A DNA stretch of 64,000 bases from Mobula hypostoma (taxonomy: Eukaryota): assembly GCF_963921235.1 (NCBI RefSeq), contig NC_086108.1:24862001-24926000 (forward strand), in the 5' to 3' direction. A program made the translations under genes and the position numbers. The notes beneath the pieces are model-generated. The model was not told the DNA's origin and did no database searches. It saw only the letters and a list, made by a program, of their open reading frames with translations. This document shows, piece after piece, positions 1 through 64,000 of this stretch (position 1 is the first letter of the stretch; each line of letters opens with the position of its first letter).

Positions 1-254
1 TCCTTAGCCCATCAGGCAGATCGTTAATAAAGGTGGTAAAGACTGTAGAACCGCCTTTTAATGAGATTTTAAGAATGGAAATAGACATAACAAACATTAA
101 CATGGCCCTTTACAAACTGTTGCAGGAGTAATTATAATGGTCAATAAGGAAATAGCAGAAAAATCAAGCAAGCATTTTGTAGCAGTCACTTTGTCAAACA
201 GCATGGAAACAGGTCCTGGATGGCAGTGGTTTCAATCGCAGCTGCTTCTGCAGA

Positions 255-965
255 GTCAAACAAAGGTGTTATTGTCCTTTTCAAACTTTTTTTATGATTG
301 CAAGACCCTGGTGGACGTTAAGAACTTGAAGTACTGCAGGTCTACCCATCAGTGAGTTGCTGGTTGGCAGAGAAACTGAAGGAGATGGACTTGCTGTGGA
401 TAGTGCTGCTGCTTGCAACAGAGAGGCCTGTGTGCATAGCAGGTGTGCAGTCTAACAGCGAGTGATGGTCTTGTGTTCATATGACCCTGTTGGACATCAT
501 TAATATGGAACACCGCAAGTCCAATTCACTGATTTATTAGCGGTCAGTGGGGGATCTGCATGGCCTCAGTCATAGCGAGGACTATGCCCCAAGCTGCAGA
601 GTCACCTGTTTACAGCTGTCCAGGAGAGAGGCGTCAGAGTCAGTGCAGTCCAGCAGAGGCGGTGTGGCACGACATCCAGCTGGAGTTGATGCTGGCCTAG
701 TGTATGCTCAGTAGAAGACAAGCCGTATGGTGTTCGACTTCAGATTTCTTCCACATTCATGGATTCAGGGTCATGGACTATATTTTTTGTGTGACTGCAT
801 TTTACTGATTTCTTATGTGTACTTGCTGTCTTATGTGTGCTCAATGTGTCTGTGCTGTGTGAGACTGTTGGTACTGTGTTTTGCACCTTGACCCCAGATT
901 ACTGCTGTTTCATTTGGCTGTATTCATGGGTATTTATGTATGGTTAAATGACTATTAAACTTGAA
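255..965 (+). mobile_element. Decayed non-autonomous retroelement / LINE 3' region
   Basis: GC-richer body ending in a TG-rich 3' UTR and 'aaatgactattaaacttgaact' tail, resembling the other non-autonomous LINE-tailed elements in the window. Confidence 0.4.
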
Positions 966-2088
966 CTATGCCTATGTACTCCATACTGACAAAAACGCCT
1001 TTCCAGACTAATCCCACTTGCCAGTATTTGGCCCATAACTTTCTCAATCTTTCCTATTAATGTATCTGAACAATTGTCTTTTAAGTCACAGCAGAAAATA
1101 ACACAAAGTTTTAAGAATAAAAGCACATTAACAAGTTAGAAGTATGATTGGAGAAATGATTATAATTGAATAGTGGCAAATCAAAAAAAGCCTTATAAGT
1201 GGCATCCCAACTTTGAATTCAAAGAGAATTAAATATGCAGTATTCAACCCTGAGATTTGCCTCCCCACAGACACACCATGGAACTCATTCAAAGAAAAAC
1301 AGCAAACACCCAATGCATAAAAAAATTGCACAAATGGATAAAAAAAAACAAGTGAAAACACAGAATACAAGACATCAAACTGTAAAGTCATTGATACAGT
1401 CTAGGAATCTTCAGTTCAGTTCAGAGGTGATCATGGAATAAGCAGATGCACTAATTAACATTCTCCAAAATTCTATGCTTTCTGGAATGTTCTTCATATT
1501 TAATAAGGGAACAAAAATAACCATACAAGTTAAGCAATGAGGCAGCAAGAGAACAGAGCTACAGATCAATTGGCCTGATCTTGTTAAAGAGAATCAATTG
1601 TTAAAGAAATGAGAACAGAAGATAATGGACATTCAGGATGGACACACGGTCATGTTGGCCCAAACAAGGACCTTTTGAGTCTGTGATAAACGAGAAAGTG
1701 GGAATAAGTGGATGTGATGTCAGAACATCCTTCAAGAGTGAACCCTCACCTGGTTTCAGGCCCCAACAGTGTTCCTGACCATATGCCAAGCAACTAGCTA
1801 CAATCTCTCTTCAATTACTGCACTCTGACACTCTCACTTACTCCCATAGGTGGCCTTAGCTATGTTTCACCCGTTTCAACTGAAACGGGCCCCACCCTCC
1901 CAAGGGCCCCCGACTGACATGCAAAAATTTAATGCACGGCTCCCAGACGCCACAATATTCTGCTGCTATTGCCAGCCGAACCACCAGTGGGCACTCGCTG
2001 ACTGACATCTGAGAAAATACATTAAAATATTTACTTCACTTGTAAATATTGCTCCTAGCAAAGAAGGTTACTTTTCAATGAGAGGAAA

Positions 2089-4684
2089 ATGAAACGCTCC
2101 TATCCTAGTGGTGCTGAAAAATGGAAAATATTAGACAACAAAACAAAATGTCTAAATAGTCTCCCAAAAGATACATCTTTCTTTGGTCCAGCACCTGTAA
2201 AAGGCCCGCCGACTGCAGCTGCTGCTGCACTATCTTCACAGCATGGGGCTGCAGTGCCAAGTGACAGTGTAAGCGGTACAGGAGATGTTGATAATCAGAG
2301 CAATGAAAATGAGAAGAACAATTCTACTCAAACAGATGGTGATAATGATGACCAAACTTTGTTTGATGAACAAGCACCACAGCATGATGACAGTCCTACA
2401 ACTGAGACGGGTGAGGGAGATGCCGCCACCAGCACACTAGGCAGAGAGAAAGCCCCACTAACATTCACAGAGACCAATCCGGCACGTTGGCCAACACATA
2501 TTACCAGTGACCAATGGATCGACATTGTTAGGAGGGGTCCTGTTCAGTTAGAGGACATTAATTTTCCACAGAGCCAATCACACCATCGTTTCACCAAGGA
2601 CAGATATCTTATGAAGATGAATAATGGAGAAACCATTTGTAGGTCATGGTTAGTGTACTCAGAATCATCTGATTCAATCTTCTGTTTCCGCTGTACCCTA
2701 TTTGGCAAGCGAAATCACAGTCTCACTTGTGGAGGTTTCAGAGTGTGGGAGCTACTCACTCTCACACTCCAGGATCATGAGAAGTCAAATGCGCACCGTG
2801 CCGACATGGATAGCTGGTGTGAGCTGGAAACGCACTTAAGAACGCACAGTGCCATTGACAGCACGTACCAAGAAATTCAAATGCTGGAAAAAAAAACACT
2901 GGAATGATGTCATGAAGAGGTTTATTGCCATAGTCTGTCACCTTGCAGAATGAAACCTTGCTTTCCGTGGCCACAATTCCACCCTACATGAAAGAAATAA
3001 TGGGGACTTTCTAGGTCTGGTGGAGCTGTTTGCCGAGTTCAACCCAGTGATAAGCGAACATGTCAGACAAGCAGAGAATAAAGAGTTTGCTGACCACTAC
3101 ATGGGGAAAACCATACAAAATGAGTTAATCACACTTATTGGAGACAAGACACTGGAAGCAATAACAGAGAGAGTAAAACAATCACGTTACTATTCGGTGA
3201 TAATGGACTGCACCACTGACGCTGCACACATAGAGCAGCTCTCTGCGACACTGCGCATTGTCACATGCCAAGTAAATGTCGGAGTTACTGTTAGTGAGCA
3301 TTTTGTTGGTTTCCTACCAGTGCTTGACACAACAGGTGCAGGCCTAACCGACATTTTCTTAATGCATATGGAGAAGTTAGAATTAGATATCTCAAAATTC
3401 AGGGGGCTGGCATATGATAATGGGAGCAATATGCGGGGGAAAAGTAGCGGGGTGTGGAAGAGGGTGTTAGAGATTAACAAAAAAGCACTGTTCATGCCAT
3501 GCGCCAGCCACAGCCTAAACCTAGTCATTGTCGATGCTGCAAAATCAACAGTGGAGTCTGAGAGCTTCTTTGGGTGCTGCAACGTCTACACGCACTATTC
3601 AGTTCATCGACACAGAGATGGGAGCTTTTCACTGGAGAACGTGCCACAGATGACCCTCAAGGCCATACCCAACAGGCGATGAGAGTGCCGCATGGAAGGT
3701 GTGAAAGTCCTGTGCTACCAGATTCCCGATGTTGGCAATGCACTCCTGTCACTAATTGAACATGCCACACAGAAAGGTGACAGTGAAACAACATCTGCAG
3801 CCAGAGGCCTAGAACAGGAGATCATGTCATGGAAATTCCTGCTGACTGTTATCATCTGGTACAATGTTTTACATGAGGTGAATCATGTCAGCAAACTGCT
3901 CCAGAGCCCACAAGTGGGAATCGATGTGCTACAGCGCGAGGTGGAATACGTTCTGAAATTTCTCAAGGAATACAGAGAGAATGGCCTTTCAACCGCCCAA
4001 ACAGATGCCAGAGACATAGCTGAAGAGATAAGGATGCCAGTAATCTTTCCTACTGCACGAATCAGAAAACCAAAACTCCAGTTCCAGTACGAGAACCAAA
4101 GTGCAGATCCTTCCCTGACAGTGGTACCCAAGGAATGGTACAAGAAAGAAGTTTTCCTTCCACTAGTGGACTCTGCCATCACAGGCATTAATGAGCGCTT
4201 CAAGCTGATGGAGTCATTTTACAGTCTGTTTGGCTTCATTTATGGAAGAGAGGAAATTAAAAAAGCCACCCAAAGTCGCACACTGAAAGACAGCTGCGTA
4301 AACATGGAGAGGACACTTGGTGATGTGGATGCTGAGGACCTTTAGCACGAGGTGTCGGCTGCTGTCAGTGCCTTGCCTGCAAAAGAAACCGCTGGCCTGC
4401 AGATTCTGAGCTACATTTACAGAAATAATCTGGTTGAACTGTATCCTAACCTCATTATTGCTCTAAGACTCATGCTGACAGAGTCTGTGATTGTAGCGAG
4501 TGGAGAGAGAAGTTTTTCAAGGCTAAAGCTCATCAAAACGCATCTGAGGACAACCATGCTCCAGGAGCGTCTGTCAGCTCTTGCTCAGATATCAATTGAG
4601 CATGAAATAACAAGGTTGCTGGACAAAGTTGAGCTCATTAAAGCATTCTCATCACTCAAGCACAGGAGGGTGGTGAAGTTCTAG
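2089..4684 (+). pseudogene. Disrupted hAT transposase (ZMYM1-like: TTF zinc finger, DUF4371, hAT C-terminal dimerisation)
   Basis: ORF pieces 2089-2907, 3020-3682, 3574-3759, 3692-4345 and 4352-4684 carry RSWLVYS..IFCFRC, YYSVIMDCTTD, YDNGSNM, CASHSLNL, and ASGERSFSRLKLIKTHLRTTMLQERLS. About three frameshifts (~2890, ~3572, ~3625) and three in-frame stops (~2951, 3680, 4343). Confidence 0.92.
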
Positions 4685-4870
4685 TGGTAAGTTTTTTAAC
4701 ACATTTTTGGCAGAAATAAAGTTTATAATTAAAATAATAAAATAAATCATGTATTTCACTCAAAATGTGTACAGGCGATTAGGCGGCGTTTCCACAAATC
4801 ATAATTTCTCTCTCCCCCTTGCATCCCCTCTCTCTCTCACTCTCCACCTGTTCACTCTCCAGGCCTTACC

Positions 4871-4891
4871 TGAGCTGTCCGTGGTGCTGAA
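4871..4891 (-). promoter_or_regulatory. RE1/NRSE (REST binding) motif
   Basis: Minus strand reads TTCAGCACCACGGACAGCTCA, an exact match to the RE1 core TTCAGCACCnnGGACAG with the canonical 2-nt spacer. Function not shown. Confidence 0.7.
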
Positions 4892-7349
4892 AGAGTGCGA
4901 GACACAGTTTGTTGTAAACTTCCAGTAGTTAACTTTCAGACACTGTCCATTGAATAAATAAAGTGTGAATTTTCATTAAATATGACATTGCTTTTGTTAT
5001 TAGTTTAATTAGAGGGAAATTGTTTAAGCTGTTCTTATGTCAGCTGATACCTAACACATAGTGCCATTCAATGCAGACTAGTTGCTGAAAAGGGAGAGGC
5101 TTCTCACTCCAAAGCAAAAAATGTCATTGTTTCAGTTTTTAACTAAGAGAATTGTTTGGATTATGTTGAGCTGTCTGTCCATTATGCTAAAAGTGCATAT
5201 AATGCATCAAAGTTTAAGTCCGAAATTATACCATTATTGACGCAAACCAACTTGAATATTTGCTTTTTTCTTTCTTTTTTTTGGGAAGCGGGAATAGGGC
5301 CACACATTAACCCTTGAAACGGGCCCCCAGATGCTTAAGGCTGCCTATGCTTACTCCAAAAGGGCATCAATCATACTGGTACCCAAGAAGGGTAAGGTAA
5401 GCTGACTTAAAGACTGTCACCCAGCAGCTTACCGTAATGCAGTACTTCACAAGTTTGGTTATCACTAGAGTTAACTCCTACCTGAGCAAGGACCTGGATC
5501 TGTGCAGTTCCCCTACCACCACAATTGGTCCACAGCAGATACAATCTCGCTGACACTCTACTCTACTTCGGAGCACAAAATATACCACTAAAAATACTGC
5601 TTGATCAATTACATGTCAGTTTTCAACATCATCATACCCTCAGTACTAGTCAACATGCTTTAAAACCTGAGCTTCTCTACCTCCCTCTGCAACTGTATCC
5701 TTGACTTCCTCACCGGGAGACCACAGTCTATGTGGATCTGTAATGACATCCCCTCCTTGCTGACATTCAACACAAGCATAGCCTATTTAGCTCTTTCTAC
5801 ACTCATGACTGTGTTACCAAGTGACGCTCCAATACCATCTGTAAATTCACCAATAAGACCACTAGTGTTGGCCACATCTCAGAAAGCAACGAGGTGATGT
5901 ACAGAAGACAGTCGAGTGGTGTTGCAACAACAATCAACAACAGCCAGATAGGTTATGGAATTTAGGAAGGGGAAGTTGAGAGAACAAATATCATTCATTA
6001 TTGAGGTATCAGCAAATTTGTGTTACTGGGCATCAGCATCTTGGAGGATCTTTTCTGAACCCGACATGCTGGTGCAATCTCAAAGACAAAATGACAGTAG
6101 ATCTAATGGCATGTTTCAGGAGATTTGGTCTGCACCAAAGACTATTTCAAATTTTGATAGATGTACTAAAGAGAGTATTTTGAATGGTTACATCACAGTC
6201 TAGTATGGAGCCTCCAATGCACAGGATCAGAAGAGATTGCAGAAGATTATAGACTTAGCCAAGACACAACCCTCCTTGAGATAAATGACATCTTCAAAGG
6301 ATGTTGCCTCACAAAGGCTCTCACCATCTGAGACATGCTTTTGTCATGTCACCATCATCAGCGGGAGAGGGTCAGAAGTCCAAGGACCCAAACTCAATGT
6401 TTCAAGAGCGGCTTCTTCTCCTCTACCATCAGATTTCTGAACAATCCATGAGCACAACCTTATTAAACTTTTATTTTTGTAATTTATAGTAATTTTATGT
6501 CTTGGTATGGTACTACTACCGCAAAGCAACAAATTTCACTTAATTGAAGTCAGTAATAATCAAATTTTGATTCTGATTCCCTACTTAAGGATTTACGTTT
6601 AATAGAGCGAGCATTGCAAATATGCACCAAATTGGTTATTAAGCTAGGAAAGATTGTCCTCTGTAAAGAGATTAAGCAAAAATAAACTTGGGCCTTTCAC
6701 AGACTGAGTGAATACAGGGATGATATTTCCTCTCATAGATTAGGTCTCGTTATAGGAAACAAGTCCTAATATTTCTCCCTCTCTTACAAAACAGTGAACA
6801 TGATATACTATCATTACAACTAAATTAACATAAAACCCAGTTAGTGAGTTTTCTAATTCTGATTCTTTACTCATTACCAAATGTTTCTTCATCATTTCTA
6901 CGTAGAACCTAACTCTAAAAATCTCACCAAAAAATTTTGAAAATCTTCATCTTTCCAAATATAGTCAGCTTATCACAACCTGAATGAAATTTAAAATCCT
7001 CAAGTCTAACTGTTCCATACTTTCTTCCTGCAGTCTTTTTGTAACCATGCTACCAAATACAATCCTGATAAGAGCCTTAAATCATTTTCTTTCTCAATTC
7101 AATCTGCAAGATATTCTCTGCTTTGTAGCCTCTCATATTCAAAATGATTTAGTTGTTAATCAGGAAGGAAACTCCTCTTCTTCTTTATCCCATCTTTTCC
7201 CTGATCTTTGAATCATAGTACATCTAGTTTCCAATTAGTAATGGTTAGCACGTCACACTCCTAAATTAACATGTGCTTGTAATTCATTCAATTTGTCCTC
7301 CTCAGTCTGTGTAAAGAGTGATTACCAGGGTCAAACTACTCTGTTCCTT

Positions 7350-7487
7350 CACAAACGACAGAAATTCTGCAGATGCTGGAAATCAAAGTAATACACACAA
7401 AATGCTGAAGGAATTCAGCAGGCCAGGCAGCATCTATGGAAAAGAGTAAATGGTCGATGTCTCGGGCTGAGAACCTTCATCAGGACT
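7350..7487 (-). mobile_element. Penelope-like element terminal fragment
   Basis: ttctgcagatgctggaaatc...gaattcagcaggccaggcagcatctatggaaaagag...cttcatcaggact, the same family as 15690-16165. Confidence 0.75.
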
Positions 7488-8359
7488 ATTTTGTTCTTTG
7501 ATATTTATACATATTTCTTCACTGCCACACCCAATTTAAGTTTGCTATTAACTGTAAAGCTTAAAATATATTTATACTATTGTTCTGTGCATCTATTGTC
7601 ATATGTTTTGCAGCATTTGATATTTTCTAACACTGCAAAGCCTATCATTTGAAGGGCTTGGCAGTAATAGAAAATATTAAATGCTTCAAACTTTGAAATT
7701 TTATTATTTATTGACATTTATTCATTTTGAAGCTCGCACAGGTGGATTTACCATTTCTGTATGAATGCTGGTTCTTGTCTCAATGGTACAATGACTCTTA
7801 TTCCAGGGGCAGCATTCCATGAAATGAAGCTCTGATTTCCCAAATTAGGCCTTCCACTAAATATTCCATAATCTTGAAACCTGTATACAAATATGCTTAC
7901 TGGGTGCCCTTACTTGCTCACTAGTACACACTAAACAGAGTCTGTTCCTTCTTCTTATATGCTGTGGATTCCAACATGGACCACATCAAGGATCCTCCCT
8001 TCCCTCACCAAATTCCTGATGAGATGTTCCTCATCAGGAATAATGTAACCCAGAAACTGATCTATATAAAGCACTGAAAATGACTGTTGTGCAGTCTTCC
8101 AATGACTGTCTTGTTGACCGCAACATAATTGAAAAGTACTAGAGACCCAGTCCATTAGTGGCTGCTGGAAGGCTTTATGCACTTACCTTTGCACATTGTG
8201 CCATTGCAAATTAAGTGAAGGTAAACAGCTGTGAGAACACGACTATGCCTTGTTAGAACCAGTAGTCAAGATTCCCAGGTTTGTACAAAGTCTGGAGTGT
8301 GAAGGATGTTTCAAGGCTTAAAGCATGATTTATTACCTCACCTCCAGTGCATCCACCAA

Positions 8360-8750
8360 GATGACCACAACCTTGTCATGGTTTCGAAGCTTGCAAGCTT
8401 CAATAACCTGGAAAACTATGTTGGGTGGAGTCAGAGCTCTATGTTTTGACCCGTGCCAAATAGGTCAAAGGATAGAGGCCTGACTAAGAGTGGTCCACCA
8501 GTCCTCCAGGTTCAGGCACTCAGCTCAGGACTAACAACCCTGACTGGCACAACAAAATTGTCATGGAAACAGCAATGAGGAAGCCTTTTACAGTCGAGTA
8601 CGACAGTATTCCTAAGCTCCAACTGGGTCTTGCGTGACTGACGGTCGTGAAAACTGAGAGGAAGCTACTGACATGAGGAAGGAAGTCCTGACCACCGCCC
8701 AAGATAGAGGACCTTCATTGCTGCCCTACAGGCCAGTGAAGTAATGGGCA
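8360..8750 (+). mobile_element. RTE-related non-autonomous element
   Basis: Motifs 'tggtccaccagtcctccaggtt...ctaacaaccctgac' and a 3' 'ttcattgctgccctaca' resemble the 5' and 3' ends of RTE-clade elements. Confidence 0.45.
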
Positions 8751-10369
8751 ATAAGGAAGTAGTGCATACTACAACTTGCAGCTGTTATTCTACAATGTTT
8801 ATTTTCAAGAGGACATACTTGGAGTAGAGTGATGATGAGTGTGATAAGTGATATTAATGAGAGTTTGGTATTGTTGGCCAATAGCATACATTTACAATGG
8901 CAGAAACAGTTTCTCTGTGCAAATATGGAAAAGAACATGCTGGCTTCCAGGGACATTCCCAGGTTGTTTACCTAACACTGAGTCCTGCTCAGGAAAGATC
9001 TGTTTAAATTATATTTCTGCTTTTTTGGACAGAGACAACAAAAATGCCATTATTCTTTGAGCACCTGTTGCAAAATGCTTTCATCCACGTAAATGGGATT
9101 CACAACCTTACTTGCTCATCAGAATTTCATAGTGTAGTAATTCAATCTGGAAACCATGGATTGAATTTCATTATATTGTAAATTAAGAGCAGCACCATGT
9201 GACTGGATTTCTAAGCCTAAATAATTTAAGATATTGTGGAGTTCATGATACTGCTTAAAAAATTCCATATGCATCACCAATTACTGAGTTTCCAGCAACT
9301 TTTCAGCATTACTTTTCAGCTCTTCTCAACCACCATCTAAAGCACACAAGAATTCTTGCTGTATTTCACACAGTCCTTATCCAGAACATCACAGGCAACA
9401 AGGAATCAGTTTCTAACTCTGCCCTTCCACATTTCATTTACTGTGTTTGGCAGCATGGTCACATCAATCCTTTCTGATTCTGCACTTCCAAAAGGTGACC
9501 TTAGACTGAGAACAACAGCCCAGTTAAATTCTTGCTCTGTATCAGGTCAACATTTCTCCAGTCCAACTCTGGCATTATTCATTCTCACACAGACCATTTC
9601 AGAGTAAAACCCTCAAGAACAAAAATGCAATTTTGGAGAGGCCCATTGTTCAAAAACTCCCATATAGTGCAATCTTAACATACAAGTTGCTCTACCAAAT
9701 CTACTATTTTTAGTCTTCTTCCAAGCATTTTCACATATTCCAGCTACTAAATTATTGGATGTAATATTAAGGTATGTACTACTGTAATGAGTTTAACTAC
9801 TAAAATACTGGATACTAATATTCAACACTTACTGCTTTAAGATCATACAAACCACTACAAGTATCAGAAGCAGACAACAATTCATCACTCTTAATACCAA
9901 TCAAATTCTCAACTACATGACCCGATTCTGCTGCTCTCTATTCACCATCATTGTCTATCAGCAGAAATTACTTTGTACTCTTGGTAAGTCAGTCAGAAGT
10001 AATATGATGACTCAACTCTCAGCTCACTGTAATTACTTCCTTTTAGATAGATGCTTGGACCTGATTTACTATTAACTGTCAAAGCAGACAGCTTCTGAAA
10101 ACTGTTGACTCCTGTGTAAGCCTTTTACTTTGTTTGATACATGGAGTGAAAATCTGGGAACTAAGTATCAGATATCTACTTTATACCAGAAATTTCAATT
10201 TTTACAGCAATGACTGCTCATGGTTTCAGTAGTCATCTGATCACACAAAAAGGGGAGGCGGTAGAGGAAGGTGAAAAGGGACAGAGAGGGAGGGAGAAGT
10301 GTATGATTGTTCTGCTCTGGACTTACTTCACTACATCAACTAATTGAGATAAATTGAGATCCACAGTCT

Positions 10370-12120
10370 GCTGAGAGCCAAATCCGAGGAATTCAAGTTT
10401 GGTGTCCAAATAGGTTACAAGAGGTCTAGGTACGATATTGGAAAGCGATTTCACGGGCAAAGTGGCAATTCTAATCTAAAATTGAATCAAGGAAGGATAC
10501 TCAACAGTTGTGGCAAAGCTGTCATCTCATAAAGAAAAAAACCAAGCGACATAGGTGGACTTCGCTTCCAGATGAGCTCAATGCTCTGTATGCTCGCTTT
10601 GACCATCAAAACAAGGAGGAACTATCACGAGCTCCCACAGCCCACAGTGATCTTGTGATTTTGGTCGGAGGCCGACATGCGAACAGCCTTGAGGAGGGTG
10701 AACCCACAAAAAGCATCTGGACCAGATGGGGTAGCTGGCCGAGTACTAAAGATCTGTACTGATCAAGTAGCTGGAGTGTTCACCGAGATCTTTAACCTCT
10801 CACTTCAGCAGTCTGAGGTATCCACCTGCTTCAATCGGACTTCACTCATACTGCTGCCAAAGAAGAATGTGGTAATCTGTCTCAATGACTATTGTCCAGT
10901 GACACATCTATCCACAGTGATGATGTGTTTTGACAGGTTGGTGATGAAACATATCAATTCCTGCCTGAGAAAAGACTTGGAATTTTCTCTAATTTCCCTA
11001 CTGGTGCAACAAGTCCATATCAGGTGCCCTCGTATTGGCTCTTCACTCAACCCTGGAACACCTGGACAGCAAAGGTGTTATACACCCGGATGCTCTTTAT
11101 CGATTACAACTTGGCATTCAATACCATCATCCCCTCAACACTAAACAATAAGCTTCAAGATCTTGACCTCAGTACCTCCTTGTGCAATTGGATCCTTGAT
11201 TTCCTCACTTGCAGAACCCAGTCAGTTTGTACTGGCAACAACATCTCCTGTACAATCTCCATCTGCACAGGGCATCACAAGGCAGTGTTTAGCAACCTGC
11301 TCTATTCACTTTATACTTACAACTGTGTGGCTAAGCACAGCTCCAATGCCACATTGAAGTTTGTTGATAAGACCACTGTTGTAGGCTAAATCAAAGGTGA
11401 CAACAAATCAACCTATATGCGAGAGATTGAAAATCTGGCTGAGGGTGCCATAACAACCTTATTCAATGTCAGCAAGACTAAGGAGCTGATTATTTACTTC
11501 AGGAGGAAGAAACCAGAGGTCTATGACCCAGTCCTCAGATGTTCAGAGATGGCAAGGGTCAACAATTTTAAACTCCTCTGTGTTACCATTTCAGACCCAA
11601 CCTGAATACAATTATGAAGAAAGCATGGCAGTGCCTCTACTTCCATAGGAGTTTGTAAAGAATTGGAATGACATCTAAAATTTTTGCAGATTACTCCAGA
11701 TCTGTAGTGGACAGTATATTGACTAGTTGCATCACAGCCTGATATGAAAACACCCGAACCCTTGAATGGAAGATCATACAAAAAGTAGTGAATACAGCCC
11801 AGTCCATCACAGACAAAATCTTCCCCATCATTGAGCATATCTACACAAGGTGTTGGAGCATCCACCATGAAGGCCCCACCACCCAGGCCATGCTCTCTTC
11901 TTGCTGCTGCCTTCAAGAAAAAGGTGCAGGAGCCACACGACCCGCACCGCCAGGTTCAGGAACAGTTATTACCCATTAACTATCAGGCTCTTGATATCTT
12001 CACTCAACTTCACTTGCCTCATGATTGAAATGTTTCCACAACCAATGGATTCACTTTCAAGAACTCATCATCTCATGTTATCGGTATTTATTGTTTATTT
12101 ATTTATTTATTATTATTATT
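10370..12120 (+). mobile_element. 5'-truncated Rex/Babar-like LINE (RT pseudogene)
   Basis: Frameshifted peptides [60 protein letters not shown] and RTARFRNSYYP; AT-rich tail. Confidence 0.88.
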
Positions 12121-13139
12121 TCTTAACAACTGGTTTGGGTAGTTAAGTTTACAATTAATTTCTCCCCCCACCAATCTTGCCAGATTCTAGGCTGCACCAG
12201 TTAATTGTTGCAATCCACATAATACCTATGAATCCCCAACTTTGTGCACTTGTGTCTCAATGAGTTTTTGCCTTCTTTATTTTTGTCTCTGCAAAAGCAG
12301 ATTACATTGAAAAAAAAGTTATTACAAATAGATTAATTCTGAAGTGGCAATGCCCACTAAAGGAAAACTAGTTATGGATCATTCCGTGCTGAAATTGGGA
12401 AATATAACTTGTAAACTCAAATTGGAACTTCACATCTATCTCATATATGCAAATTAGTTCATTACATTTTATAACTAAAAATGAAGTGAAGACCTTGCAG
12501 ATTTTGACATGAGAATCAATAAAACTTGCACAGAGAAATTCTCACTTAAGAACCAATTATTCTGGAATATTCAATCTTGGCGTTATATATCATATTATAT
12601 TGCAGATAAACTTGCACTATGCAAGTGGGGTAAATATTTTTATTATATAAAATTGGTATGGACTAATGGAATAAGTGAATTATGTCACCTGTTGCACTGA
12701 ACCAGAGTCTGGAGGCAGATTTTTATCATTCCACTGTGAGCTGCTCTGGTGTTGATGAATGCCCATTACCCTTGCTTGTCCCTCCACCATAATCAGTCCA
12801 TCATTAATTTGCTGGATCATTGCCATTAATTAATTGCTCCACAGCCGATTCGATTGAAAAACTATGTCACAGGTGATCCTGTAATGACAATGTTTGGCCC
12901 ATATTATTCTCAGCCTGGGAGGCTGACAACAGGGCCATTTGAATTTAGATGACCCCAGCGGTCTCATAACTGCAATGTGCAATTTTTACTCATTTTTCAG
13001 TGTAGGGATCTTCTTCTTGCTTGCTTTGCTAGCAGTGTCCCCCTGAATGAATACTTGCTATATATATCCTATAAGGTAAAGTTCTAAATACAAAATTCTA
13101 TAGACATGTGGCACAAAGTATTCCGGACCATCTGTGAAA

Positions 13140-13870
13140 TTGTGCTCATGGAGGAAGAGGCACATAATGTAACCCTGTTCTCCAATAGAGTCACATCACA
13201 AAAAAGGAATCCACACCGAGACTTGGGGAATGCCCTCAGTTTCTTGGAGATGGTTAAGGAGGACCCATGAAATTGTTTTCATCATTATGGGCATGTGGGA
13301 AAACTCTCAGGGGTAGGCATTTGTCACCTTTCTTAAAGATCTTAGTTGCTATGGTTTCCTCCAGCAAGGCCTGGTGCTCCTATACATGTGCAATGGGATT
13401 GTAAGTTCCTATATCCCAAGCTTTAGAATTCCAGTCAGGATAACATCAGTTCCAGGGGATGTGCTTCTCAGTTGAAAGGTGGCCTTGTCAAATTCTTGCC
13501 CACCTGGGTGAGGGCAGAGGGGTGAATGGTTTAGCTGGATTTGATATTTTGCTATGGCACATAATTAAGGACATTTGTGTCAAGGGCTTAGTGATAGTTG
13601 GTTTCTTTGAAATGCTCCTTCTAATGGATTGGTCTTGCGAAGTCCTCATGTTGCCATTTGGCTAGGTAGTCCCTGGGTTGTCTGAGGTGCAGGTGGTCTG
13701 GAACATGCTCAAGAATCTGTATGCCATGGTTATCGATGGGTTACTGGATCTCCTGTGCTCTATCAAACCTCTTCCAATTTCTTGGTCATAGAGTTGTTTT
13801 GTTTTGTTATGTCTTTTCCTCAGGAGGCATGGTGGTTGCAGTTAATTAGCTCCTAGATTTCAGCATCTGC
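13140..13870 (-). mobile_element. Highly decayed RTE-like LINE fragment
   Basis: Minus strand retains ctttaagaaaggtgacaaa (FKKGDK) and ccaagtctcggtgtggattcc (PESQCGF-like). Confidence 0.4.
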
Positions 13871-14949
13871 AAGGAAGTCTTCAATTTCTTCAAAATCAAT
13901 TCAGTTATTTCGAACAACACCCTCCCCTTTCTAGACCCTGCATGTTCATCTCAAGAGTAAACAATGCATTGACATTTATAAAACAAGTGCAGAGGACATC
14001 TCCTTTGTCAGACACCTGACCATCTTGAGTTTCCAGTTACGAGCCATTTCAGCTTCATTGACACAGACATTTAAAACATTTCTGCTTTTATTTCAGATTT
14101 GAAATTTGAGAAGGAGAAGCTAAAGTCAGATGTACCAGTATTACAGTGGAGTAAGGGAATTACAGAGACATGAGAGAGGAGTTGGTGAGAATTGTTTGGA
14201 AAAGAACACTGGCAGGGATAATGGCAGAGCAGAAATGGCTGGAATTTCTGGAAGCAATTCAGAAAGCACAGGATCTATACATCCCAAAAAGGAAGAAGTA
14301 TTCTAAAGGCAAAATGACACAACCATGGCTAACAATAAAAGTCAAAGCCAATATAAAAGCCAAAGAGAGGGCATATAATAAAGCAAAAATTAGTGGTCAG
14401 TTAGAGGATTGGGAAGCTTTTAAATACCAACAGAAGGCAACTAAAAAGTCATTAAGAAGGTAAAGATGGAATACAAAAGCAAGCTAGCCAATAATATTAA
14501 AGAGGATACCAAAAGTTTCTGCAGATACATGAAGTATAAAAGAGAGGCGAGAGTGGATATCGGACCACTGGAAAACAATGCTGGAGAGGTAGTAATAGGG
14601 AACAATGAAATAGCAGAGAAATTGATTAAGTATTTTTCATCAGTCTTCACTGTGGAAAACACCAGCAGTATGGTGGAAGTTCCAGGTGTCAGAGGGCATG
14701 AAGTGTGTGAAGTTACCATAACTAGAGAGAAAGTGCTTGGCAAAGTGAAAGGTCGAAAGGCAGATAAGTCACCTGGACCAGATGGTGTACAACCCAGAGT
14801 TCTGAAAAAGGTGGCTGAAAATATTGTGGAAGCATTAGTAATGATCTTTGACTGGAAAATTGCAACTGTCACTCCACTCTTCAAGAATGGAGAGAAGCAG
14901 AAGAAAGGAAATTGGTCAGTTAGTGCGACCACAACGTTGGAGATGTTGG

Positions 14950-15256
14950 TGTTGGCGCGTGGCCAAGTGGTTAAGGCATTGGTCTAGAGATCTGAAGGTC
15001 ACTAGTTTGAGCCTCAGCTGAGGCAGCATGTTGTGTCCGTGAGCAAGGCACTTAACCACACTTTGCTCTGCAACAACACCAGTGCTAAGCTGTATCGGCC
15101 CTAGCGCCCTTCCCTTGGACAACATTGGTGGCGTAGAGAGGGGAGACTTGCAGCATGGGCAACTGCCGGTCTTCCATACAACCTTGCCCAGGCCTGTGCC
15201 CTGGAAACCTTCCAAGGCAAAAATCCATGGTCTTACGAGACTAACGGACGCCTAAT
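14950..15256 (+). mobile_element. tRNA-derived SINE (~307 bp)
   Basis: A-box-like tggccaagtgg, B-box-like gtttgagcc, and CORE-like 'gtgtccgtgagcaaggcacttaacc'. 14-bp TSD gttggagatgttgg at 14936-14949 and 15257-15270. Confidence 0.85.
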
Positions 15257-15689
15257 GTTGGAGATGTTGGAGTCAATTATTAAAGATGAGGTCTCAGGGT
15301 ACTTAGAGGCACATGATAAAATAGGTCATAGTCCGTATGGTTTCCTCAAGGGAAAATATTACCTGACAAATTTGTTGGAATTCTTTGAAGAAGTAACAAG
15401 CAGGATAAACAAAGTGTACTTGGATTTTCAGAAGGCCTTTGACAAGGTGTTACACATGAGGCTGCTACAAGCCCATGATATTACAGGAAAGATTCTAACA
15501 TGAATAAAGCAGTGGCTGATTAGCAGAAGGCACAGAGTGGGAATAAAGGAGCCTTTTTTGTGAAAGGCCTTGATAGAATGGATGCGGAGAGAACATTTCC
15601 TATGGTGGAATAGTCCAAGACCAGAGGACGTAGAAGAGAAGAGAGAGAACTAGAATCAGAGAACTAGAATTAGAGAATCAGAGAAGAGA

Positions 15690-16165
15690 GGAACTCAGGT
15701 TGGAGGAACAACACCTTATATTCCGTCTGGGTAGCCTCCAACCTGATGGCATGAACATTGACTTCTCAAACTTCTCAAACTTCCGCTAATACCCCACCTC
15801 GTACCCCATCCGTTATTTATTTTTATACGCACATTCTTTCTCTCACTCTCCTTTTTCTCCCTCTGTCCCTCTGACTATACCCTCTGGGTTCCCCCCCCCG
15901 CGTCTTTCTCCCCGGACCTCCTGTCTCATGATCCTCTCATATCCCCTTTGCCAATCACCTGTCCAGCTCTTGGCTCCATCCCTCCCCCTCCTGTCTTCTC
16001 CTATCATTTCGGATCTCCTCCTCTCCCTCCCACTTTCAAATCTCTTACTAGCTCTTCCTTCAGTTAGTCCTGACGAAGGGTCTCGGCCTGAAACGTCGAC
16101 TGTACCTCTTCCTAGAGATGCTGCCTGGCCTGCTGCGTTCACCAGCAACTTTGATGTGTGTTGCG
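15690..16165 (+). mobile_element. 3' end of a Penelope-like element (GIY-YIG C-terminus plus terminal repeat)
   Basis: aggttggaggaacaacaccttatattccgtctgggtagcctccaacctgatggcatgaacattgacttc encodes RLEEQHLIFRLGSLQPDGMNIDF, a typical Penelope endonuclease C-terminus. A pyrimidine-rich UTR and a hammerhead motif follow. Confidence 0.85.
16066..16101 (+). ncRNA. Minimal type I hammerhead ribozyme motif in a Penelope-like element
   Basis: AGUC-CUGACGA-A-GGG(ucucgg)CCU-GAA-ACGU-C|GACU. Core CUGANGA and GAAA, stem I AGUC/GACU, short stem II, palindromic ACGU in place of stem III, predicted cleavage after GUC at 16097. Confidence 0.7.
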
Positions 16166-17551
16166 TGAGCAGAGAGGAGTTGTTTTTGAATGGAGATAAG
16201 GAGGAATTTTTTTAGCCAGAGAATGGTGAATTTGTGGAATTCTTTGCTGCAGGAAGCTGTGGAGGCCAAATCTTTATGTATATTTAAGGCAGAGGTTGAT
16301 AGATTATTGATTGATCAGGGCATGAAGGGGTACAGGGAGAAGAAGTTCTTTTTTTATTTTTGCGGAGCACTTTCTGTAACTTAGCCAGGTCTAAATAAAT
16401 GTAGTTAATGATTAAATTCACCATAATTTTCATGACACAAGCATTGCATTTAGCCGTTTGAGGAATAAAATAACAGAGGACATCCAGTATACCATGAGGA
16501 GAATTGTGTTGAATCTCTGTTGTTTTCTGATCCTTAGGTTTCTTCTGGGGGGGGGGGGGTGGGGGAGGTCAGGAATTGCAAGCAGTTTTAATTCTTAACA
16601 ATGGTTTATTATAAAGTTGAAACAAACATACAAATATTAAGCACACTAAGGGAAGCAGAACATGAAAAGCATAGAAGGCAAAGATAAAAAGATGACACCT
16701 CTTTAAAATTGAGATAAGAGAAAATTCCTTAGATAAAATAAACCAATTAACGGTTGCACAATTACATCATATGGTAATCTTCTAATACTTAGCCAATGAA
16801 AAATGGAAAGATATATATGTAACTGCTGTACCACCTTCTGCCAGTAAGTGGGGACGAAACACCACGTACTGTGAAAAATACTTAAGTTTGCTAAAACAAA
16901 TTACAAATTATGATTAAACTATGACTTTAGTCTTACATTAATTCATCTAATATCTTAAAATGTATTAAAAATAGTGGTTTTCAACAATAGCTTGCCATTC
17001 AACAGCGTTTCCCTAACTCCTGCTTCTTTTACCCTTAACTACACTTTTAAGTAGTTGCAGCATATTTTCAAACTCAGTGCCACAACCTCAATCTCACTTA
17101 TATAATTACAACTACTTATTGTACGACGTGTTTAGTTTGCAGGGTAAATTTTTCTGTGCTACATTATGTCCTTCATTTGTTACTGAACTTGTCGCAATGG
17201 TTGCAATATTCCGGCAAATGACAGGATGAACATGGATAGCTTTTACCGTGGGGTTAAACATGATTCAAATAACTATGTATAATGTCAAAAACATTGTACA
17301 AGCAGATCAAACTCACCTGCTCAGATTTTCTTTACTACAAGTTGTGTTTTCATTTCCAATATATTGTTTTCATCCTACAGGTATCAGCCATCATATGTTG
17401 TTAATTTTCTCTGGTAAGGTTGGGATGAAAGTTAAACAATTTGACCATTGCTTCAATTTACTGGGTCCTTTCTCCCTCCAGCTGATAATTACTAATAGAA
17501 TAGGGCAAAACCCAATGCCATTATGGTAAAGATGGGTACTTCCCCTTAAAA

Positions 17552-17620
17552 CAGAGGTTCCCACAGACCCCTTCGGTTTATGGTTAGGGTCCATGACATA
17601 ATAAAGGTTGCGAATCCTTC
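17552..17620 (-). mobile_element. Decayed hAT-type MITE, second copy of 27934-28014
   Basis: cagaggttccc...gacccc...ggtccatgacata...aggttgcgaatcc aligns by eye with the reverse complement of 27934-28014. Confidence 0.55.
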
Positions 17621-17789
17621 GGCAGAGCATCCAAGAGAAGTGTTCGGAAAGGAGAATAGGGTCCATTTCAATTTGATCTTATTTGATAGCATAATTCTTT
17701 CTCTAAACACTCATTCCCTCCCAAAAAATATTTGCAGTAGGTAAACAGCTTTCAAGTACACTGTGATTACCTGACCTGGCTAATCTGGC

Positions 17790-18060
17790 AGCACTGCGAA
17801 ATGTACAATCTTTACCACTGAGGACAACAAGGGAAACAGGCACGTGGGTACACTACAATCTGCAGTTTCCACCACAAGTCCTACACGATCCTGGTGGGGC
17901 AAGGTATTACTGGTCATTCCTCTGCACCAGGTCTACATCCTGGAACTGTTTCATCAATGTAACTTCTTTCATCAGTAAAGTGGCAAAGGCTGAAGCAGCA
18001 GTTTGTCCACCATTTCTTCACGGGCAATTAGGAATGGGCACTAAATGCCACATCTCAAAA
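17790..18060 (+). mobile_element. Old CR1-type 3' end
   Basis: 'caccatttcttcacgggcaattaggaatgggcactaaatg' resembles an ancient CR1 3' terminus. Confidence 0.45.
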
Positions 18061-18876
18061 AAAGGAATAAGTGAAAAAGATAAGAGCAATTTGACAACAG
18101 TAATAAAGGCATCATTTTATGAACTGATGTCAAAATCAGGACAAACAAGACATCCAGTTTGAATAAAGTAATATAATCAAACAATTATCGCAGCTACTGG
18201 AAATGACCACATAAAAACATCCAGTCAAGATGGTGCCAAGAAACAATGTCCGATGTCGTGGCTCAGACTTGGCTGTCTTTTTGGATTTGTAGGGATTTTT
18301 TTTAGGGAGTTAGGGGTCAGGTTATGGCTTTGGGAGAAAAACGAAGAGTCAGGGGCTGGAGACGGTGTTCAGAGTTCAAAGCAGAGAGCTCCATGTCAGT
18401 GAACCTAGAGGTCAGGTTAGCAGGTGCTGAGGAATCCAGTGATCCTCAGGTTGGTGAGTCCTGAGTCAGAGGACTATAAAGGACTCACAATAGCAGGTGA
18501 TATACTTCACCAAATTAGAGGTCTGTGTGAGTCCTGGGGTTCAGGTCTAAAGGTCAGACCTGTAATCCACGAGAGCTGGTGTCAAACGTGATCTGTGGCT
18601 TCTGGGATTGAGGCATGAAGCTCAAATACATGATCAGTAAGTCCCGACGTCAAGGTCCAAAGGTCAGACCTGTGATCAATGTGTCTATTAAAACTGGAGG
18701 CAGCCCAGAAACACTGCTTTTTGTGACAGACAAAGCAAAGGTTCTTAACAAAGAAGACCCCAATATTTATGGGGTCTCATCGCTGTAAAGGAGGCCGCAC
18801 CAGGATCACTGGGCACAGCAAAAAGCAGAATCATGAGCAATGAACTCAGTCTGAAATTCAATGAATAATGTGCTTC

Positions 18877-19019
18877 AACAACAGGAATTCTGCAGATGCT
18901 GGAAATTCAAGCAACATACATCAAAGTTGCTGGTGAACGCAGCAGGCCAAGCAGCATCTATAGGAAGAGGCGCAGTCGAAGTTTCAGGCCGAGACCCTTC
19001 GTCAGGACTAACTGAAGGG
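18877..19019 (-). mobile_element. Penelope-like terminal fragment
   Basis: Near-identical reverse complement of 16055-16165 (catcaaagttgctggtgaacgcagcaggcc...ggccgagacccttcgtcaggactaactgaagg). Confidence 0.8.
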
Positions 19020-19344
19020 CTATATCATATGATATTTCACATGCTAGTTTGGTTTTCTACCATTATGCATTTACTTCAAGGTCAGTGCAGTTTAAGCAAA
19101 GCCATGGAAGATTACCAAGAGGATTACCAGAAAAATAATAAATTTGAAAGATGAGTGAAAGTGGCCATAGGTATCATCTACAGAGATTTGAATGAAAGAA
19201 CAGACCCAGGAAACACCATATTAATGGAAGAATATTCAGGGAATGAACCTATTTATGTTTCCATGGACATTGTACAATCATAACTAGTTCAGTGGTCGAA
19301 GTTGTGAAGGCTTTCAAAATACCAAAGGTAATGGCATAGTTTTT

Positions 19345-20022
19345 AGATTATTAGAACACTCAGTCCTCATTTATTGTCATTTAGAAATGCATACATGCAT
19401 TAAGAAATGATACAATGTTTCTCCGGAGTGATATCACAGAAAACAGGACAAACCAAAGACAACTCTGACAGAACCACATAATTGTAACATATAGTTACAG
19501 CAGTGCAAAGCAATACCATAATTTGATGAAGAACAAACCATGGGCATGGTAAATAAAATCTCAAAAGTCCCCGAGTTGATCGACTCCCGAGTCCCCGATA
19601 GCGGCAGCAAAAGGGAGAAACTCCCTGCCATAAACCTCCAGGCACCATCAACTTGCCGATGCCTTGGAAGCAGCCGACCACAGCCGACGCTGAGTCCATC
19701 CGTCCGAAAGCTTCGAGCCTCCGACCAGCCCCTCCGATACAGCCTCCTGAGCACCATCCTCTGTCAAGCGCCTTTGACCTCGCCCCGGCCGCCGAAACAC
19801 ACAAAGCCGAGGATTTCGGGGCCTTCTGCTCCAGAGATTCCGGTTGCTACACAGTAGCAGCGGCTGCGAAGCGGGCATTTCAGAAGTTTTCCAGATGTTC
19901 TGCTGCACTCTCACGTCTGTCTCCATCAAATCAGGATTGTGCACGGTCCCTTACCTGACAGATAACAGATAACACCACTGAAGTGGCCACGCGTGCTGCC
20001 GTCGCGCCGCCATCTTCTCCTC
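19345..20022 (-). mobile_element. Young CpG-rich non-autonomous retroelement
   Basis: Minus-strand 5' end gaggagaagatggcggcgcg and 3' end aaatgacaataaa...taatct. Homologous to 29128-29634 in the opposite orientation. Confidence 0.75.
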
Positions 20023-20849
20023 AGATAGTTACACAATCAACAAGAAAATCAAAGGGAAAGTCAGCTAATAAGAATGTCAATGACACAGATTTAGATAATT
20101 TATGAATTGACTGCTACATAATTTAAAAACAAAGCAAGTACAACCCAGTGGTAGTAATGTCATCGTCCTTTGGTTGTTCGTTAGCAACCAAGGTTGCATG
20201 AAATGAAGAGAAAAGGAGGAATAAATATTGGAATGACAGTCACTCCAGGGGTAAATATCCTTAAGTTGATGGCAGAGAAATGAAGTTTCAATGTGAATGG
20301 TCAGAGATCAATTCTTATTTTATAGCCGAGTGATATAATTTGATCAGACAGTGGTCTCATTTCAAACTCACTGAGTTATAAGTTTCTATTTATTATGACA
20401 GATTCCTTCAATTACAGACACAGAGATAACTTTAGATGCTTCTTGAAATAGGCAGTGTAAACTAGTGAGATTTTTTTTAAATCACACACTTTCAACCTAG
20501 TGTTCCTCCATCACAAAGTTATTTATACACACACACAATTTTCAAACGACGACAAGCTTCTATGAATTTATCTAATAGCAATAATAGGTGTCATGTTCTG
20601 GGAGATTCTTTGGTGTTAAGCTGTAAGTACTACTATTGAGATGAGACAGAGCAACTGAACAAAAGAACAACATACATTAAAAGTGGGTATTTTCAAACTA
20701 ATCAGCAATATCTTACAATAGTTTATCAAAGTCAATATCCATATGGTACATTACAATCACACATAAACAACTCAGGCAAACAATATTAGTAACAGGAAGG
20801 ATGGATCTCAAAGAACATAATAAAACAAGTATGCTAAGAGCCCGCTTAC

Positions 20850-20924
20850 CTGAATATTCTATCTGAAGGCTGTTCACCCATCACTAGATCAAAACCACGT
20901 TGGAACATGGTGTATGGCCAGGGG
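20850..20924 (-). CDS. ASTN1: Internal coding exon (75 bp, phase 2/2) of astrotactin-1
   Basis: Minus strand reads ttttttctttgcag|C CCC TGG CCA TAC ACC ATG TTC CAA CGT GGT TTT GAT CTA GTG ATG GGT GAA CAG CCT TCA GAT AGA ATA TTC AG|gtaagc. This gives [24 protein letters not shown](R), close to the remembered human ASTN1 segment [26 protein letters not shown] and less like ASTN2 (PWPYTTLERGYDLVTGEQAPEKILR). Canonical polypyrimidine-AG acceptor and GTAAG donor. Confidence 0.93.
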
Positions 20925-23420
20925 CTGCAAAGAAAAAAAATAAAACTTATCAATTCTCAGGTTTGTTTTAAATATTAACAAGAGATCATAATAAGCCATA
21001 CACATTAAAGACAATAATTTAACATTGAGTATCTTAGTGGAGAAGAGGGGAAAATACATCCAGATGAATTACATTAATATTTTCAGGTTCCAAGGTCATT
21101 CCATTCAGAGTTATTTTCAGCAGCAGATCACATTTTCCTCAAGAATGATGAAAATAAAAATATTACCAGTGATGTGTATTATTGAATCCATACAGTATAC
21201 TGAACTTATACTCAATTTTCTAAACTCATAACCTTAGCATTTTGGAACCAATTTGCTTGAAGATAATGCATTAAAATTATTGTACTTCATTATTTTTCCA
21301 TTATAACAGCACTGTCGATCAACCAAATGTTATTTGAAAGTTCTATACAATATATTGGGTTGCAAGATTCACAAAGGGAACAGACAGATTTCCTCCTGTA
21401 ACGGGGTCTCCAACTGGCATTGTTGGTTTCAGTCCGGTGTTTCTCAGTTTCTCATTGATGTGCTGCAGTTATCAGCTTGTAGGACAGGTGTGACCTTCGC
21501 AGACAGCTCTTGAAAGGATGTACCACTATACAGGCAACACTACAGCTTGGTATAGCAACTGTTCTGCCCATGACCACAAAAAACTGCAGAGAGCTGTGGA
21601 AATAACTCTGCACATCACATAAACTGGCCTCCCCTCTATGGACTCTGTCTATACTTCTTGCTGTCAAAGAAAATTAGCCAGCATAATCAAAGACCCCACC
21701 CCTCAGGACCTTCTGTCCAACCAGCAGGCTCAAGGGCAAATTTTACCCCAATGTGATAAGACTATTAAATAGTTCCCCGATAGTTGGATTCTTCACCTCC
21801 CAACTTAGCTCATCATAATCTTTCACCTTATTGTTTACCTGGATAATGATCTGAACTGTATGAAGAGTATGTAAGATGTTTCTCACTACATCTAGGTATA
21901 TAATACAATAATAACCCAATTCCAATTCCTTCAAGATACCAAGGGAAAATATGCTTCAATATTGGGAGGGATGTCTTCCAAAATGTCAGTGGACCAGGCT
22001 AAGGAGAAACAGATGACACAGCAGACTAATTCTTTTGCATGGAGCTGTTGAGGTCATCCAGTGTTAACTCCTGGCAAGTGGTTGCCAAGAGCATCTTTGT
22101 GAGATCGACAATTGACACACTTATGAGTCATTGACAAAGCAGGCAAGTGCTCATACTTCCTCTGCTTGCCCCTGTGATCTGGGTTATTTATAGATGAGAG
22201 CTTTGGATCCCTCTCAATTACAGCACATGAAGAGATGTTGCAGAGATCTGAGGAAACAGCTGAGATAGTTCCTGAGACCAGGAAGCTAAGAGTGATCATG
22301 ATCCATACAAAAAAATAGGCGTCAATTCTCATGATATTTTATGAGATTGCGGGAAGGGTGAGATCACAGAGAAGATAGGCAATGTGGGTTGGCACATCAA
22401 ACAGCACTGCCTCAGAGGGAATGGTTCCAATGGAAAGCACTCAATCCGTGAGATTGAAGTGCTCACTTAAAACAAATTTAGCATGGTGTATTACCAATGA
22501 TACCTTTTGGGTGAGTTTTGTGCCAGAAAAATGAAAATCCCGTTGAAAGATGAGACAGACTTCCTGACTGGCAACAAGGCACTTAGAAATGTGCACAAAA
22601 TTGTTCTGCTCCACTTCAACCCAATTTTCAATGGTACAAAACTTTTTTTGCAGTTATTTGATTGAATTTCCAGCCCTATAAATGTTACATACCCATAACA
22701 TCAATGAGGTTTCTCCCTATTTCTCTCCTACCCAACATCTTTCAACAACTGTGGTGCAATATTCATAATTTACCACCAACATTATTTTAGAGTGAACTCT
22801 CAGTCATAGGTCACAGAAAAAGCCAATGCCATTAACTGCATTTTAATAACAAAATTAGAGAAATCAGTTCAGGCAGTTCAGGTCTTTGATTTGATTTCAA
22901 TGTTTCCTTTGTTAGTGATCCTTATAAAGCTTATAAATAATATATTAACTCCACAAAACAGGATAAACTGGGTAAAAGGGGGAAAAACATCAAAGATGGA
23001 CAATAGATTTATATTTTAAACATTTCTGACTGCTGAAAACTAGGTAACTGATACACTTGATAAAAGCTTGTCACAATTAAATCAAGCTTCATCATTGTAC
23101 ATACTGTTTGGCACACAGTGAGCTTGAGTCCTTTTGTGTATAACCTATGCAAATTCTCATCTATAATACATGTGCACTGCTGTAATGTAAAATGCTTTGT
23201 CTTTTAGATGAGTCGTTAATTCAATTCTCCCTCTGGTTCAGATGTATCTTAAACACTCCATGAATATTCCATGAACATAAATACTCTTAGCCAACATGTT
23301 TCACTCAACTGCAATAAGTAGATGGAAAGATCAACATTTAAACCACTGTCACCATGTGATGTTCAAAATACTAGAAAGCAGATTTGCGACTCATGCCCAA
23401 AGACAAGTGATAGCTTATTC

Positions 23421-23555
23421 AAACACAAGAAAGTCTGCAGATGCTGGAAATCCAAGCAACACACACAAAACACTGGAGGAACTCAGTAGGTCAGGCAGCA
23501 TCTGTGGAAAAGAATAAACAGTCGACACTTTGAGCCAAGAGCCTCCTTCAGGATC
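23421..23555 (-). mobile_element. Penelope-like terminal fragment
   Basis: aaacacaagaaagtctgcagatgctgg...ggaggaactcagtaggtcaggcagcatc...cagtcgacactttgagcc. Confidence 0.7.
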
Positions 23556-23589
23556 TGTTTCTGGCATTCGGCTTGGCATATAACTATCA

Positions 23590-25360
23590 ACTGAAAAGAG
23601 ATCAGATGGAAGGTTGGATGGAGCACTGGCAGACGGAAGTTAATCCTGACAAGCGCAAGGTGGCCACTTCCCCATGTCAAATTGAAGTAGGATATATACA
23701 GTAAATGGTAGTGTGCAATGGAATGTGGAAAATCAGATGGACACAAGGATCTGTACATTTCCAAAAAGCACTCAACATGGGTAAAACAGGTGAAGGCAGC
23801 ATCTGGTAGCTTGCCTTCAAAGGTCAGGGTGAAGAATATAAAAGTTTGAATGCATGCTGCAACATTTACTGATTAGATCGGAATCAGAATATTATGTGCA
23901 GTTTTGTGGGATGGATCCAGTTGTGCCAGACAGAGAGAGAGAGCAGAAAAGATTAATGAGTGGGTTGGATTGCAGAGCTTTGCATATAGGGAGAGGGAAG
24001 AAAGGCTTGGCTTGTTATCCTTGGAGTGAAGGAGGTTGAGGGATGAATAGATAGAGATACATAAAATAACAAGAGGAGATAGAGAGCCTAATGATGTGGT
24101 GTCATGACAACAACTTTTCCCTCAACGTCAAAAAAACAAATGAGTCTGGTCATTGACTTTGGGGGAGGGGGTGCATTGCATGTGCACGTGTTTACATCAA
24201 CAGGGTTGAGAGCCTCAAATTCCAAGGGGTGAACATCTATAGCCTGTACTGGTCTAACCATAACATATATCATCACTGCCAAGAAAGCTCATCGTGTCTA
24301 CAACCTCAGGAGGCCAAAAAAGTTGAGGATGTTCCCATCAGCCATTACTAATCTTCTATCTTGATTCATAATGGCTTGGTATTGCAGCTGTTCTACCCAT
24401 GACAACACGAAGCTGCAGAGAGTTGTGAACAAATCATGGAAACCAGCCATGGACTCTAAACTTCACGCAGCATCAGTAAAGCAGCCAGCATCTTCAAAGA
24501 CCCCACTCATCCCATACATTCCCTCTTCTCCCTATCCCATACAAAAGCCTGAAAGCACGTACCATCAGCCTCAAGGACAGCTTCGATCCCATTGGTATCA
24601 GAGTCTTGAACTGACCTCTTGTACAAGATGTTTTGACCTCACAATCTACCTGATTATGACCTTGCACTTTCTCTGTATTTTTTATACTCTATTCTGCATT
24701 GTTACAGCTTGACAAGTTCTATCTCAATGCAGTGCACTGCATAATGATGTAATCTGTATGAACACCATGAAAGACAAGCTTTTCACAGTATCTTGGTATA
24801 CAAGACAATAATAAACCAATATCAAAGTTTAAGTAAAATTTATTATCAAACTATACACATGTCACCCCATACAACCCTGAGATTCTTTGTCTTGTGGTCA
24901 TACTCAGCAAATCTAGAGAACAGTAACTGGAATCTGGATCAATGAACAATAGACTGTGCAAATGCAAATATAAATAAATAGCAATAAATAATGAGATAAA
25001 GAGTCCTTAAAGTGAGATCATTGGCTGTGAGGACACCAGAAATAGAATTAGTGTAGTTATCCCCTGGTGGTTGAGGAGTAGTAACTGTTCTTGAACCTGC
25101 TGGTGCAAATCCTGATGCACTTGTACCTTCTACTTGATGGCAGCAGCAAAAAAAGAGAATGGCCTTGGTGGGGAGGAACTTTGAAGATAGATGCTGTTTT
25201 TCTATGACAACATTGTTCAGTGGTTGGGAGGGCTTTACCCATGATGTACTGGGCCATATCCATTGCCTTTTATAAGATTTTCTGCTCAAAGGCTTTGGTG
25301 TTTCCATACCAGGCCGTAATGTAGCCAGTCAATACACTTTCCACCACATATTTATAGAAG
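23590..25360. mobile_element. Cluster of decayed LINE fragments: CR1 (+, ~23590-24085), Rex-like (+, ~24090-24820) and Rex-like (-, ~24825-25360)
   Basis: CR1 motif EYYVQF..; Rex motifs MAWYCSCSTHDNTKLQRVV and CTSRFKNSYY. The two Rex 3' tails meet tail to tail near 24820. Confidence 0.65.
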
Positions 25361-25509
25361 TTCAATGATCAATATGACCATGCGACTCTTCTTCAAATAG
25401 CTTATAATTCCCATTGTAGAAGTATTATATTGCAAGTTCTCAGCCATTACCTGTTACTGGTATGTCTAGTATTCAAAATCAAGCAAACAAGACTTTACAT
25501 TCTTTCAAA

Positions 25510-26560
25510 GGCAACACACACAAAATGTTCGAGGAATTCTATAGGTTAGGCAGCATCTATGAAAATGAAACAATAGTCGATGTTTTGGGCCTAGACCCTT
25601 CTACAGGACTGAGAAGTGTAAGGGGCTTCTTCTGTTATGTTACTGTTAAGGCTAATAAAATGGCTTCTTTGTTATGTTATAATAAAATGGCTTCTCTGCA
25701 ATGTTAACTGCTGAGTTAACGGTAGCAGCTTGTTTGGGTTATAATTACTGTTAACGAAAATTGGGATTGATGTTATTCTTTCTTGTGTGTCTGTAAGCTA
25801 TTGTTTTGCAGGCTTTGGGGAGAAGGCGCGATGGGGACAGAGAGAGGATACGCGATGCTATAAACTGGGCGACGGAACAGACCCCGAGCAGGAGTCCGAG
25901 GCCCAGGGTCTTCGGCAAGGAGAGGAGTCAAGGACAGACACATGTGGAGCGTTTGGTCGACTACCAAGAGTGGTCCCATTCAAGGGTCGGCAGAGTTTGG
26001 AGGACATCAACTGGAGGAAAGGGAGACCTGGTTCTGTAAGAGCTCCACATGAATTATTTGTGCACAGAACTGATAGAGTTACTGACTTGGCACCTTTATT
26101 GTATTTGTTTCTACTAACCCATCACCAAGAAATACTTATAAAGTGTAATCATATAATCGCAAATTGTGTACTATACGTTATTTGGTGTGGTGGGGTATAT
26201 CACACAGCATCTACACAAACTTGGTTACCCAGTTTGGCGGGGCTGAAGGCTGCTCCCCCTAGTCAAAAGCGAGCTGAGTGACCCTGAGGCTTACCAGGAG
26301 GCTACAGAAGGAAGGCGGAAGACACTAGAATAAAGAGACAGGGGAGGGGAAGGAAGCTAGCTGGTGAAGCCAGGCGGATGGGAAAAGTGAAGGGCTGGAG
26401 AAGTAGGAATGATAGGAGAATGGACTATAGGAGAAAGGGAAAGAGGAGAGAATCCAGGGGAGGTGATAGGCAGGTGAGAAGAGTTAAAAGGCCAGAGTGG
26501 TGAATAGAGGAAGAGGGGAGGGAGAGGGAATTTCTTTTACTGGAAAGAGAAATTGATATT
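25510..26560 (-). mobile_element. Penelope-like 3' region interrupted by a solo LTR
   Basis: gcaacacacacaaaatg...gaccctt..caggactgagaag, continuing after 26306 as gaaggcggaagacactagaataa followed by the purine-rich UTR. Confidence 0.7.
25617..26306 (+). mobile_element. Solo LTR (690 bp), probably Gypsy-type
   Basis: Begins TGTA and ends TACA. 4-bp TSD gaag at 25613-25616 and 26307-26310. TATA-like gctataaa at ~25858 sets the orientation. Confidence 0.8.
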
Positions 26561-27933
26561 TTTTCATTCTTTCAAAACCTTGCCACCGATGAACAAAGTG
26601 AACATTTATTTTGTGGTGGCCAGGGTAAGGGACTAATGTTAGTGAATCGTGTATCTGTACTCCTTTTGTATTTGACTAATATATTAATGTTAATATTTTT
26701 GGGAAATTTTGATATGAATTTGTTGAACAAAACTTGCTCTCATTGGCCAATTAAGCCACCCTCAGATACTGAGTCTAAAAATTTCAACACCAATGTGCAG
26801 TAAGTGAGCAGTTGACATTAGCCTTGTATGAAAAAGCTGCTCTGAAAAGTTGTGGTTTTAACAACATATTTCTTTGTACTGTTGTCATCTCAGAAACAAA
26901 AAGCAGGGCTTAAATATTTACTTCTGTTTTTTTTTAACCTTGAAAAGGAACTTCCAGTGCATCAGAACTGAGCCAGCTGCAAAAACCTAACCAGCTACTA
27001 ATATGCATCACCAATGATATATTTCACGGTGACTGTGTACTCCAACTCACAAATAATAATCAACTTGTTATTATCTGGTAGGTACATGTTTTCTCCAGGA
27101 CCAGCATTTTCCTCTTTTGGCAAAATATATTCAGATATCTTTCAGAATTTTATTAACAGTTTTGTTGTGTTTTATATATGTCAATTGGAAATATTAATTC
27201 CAAAGGATAAAAGTGTGTTTTATTTTCAATTATATCCCAGCCATTTATAGATGGGCAATGCTTATCACAGGCAATTATACAATTATTAAGAGTTCTTTAT
27301 GATTTGCGAATATTTAATATTTGCTATTATTCATACCTTGCTGCAGAGACTACAGGCTGCCCATTTTGCATCAGTACTCCTCCAGGACTACATTAAGCTC
27401 CTTCACATGGTGGAACTAATTCTGGTAAAAGGAGTGGAATGTGGTTTCAGCTACTTTAAGTCATCAATTCTAAGGTACTTCCCAAAATCCATATTAACCT
27501 TATGAAATTTCTTAGCAGTTTCATTGTACTGGACTGATGAAGATGTTGACAACTACTCCCAACTAGTAAACAGAAATTCACTTAGAATTTTAGGTAGATC
27601 CAGCTTGAAGTCGTAGAAAATTGTTGAATAGTAATGCACTTCCTACTTCTATATCTTGTCATCTTTAACAATACTCTAAACCCAGGGAGCATAGCATCCA
27701 ATTGTCAAAAACTCCTACTTCCAGATTTTCTCTGCAATACCCAGGGCCACAGATCCCACCATAACAACTTCTATTTCTACGCTCATTTGTGTATTTTCTG
27801 CTGGAAAATTTCCGCCAATGGACTGACCCCATGTGGTTCCACAAAAAGGTGGATGTACTCTACCAGACTGTGTTTTTCAAATCCATCATTTTCAAGGCAT
27901 TTAATAATGCCCAAACCCGTACATAACCTGGAG

Positions 27934-28014
27934 TAGGGGATCCCAACCTTTTTTATGACATGGACCAATACCATTAAGGAAAGGGGTCCATAGAATGCAG
28001 GTTTGGAACCCCTG
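27934..28014 (+). mobile_element. 81-bp hAT (Charlie-like) MITE
   Basis: TIRs taggggatcccaacc / ggtttggaacccctg. 8-bp TSD acctggag (27926-27933) and ccctggag (28015-28022), one mismatch. Confidence 0.8.
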
Positions 28015-29127
28015 CCCTGGAGTGCTGCTACCATGCAGTTCAGTAATCTTTATCTTTACAGTTGCTACTTTAGACCATAAGACATCAGAGCAGAGTAAGA
28101 CCATTCAGCTCATCATGTCTACTCCACCATTCCATCACAGCTGTCCATCATCTTTCTCAACCTCACTCTCCTGCATTCTCCACATAACCTTTGACACTCT
28201 GATTACTTGGAGTGAAATTACATTGTGCTCCTAAGTCTTCTGATAATTTTAAGGGCTACTTGTCTTCAGCTGTAATGCAACACACTCCTTGTTCATTAAA
28301 TCAATAGCAGCAAGCTCTGTAATAAATAGAAACTGTTGTTCTTGCCATCTATTTATATGCAGGCAATTTACTTCCATGGAATCTCTTTGCAAAGTGGTTG
28401 CACTTACTGCATCTTATTTCATGATAAGTTTTACAACTCCCCCGTGAAACTCCCATTTCTTCCACCTTATTATTATGCACATTCCTTAGCCGGTTATGCT
28501 TGTAATGTATTTCATAAAGCTTAGGAAAGCACGTCTGGTAATCTGAATACTTTAAACTGTGCCCTCATGGTTTTTGTCACATCTTCTCCAAGGTTCGATT
28601 AGCCACTCAGATTTCTCAATTCTACTTTAGAGTATTTCTTCTGGATTTATTGCCCAAAATGTGCAAACCTCAATGAGGTATCACCTGGGGATTATACTGG
28701 TCATATAACTCAAGATTCCCCTGATATCTCTGGTTATGTTTGATCTCCTCAAAGGGAATGTTCTTATGTGGCTGGCATTACAGACATAATTTCTTCTGTT
28801 ATCTTGTATTCCTCTCCAACCTCGACCAAGCTAGTTCAGATGAAATACAATACATGGTGCCTTTACGACAAAATTACATTATATATGAAATGTTACTATC
28901 CAAACTTATAACACCTTCCATCTGAGAAGCATTATCAAAGCCCATGGTGTTATAAGGATTGATCCAATATTCTTGACTCTGCTCTTCTGTTCCAGAACTC
29001 CCAGGATCAAACTGCACGTGATAAATTCAATTCCAAAAGGTTATCAATCCATTGGTTGCAAGCCGGATTGAACTGAGTAGGCTCGCTTTAAATAAATACA
29101 GTAATAATTAGCCATTAATACAGTAAT

Positions 29128-29634
29128 AACTAGCTGCCGCTGCTACTGTGTGGTCCAGAATCTCCGGAGGCGAAGGCCCCGAGTCCTCGGCTTTGCTTAT
29201 TGCTCGGCGGCCGGGGTGGGGTCGAAGCGCTTGGCAGAGACGGTGCTCGGTGCTCGGTGTCAGAGGGCTGATTGGAGGCTCGAAGTTTTCGGACGGACTC
29301 AGAGTCAGCTGCGGTCGGGTGCTTCCGATGCATCGGCAAGTTTGCGGCGCTTGGAGGTTTATGGCAGGGAGAATTTCTCCCTTCTACCGTCTGCATGAGA
29401 TGATGGGGCTATCGGGACTTGAGACTTTTTTTTACCGTATCCATGGTCTGCTCTTTATCAAATTACGGTATTGCTTTGCACTGTTGTTATAATTATGTGG
29501 TTTTGTCTGTTTTAGTTTTGGTTTGTCCCGTGTTTCTGTGATATCTCCCTGGAGGAACATTGTATCATTTTTTAATGCATGCATTTCTAAATGACAATAA
29601 AGGAGCACTGAGTGTCTTCATAATCTAATCTAAT
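29128..29634 (+). mobile_element. 5'-truncated copy of the 19345-20022 non-autonomous retroelement
   Basis: Shares 'ggaggtttatggcagggag', 'aatgcatgcatttctaaatgacaataaa' and the (taatc)n tail. Confidence 0.75.
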
Positions 29635-30059
29635 ATAATTTATTTGGAGATCAGCTAGGGAATCCAAGCCCAATAGAACTTGACTACTTATGTTAGATTT
29701 GGGACAGGTTGGGTCACAAAAAGGAGTTTGCATTGTGTCTTAAGTTTATATATAGCCGTGTATTCTGTTGCCCCACCAGTGGCCAAACCTGGTGGAAATT
29801 TGGAAAACTTGGTATAAGGACACCATTTTTGGCATGAAACAAGGAACAATTTCTAGGGTGTGGAAGGTTTTTTCTTATCCAGACATAAGGCTATTGTGTT
29901 TTCTGATGCTGTCAAGGGCCAATATATTGATTGCCTGTGCCAGAAGAAGGCAAAAACATCTTCAATGTTAGCTCGTGTGAGGAATTCGACCACACCAAAA
30001 ATTACATAGAGTCTTGTAGCATTTTTAATGTTTAGTGGAACTATCAGCAGAGAGTTCAC

Positions 30060-30605
30060 ACTCCTGATAACTAGAGTGGGTGGGGTCTTTGATTATGCTG
30101 TCTGCTTTACCAAGAAAGCAAGAATTACATAGTCCTTAGAGGGGATGCAGGTTCCTGTAACGTACTGAGCTGTCTACAAATCACTGCAGTTTCTTGCAGT
30201 ATGAGCAGAACATTTATGCATCCATTCAGAATGCTTTCTATGGTGCATCAATAAAAAATACTAAAAGTCAACAAGGACACGCCGAATTTCTTTAGCCTCC
30301 TGAGGAAGTAGAGGTTTTGGTGAGCTTTCTCGGCCGTCACGTCAAAGTGGTTGGACCCGGACAGGTTAGTTGTGATGTTCACACCTAAGAAGTTGAAGCC
30401 GTCAACCGCAACATCATTGATGAAGGCAGGACCATGTCCACCATCCGTCTTTCTGAAGTCAATAACCGGCTCTTTTGTTTTGCTGACATTGAGGGAAAGG
30501 TTGTTGTCATTACACCATGTCGCTAAGCTCCCTATCTCCTTCTTATCCTCCAAATCATCATTGTTTAAATGCAGCCCACTACAGTGGCATCATCTGGAAA
30601 CTTGT
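30060..30605 (-). mobile_element. Rex/Babar-like LINE fragment
   Basis: ORF WCNDNNLSLNVSKTKE..DFRK..FLGVNI..LYFLRRLKKFG. Confidence 0.8.
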
Positions 30606-31029
30606 AGTCTGTTGTTGTCACAACTGGCAACAGTATCTTTCCACAGTAGTGAAAAACAAATAAAACTACAGACATTGAAATATGGAACAGAAACAGAAAA
30701 TGATGAAACAAATGAAGTAGTCAGTGAAAACCTGTGGGCAAGGAAACCAGTTAATAGTTTGGGTCAGGGACCTTTCCACAAAACTTTTATAGTTTATTTT
30801 TCTATAGTTTTAGATTCTAACTTTGGTTCTTCATTCTCATCTTGAATCATTGTGATTTGTTTTGAAACAATCTATGTTATGCTGGGGTAACAAATTTTAA
30901 ATTTTTCTTTAAAAAATTATTTTCATTTTTTTCGCAGTACCAACAATGATTTTATACTGATAAAACATGATCAATTAAAGCCTTGAACTCAAATACACAG
31001 AACCTCCCTCTGGTGCTCCTAAACACCCC

Positions 31030-31330
31030 CCACTCCGCCCTTTATTCTTTCTTCCATGGCCTTTTGTCTCTTTCACCAATCAACTTCCTAGCTCTTTGCT
31101 TCATCCCCTCCCCCTCTAAGTTTCAACTATCGCCTGGCGTTTCTCTCTCCCCTCCTCCCAACTTTCAAATCTACTCCTCAGTTTTTTTTCTCCAGTTCGG
31201 CCGAAGGGTTTCGGCCCGAAACATCGACTGTACTTTTTTGATTGATGCTGCCTGGCCTGTTGAGTTCCTCCAGCATTTTGTTAGTGTTGGTCAGATTTTC
31301 AGCTTCTGCAGATTTTCTCTTGTTTGTGTT
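31030..31330 (+). mobile_element. Penelope-like terminal fragment
   Basis: Pyrimidine UTR followed by gaagggtttcggcccgaaacatcgactg...gatgctgcctggcctgttgagttcctccagc. Confidence 0.75.
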
Positions 31331-31929
31331 TTATCAAGAACCTTGGCATTTTGGCCTTCACACACAACAGAGTGTATCTGACAACAAATCAATGAAGTTC
31401 AATAGCAAATTATTTGCTTAACGTGGAGGCCACTGTCATTTGAACCAAGCAATTAGTATCTGTTTCAAACAACTGGCTGGTCATTGAACTCAATAATATG
31501 TTTTACAAAACTATTCTGGTTCAAAAGGTACTTGTTAACATGACTAAGGCACATGCTGATGTCAAGTCATTATCACAGGAATGTACTTAAGGAGGATAAA
31601 ATACTGATATATTATTTCTAATATTAAAGTAATATTTATATATTTAGCAGATTTAATACTTATATATAATATTTATTCACAAAAATAAGGCTGTTAAAGT
31701 TGACATAAATGTCGGAATGTTGGTTGAAAGACTTAGACAAAAAGAGGAAAATAATTCATAAGACCAGCACACCAACTGGCAGAAAAAGCAGGGGTAAAAT
31801 TAATAATACAAACAGAGCAATCACTGGAATTTTCTCTTGCCTGTCAGGTTAATACAACAAATAGCTAGACTGCATTCTCTTCATAGGATATGCATACTCT
31901 TTACCTTGAACCAGAGTGAGGGAGCATAT

Positions 31930-32643
31930 CACTCCCATCCTAGATACTCTGCATTGACTTCCTGTATCTTTTAGAATTGATTTTACAGTTCTCTTACTTG
32001 TTTTTAAAGCTCTCAATTGTCAGCCACCCAAGTACATCACAGAATCACTTTTGTTTTATAATCTTGCTCAAGCTCTCAAGTCTTCATTCCCTGGTCTCTT
32101 AAATTTAAACAATCTCCCTCAAAAGATAATTGGCAGGTCAGCTTTTTTGAACTACACTCCTAAACTGTGGAACTCTGGACCTAAAACTTAAGGGATCCAG
32201 ACTCGCTTGACGCTTTTAAACATCAGCTCAAAACTTATTTATTTAACCTTGCTTTCATGAAACATCATTTTGTCTTTTATTATTATGCTTGCATTTTGCC
32301 CCATTGAAAGAAGCTGCGGAGGGTTGTAAATTTAGCCAGTTCCATCTTGAGTACTAGCCTATAAAGTACCCAGGACAGCGTCAAGGAGTGGTGTCTCAGA
32401 AAGGCAGCGTCCATTATTAAGAACCTCCAGCACGAGGGCATGCCCTTTTCTCACTGTTACCATTGGGCAAGAGGTACAGAAGCCTGAAGGCACACGCTCA
32501 GCGATTCAGGAACAGCTTCTTCCCCTCTGCCATCCGTTTCCTAAGTGGACACTGAACCTGTGAACACTACCTCACTTTTAAAATTTACATTATTCCTGTT
32601 TTTTGCACGATATTAATCTATTCAATATACGTATACCATAAAT

Positions 32644-32678
<35 letters not shown>

Positions 32679-32830
32679 TTATTTTTTCATCTTCTTTTAT
32701 ATTATGTATTGCATTGAACTTCTGCTGCTAAGTTAACAAATTTCATAACACATGCTGATGATAATAAATCTAATTCTGATTGTAACGTACTTTGAACTAC
32801 ATCATTTTTATGAAAAAGTGATCTATATTA
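31930..32830 (+). mobile_element. L2 LINE 3' end with a nested Rex-like 3' fragment (~32312-32780)
   Basis: cttcctgtatcttttagaattgattttacagttctcttacttgtttttaaagctctc (LPVSFRIDF.VLLLVFKAL, L2 motif). The insert contains cgattcaggaacagcttcttcccc (RFRNSFFP) and (ttta)n. Confidence 0.7.
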
Positions 32831-33077
32831 TTATAATGATTGACTTCTAGGAAATGTCCATCATTGACAATAAAACTGCTTTCTGTTTAACCATTTTTTG
32901 CATTTATTTAACATTTTTATTGCTTTTGAATTTTTTTTTGAATAGTCATTGGCATGCAATCAAAAAAATTGGAACCTAAGTTCTCATTGAAATGCAGGAA
33001 AAGAAACTGTAGCACCTTGCAAATTCTTATTTGATGTACAAGAGATACTACAAATACTAAAAATATGGAAAAACACA

Positions 33078-33934
33078 CTTGTCGAAGATTGCAGAGGGAC
33101 ATTGATAGAATGCAGAAGTGGGCTGAGAAGTGGCAGATGGAGTTGAACACGGAGAAGTGTGAGGTGGTACACTTTGGAAGGACAAACTCCAAGGCAGAGT
33201 ACAAAGTAAATGGCAGGATACTTGGTAGTGTGGAGGAGCAGAGGGATCTGGGGGTACATGTCCACAGATCCCTGAAAGTTGCCTCACAGGTGGATAGGTT
33301 AGTTAAGAAAGCTTATGGGGTGTTAGCTTTCATAAGTCGAGGGGGTAGAGTTTAAGAGTCGAGATGTAATGATGCAGCTCTATAAAACTCTGGTTAGACC
33401 ACACTTGGAGTACTGTGTCCAGATCTGTTCGCCTCACTATAGGAAGGATGTGGAAGCATTGGAAAGGGTACAGAGGAGATCTACAAGGATGCTGCCTGGT
33501 TTAGAGAGTATGCATTATGATCAGAGATTAAGGGAGTTAGGGCTTTACTCTTTGGAGAGAAGGAGGATGAGAGGAGACATGATAGAGGTGTACAAGATAA
33601 TAAGAGGATTAGTTAGAGTGGATAGCCAGCACCTCTTCCCCAGGGCACCACTGCTCAATACAAGAGGACATGGCTTTAAGGTAAGAGGTGGGAAGTTCAA
33701 GGGGGATGTTAGAGGAAGGTTTTTTACTCAGCGAGTGGTTGGTGCGTGGAATGCACTGCCTGAGTCAGTGGTGGAGGCAGATACACCAGTGAAACTTAGG
33801 AGACTACTAGACAGGTATATGGAGGAATTTAAGGTGGGGGGTTATATGAGAGGCAGAGTTTGAGAGTCGGCACAACATTGTGGGCCGAAGGGCCTGTGCT
33901 GTGCTGTACTATTCTATGTTCTATGTTCTATGTT
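33078..33934 (+). mobile_element. Young 5'-truncated CR1 LINE
   Basis: LQRDIDRMQKWAEKWQMELNTEKCEVVHFG, LYKTLVRPHLEYCVQ and FFTQRVVGAWNALP, with one frameshift near 33345. (ttctatg)n tail. Confidence 0.93.
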
Positions 33935-34270
33935 CACACAAAATGCTGGAAGAGCTGAATGGGTTAGGAAACATGTATGGAGCGAAATGGACAGTTGACA
34001 TTTTGAGTTGAGATCTTTCATGGAGAGTGAAAATAAATTGTGGAGGGGAATAGCCAGTATAAAAAGGTGGGGAGAAGGGGTGGAGCAAGAGCTAGCAGGT
34101 GATAAATGTATGCAGGTGAGGGAGGGGTAGAATGGGAATGATGTAAGAATCAGGGAGATGATAGGTAAAAGTGAAAAAGGGCTGAAGATAGAATCTGATT
34201 AGAGAGGATATTGATTCATGAAATAAAGCCAAGATGAGGAGGGACACCAGAGGAAGGAAACAACTAAGCA
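33935..34270 (-). mobile_element. Decayed Penelope-like terminal fragment
   Basis: cacacaaaatgctggaagagctgaa...gacagttgacatttt followed by the purine-rich tract. Confidence 0.55.
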
Positions 34271-34959
34271 ACTGAGAAATTGCTCTCAGGCAGGAGGTGG
34301 GTAGAGATAGCAGGAAGTGACAGAAATGATGGCGGTAGTGAACGGGAAGTTGTATTGGGTGCTAGGAGTTGTATGGAGAAAGGTTAATGGCAGATTTCTG
34401 GAAAGAGAAAAATAAGTGGTGGATTGAGGATTGTAGTGACTTATTGTCCATTGATGAAGGCAGTAGACTGGATTTGATGAAAAGAAGGAAGGAAGATATC
34501 ATTGAGTTTTGAATGTGGACCTGTTCCAGACTCAGTATTTGAAAAAAAGCATTAGAAGATATTGTGGGCACAAAACCTTTAAGAGATGAAATACTTATAG
34601 TGTTCTGCCCTTCAGGCAATTCATTTGTTTTTCCATGTGACTAAGTATATTCAACTTTTATTTTAATGAGAAGTTTCCAATCTGTACTGGGCCATTTCAT
34701 GTGCAGCCAGGAAGTAGTAAGTATAAAAGCACATTGGCTGGCAGTTAGCCAGAGTTTCTGGTAGGAGCGAAAGATATTTTTAACCAAAGTCATCCTGTTG
34801 TTTTCCCAGTAGAAGTATTGCTTTATTATTCCTTATTCACCATCATTCCGTTGATTCTGCAATAAACCCAAGCAGCTAAGATGCTATACCCCGACTCTCA
34901 TGTCATTTTGGAATGGAGTTTGGCTGACCATCTAGTTGATGTTGCAACACCTCAGCAAG

Positions 34960-37900
34960 GGCAGGACACACTATTTTATCAAGATAATAAGCAATGTGTG
35001 AAAGCTTTGGGGTTAAAATATGGGAGAAAGTAAAGTAAAAACCAGTTATTATATTGAAAGATAGTGGCTTTGGAGCTGCATGATAGTGAATGTAGCTGCA
35101 TGATGTGGAAGCTGGTGGGCCCTGTTGTGGTTCCTGGTGACCACATCTGCAGCAAGTGTTGGCTGCATGAGGAACTCAGGCTCAAAGTTGATGACACGTA
35201 ATCTGAGCTTCAAACGCATCACATCAGGGAGGGGGCGAGTTACCTAGATTCTCTGTTGCGAGAGGTAGTCACACCCATTAGATTAGCTGCCTCAGATCTG
35301 GTCTGTGGTCAGGGACAAGAGGGTGTGACTGCGAGTGAGGTGGGTAGTGGGATCCGAGAGACAGTGCTAGAGGAGCCTCAGCCCTTGAGCTTGTCCAACA
35401 GGTCTGAGATTTTTGCTTCCTGTGTGAATGACAGCGGGGTCTGTAGGAAGGATGAGCAACCTACTTGTGGCACCATAGTTCAGGGAGCCATTCAAGAAGG
35501 GAGAAGAAGAGAAATGTAGTGGTAATTGGGATAGCACAGTCAGGGGAATAGACTGTCACCAGTATAGAGCGTCCTGAAGGCTGTGTTGCCTGCCTGGCGC
35601 CCAGGTTTGGGACCTCTTATCTGACCTGCAGAGGAATTTGCAGTGGGAGGGGAAAGGTCCAGCTGTCATGGTCCAGGTAGGTACCAACGACATGGGTAGA
35701 ATGAGGAAAGAGGTTCTGCTGAGGGAACCTAAGCGGCTAAGGACTAAAGAAAAGAACCAAAAAGGTAGTAATCTCTGGATTACTATCTGAGCCACATACA
35801 AATTGACATAGGGTCAAGAAGATTAGAGAGCTAAATGTTTGGTTCAAAGATTGGAGTGGGAGAAGTGGGTTTGAATTCATGGGAAATTGGAACCAGTATT
35901 GGGGAAGGAGGGAGCTGTACCAATGGGACGGGCTCTACCTGAACTGTGATGGGACCTGGATCCTAGCGAATCGCATAACTAGGGCTGTGGATGGGGCTTT
36001 AAACTAAATAGTACGGGGTAACTTCAACAGATTGGAGAAGTGTGGATAAAGTAAAAAAGATAAGTGTGGATAAAGATAAAGAAAAAAACAGAAGATAGAG
36101 AGGAGAAAAGTAAGAGTGGAGTGAAGAATGGTGCAAAAGTGCAAGATCTGACCTTTTGCTGAAAGTACGTAAAAGCACAATGAGTGTAAGTGCACTCCAT
36201 TTGAATGTCAGTTGTACTCAAAACAAGGTCAGTGAACTTGTGGCTCAAATCAGTACGAGGAGGCATGATTTAGTGGCCAATACAGAAACATGGTTGCAGG
36301 GTGGAGGGGATTGGGAATTAAATATCCAAGGATATCAGGTAATACGGTAAGATAGGCAGGAAGGTAAGGGAGTTGGGGTAGCACTCTTAACTAATGATGA
36401 AATCAGGGCAATAGTGAGAGACGATATAAGATCTAAGGAGCAGAATATTGAATCCATCTGGGTAGAGTTTAGAAATAGTAAAGGGAAAAAAAACTACTAG
36501 TGCGAGTTGTCTATTGGCCACCGAATAAATAATAACATTACAGTGGCACAGGCAATAAACAGAGAAATATCTGAGGAATGTAAGAATGGAACAGCAGTTA
36601 TCATGGGGCTCTGAAGCGCCGAATGGCCTACTCCTGCACCTATTTTCTATGTTTTCTATGTTTAACTTGCACATAGATTGGATGAATCAAGTTGGTTGAG
36701 GCAGTCTTGAGGAGGACTTCATAGAATGCATCTGTGACGGCTTTTCTGAGCAGCATATTACTGAACCTACAAGGGAACATGCTATCTCAGATCTGGTCCT
36801 GTGCAATGAGACAGGTGAAATTAGTGAACTTGTAGTTAAGAATCCTCTTGGAAAGATTGTTCACTGTATGATTGAATTTCTCATACAAATGGAGGGTGCA
36901 ACAGATCAATCTAAAACCAGTGTATTATCCCTAAACAATGGAGACTACAATGGGATGACAGTGGATTTGGCTAGTGTAGACCGGGAACACAGACTATATG
37001 GTGGGACAGTTGAGGAACAGTGGAAGACTTTCAAAGAGATTTTTCATGGTGCTCAACAAAAGTATATTCCAGTTAAAAGCACGGACAGTAAGGGTGGGGA
37101 AAGCCAGCCTTGGATAACTAAGGCAATAAAAGAAGGCATCAAGCTAAAAGCTTGTGCATACAAAGTCACCAAGATTAGTGGGAAACTGAAAGATTGGGAA
37201 ACTTTAAGAAGCAACAAAGTACCACTACGTGAGCAATAAAGAAAGGGAAGCTAGATTATGAAAATAAACTAGCACAAAATATAAAAATGGATAGTAAAAG
37301 TTTTTTATAATTGTATAAGGCAGAAAAGGACAGCAAAAGTGAATGTAGTTCCCTTGAAGGACAAGAAGGGGGAATTGATATTGGGTAGTGAGGAACTGGC
37401 CAAGGCTGTGAATGACTATTTTGTGTCAGGTCTTCACGGTGGAGGAGCATCTAACATGCCAAAGAGAGATGTTATGGATTCAATGGGAAGTGAGGACCTT
37501 GATGCAATATTTATCACTAAACAGGTAGTGCTGAGCAAACTTGTGGGCCTGAAGATGGATAAGTGCCCTGGTCCTGACTGAATGCATCCCAGGGTAATGA
37601 AAGAAATGGCAGAAGTTATGGTAGAGGCCTTGGTGTGGAGGGACATGAGAGTGCTTGTGCATGAATCACAAAAGGTTGATTTGCAGGTGCAGCAGATCAT
37701 CAGGAAGGCAAATGGAATGCTGGCCTTCAGCACTAGAGGGATTGAATTTAAGAGCAGGGGGGTTATGCTGCAACAGTACAGGGTTCTGGTGAGTCCATAC
37801 CCAGAGTACTGCATGCAGTTCTGGTCCCCTTTCTTGAAGAAGAATATACTGGCTTTGGAGGTGATGCAGAGGAGGTGCAGCAGGTTGATTCCAGAGATGA

Positions 37901-38362
37901 GGGGCTTAGATTATGAGGAGAGATTGTGTTGCCTGGGACTGTACTCACTGGAATTCAGAAAAATGAGAGGAGATCTACAGAAACATATAAAATTATGAAG
38001 GAGATAGATAAGATAGAGTCAGAAAAGTTGTTTCCACTGGTAGGTGAGACTAGAACTAGAAGACATAGCCTCAAGATTCGGGGGTGTAGATTTAGGACGG
38101 AAATAAGGAGTAACTACTTTTCCCAGAGAGTGGTGAATCTGTGGAATTCTCTGTCCAATGAAGCAGTGGAGGTACTTCAGTAAATATATTTAAGACAAAG
38201 TTGGATAGAGTTTTGCATAGTAGGGGAAATAAGGGCTATGGGGAAAAGGCAGGTAGGTGGAGAGAAGTCCATGCCAGATCAGCCATGATCTTATTGAATT
38301 GCAGAGCAGACTCGACGAATCAGATGGCCGACTCCTGCTCCTATTTCTTATGTTCTTATGTT
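34960..38362 (+). mobile_element. Near full-length decayed CR1 LINE (ORF1 zinc finger/esterase plus ORF2, RT core deleted)
   Basis: ORF1 remnants (C..C.MW..HICSKC; vvigds; VCCLPGA; VQVGTND). ORF2 endonuclease NTETWLQ and KCPGPD*MHPRVMKE. Deletion at ~37635 jumps to the C-terminal region. (ttcttatg) tail. Confidence 0.88.
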
Positions 38363-38399
38363 AGGTTCTTTGGGGAGCAATCTCTGGAATACCTTTAGG

Positions 38400-39690
38400 T
38401 CCACAGACCAAGTTAAAAAAATAACTTAGTGGGGGGTAGCTGTGGAGTAATAACAGATAGCTTATCAGTGTTGATTAAATGATGGGGAAAAAGTTAGCAG
38501 ATAGGGTTAATTTTGAAATATATTTTTTGAGCCTGTGTATTGCTACCTCTGAGGTGCTTTCAATGCCAGAAGTTTGGTCATGTAGCAGCTGTGTGTAACG
38601 ATACGAAGCAGTGCGGTAGATATTGTGAAGAACCTAATTATGGTAATTGTGGAGAAGGTGTTGGGCTAAAATGTAGCAACTGTGAACATCATGCAGGGTG
38701 TCCTGTATATAGGAAATCTGTAAAAGTTCAGCATGTTCAGATGGAAATGGACTTATCATATGCAGAGGCTCTGCAGAAACTGCAGAAGATAGTGTCAATA
38801 AGACCTATTGATATCTGAAGTATGAATAGTTTAAAGAGTGTGTAAAGTGCATGATTTTATAACAAAGGATTCTCTGATTGCTGATTACTTAAAGTTTGTA
38901 ACTTTCATGGCAGAGGTGGTAGGTTGTACAGTACAAACACAAATAGGACAAAGAAACTTAAGTTATATTAAAAGCTGCAGTAAAACATCTAGTGACAAAA
39001 GGCTTAATTCTAGAAGTTATTAATGATACCTTACAAGGAGGAGTAGATAATGTTCAGACTTCAAAGGAGGGTTGTTGATGATTTTTCTAATCTCACAATG
39101 GAAAGCTAGAAGCTTGTTAGCTAATGGTCAAGAATTTAAGAAATCTATTGACGATTTACCAAATAAAAAACCTGGTTGAATATTGTCTAAGTTTTAAGAT
39201 AAAAGGTTATGTTGCTATAAGGCACGATCAGAAAATGGTTAATGGAGGAATGTCTACCTTTGTCAAAAAAAAGAGTTAGCATATAGAGTTAAGGAAATGG
39301 GGGTTGTTTATGAGTCAATTGTGGTTGAACTTTGGGGGAAGAATAGCAACATTCAGTTAATAAAATTTTATAACCTTTGTGAAATGTTAACATCTGATAT
39401 ATTGGAAAGTGTGGGCGGAAATGGGAAAAATAAGGTTTTATAGTGTAGGGATTTAAGTGCTCATAAATGTGGGTTTGTAGTGACACAAATATGAATGGGA
39501 TAGTGGTGGAAGTCTTTGTGGAAGAAAAGTGTTTGCTGTGCTTGGATAATGGTAAGAGTAAAAGGATACATCCATTTAGCAACACCGTCTCTGCTGTAGA
39601 CCTCATGCTGGTACCTGAGGATGCAACAAGTGTAACTGTGAAGTGTACATTGCTACAAAAGTGAGGAGTTATCATTTCCCAATTATCTAT
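38400..39690 (+). mobile_element. Decayed I/Nimb-clade LINE (gag zinc knuckle plus endonuclease start)
   Basis: PLRCFQCQKFGHVAAVC..C..C CCHC knuckles at 38540. At ~39078, ISQWKARSLLANGQEFK resembles the ILQWNARSL endonuclease start. Confidence 0.7.
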
Positions 39691-40649
39691 TGCACATTAT
39701 TCTGTATTACGCACTTATTATGTTTATTATCGTAACTAGTTACATAAGTGAGTGTGTGGTAAATGCAAAGATAATGCTTCATATCCCTGAATAATGCTCA
39801 GTTTACACTTGGACACACTTACGCATGTGGCTTCAAAATTGTATGCTTGCTAATTGCTAATAAAGGATTCAACTTTTGGAGCAATCGTTGGAGCTGGGGG
39901 CATACCTTCCAAGTATAACAACTGTAGCGCTCGTAGGCTAGTGTCAATTGTTTTGTATTTGTTTCAGATTTTGGTTTGGTTTTGCCACTACATTCTGTCA
40001 GCAAAAGTTTTCGACATTTATACCAAACAAACATCAACATTCAGATGTGGCCATGAAATTAGGAGCACCGCAGCCTGGATCAGCTTGTGACAAATCGATT
40101 GATTCTTATTGTGGGCATAGAAGCACAGTTTTAAATGTTTAGCCTGTCCAGTTGGTGGACTGAAAGCTGTATAGTGGTGTTTGCATGAAGAGTTTGACCA
40201 CTTGATTCTGTTGAAAAGCTGAAGAACTGAATTGCTTCCATTGTTGAATGCTGAATTAAATTAATATGGGAGATAATTGGACACTGTGAGTGTGTTTTGA
40301 GATGAAATAATTCCTTTTAAAGGATATCCTAGTTAAAATTTCACAAAGAGATGGGCGGTACAAATTGGGCGGTATAAGTTAGTTTAAACAAAGGTAACAA
40401 GAAGGAAGACATAAGAAAAGAGGTCACTTCCTGTATTATGGTCTCAGGTTTACACAGATATCCACTGAGTTAACATTGCACACAATGTGAGTTTTGGAGG
40501 AAAGTAACTACAAACCTACCAAATGTGGATTAAGTGCCTACCCTAAAGATCCACACCATTGAAATCACCGAGTTCAAACAAAACTGCAAGAATAGAGTAA
40601 TGTTAAATGAAAATATTGGGAAAACTTGAAACAAAATATAACAAGAACC

Positions 40650-41000
40650 CAACCCGGAGCAGGAGTAGGCCACCTGGCCCCTCAAACCTGCCCTGCTATT
40701 CAATGTGATCATGGCTGACCTATGCCAGGCCTCAGCTCCATAGGTTAAAGGTGCTAGATCTCCATAACCCCTAATACTTTGCTCTTTCAAGTACTGATTC
40801 ACATCCATCAGGCATTTCTAATAATCTTGCCTCCCCACTATTCTAGAAAATTGTTCTACACTCAGTGAGAAGAGATCTCTGTGTACCTTAGTTTTAATGG
40901 ACCAGCCCCTTATTTGAAGTAATATCCCATTGTTCAAGGCTCTCCCACTAGTGAAAACATCATGCTGTCATGCCCCTTCAGGATCTTAAGTGATCCAAAA
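40650..41000 (-). mobile_element. Decayed CR1 3' end
   Basis: ggagcaggagtaggccacctggcccctcaaacctgcc...gatcatggctgacc is the reverse of a CR1 3' UTR. Confidence 0.65.
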
Positions 41001-41254
41001 AGATTGTCCATCAGACAATTCTACTGATCGTGGAAGGTAGCTAAATAATCAGAAGATAATGCACCTCCCTGCAGAAAAATAATGTGTGTTTGAAGGGTGG
41101 AAATCATTAAGATGGGAGATAATCCAACCTTTTGCTGAAAGTATGTAAATCAATTTCTTTCAGCAGGACTAATCTATTTATAGGATATATCTCAAGTGGT
41201 ATACTTGATTATTAGGCAAATCAAATTATTTTGACCTTTTAAGTGGTGCATTTT

Positions 41255-43035
41255 AGAAACATAGAAACATAGAAAATAGGTGCAGGAGTAGGCCATTCGG
41301 CCCTTCGAGCCTGCACCGCCATTTATTATGATCATGGCTGATCATCCAACTCAGAACCCCGCCCCAGCCTTCCCTCCATACCCCTTGACCCCTGTAGCCA
41401 CAAGGGCCATATCTAACTCCCTCTTAAACATAGCCAATGAACTGGCCTCAACAGTTTGCTGTGGCAGAGAATTCCACAGATTCACCACTCTCTGTGTGAA
41501 GAAGTTTTTCCTAATCTCGGTCCTAAAAGGCTTCCCCTCTATCCTCAAACTGTGACCCCTCGTTCTGGACTTCCCCAACATCGGGAACAATCTTCCTGCA
41601 TCTAGCCTGTCCAATCCCTTTAGGATCTTATACGTTTCAATCAGATCCCCCCTCAATCTTCTAAATTCCAACGAGTACAAGCCCAGTTCATCCAGTCTTT
41701 CTTCATATGAAAGTCCTACCATCCCAGGAATCAATCTGGTGAACCTTCTTTGTACTCCCTCTATGGCAAAGATGTCTTTCCTCAGATTAGGGGACCAAAA
41801 CTGCACACAATACTCCAGGTGTGGTCTCACCAAGGCCTTGTACAACTGCAGTAGTACCTCCCTGCTCCTGTACTCGAATCCTCTCGCTATAAATGCCAGC
41901 ATACCATTCGCCTTTTTCACCGCCTGCTGTACCTGCATGCCCACTTTCAATGACTGGTGTATAATGACACCCAGGTCTCCTTGCACCTAGCCTTTTCCTA
42001 ATCGGCCACCATTCAGATAATAATCTGTTTTCCTATTTTTGCCACCAAAGTGGATAACTTCACATTTATCCACATTAAATTGCATCTGCCATGAGTTTGC
42101 CCACTCACCCAACCTATCCAAGTTACCCTGCATCCTCTTAGCATCCTCCTCACTGCTAACACTGCCACCCAGCTTCGTGTCATCCGCAAACTTGGAGATG
42201 CTGCATTTAATTCCCTCATCCAAGTCATTAATATATATTGTAAACAACTGGGGTCCCAGCACTGAGCCTTGTGGTACCCCACTAGTCACCGCCTGCCATT
42301 CTGAAAAGGTCCCGTTTATTCCCACTCTTTGCTTCCTGTCTGCTAACCAATTCTTCACCCACACCAATACCTTACCCCCAATACCGTGTGCTTTAAGTTT
42401 GCACACTAATCTCCTGTGTGGGACCTTGTCAAGAGCCTTTTGAAAATCCAAATATACCACATCCACTGGTTCTCCCCTACCCACTCTACTAGTTACATCC
42501 TCAAAAAATTCTATGAGATTCGTCAGACATGATTTTCCTTTCACAAATCCATGCTGACTTTGTCCGATCATTTCACCGCTTTCCAAATGTGCTGTTATCA
42601 CATCCTTGATAACTGACTCCAGCAGTTTCCCCACCACCGACGTTAGGCTAACCGGTCTATAATTCCCCGGTTTCTCTCTCCCTCCTTTTTTAAAAAGTGG
42701 GGTTACATTAGCCACCCTCCAATCCTCAGGAACTAGTCCAGAATCTAACGAGTTTTGAAAAATTATCACTAATGCATCCACTATTTCTTGGGCTACTTCT
42801 TTAAGCACTCTAGGATGCAGACCATCTGGCCCTGGGAATTTATCTGCCTTCAATCCCTTCAATTTACCTAACACCACTTCCCTACTAACATGTATTTCAC
42901 TCAGTTCCTCCATCTCACTGGACCCTCTGTCCCTTACTATTTCTGGAAGATTATTTATGTCCTCCTTACTGAAGACAGAACCAAAGTAATTATTCAATTG
43001 GTCTGCCATGTCCTTGCTCCCCATAATCAATTCAT
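41255..43035 (-). mobile_element. Very young 5'-truncated CR1 LINE with an almost intact RT
   Basis: ORFs 41987-43048 and 41351-41986 are in the same frame, separated by one TAG. They contain NYRPVSLTSVVGK, VYLDFQKALDKV, GVPQGSVLGP and KFADDTKL. Tail (agaaacat)n at 41255. Confidence 0.96.
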
Positions 43036-43612
43036 CATGTTGGAACATTGTCTGTAGTTTTGTCTATCTTGCACTTAAACAGATATTGATGCATTCACAG
43101 GGTATTCTGAGAAATATTAATTAGCATAATTCAAATGCTTATTGAATTGTGAAGAGAGTTTGCATAACAATTTATATTTACAGAAAACATGGTCCAAACC
43201 TTTAAAATAATGCAGGCAGAGAGAATATAAAAGGAAATTGGTCATTTTTGTTGCAAATGTAGGCAAACTATTTTGCTTAGATGATAAGGAAAACAAGCAA
43301 ATAAATAATCAATATGTCCTCTCCCTCTGTAGCTAGCAATACTTACCATAAAGAATCAAAGCAAGCAACATTTCAAATCCAATGCTCATTTATTTGCTAT
43401 GGATGATAAAAGGAACAAAATTTATCAAGGTAAGTGTTGGTCTTTAAATATGCAGTGGACTGATATGTGCTGGCAAAGCAAATATTAATAGTCTAGAAAT
43501 TGAGTTAGAAAAGAATAATGTGCCTCCTTTTATATGTAAAAAAAGGATTGCATATGGGATGCAATTTGGAGCATTTGCACTGGTTAATTACAGAAGACCT
43601 GCTCATAAGAAA

Positions 43613-44018
43613 CACAAAATACTCTGCAGATGCTGGGGTCAAAGCAACACTCTCAACACGCTGGAGGAACTCAGCAGGTTGGGCAGCATCCATGGAAACA
43701 ATCAGTCAATGTTTCAGGCCGGAACCCTTTGTCAGGACTGAAGAGGGAAAGGGCAGAGGCCTTATAAAGAAGGTGGGGGGAGGGTGGGAAGGAGAAGGCT
43801 GGTAGGTGCCAGGTGAAAAACCAGTAAGGGGAAAGATAAAGGGGTGGGGGAGGGAAAGCAGGGAGGTGATAGGCAGGAAAGGTGAAGAAGGAATAGGGGA
43901 AAACACAATGGGTAGTAGAAGGAGGTGGAAACATGAGGGAGGTAGTAGGCAGCTGGGGGAGGGGCAGAGTGAAATAGGGATAGGGGAAGGGAGGGGGAGG
44001 GAATTACCCGAAGTTGGA
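43613..44018 (-). mobile_element. Penelope-like 3' fragment with TSD
   Basis: Terminal repeat plus purine-rich UTR, flanked by the direct repeat ctgctcataagaaa (43599-43612 and 44019-44032). Confidence 0.85.
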
Positions 44019-44550
44019 CTGCTCATAAGAAAGTTGGACTCAGTACTTCCTGTTATGATTCACTCGAACACTGATGTCATTGCCTTTTCATATTTCCCAC
44101 ACATGTAAATGTAATTAATGTGTGCAATGCCTCCTTAGTTAACCCCTGATAAAAAATAGGACAAAAGACAATGTCTTAAGACCTTTGTTATTAACTCACA
44201 ATCAACATGTAGTAAATAAGGCTGAAAGTAGTATAACTATGTGATTGAAAACATCTCCTCTGAGATATTATTTTTAACTGTAGCAGATCATCCTCACAGT
44301 TTTATCTACACAAGTCTTCATTGCTGAAGGCCTCAGTAGAGATTATGAGTTCTGTGAATGGATAAGCGTGCTCACCTATGTTGCTGGTGGCTGCTGTTGA
44401 AGGTAGGGGCTTTGGATCACGAGCAGTCATGGAGCACAATTGACCTTTCTAGGTTCAGACACCAAAGAAAGCTTTTTTGATTTATCACATCAACAACAGA
44501 GACCTACAGACCATTGTTATTCCCTGTCCAGCAGATAACAGTGTGTTATA

Positions 44551-45760
44551 AACACAAAAGATTCTGCATATGTTGGAAATCTAGAGTAACACATGCAAAA
44601 TGCTGGAGGAACTCAGCAGGTCAGGCAGCATCTATGGAAAGAGATAAACTGTCGATGATTTGGGCCAGAACATTCATCAGGACTGGAAAGGAAGGAGGAA
44701 GAAGCCAGAATAAGAAGTTTGGTGGATGGGGTAAGAATACAAGATGAAAGGTGATTGGTGAAGTCAGGTGAGGAGGAGGGTAGGTGGGTAGAAGGAAAGA
44801 GATGAAGTGAGAAGCTGCAATGTGATAGGTGGAAAAGGTAAAGTACTGGAGAAGAAAGAATTTGATAGGAAACAATAGCCTGATGATCTTTGATTCTCTT
44901 CAAGGTGTTAAGTAAGACGAGGTGTTTGACAGTTGCTTCTTGAACTCTGCAAGGTAGCGGTCAGTCCAACAGCACCCCTGTTATCTTCAGGTTTAATGGT
45001 GAGACTGGAATTGGTGTGGAGCAAATCAAGAGCAATGTTTTTTAAGGTGGAAAAGTACAAACAGGAGAGAGGAGTGCCGAAGTTGAGACTGTTGATGTCT
45101 CATTGGCAATTAGAGAAGTAAAGATTCACAGCGGCAAAAAGCCAGAGTGGCATCTCAAAAAGGAGAAGGATTGGAGATTCAAGGAAGGGTCATCGGTGCA
45201 GGGTGGAGAACCATTGAAGAAGAAGTGGGCGTGGTGTTGTGGTGAGTGCAGAACTCAGAGGTGAGGGTGCAGAGGGACAAAGTAAGACCCTTGATGAGGA
45301 CAGAACATTCATCCACAGAGCGGGGAAGGTCAGAGTGGGTACAGGGCAGGAATAGAGATGGGGTCAGATAGGGGAAGAGAAGTTGGTGGAGTCAGAGGAG
45401 AGGGGAGGGTTGAGGTGTGCATAGAAGGTTGGGTCAGAGAAAGATGGACGCTCCAAGAAATCAAGAGGTGATGAGGGGTAGAGGGGAGCAAGACTGAGAG
45501 AGCCGGGGTTGGTGGGAGTAGTGGAGGAGGAAGGGGAGCCATGAGGCCCAGTGGCAGTGAGAAAGGTTTTGGCCTGAGGTGCTAATGGCACCTTCAGAGG
45601 TGGAGGCCATGTAATGCATGGTGTGAAGACGTCCGAGGCCATAGGAACCAGAGCTGTAGACATCAGGATCCATGGTGTGGAGAAGCCCGAGAAAGTTGGA
45701 AACAAAGTTAGAGATGCCAGGATTCGCAGTGTGGAAAAGTCCAGAATGGTTGGATCCAAA
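44551..45760 (-). mobile_element. Internally deleted Penelope-like element (terminal repeat plus ORF N-terminal relic)
   Basis: Terminal repeat at 44551-44880. The minus strand near 45270-45320 reads LSVDECSVLIKGLT (Penelope LS..E..VL.KGL.F motif), and near 45090-45130 reads NLYFSNCQ.DINSLNF. Confidence 0.65.
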
Positions 45761-47897
45761 GTTGGAGACGTCGGGATCTGTGGGTGCAGAGGCATCAGGA
45801 GTGAGCAGAATCGGAGTTGGAGGTGTCGGGATCTGTGGGTGCAGAGGCATCAGGAGTGAGCAGAATCGGAGTTGGAGGTGTCGGGATCTGTGGGTGCAGA
45901 GGCATCTGGAGTGAGTGAAATCGGAGTTGGAGATGTCAGGATCTGTGAGTGTAGAGGCATCTGGAGTGAGTGAAATTGGAGTTGGAGATGTCGGGATCTG
46001 TGGGTGTAGAGACATCTGGAGTGAGCAGAACCGGAGTTGGAGATGTCGAGATCTGTGGGTGTAGAGATCTGGAGTGAGTGGAATTGGAGTTGGAGATGTC
46101 GGGATCTGTGGTGTAGAGACCAGGAGTGAGTGAAATCAGAGTTGGAGATGTTGGGATCTGTGGTGTAGAGACCAGGAGTGAGTGAAATCAGAGTTGGAGA
46201 TATCGGGATCTGTGGGTGTAGAGGCATCTGGAGTGAGTGAAATCAGAGTTGGAGATGTTGGAATCTGTGGGTGTAGAGATCTGGAGTGAGTGGAATTGGA
46301 GTTGGAGATGTCGGGATCTGTGGTGTAGAGACCAGGAGTGAGTGAAATCAGAGTTGGAGATGTTGGGATCTGTGGTGTAGAGACCAGGAGTGGGTGAAAT
46401 CAGAGTTGGAGATATCGGGATCTGTGGGTGTAGAGGCATCTGGAGTGAGTGAAATCGGAGTTGGAGATGTCGGGATCTATGGGTGTAGAGATCTGGAGTG
46501 AGTGAAATCGGAGTTGGAGATGTTGGGATCTGTGGGCGTAGAGACCTGGAGTGAGCGGAATTGGAGTTGGAGATGTTGGGATCTGTGGGTGTTGGGACAT
46601 CTGGAGTGAGTGAAATGAGAGTTGGGGATGTCGGGATCTGTGGGTGTAGGGACATCTGGAGTGAGTGAAATGGGAGTTGGAGATGTTGGGATCTATGGGT
46701 GCAGAGACCTGGAGAGAGTGAAATCGGAGTTGGAGATGTTGGGATCTGTGGGTGTAGAGGCATCAGGAGTGAGTGGAATCGGAGTTGGAGATGTTGGGAT
46801 CTGTGGGTGTAGAGGCATCAGGAGTGAGTGGAATCGAAGTTGGAGATGTTGGGATCTGTGGGTGTAGAGGCATCTGGAGTGAGCGGAATCGGAGTTGGAG
46901 ATGTCGGGATCTGTGGGAGTAGAGACCTGGAGTGAGCAGAATCGGAGTTGGAGATATTGGGATCTGTGGGTGTAGAGACATCTGGAGTGAGTGAAATCGG
47001 AGTTGGGGATGTCGGGATCTGTGGGTGTTGGGACATCTGGAGTGAGTGAAATGGGAGTTGGAGATGTTGGGATCTATGGGTGCAGAGACCTGGAGAGAGT
47101 GAAATTGGAGTTGGAGATGTCGGGATCTGTGGGTGTAGAGGCATCAGGAGTGAGTGGAATCGGAGTTGGAGATGTCGGGATCTGTGGGTGTAGAGGCATC
47201 TGGAGTGAGCAGAATCGGAGTTGGAGATGTCGGAATCTGTGGGTGTAGGGACATCTGGAGTGAGCGGAATCAGAGTTGGAGATGTCGGGATCTGTGGGCG
47301 TAGGGACATCTGGAGTGAGCGGAATTGGAGTTGGAGATGTCGGGATCTGTGGGTGTAGAGGCATCAGGAGTGAGCGGAATCAGAGTTGGAGATGTTGGGA
47401 TCTGTGGGTGTAGAGGCATCAGGAGTTAGTGGAATCGGAGTTGGAGATGTCGGGATCTGTGGGTGTAGAGGCATCTGGAGTGAGCAGAATCGGAGTTAGA
47501 GATGTCGGAATCTGTGGGTGTAGGGACATCTGGAGTGAGCGGAATCAGAGTTGGAGATGTCGGGATCTGTGGGCGTAGGGACATCTGGAGTGAGCGGAAT
47601 TGGAGTTGGAGATGTCGGAATCTGTGGGCGTAGGGACATCTGGAGTGAGCGGAATTGGAGTTGGAGATGTCGGAATCTGTGGGTGTAGGGACATCTGGAG
47701 TGAGTGAAATCGGAGTTGGAGATGTCGGGATCTGTGGGTGCAGAGACCTGGAGAGAGTGAAATCAGAGTTGGAGATATCGGGATCTGTGGGTGCAGAGAC
47801 CTGGAGAGAGTGAAATCGGAGTTGAAGATGTCGGGATCTGTAAGCGTAGAGACATCTGGAGTGAGCAGAATCGGTGTTGGAGATGTCGGGATCTGTG
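45761..47897. repeat. Minisatellite, ~55-bp unit (52-55), about 39 copies
   Basis: Consensus ggagttggagatgtcgggatctgtgggtgtagaggcatctggagtgagtgaaatc repeated head to tail. Confidence 0.97.
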
Positions 47898-48469
47898 ATC
47901 TGGAGGAGTTCAGGTAAAAGTATATGCCAGATTTGAATGCTACCTACAAAGTAAAATTCATCACATTTACTTAAAGGAAAGATGTAACATATTCATGAGT
48001 TTCTTTTGGTGTCCTTCCTTTCAGCACTTAAGCAAAATGTAAGGCTCATTTAGGACACCATTTGTGGAGAAAATCAGACTAACTTATGTTTTCTCTGTTT
48101 GAAATTTCTGTAAATATTATTTACAACATGTAATATTAATTTTCTGTGAGACTGTCAACATTCTATATCTGAAAATTAACAGAGCTTCAAGTTCTTCCAC
48201 AGATTCTCAATTTGCTTGCTGTTTTCCTTACCCTCTAAGCAAAATAGCCTACCTATATATAGCACTGAAGATGGCCAGCTTTGATTTAAATTTAAAAAAA
48301 CAACAAATTTTATGACGTACGTCAGTGATAACAAACCTATTTCTGATGTTAACCCTGCCTGTGTAATTTTAAAGATTTGACTATATCTTCTGACAATGTA
48401 TTCTGTTATATAAGCCTCTCTTTCTCAACTTCATTGAATGTTGCTAAGCCTGTACTTGACAAAATTCAG

Positions 48470-48810
48470 AAGGATGATAGGGGATCTCTGAAGAACCTGG
48501 ATGCAGTGGACATGGAGAGGATGTCTCCATTGGTAGGAGAGTCCAGGATCCAAGGACACAGCTTCAGAGTGAAGGGATGATCTTTACAACTGAGATGTGG
48601 AGGAATTGGTTTCAGCTGAGAGGGTGGTGAACCTGTGGAACTCGTTGGCACAGAGGCCAAGTCATTGGATAATGGAGAATGACATTTTACTGAATGTTAA
48701 AGGGTTTAAGTGTCAAAGGCAGAAGGCAAGAAACAATCTATGATTGAACTTTGCAGCAGACTCTATGGATCAAATGGCCTGATTCTGCTCCTATATCCTG
48801 TGGTCTTATT
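48470..48810 (+). mobile_element. Decayed CR1 3' end
   Basis: VDMERMSPLVGESRIQGHSFRVKG, gagagggtggtgaacctgtggaactc and the CR1 3' UTR. Confidence 0.7.
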
Positions 48811-49544
48811 TACTTACAGCAGCCAGGTTTTCCTTGAAGTCGTGCCGCGTTAGGGTCAACATTCAAAATGCATTCTGAATTCCTACGAGGCTATAACCTG
48901 AAATGGTGGCTCCGGCGTTCCTCTCTCCTTTGGAATCCAGGGATATTTATAGTATCCAAATAGCCACATATCTGTCATCATCTAATTCCAATTTAAGGGC
49001 AACTGATTCTCTCAGTTGTAAAATAAGGCTTCCTTAGCAGAAAACAAAAAAAAAATTGCGTAGAGTTATGCGATAGTCAACTCCAATCATTTTAGATTGC
49101 GACTGAATATCTGCCTTGTATTTTGCTTCTGCTTTCACTAATTTTGTCAGATACTGTACAATATCAATAACTTCAAGTGGAATCACAGAATGGCAACATA
49201 ACTGAATACCTGTCACTGATTATATTATTACATAATTGAATGTAATGAAGAGATAATGCGTTGAGATAATATATCTGGATCATTATCACCACAGATCCTC
49301 ATAAATACTGATATTCTGTATACAATGTATTGCTTTAGTTATTGCAAGGATAGAAAGTATTTATTTCCCATCCTCCACACAAAAGAGTACAATTTAATAA
49401 ATTGTACACAGAATTTACCGTTCATACAGAATTTGGACCATTAATTCCCTTCTTTGAAGATGATGATGGTAATAAGTATCTTCTTAACTAGATAGTTACC
49501 TCTGTATAATTTCTCAGGATGTCAGAAAAAGGTTTGTCTACAGC

Positions 49545-49790
49545 GGATTTCCATAATGCCTGTCACTACCTCAGGTCATTAAAAAATACTTTATAGCCAA
49601 TGAAATAATTTGGGGATGCTGCAGCTGTAAAATGGAAAATGCAACAGCCAATTAATAAATGGTAAGTTCCCACAAAAGAACAATGTGATAATAGCCAGCT
49701 TTATTTGGACTAATGCTGTCTCATGATCACTATACTAGAAGATTTTTACAGATTCCTACAAAAATAACAGCACTGCGGTATCTAAAATGA
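49545..49790 (-). mobile_element. Ancient DeuSINE-like (AmnSINE/SacSINE family) relic
   Basis: actttatagccaatgaaata...aatgcaacagccaatt...ttcccacaaaagaacaatgtgataatagccag matches from memory the reverse strand of the Deu domain. Confidence 0.55.
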
Positions 49791-50124
49791 ATGTTGTTGT
49801 GATAAGCTTGAGAACAGAAAACTATCCTATGAAAGGATCGTGACCATTCATCATAATTAAATCCTAAACAGAAATGATATTTGGGGAACAAAGCTAATCA
49901 AGAAAACTGTTCAATATAATTTTAGTGGAACCTTCTGATTTTATGCTGTATTTATTCCAAAATTCCAAAATTGAGGGGTCAATTGCGACTTTTCTGGTTT
50001 GGAAGGGGATAAAGGTGTGGAGTTGAAAGTAAGGTTGGTGATGATGAACACACAGGAGTGTTCAAAAGGCTATATTTGCAAATTAGCTGGGTTCTCAGTG
50101 ACATTGCAGACTTTTCTTGCAGAT

Positions 50125-50400
50125 CACAACTGTATAGCAGTTAGCGCCACACTATTACAGTTCAGGACGTTGGAGATTAAAGTTCAATTCCAGTGCCATC
50201 TGAAGGAGTTTGTACTTTCTACCTGTGATTGCGTGGATTTCCTCCGGGTGCTCCGGTTTCCTCCCAAAGTCAAAAGATGTACTGGTTTACTGAGTTAATT
50301 AGTCAGTGCAAATAGATGGGTTGCTGGGCAGTTTGGTTCATTTGGCTGGAAGGACCTGTAACATGCTGTATCTCAAATTAAAAATAAATAAAATAAAATC
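50125..50400 (+). mobile_element. V-SINE (HE1-like)
   Basis: tRNA-like head with gttcaattcc, V-domain 'tgcgtggatttcctccgggtgctccggtttcctccc', and an A-rich tail. Confidence 0.75.
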
Positions 50401-53321
50401 ATATGGTTTTCAGCAATGTAATGGTCTACAAGAAAGAATGGATGGTCCATAGGATCTTTCCCTGGTTACTGAAATTCCACAAGCCACCAGCAAGATGGCC
50501 GTTCCCCAAAAAAGCAATTATGGAAAGAGAAATATAGCTCAAAGATGAACTGGAAAAGTAAGAAAGACAAGTATGGTCTCTGTTTTGGAGTGGGTGGGGC
50601 AGATGTGAGGGGAACAGAGTGAATAGTGGTACAGGAGTGCAGAACAAACTTGTTTTCCACCCGATCAGAAGCACTTCCTTTGCTGTCCTCACTTCACATC
50701 AGATGGTACTCACTAACCAGAAACATGGTTTGCCTACGCTTTTTATTCAGAAGAACCATCTTGAAATATTATAGATGTAACTCCAGCATTACACAGCCTG
50801 AAACAGTGAAAATGTAGAATATAGATCTCAATATATCCAAATATTTACCGAATGCAATGGAGGAAAAGGTAGAATATATGTAAACAAACAAAAGCTGAAG
50901 GGAAAGTGTACAAAAGAAAATAGAACAAAATCAACACTATGTAAGAGAATGGAATTGAATAAATTTTGGGTTAAGAACCATAATACAGAAAATAAATGTG
51001 AAGTATTGAGTCATGAATCGTTTTTTCTATGTGCTGGGTACATAAGAGATTGAAAAATTAAATCTTTAGTCAAGGGAATTTGTAATGTACCTAAGAAGAT
51101 CATTAGGATGCAATGTGCATTTTCTAACCTAAGGAAGCAGCAAATGGGTTTCAAGACTGTTGAAAGCATTTGAAGGGAACTCATTAACTGAGATTTATTC
51201 TTGTACAGGGAGTTGTATAAGATGTGAATGTGAATATCTAATTAGAATAAAATACCAAATAGCTTATCAAGCCAATTCTTTAATCAGACTATGTACAGTC
51301 ATGGAGTATACATTGTTTAAGTTCTACATATGGCCTAACCCCACTGCTCCCAGGCCGAGCAAGGCAGATCCAGCAATGGTTCATAAAACATGTTTACTAC
51401 CAGTTCCTTTCCAACTAATGCAGTTTGATGGGCTGGCTAACCCAGGCATGTTATAATTCCACTTCCTGCCCTGTAATTCCCAACACACTTGAACCAAGAA
51501 AATATCAAAAACAGACACTAAATCTGTGATAGAAATAAATAAACCCTGGGTGCTTTCAGATAATGATCGGGTAGCATATTTTATTTCTTCATTTGTATGC
51601 CATGGATTAATGATTATCAGCAATCAGTAGCAGTGAACATAATGGATTAAGTGTTACATTTACCAACACTAAATTGCGTTCAGGGAATGGCAAGTCTGGC
51701 TGCATCTCATGGAGTCACAGAGTGCAGAAACAGGTCCTTCAGCTCTACTGTTCTCTGCCAAGCAAGATGCTCCATCCAAGCTAATCTCATTGGCCGTGAT
51801 TGACTTATAATCTTCTAAATCATTCCAATCCATTTAGCTGTCCAACTGTCTTTGAAAAGTTGCCTCAACCACTTCCTCCGGCAGCTGATTCCACACTGGT
51901 GCCACCCTTTTGTAAAAGGGTGATATCAATGTGGAACCAGCTGCCAGAGGAAGACTTCTGATTCATACAGAACATCGTCCAAGAAATTTTGCTCAGTTTG
52001 AAGAATCTTAAAGTGTTCAACTTGGGCAGTAGAGGTCTAAGAGGGATTGTGTAATTTAAGGAGAGAGATGATCAGTGGGAAATACATGAGGATAATTTAC
52101 ACAATCACAGCGTGCAGAGATTGGATTGGGGATAAGGTTACCTGGAGGGTTGCTAGATTCCTGCTTGGGAGAATGTTGACAGCAAGAATTTAAGGAGATA
52201 GGAAGAATGATTGGAGAGGAGTTGGTATATCTTGTGCTGGGTGGCGAAACCAGCTGAGGGGTCAATGTGACAAACAGTGAGGGGCTGTGACAATTGGATG
52301 CGGTTTTGGAAGGATGACAGGAGGTAGGTGGAAAACAATGTCCTTCTGACTATCTTACAGAATTGGTAAGCTTAGAGAGATCAGTAGCCAATTCAGCAAG
52401 GTGATCGCGAGGATGTTGGCAGAGAGTAGGTGAGTATCTTCAAATTGTGTAGTGTTTGCTATTCAACATCACTGCATACATCCAGAGAACATAAATCAAA
52501 ATCCGTAATTAAAGCATTAAGTGCTTTTTAATAATCAATGTTATTATCAAAGTCATTGTGACATGCATATATGTTGTATCCCACTAGCCAAGTGCACAGG
52601 AACCCATTCAGGAAATCTGTTAGATGTTGTCCAGCAGGATCTTCTTTAAGCCTCTGATAAGCTGCTACACGTGAGGTTACTTCACAAAATAACGTCTTTC
52701 AATAACACTGAGAACTTGAAATCTGATTTAGGAATTCAGTTCAGCATTGTAATCATAAATGTTGCAGGGAACAGACATGGTGAATTCTTGAGATGCAATC
52801 GGTCGTAAAGTATGCACACAGATGTGTTTTGGGCCTCAATACTTTCATCACCTTTATTTATAATCTGGAGAGCATTGTTGGTGCTGTGGTAAGTACACCT
52901 GTAGTTGACAACAAAGTCAGGAAACAGTAAATAGATATCAGAATGAAAAAATCCGTCTGGACTCTAAGCTTTCTGCAATTACACAACTCTAATTCCTTTC
53001 ACAACCGATGCCCACACTTGCTCCTTACCTTTCTGTTAATATCAAGGTCCAGGTTTAACATCTTTACAATCAATAGGATTGACGTCATAGCACTCCTCAG
53101 ATACATGGAAAGTTGGAAATGTTTGTAATTACTGTAGCAAAGACTAATAGCTTTACAGTTATTACATTGAAGTGTTACTGAATTGGCCTTCCCTCACTTG
53201 TTATTCTCTCTTCCTCATGCGTGACTGTGTGATGCAAACTTTGTCAAAATTGTATCTGAGTCATGTGCTGAACATGATTCAGAATTGAATAACTGGCATT
53301 TAACGTGTCAATAAACATGAC

Positions 53322-53410
53322 TCAGGGTCTCGGCCCGAAACATTGATTGTACTCTTTTCCATAGATGCTGCCTGGCTTGCCGAGTCCCTCCAGCATTTTT
53401 GTGTGTTGTT
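53322..53410 (+). mobile_element. Penelope-like terminal stub
   Basis: agggtctcggcccgaaacattgattg...gatgctgcctggcttgccgagtccctccagcattttt. Confidence 0.7.
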
Positions 53411-53449
53411 CAGTACACCTATTTCACTTTGACTCTTATACTTGAAATA

Positions 53450-54720
53450 AATCAGAATCAGGTTTATTACTATCACTGGTATACAGTCCTGTGCAAAAGT
53501 CTTAGGCTGAAGTATAAACAATCTGTACAGCAAAGTTGCTTTTAAAAATAATGTAACGGAAAGTTTCTACATATCAAAGAATTTACTATAAAGAGCTATA
53601 AACAGTAAAAAACTAAATCACATCAATATTTGATGTGACCTTTAAAATTGCATCTTTTCTCTTAGGTACACTGTTGTCCAGTTTTAAAAGAAAATCAGCT
53701 AGTAGGTTGCTCCAAGCATCTTGGAGAACTTGCCACAATTCTTCTGCAGACTTTGGCTTTGACTTTTCTTTTGACTTTCCAGGTAATCCCAGAAAGCCTC
53801 GATGATGTTGAGATCAGGTTCCATGGAGGCCATGCAAACTGAATACACAAAATACCTAGGGCGCCGCAGACTTTTGCACAGTCATGAAGTCTGTAGTTTT
53901 GTGGCAACAGTACAATGCAGGACATAAAAAGTACCATAATTAAATAATAAATAACTTGTGTATAAGAGGAGTAGTGAGGTAGAGTTCACATGTTCATGGG
54001 CCATTCAGAAACCTGATGGCAGAGCGGAAAAAGCTGTTCCTAAAACATTGAGTATGGGTCTTCAAGGTCCTGTACCTCCTCCCTGATGGGAGTGATGTGA
54101 TGTTGGTCTCTGAGACAAAGATCAGAAGGTTACCAAATTCTGTGGGAATTCATACCGGTGTAGTTCATTCCCCCTTTCAAAGTGTACCTAGAAGGCACTG
54201 AGCTTATTGGGAAGTGAAGCATCACTGCTTTTTATGCTGTTCGGTTTTGTCTTCGAGGAACTAATGACAGGCAACCCTGCCACAGCTGTGGTGAATCTGA
54301 TTGTGTCTCTAACTTCACACAGAATTGCCTTTTCATCTTCACTTTGGCCTTCCATAGGATACACCACCACAGCTTCTATCCACCTGGACTTCTTGTAGGG
54401 CTCTGGATCATCAGTCTTGAACGCTGCAGATCTATCCCGTAGCATAATGTAAATCTCCTGATTCATCCTGGTTTTGGTATGTTCTTGAAGGCGCACACTC
54501 ATTGTGGTATGTCTTGAACTCAATGACAACTGTGACATATTCAATCACTTCCAAAGATGAAACCCTGAATATGGTCCAGTCTACCAATTCAAAGCTTTCC
54601 TGTAAAAACTTTTCCACTGCCCTTAACCATTCACAGTCCTCAGCACAGTTGCTGCAGTCCTCATTCTCTGCCTATCTGCTGGGAGTTGAAATGCAGCCAG
54701 GTGATCAGGCTTGCCAAAGT
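53450..54720 (-). mobile_element. Decayed Rex/Babar-like LINE
   Basis: 3' tail aatcagaatcaggtttatta at ~53450. Peptides LQESFELVDWTIF, DRSAAFK and DASLPNKL. Confidence 0.65.
53484..53885 (-). mobile_element. Tc1/mariner deletion derivative (~400 bp)
   Basis: ta|cagtcctgtgcaaaagtcttagg ... gacttttgcacagtc TIRs. The minus strand encodes a PDLNIIEAFWDYL relic of the Tc1 SPDLNPIE motif. Confidence 0.75.
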
Positions 54721-54754
54721 GCAGGTGTGGGATGGCATGGTAATAATGATTGAT

Positions 54755-55410
54755 ATTTCCCTGAAAGTGGCTGCATAGATTGATAGGGTGGTAAGGGAGG
54801 CATATGATGTTCTTGCCATTATTAGTTCATTTAGTCAGGAAGTGATGTTGCAGCTTTATAAAATTATGATTAGGCCATATCTGGGGTATTGCATTCATTT
54901 CTGGATGCCCAATTATTGGCAAGATGTGGAGGCTTTGGAGCAGGTGCAGAAGTTTTTTATAGTATGGTGCCCGGATTACAGGGCATGTGCTATTAGGAGA
55001 GACTGCACAAACCTGAGTTGTTTTCTCTGGAGTAGTGGAGGCTGCAAGGAGATCTGACAGAAATTTATAAGATTATGAGATGCAGAGTGAGAATAGAAGG
55101 CCAGAATTGTTTTCCCCTGGGTCAAAACATCTCATGCAGAAAATTGAGCGGGGAAGTTCAAAGGAGGAATACAGAGCAAGTTTTGTTTTTCATGGAGAGT
55201 GGTGGGTGCCTGGAATCTGTTGTCAGGGTGGTAGTTGAGACAAATTTGATGGACTCTTAGATAAGCACATGAATTTCAGAAAATGGAGGATGTAGACCTT
55301 GTGTAGGCAGAAAGCATTAGTTCAGTTAGTTGTTTAGCTACTAGCTTAATTAGTTTTGTAGAACATAGTGGACCTAAGGGCCTGTTCCTGTACTGTACTC
55401 TTTTATGCTC
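54755..55410 (+). mobile_element. Decayed CR1 3' part
   Basis: VMLQLYKIMIRPYLGYCIHFW and a CR1 3' UTR (gggcctgttcctgtactgtactc). Confidence 0.7.
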
Positions 55411-57979
55411 CATTACACACTTTAAAATCTTTAAATAGAAGAAACTGAAATGTTTATATTGGAACCATCAATAGGATATCATAAATGAATTTTAGCAACA
55501 TTATCTAATTTTTAACTTCATTGTGCCCTTTTATGATGTTAAACAGTGAATTATATTATATTCCATGATTTAAATAAACTCATTTCTTATGTCAAATATA
55601 AATTCTGCCCTTTTTCTGTGTTGCAATTACCCTGGTACATCTTAATCTCTCCCTGTACATGTTAGACAGTAGGTATAAAAAGGACTTTTATAGCTGAACA
55701 GCTGTAAAAGACAGAGTGTTCGCACACTTCAAAGTCTGAAAAACGATGACCTTCACTTTACTTCTTTCAGCCACTCAGCTTTTAAAAATTGCTTTTTGAA
55801 ATTATAAATTGAATGCACCCACTAGCTCTCATCTATTGTTTGTGCTACACTATAAGGAGCATTCTATTAGATCTGTCAAACACAGTTTCATCCTGTTACT
55901 ACTTCCTTAATAATGGATTCCGATATCTTTGTTATAATTGACATCATGCCTGTATCTGATTGCAGTTTTACTGTCTATGATTTCTACAACAATTGCATCG
56001 CATTTGCTACCTTCCCATCTATCTGTTCTGGATGATCACCACCACTATATCTGCAGCCACATCTTTTTCACCACAATATGGACTGTAAAGACAGGAGATA
56101 TATCTATTTCCTTTAATCTTTCCGGTATTTTCTCTTTAGTGCTATTACTTTAAACTCCCATCTGAAATTGGACCATATGCATTTCACATGTTCTTTACTG
56201 TATCTTGCATTGAGTTAGATACAAATTAGTCGTTCAACCCATAATTTCCTATTTTTTCTATTTAAATTACCCACATTCCAACTCCAAATCCCTTGTTTCT
56301 TTCTGATTTTATCTTCTATTTTATATTGTAGAAATCTTATAGATATCTTTCTAAGTATCTTGCAATCTTGATTTAATTCTGCTCTTGATCAGAAATCCAT
56401 ACATTTGTTTCAAAAATAGGTATCAAGATTCAGTCTTAATAATTGTTTGCTTGATTTTAATTTCCTCTTTCTTTCATTCACTATCTATCTCAAGTGGTGG
56501 GATCTTGAAAATCAAGGCTTGCAGTTCATCCTAAACCCAGAAGTTGAAGAATACAAGTTACTGCAGCCTTTAATTGTCCAATTTTTAGTCATAATCAGGT
56601 TCATCCAAGCAGCTGCTAAGCAATATTACTCACAATGTTAAGTCTAATCTCAATTATTCACATACCTGTGAGATTTCAGCATGTAAGCTTTCCCTTTTTT
56701 GTACTTTTTAGACTAAACTAACCTTTGGATGCCATACCTCTAATGTACTCTAGAAGTCTTGAAATCGGACATGCAACTGCATTAATTTGACCGATGAAAA
56801 TAAATCAAGAGACAGATGACTGGAATAAATATCTAGACACTGAAAAAATACACTACATTTTGAAGACACAATATGTTTTCAACTTATTTTATGATGATAA
56901 AAAGTGGAAAAAGATATTAGAAGCATGTCTGGGCCTTGCCTCTGCTACACATTTGCCCAGTCATCCACCTTGTTCAAATCACACTACATCCTCCGCACAG
57001 CTCCCTGTCCCATTCAGCTTTATGTCACTCACAAATTCAGAGAGGCTACATTTAGTTCCCTCATTCAAATTGGTGAATGTACAGTATATATTGAATAGCT
57101 GGGACCAAACAATGATCCCTGTGACACCATGCTAGTTACTGCTTGGCAGCCAGAAAATGGACCATTCTCTTAACTTTTTGCTTCCTGTCTATTCTCCTAA
57201 TTCTCATTCCATACAGGTATGTCACTTGAAAAACTTTCATATAGCAGCCTGGCCTCTTATATAGAAGAGTATGAAAACACTGTGTCAAAATTCATGACAT
57301 CCTCTGCTCCTCCCTTACCCATTCTATTAGTCACCCCTTCACAAAATTCCAATAGATTGTTAGGCATGATTTCCCATTCATAAACCCATGCTAGCTTGTC
57401 CAGTCCCACTCAGTCATGGGTTTTAATTGCCAGATCCTGCTGAAGGCTGGCCAGTGCTCTGTGTCACCAGCTATCTGCAGATGTTCAGACATCCAAATTT
57501 CAGTACAGAGCATACTCAGAGTTCAGACATGGGCTCAATTGACCTTCCACAGTGTTCTGGACTAGCACTTGTATTTAGGTTGTTTAAAACGTGAAGTGGC
57601 GCTTAATTCTTTTTTTGCTTTATTTAAATTAAAACTTCAGTTTTAATTAATTTATATAAATTCTCCTTTTGGATAGTTTTATTTCACTATACTTCTGTTC
57701 CGAATCTAAAAATTGCTGCACCATATGTAACAGCAAACACCTTGAGCCTTGTGTTTATTTTGAAAGCAAATTCTTTCTTGTTCTTCTGCCTTGATGTGGC
57801 TGATCTCCTTATCAGATATCCCTGTTGTGCATGGCACAGAATAGTTGCATGATGACAGATGCATTGTAAATAGGTAAAATACAGGATGCAAGATGTTTTG
57901 AAAGAAATCTATCATTTTATTTCTTTATGGGCTTTTGGCATTGTCTGTTCAACTAACTGGCTGGCTGCATCACATTAGC

Positions 57980-58260
57980 AGGCACTTAGAAATCAGCCAC
58001 AATGGTTTGTGTGGACTCATGTGTAGATCAAACTGGGTATGGTGCAGATTTCTAACCCCGAAGGAAGTATATGATCCAGATTGGTTCTTGCACTAATCTG
58101 ATTGTTTCATGTTCAATAATACCAACAAAAACTCTTCATTTCAGGTTAACTTAATTATATGAATTTAAATTCTCTTGCTGCGGTGGAGGCTTTTGAGCTC
58201 GTCTTCAAATCAATAGTCCAAACAACTGTAAAGTGCTCCATTAATTTAATCACAATGCTG
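57980..58260 (-). mobile_element. Old tRNA-derived SINE relic
   Basis: Resembles from memory the reverse strand of a common chondrichthyan SINE (tgtagatcaaactggg...gcagatttc...tgaatttaaattc...ggtggaggcttttgagc). Confidence 0.4.
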
Positions 58261-59179
58261 GTATATCCTCATACATTGCTATAACTTTGTAGAGGTGCAA
58301 TGGTACCCTTAATACAGCCAATTATATAACAATGGTACAATTTTCAGTCTATTTATCAGAAGTGGAGGGAACAGCCACTGGTTACGTTTATAACTATGAC
58401 TCCTTCAGCAAGAGAAACAGCAGCATTGACTAATGTCTTTCCTTTCATCCAGCAAAATTAGATTGCACAAAAATGCTCAGTTATATCTAATTATTTAATG
58501 AAGCTGCATTGAAGCTGGGCTGAGAAAAAAGGAACTTGACAATCAATTCAAATCAATAAGTCGCCTTTCCTCTCTCATACATTATCAGAACCGCACATCC
58601 TAATTCCTGGTTATTTTCATATGACTAATGTTCAGCATTTCATTTTATTTTACTTAGCTGCATCTCTCATTGTTGCTTTCTTTGTCTTTAAGCTCTATTA
58701 TTAACCATGAACATTACCTTACTACTTTTTATTTTTGCACTGCTTATCTTATTTAACAATTTAAAATGTATACTTACTGTATTTCATGGTTTATTTTCTT
58801 TGTTATAATGTATTGCATTGTACTGCTGCCATACAGACAACAAATTTCACTATAAATTTCATGATATATTAAACCTGTTTCTGATTAATTGGTCAATGAT
58901 GCACCACAGCAAGACTGATGCTGTATTGCATTGTGTATCCACTTGATGCTGAAGGATCTTCATAGTTGCATGAAAAGCATGAAAAAGCTGACTTTCTTTT
59001 TATAACCTTGCTCCATGCTATTGGAATCAAGAAAAAGCCTTTTAATGGCTTCCATCAATATCCAGCTGTACTTTGTCTACCACTTTGTTGTCTAAGTCTG
59101 AGTGCTGATTACGCCAGGCTTCTCTGGAGACATGGCAGAGTTTATATTTTTCTTTGGGTACATGTCACAATTAAAGGTA

Positions 59180-59250
59180 CAGTACTGTGTAAAGTCTTAG
59201 GCGTATATACGTTATATAGCTAGGGTGCCTAAGACTTTTGCACAGTACTG
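59180..59250. mobile_element. 71-bp Tc1-type MITE (hairpin)
   Basis: ta|cagtactgtgtaaagtcttaggc...gcctaagacttttgcacagtactg|ta with TA TSD. TIR shared with 53484-53885. Confidence 0.85.
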
Positions 59251-59796
59251 TATTTGCCCACGTGGAGCGGAGAATGAGTACATAAACTGGCAGGATGTTG
59301 GGAATGGCAGGGGTAGACTACCGTGGGAGGAGCATGAGACAGGCGGCAAGGAGGAGTGCCAGGGACGGGGGTGGCACAAGTTCAGACACACCCAACCCTG
59401 AGACACCAGGAAAAGTCATTGAATTCCAACCAATTGGTTTACTGATCATTACAGAATGTCTCTCTGATACTCCTTGCTCCTTCCCCTCTCCCTTCTCCTT
59501 TTCTTAACCATGATTAATAGTATAATATTTGAATATTACAATCACAATCTGAACAACTGTTCAGCTATGCTTGTACACATCTGATTCCTAAAATGCTATG
59601 AGTGCCTAAAGGGATGAACACCAAAGCAAATTAAAGTAACCACTGCTGTGCATTGCAAAATAAAATTAAATAGAAAATCATGCCAATAATTTGAAAATTA
59701 AGTATATTTTACTTTGCAATTTACATTCCAACAAAGGCAGCTGAACTGCGAAAGACATTTGAAAGGTCTTCTTGGTGATAAGAATAAGAATAAGAT

Positions 59797-61090
59797 ACTT
59801 CGTGGGTGGAAGGTCATGTTTAACCAATCTTATAGGATTTTTTGAGGAAGTTACCAGAAAGTGGGTGAGGGCAAGGCAGTCATGCTGTCCACATGGAATT
59901 TAGTAAGGCATTTGACAAGGTCCCGCTTGGGAGGCTGTTCAAGAAAATACAGTTGCTCAGCATTTAGGATGAGGTAGTAAACTGGATTAGACAACCAGAG
60001 AGTGGTAGTAGAGGGTTGCCTTTCTGATGGAGGCCTGTAACTAGCAGTGTGCCGCAGGGACTGATGCTGGGTCCTTTGTTGTTTGTCATCTATATCAATG
60101 ATCTGGATGATAATGTGGTTAACTGGATCAGCAACTTTGCAGGTAATGCGAAGATTAGGGGTGTAGTGGACAATAGTTAAGACTATCATGGATTGCAGAG
60201 AGATCTGTGCCAGCTGGAAAAATCGGCTGAAGAATGGCGGATGGAATTTAATGCAGAAAAGCTTGAGATTTTGCACTTCGGTAGGACCAACCAGTGTAGG
60301 TCTTACACAGTGAATGGTCGGGCACTGAAGGGATCTGGGGATACAGGTCCGTAATTCAAAAATGGTGTCTCAGGTAGATAGGGTTGTAAAGAAAGCTTTT
60401 AGCACATCGGCCTTCATAAATCAAAGTAATGAGGACAGGAGATGGGATATTATGTTGAAGTTGTTTAAGATGTTGGTGAAGTCTAATTTCGAGTATAGTG
60501 TGCAACTTTAGTTACATACCTACAGGAAAGATGTAACACACACAAAACGCTGGAGGAACTCAGTGGGCCAGGCAGTGTCTGGGAAAAGTGTACAGTTGTC
60601 ATTTCGGGGGGAAACCCTTTCGCAGAACTGGAAAGATGTAAACAGGGTTGAAAGAGTACAGAGAAAATTCAAAAGGATGTTGCTGGGTCTGGAGGACCTG
60701 AGTTATAAGGAAAGATTGAATAGGTTTGGCCTGTATTCTTTAGATTGAGAGGAGATTTGGTATAGGTATAGAAAATTATTAGGCGTACAGATAACGTAAA
60801 TGCAAGCAGCCTTTTACCACTACAGCCAGAGGTCATGGGTTAAAGGTGAGAAGTTTGAGGGGAATATGAGGGGAAACTTCTCCACTCAAAGGGTTGTGAG
60901 AGTGTGGAATGGGCTGGCAACACAAGTGGTGCATGCGAGCTCGATTTCAACATTGAAGATAAGTTTGAATGGTTACTGTATATGGATAGTAGTCATATGG
61001 AGGGCTATGGTCCCAGTGCAGATTGATGGTAGTGGGCAGTTCAAATGGTTTCAGCATGGGCTAGATGGGCCAAAAGGCCTGTTTCTGTGC
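59797..61090 (+). mobile_element. Decayed CR1 LINE RT/3' region with nested Penelope stub at 60537-60629
   Basis: gtgccgcagggactgatgctgggtcct (VPQG..LGP), ERVQRKFKRMLLGLEDLSYKERL and TQRVVRVWN. The stub is flanked by ggaaagatgtaa (60525-60536 and 60630-60641). Confidence 0.85.
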
Positions 61091-61775
61091 TATACTTTTC
61101 TATGACTCTAAACATAGAAGAGTAAAACACTGGAACAGGCCATTCAACCCAACAGGTCTGTGCAGTCCGTGAGGCCAAATTAAGTTAATTTCATTAGCCT
61201 ATGTGTGGGCCATGTCCCTCTTTTCCCTGTCTCTTCATGTGTTGAAATACTTCATGAACATAGCTGTCGTGGCTCTTTCTATCATCTCCTCCAGCTGTAC
61301 ATTCCAGGTACCAAAAGTCTTGCCTTGCCAATCTCCTCTGAACTTTTCTCCTGTCACCTTTTAGCTATGCCCTCTAGTACTTGAAATTTCCACTCTAGGG
61401 AAAAAAAGAATATGCTAATTATGGCTCTCAATTGTATTTACTTCTATCAGGTTGCCTTTTAAGTCCCTGACTCTCCAGAGCAAACAATGCACATTTCCCC
61501 AATTTCTCTTTTGTAGTTTTACACTCTAATCCAAGCAACATGGTGGAGAACATCTTCTGCACCCGTACTAATCAAGCAAGCCAACAATCTTTGAATCATC
61601 AATCTCATTACTGCTAATTCAGGTGTAGTTGCCATCAGCTCTATGCTTGTTGGAACTGCAGAAACTATGTCTTCTGGTTACATGCATGGAAAATAATGCT
61701 ATCTACACTGCAATACAGTTGTGGTTGTGCACATGAAAATTAGCAAGGGGCCAGCATAACTGATTCGATCTTGGC

Positions 61776-61922
61776 AATACAACACGCTGGAGGAACTCAG
61801 CAGGTCGGGCAGCATCCGTGGAAAGGATCGGTCGACGTTTCGGGCCGGAACCCTTTGTCAGGACCTTCAGTGTGTTGTGAGTATTGCTTTGACCCCAGCA
61901 TCTGCAGATTATTTTGTGTTTA
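61776..61922. mobile_element. Penelope-like stub with internal inversion and 15-bp TSD
   Basis: TSD tgattcgatcttggc at 61761-61775 and 61923-61937. The first part and the last ~55 bp are in opposite orientations. Confidence 0.85.
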
Positions 61923-63146
61923 TGATTCGATCTTGGCCTTGGACAATTAGATTTCCGGTTTTGTGAACATACACAAGTGTTTCTATGACTGAAATAATAC
62001 AATGGAAGTAAGACACTCAGTTTAATTTGTTTTTGGCAGTTCAGGATTTTCACTACCATTGGAGAGTGGAATTTTGACAGGAATGATATAGACTGTTGAT
62101 TAGCAATGGAGGAAATTTCCCTGCAGGAAAATTCCAGTGTATGACTGAAAAGTACATTTACAGTGAAGGAACTGGTAATGTCACCACATATAGATAGTTA
62201 CAGCACCTAAATTCCAAGGGAATATCATGCATTGAGACTTTGGCTTGCTTGAGAGAACTGTCAACCGTCAGACAACAATGGAAGTGTAACGTTCATTTGA
62301 AAATTGCTGTGGATTATATTTTCTCTGTTACTCACTTTGCCTAATTTTAAAATATGCCTAAGTTCACTGAGAGAGTAAAATAGCTTCTGAAATACTGGAG
62401 CTCATGCAAAAAGATATGCTGCCTCGATCCTGGGTTTTCACTTGGGACAATATGTTTTTCTGTTGGACAGAATTGTCTTTCCTGTAATTTCATTAAAAAG
62501 TATTAAAATCAATGGTCCCATGTTTTCCATTGATAATACCCAGCTTTCTGCTCTCTGTTTTGGTGCACACTAAATTACTTTAATGGTTGTCTTCCTGCCA
62601 TTTAACAGAGCCACTTTTTTGGTAAAACCACCCTCTGCTCTTTGAACATGGAACAATCCCAATGGGGAATTCCAACTTAGAGATGGAGTTGTGACAGAAG
62701 CGACAGAAGACATGAGTGGTACCCTTCTGCCAAATCAGTACAATTGAGGAAGACAAGTATGTTTTTACTTGCAATAACTGAAAGAGCAAAATGAAGAGCA
62801 TCAGTCTGAAAGATGGGGAAGGCATTCTTTTGATGGATCTGAGGCTTGTTCATATCACCCATGTTGCAGAAGCAATAGTACTTCCTGTCACTTCCATCTG
62901 AACTATCTAATTTACATTCCATTAGTAACATCACTCAGCAGACAGCACTCTTTATGTGCTGTGAAGTACACCTCACACATTCACTGTAATTTCACACCAT
63001 TATCCAAGTAACTGATGGGACTGTATTTTTAAGCCAAATCTTGACAGTGTACCTGCCCGGTACTGCTCTCTGTCATGCCTGTAGTTAGTTTCCTATGTCT
63101 GATGAAATTACACATTGATTTAGAAAACAAAACAGTAATAGGCCCT

Positions 63147-63284
63147 CACACATCAAAGTTGCTGGTGAACGCAGCAGGCCAGGCAGCATCTCTAGGAAGA
63201 GGTGCTGCCTGACCTGCTGCATTCACCAGCAACTTTGATGGGTGTTGCTTGAATTTCCAGCATCTGCAGAATTCCTGTTGTTTG
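63147..63284. mobile_element. Penelope-like stub forming an inverted repeat, 13-bp TSD
   Basis: TSD agtaataggccct at 63134-63146 and 63285-63297. catcaaagttgctggtgaacgcagcaggccaggcagca pairs with tgctgcctgacctgctgcattcaccagcaactttgatg. Confidence 0.85.
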
Positions 63285-64000
63285 AGTAATAGGCCCTTTG
63301 GCCCGCGATGATGTGCCAACCTTATGACCTCTCTAAAATCAATCTAACCCTTCCCTCCAACATAGCCATGCATTTTTCCATCATCCATTAGCCTACGAGT
63401 TTTGTAAATATTCCTAATGTATCTGCCTTGACTACCATCCCTGGCAATGCATCCATACACCAACCATTCTCTGTGTAAAAGACGTAACTCTGACATCCCC
63501 CTTATGCTTTCCTCCAGTCACCTTAAAATTATGCCACCTTGTACTAGCTATTTCTGCCCTGGAAAAAAAGAAGTCACTGGCTATAAAGAGTCTGACTTTG
63601 GCGGGTGTCTAACTCGAATACACCTTTACTCCCTTCTAGACCGTGATGACTCTTGTCCCAGATTATCCAAGTCTTGTGATGGATCTGATACAGGATGATC
63701 CTCTTGACTGTCTAGTCAAAGAACAGAAGTGGAAATGGAAACAATGCAGCAACAATATCAATGGTAGAAGTCTCATGTAGCTCATGAAGAACTCTTCTTA
63801 AGCTGTGCTACACAGGCAACCTGCCAGCTCCCAGCCAATAGGTGCGCAATGTCTGGGATGCCATAAAGCCTATTAAAAACACTTGGCATTTCTATTAGAA
63901 AATGCCAGGACTGGTTAATAGCAATGATGGTTAAGTCTAGTAAATAGTGAACAGCAAAATGGAAGGCATTCTGTGACTTGAACCTCTGCCACATCTCAAA

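Follow-up and report, generated by a model that had tools for sequence, protein, structure and literature searches.

A hAT DNA transposon of the ray Mobula hypostoma, of which one copy lies within the 64,000-nucleotide stretch analysed here (the window), carries a perfect canonical RE1, the binding motif of the repressor REST, in the noncoding DNA behind its transposase gene, and a distant fish-type relative of this element carries a split RE1 in its own 3' region. These observations, made in two families, suggest that REST sites recur in the 3' ends of a fish hAT clade. With short motifs it is hard to decide whether transposons bear sites for host factors by accident or to their own advantage; RE1 is long enough to be scored unambiguously, and the clade in question has many families in sequenced fishes.

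The ray element (Table 1) is a single full-length copy in the window with an 8-bp target-site duplication, whose sequence occurs just twice in the window, at either side of the element, and with short inverted repeats, a C-terminal dimerisation domain (Dimer_Tnp_hAT, PF05699, E 1.3e-7) and membership of a multi-copy family, all as in hAT transposons. With its second domain (DUF4371, PF14291, E 8.5e-8) it further agrees with DUF4371-type hAT elements, which combine the same duplication length, short inverted repeats and both domains. We take its group to be the TTF-finger/DUF4371 hATs annotated as "ZMYM1-like", a putatively Tip100-like group; the tree described below contains no named Tip100 element. 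The TGAAACGGG repeats near both ends are probably transposase-binding repeats. An intact, active transposase is not encoded by this copy: frameshifts at two places, near 2890 and 3575, and stop codons at three, near 2951, 3680 and 4343, disrupt the frame. Sequence searches returned no relative of the transposase with a solved structure, and Rfam gave no match over 1500-6000. Elsewhere in the window, a long G-rich tandem array of ~55-bp units occupies 45500-48000, with a GC skew of up to 0.63, and 41351-43063 on the minus strand holds a nearly intact reverse transcriptase piece with frames of 353 and 195 aa, presumably of CR1 type.

Table 1. Coordinates of the hAT element, its RE1-like sites and the neighbouring astrotactin exon within the window.
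Feature	Position	Strand	Remarks
hAT DNA transposon	1845..5349	+	full-length, decayed, 3505 bp, one copy in window
Left target-site duplication	1837..1844	+	CTTACTCC, 8 bp
Right target-site duplication	5350..5357	+	CTTACTCC, 8 bp, exact
Left terminal inverted repeat	1845..1858	+	12/14 bases match right repeat
Right terminal inverted repeat	5336..5349	-	
Subterminal palindrome of motif TGAAACGGG	1870..1893	.	motif again at 5315-5327
Transposase gene, broken	2089..4683	+	DUF4371 + hAT dimerisation domains
RE1 left half + one-mismatch right part	2100..2118	-	4-nt linker; within S-Y-P-S-G-A-E codons
CpG-rich family patch around RE1	4750..4904	.	13 CpG, 8 lost here; limits set after seeing data
Canonical RE1/NRSE	4871..4891	-	17-nt core exact; family feature
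Degenerate second RE1	5175..5191	-	canonical spacing
Astrotactin coding exon	20850..20924	-	75 nt, strong splice sites; Pfam ASTN_1_2_N

The RE1 at 4871-4891 is present just as the initial annotation had quoted it, in the hAT element downstream of the transposase, and follows exactly the architecture described for canonical sites (PMC11025195), with a 9-nt left half, a 2-nt linker and a right half starting with GGACAG. Its exact 17-mer, TTCAGCACCACGGACAG at 4875-4891, is the only match with three or fewer mismatches in the 64 kb, for which shuffled sequences predict 0.08, and an exact match over the 15 defined RE1 positions is expected 3e-5 times per 64 kb. The site lies in noncoding DNA, 188 bp past the transposase stop and 2.8 kb from the transposase start codon; the right end of the element is 458 bp away. 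Two tail positions of the 21-mer deviate from the RE1 consensus. As a separate observation, a change at 4870 that is specific to this copy creates a strong splice donor adjoining the RE1 (4864-4891, minus strand), in the orientation of ASTN transcription; a crude score places this donor among the best 4 of the 3303 GT sites of this strand. It is preceded by acceptor-like sites, 17 and 73 nt away, and a cryptic exon is possible; no splice joint was found at this donor among the joints listed. With the family letter at 4870, the plus strand of 4864-4872 contains TACGTG, presumably resembling a hypoxia-response or bZIP site.

That the motif was delivered by a DNA transposon, as initially claimed, and that most of the family shares it are both borne out by family sequences. 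Parts of the element were found in 20 of the 24 listed runs, from nine studies with eight organism labels, and for four of these runs, representing three organisms, the contigs were compared over 4400-5600. Each DNA-type run yielded 423-845 contigs over this interval, most of them less than 95% alike; these counts include matches to a flanking LINE piece and are not a copy number. Contigs run from the right end of the element into differing DNA, as in multi-copy dispersal. In all four runs the bin containing the RE1 was covered like the remaining element, for instance 964 in run X1 (range 284-1168), 2211 in X5 (1830-11992) and 32 in X14 (22-110). Of the 128 rows of differences, 40 were listed, 34 of them in the element, and most are read in nearly all contigs, which identifies them as changes of this copy; among these 40, differences occur at 4870 and 4896 and none in 4871-4895. 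Since coverage of the RE1 does not depart from that of the remaining element and no near-fixed difference is listed within it, the perfect RE1 is the family's majority version in all four runs. Judging from these contigs, the RE1 is a feature of the transposon family, which arrived with the element and is not one of the ASTN locus. Two single contigs stand apart: one from X14 skips 4659-4893 (235 bp, with the RE1) and represents a deleted family variant, and another, from organism B, runs over 5321-5600 into the same flank, a hint, given by only 29 letters within the element, that the insertion is common to organism B.

The element also contains the degenerate second copy at 5175-5191 that had been quoted, with 4 mismatches in 17 positions, or 3 over the 15 defined ones. 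At 5189 the letter is G in each of the four runs, so that the family version has two mismatches among the defined positions. Sites with two and three mismatches are expected 4.5e-4 and 0.007 times, respectively, within the 666-bp 3' region. This second site is followed by ACAG-CTCA and the first by CTCA, and perhaps the former is an old internal duplicate of the latter. A wide duplication around the two sites could not be detected, their alignment scoring 32 against a shuffle mean of 31.7. Another claim, of a left half-site at ~2108-2118 just after the start codon, held as to its presence, but this half is largely a by-product of coding: it spells the G-A-E codons of a conserved N-terminal SGAEK-type motif, present in some form in 47 of 126 fetched proteins, and has a chance of 0.04 given the peptide. 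The right part beside it has a chance of 6e-4 given the peptide and was noticed post hoc; the same N-terminal peptide region in the distant relative L005 holds no RE1-like site, and we regard the combined site at 2100-2118 as mostly a coding by-product, as far as codons and peptides indicate. A third right half at 4943-4948 was discarded, as the runs show another letter at 4947, and a left-half-like 9-mer with one mismatch occurs at 5081-5089 on the minus strand, that of the other two sites, without a right half nearby.

By its protein, the ray element stands amid transposases of fishes. After a fragment from Mobula hypostoma itself (86%), the nearest named proteins are those of Xyrauchen (77%), Merluccius (66%) and Sander (65%). 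A tree was built from 43 rows, which included 40 of the 126 fetched proteins; in it, the window protein groups with these teleost elements in a set of five rows (support 100/99), nested in a 29-row clade (100/98), and the named members of the 29-row clade are all fishes. The grouping with razorback sucker, pikeperch and hake transposases (P0001, P0002 and P0004) is seen despite the decay of the ray copy. Such closeness of ray and teleost transposases suggests horizontal transfer, which is probable between these two groups of fishes. A metagenome scan for relatives returned five loci, and scans of viral contigs, GTDB genomes and plasmids found none; an exact RE1 18-mer occurred at two loci of viral contigs with no hAT similarity beyond the motif, which were taken as chance. 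Among the five, L003 breaks off 411 bp and L004 215 bp past the stop, with no RE1 in that stretch, and L006 comes without its 3' end. L007, which is complete, more distant and outside the fish-named hits, has no RE1. The tally is thus one of one complete fish-type relatives, or one of five loci.

This one relative, L005, spans 1083-5500 as a complete element and is flanked by an exact 8-bp duplication, CTTCATGG. Its nearest proteins are those of Misgurnus, Neogobius and Amphiprion (74-83%), and it is separated from the window protein by ~1.1 substitutions per site across the root of the 29-row clade. Its split RE1, at 5180, is located 507 bp past the stop and 292 bp short of the right end; a left half and GGACAGC, both perfect, are separated there by a 10-nt linker. 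Read as two 10-nt halves, the site has a 9-nt middle and falls within the spacing of 0 or 3-9 nt described for non-canonical RE1s (PMC2687797). A first-order model predicts 6e-6 such sites (0 of 4000 simulations), while 0 and 3 of 20000 simulations produced one at second and third order. The most lenient estimate, in which TTTCAG is taken to account for the left half and local repeat density for the right one, is ~2e-4, and no such split site occurred in 85,773 other bases. The site overlaps a duplicated splice-acceptor-like TTTCAG: the segment 5100-5450 of L005 contains two intron-like stretches (GT...TTTCAG) with a duplicated acceptor, at the first of which the split RE1 begins. Purine-rich tandem repeats directly follow the stop in both L003 (4900-5123) and L005 (4680-5100), and in the latter the RE1 comes after them. 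Homology of the 3' regions of the window element and L005 was considered and rejected, as the flanks fail to align. Relative to the transposase, the two RE1s furthermore lie on opposite strands, and together with the unaligned flanks this means that the L005 site either was gained independently or is old and has been rearranged.

How might these sites have come about and persisted? In the reading that we tentatively favour, and which we hold to be possible though short of probable, an active founder of the ray hAT family would have had the RE1 in its 3' noncoding region and copied it along, the ASTN copy being one decaying passenger among many, and REST sites would recur at this position in the fish-borne clade because they are useful to the element. 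REST is reported to recruit deacetylases and demethylases (PMC2687797); sitting downstream of the transposase gene, it would bring in these co-repressors and so would dampen transposase expression in REST-positive cells, namely the non-neural soma, the early embryo and germ-line stem cells, thereby limiting damage to the host. Selection on the element, REST binding and repression are inferred here. In favour of such self-dampening, the second, canonically spaced site is nearer to the consensus in the family though the surroundings of the sites no longer align, a REST site recurs in L005, and mariner elements have self-silencers with an NRSF site (PMC4777549); against it, only one further complete fish-type element was available, its site is non-canonical and on the opposite strand, and the ray RE1 is 2.8 kb away from the start codon. 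Against function of any kind speak the bound shares of RE1s in human repeats, only 30.2% for canonical and 1.1% for non-canonical sites (PMC2687797), and the dispensable NRSF site of mariner (PMC4777549). The initial annotation had proposed that the element may use REST for its somatic silencing. The use of REST gains support from the split RE1 in so distant a relative, but "somatic" is too narrow: as Rest is reported to be high in mouse spermatogonial stem cells (PMC7857438), a general dampening is favoured over one restricted to the soma. With still more reserve, we consider that a hAT clade moving between teleosts and rays may have kept or re-evolved 3' REST sites as a portable switch for self-control in vertebrates. 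REST is presumably present in rays. Such a switch would imply that neurons, with their low REST, escape the repression, and that perfect RE1s are scattered through fish genomes. If it holds, a transposon uses a vertebrate-wide repressor as a brake that travels across horizontal transfers, and supplies fishes with new REST sites; if not, the ray element is one further transposon-borne RE1.

Rather unlikely, in our estimate, is the neutral alternative, in which the founder gained its RE1 by mutation or by capture of host DNA and multiplied it to no advantage, as LINE2 did, L005 being a coincidence. RE1s are plentiful in vertebrates (554 reported in fugu and ~1,900 in human; PMC1557810), transposon families are very many, and the window was picked out for its motif. 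The surroundings of the RE1 moreover look like captured regulatory DNA, as the family has 13 CpGs in the 171 positions of 4740-4910 and 10 in the other 779 (P=3e-5, with limits chosen post hoc). The 3' regions of the two elements are non-homologous, and this copy shows no excess conservation of the motif: with 34 differences in 950 bp, none within the 21-bp RE1 has P=0.47, or 0.20 at the local rate. This single copy bears no sign of selection on the motif, and one copy gives no power to detect it. What speaks against neutrality is that L005 was fetched by protein similarity and not by motif, with a chance of ~1e-5 to 2e-4 for its site, and that the same ray family has its second RE1-like site, at 4.5e-4.

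An effect opposite to self-dampening is also conceivable, although we judge it unlikely: in germ-line stem cells, REST might prevent methylation of the right end and keep it accessible for transposase binding. The sites of the window element and L005 lie 292-458 bp from the right end, and the ray family is CpG-rich around its RE1; REST binding has been reported to cause local hypomethylation, Rest being high in spermatogonia (PMC7857438, citing Stadler 2011), and newly accessible chromatin in killifish is described as marked by REST motifs (PMC11970524). However, 8 of 13 CpGs near the RE1 have been lost in this copy versus 4 of 10 elsewhere (P=0.41), which gives no sign of protection against methylation, and L005 has no CpG within ~100 bp of its split RE1.

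The neuronal gene itself appears to have little part in this. The initial annotation had placed the site in an intron of ASTN1, and an astrotactin exon was indeed found, corresponding to positions 423-446 of 555 of ASTN_1_2_N (E 2.9e-11); its peptide presumably belongs to ASTN1 rather than ASTN2. The element lies 15.5 kb beyond this exon, antisense to the gene and probably in the next intron, a status deduced from the finding of no downstream exon in the window. Two splice-site scans gave no further astrotactin exon in the window, including the further 43 kb upstream, and as the exon is a mid-gene one the promoter must be far. A special link of the RE1 to ASTN1 is not supported, as the copy decays like its flanks, 8 of the 13 CpGs nearby are gone and no 5' exon lies in the window; the position of the element in ASTN looks incidental. 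Exaptation by the host, with the RE1 of this copy repressing ASTN1 outside ray neurons under host selection, is thus very improbable: it could appeal to an intact RE1 in an astrotactin gene, to introns as the commonest reported RE1 location (29.4%; PMC1557810) and to the organism B contig with its 29 letters, but the motif has been retained as under neutral decay, the promoter is distant, and a very large gene would be an easy target for a multi-copy family.

In the literature searched, which leaves out most subscription papers and Repbase/Dfam notes, we found no hAT family for which an RE1 had been described; look-ups in papers on Xenopus REST targets and on zebrafish transposon-derived elements yielded none either. 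RE1 strings were likewise absent from the supplement files searched (PMC4746887, PMC9341512, PMC7070016 and PMC11753138), which may hold no hAT sequences at all. Transposon-borne RE1s as such are established, with LINE2, LINE1, Alu and hERV as reported carriers (PMC1557810), and for DNA transposons, taken as one class, an enrichment of human-specific REST peaks is described (PMC4499139).

Among these, LINE2 offers a parallel, as there too an element multiplies RE1s, and some LINE2 copies bind REST by EMSA and ChIP (Johnson et al. 2006, PMC1557810). The LINE2 RE1, however, is a site in the coding sequence of a retrotransposon and was read as growth of a host network (PMC1557810), whereas the ray hAT is a cut-and-paste element with a noncoding 3' site that is canonical in the family, and a REST site recurs in a distant family, which points to an interest of the element itself. 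Another parallel is given by the mariner elements, likewise DNA transposons with an NRSF/REST site in their 3' part, among self-silencers for which self-repression was proposed (Bire et al. 2016, PMC4777549). Their REST-like motif overlaps a conserved peptide, and in this it resembles the site at 2108 of the ray element; it is non-cardinal, located inside the ORF and reported to be dispensable for silencing, which proceeds via YY1, NFAT5 and PRC2 (PMC4777549). The RE1 of the ray hAT, in contrast, is perfect, canonical and placed outside the ORF.
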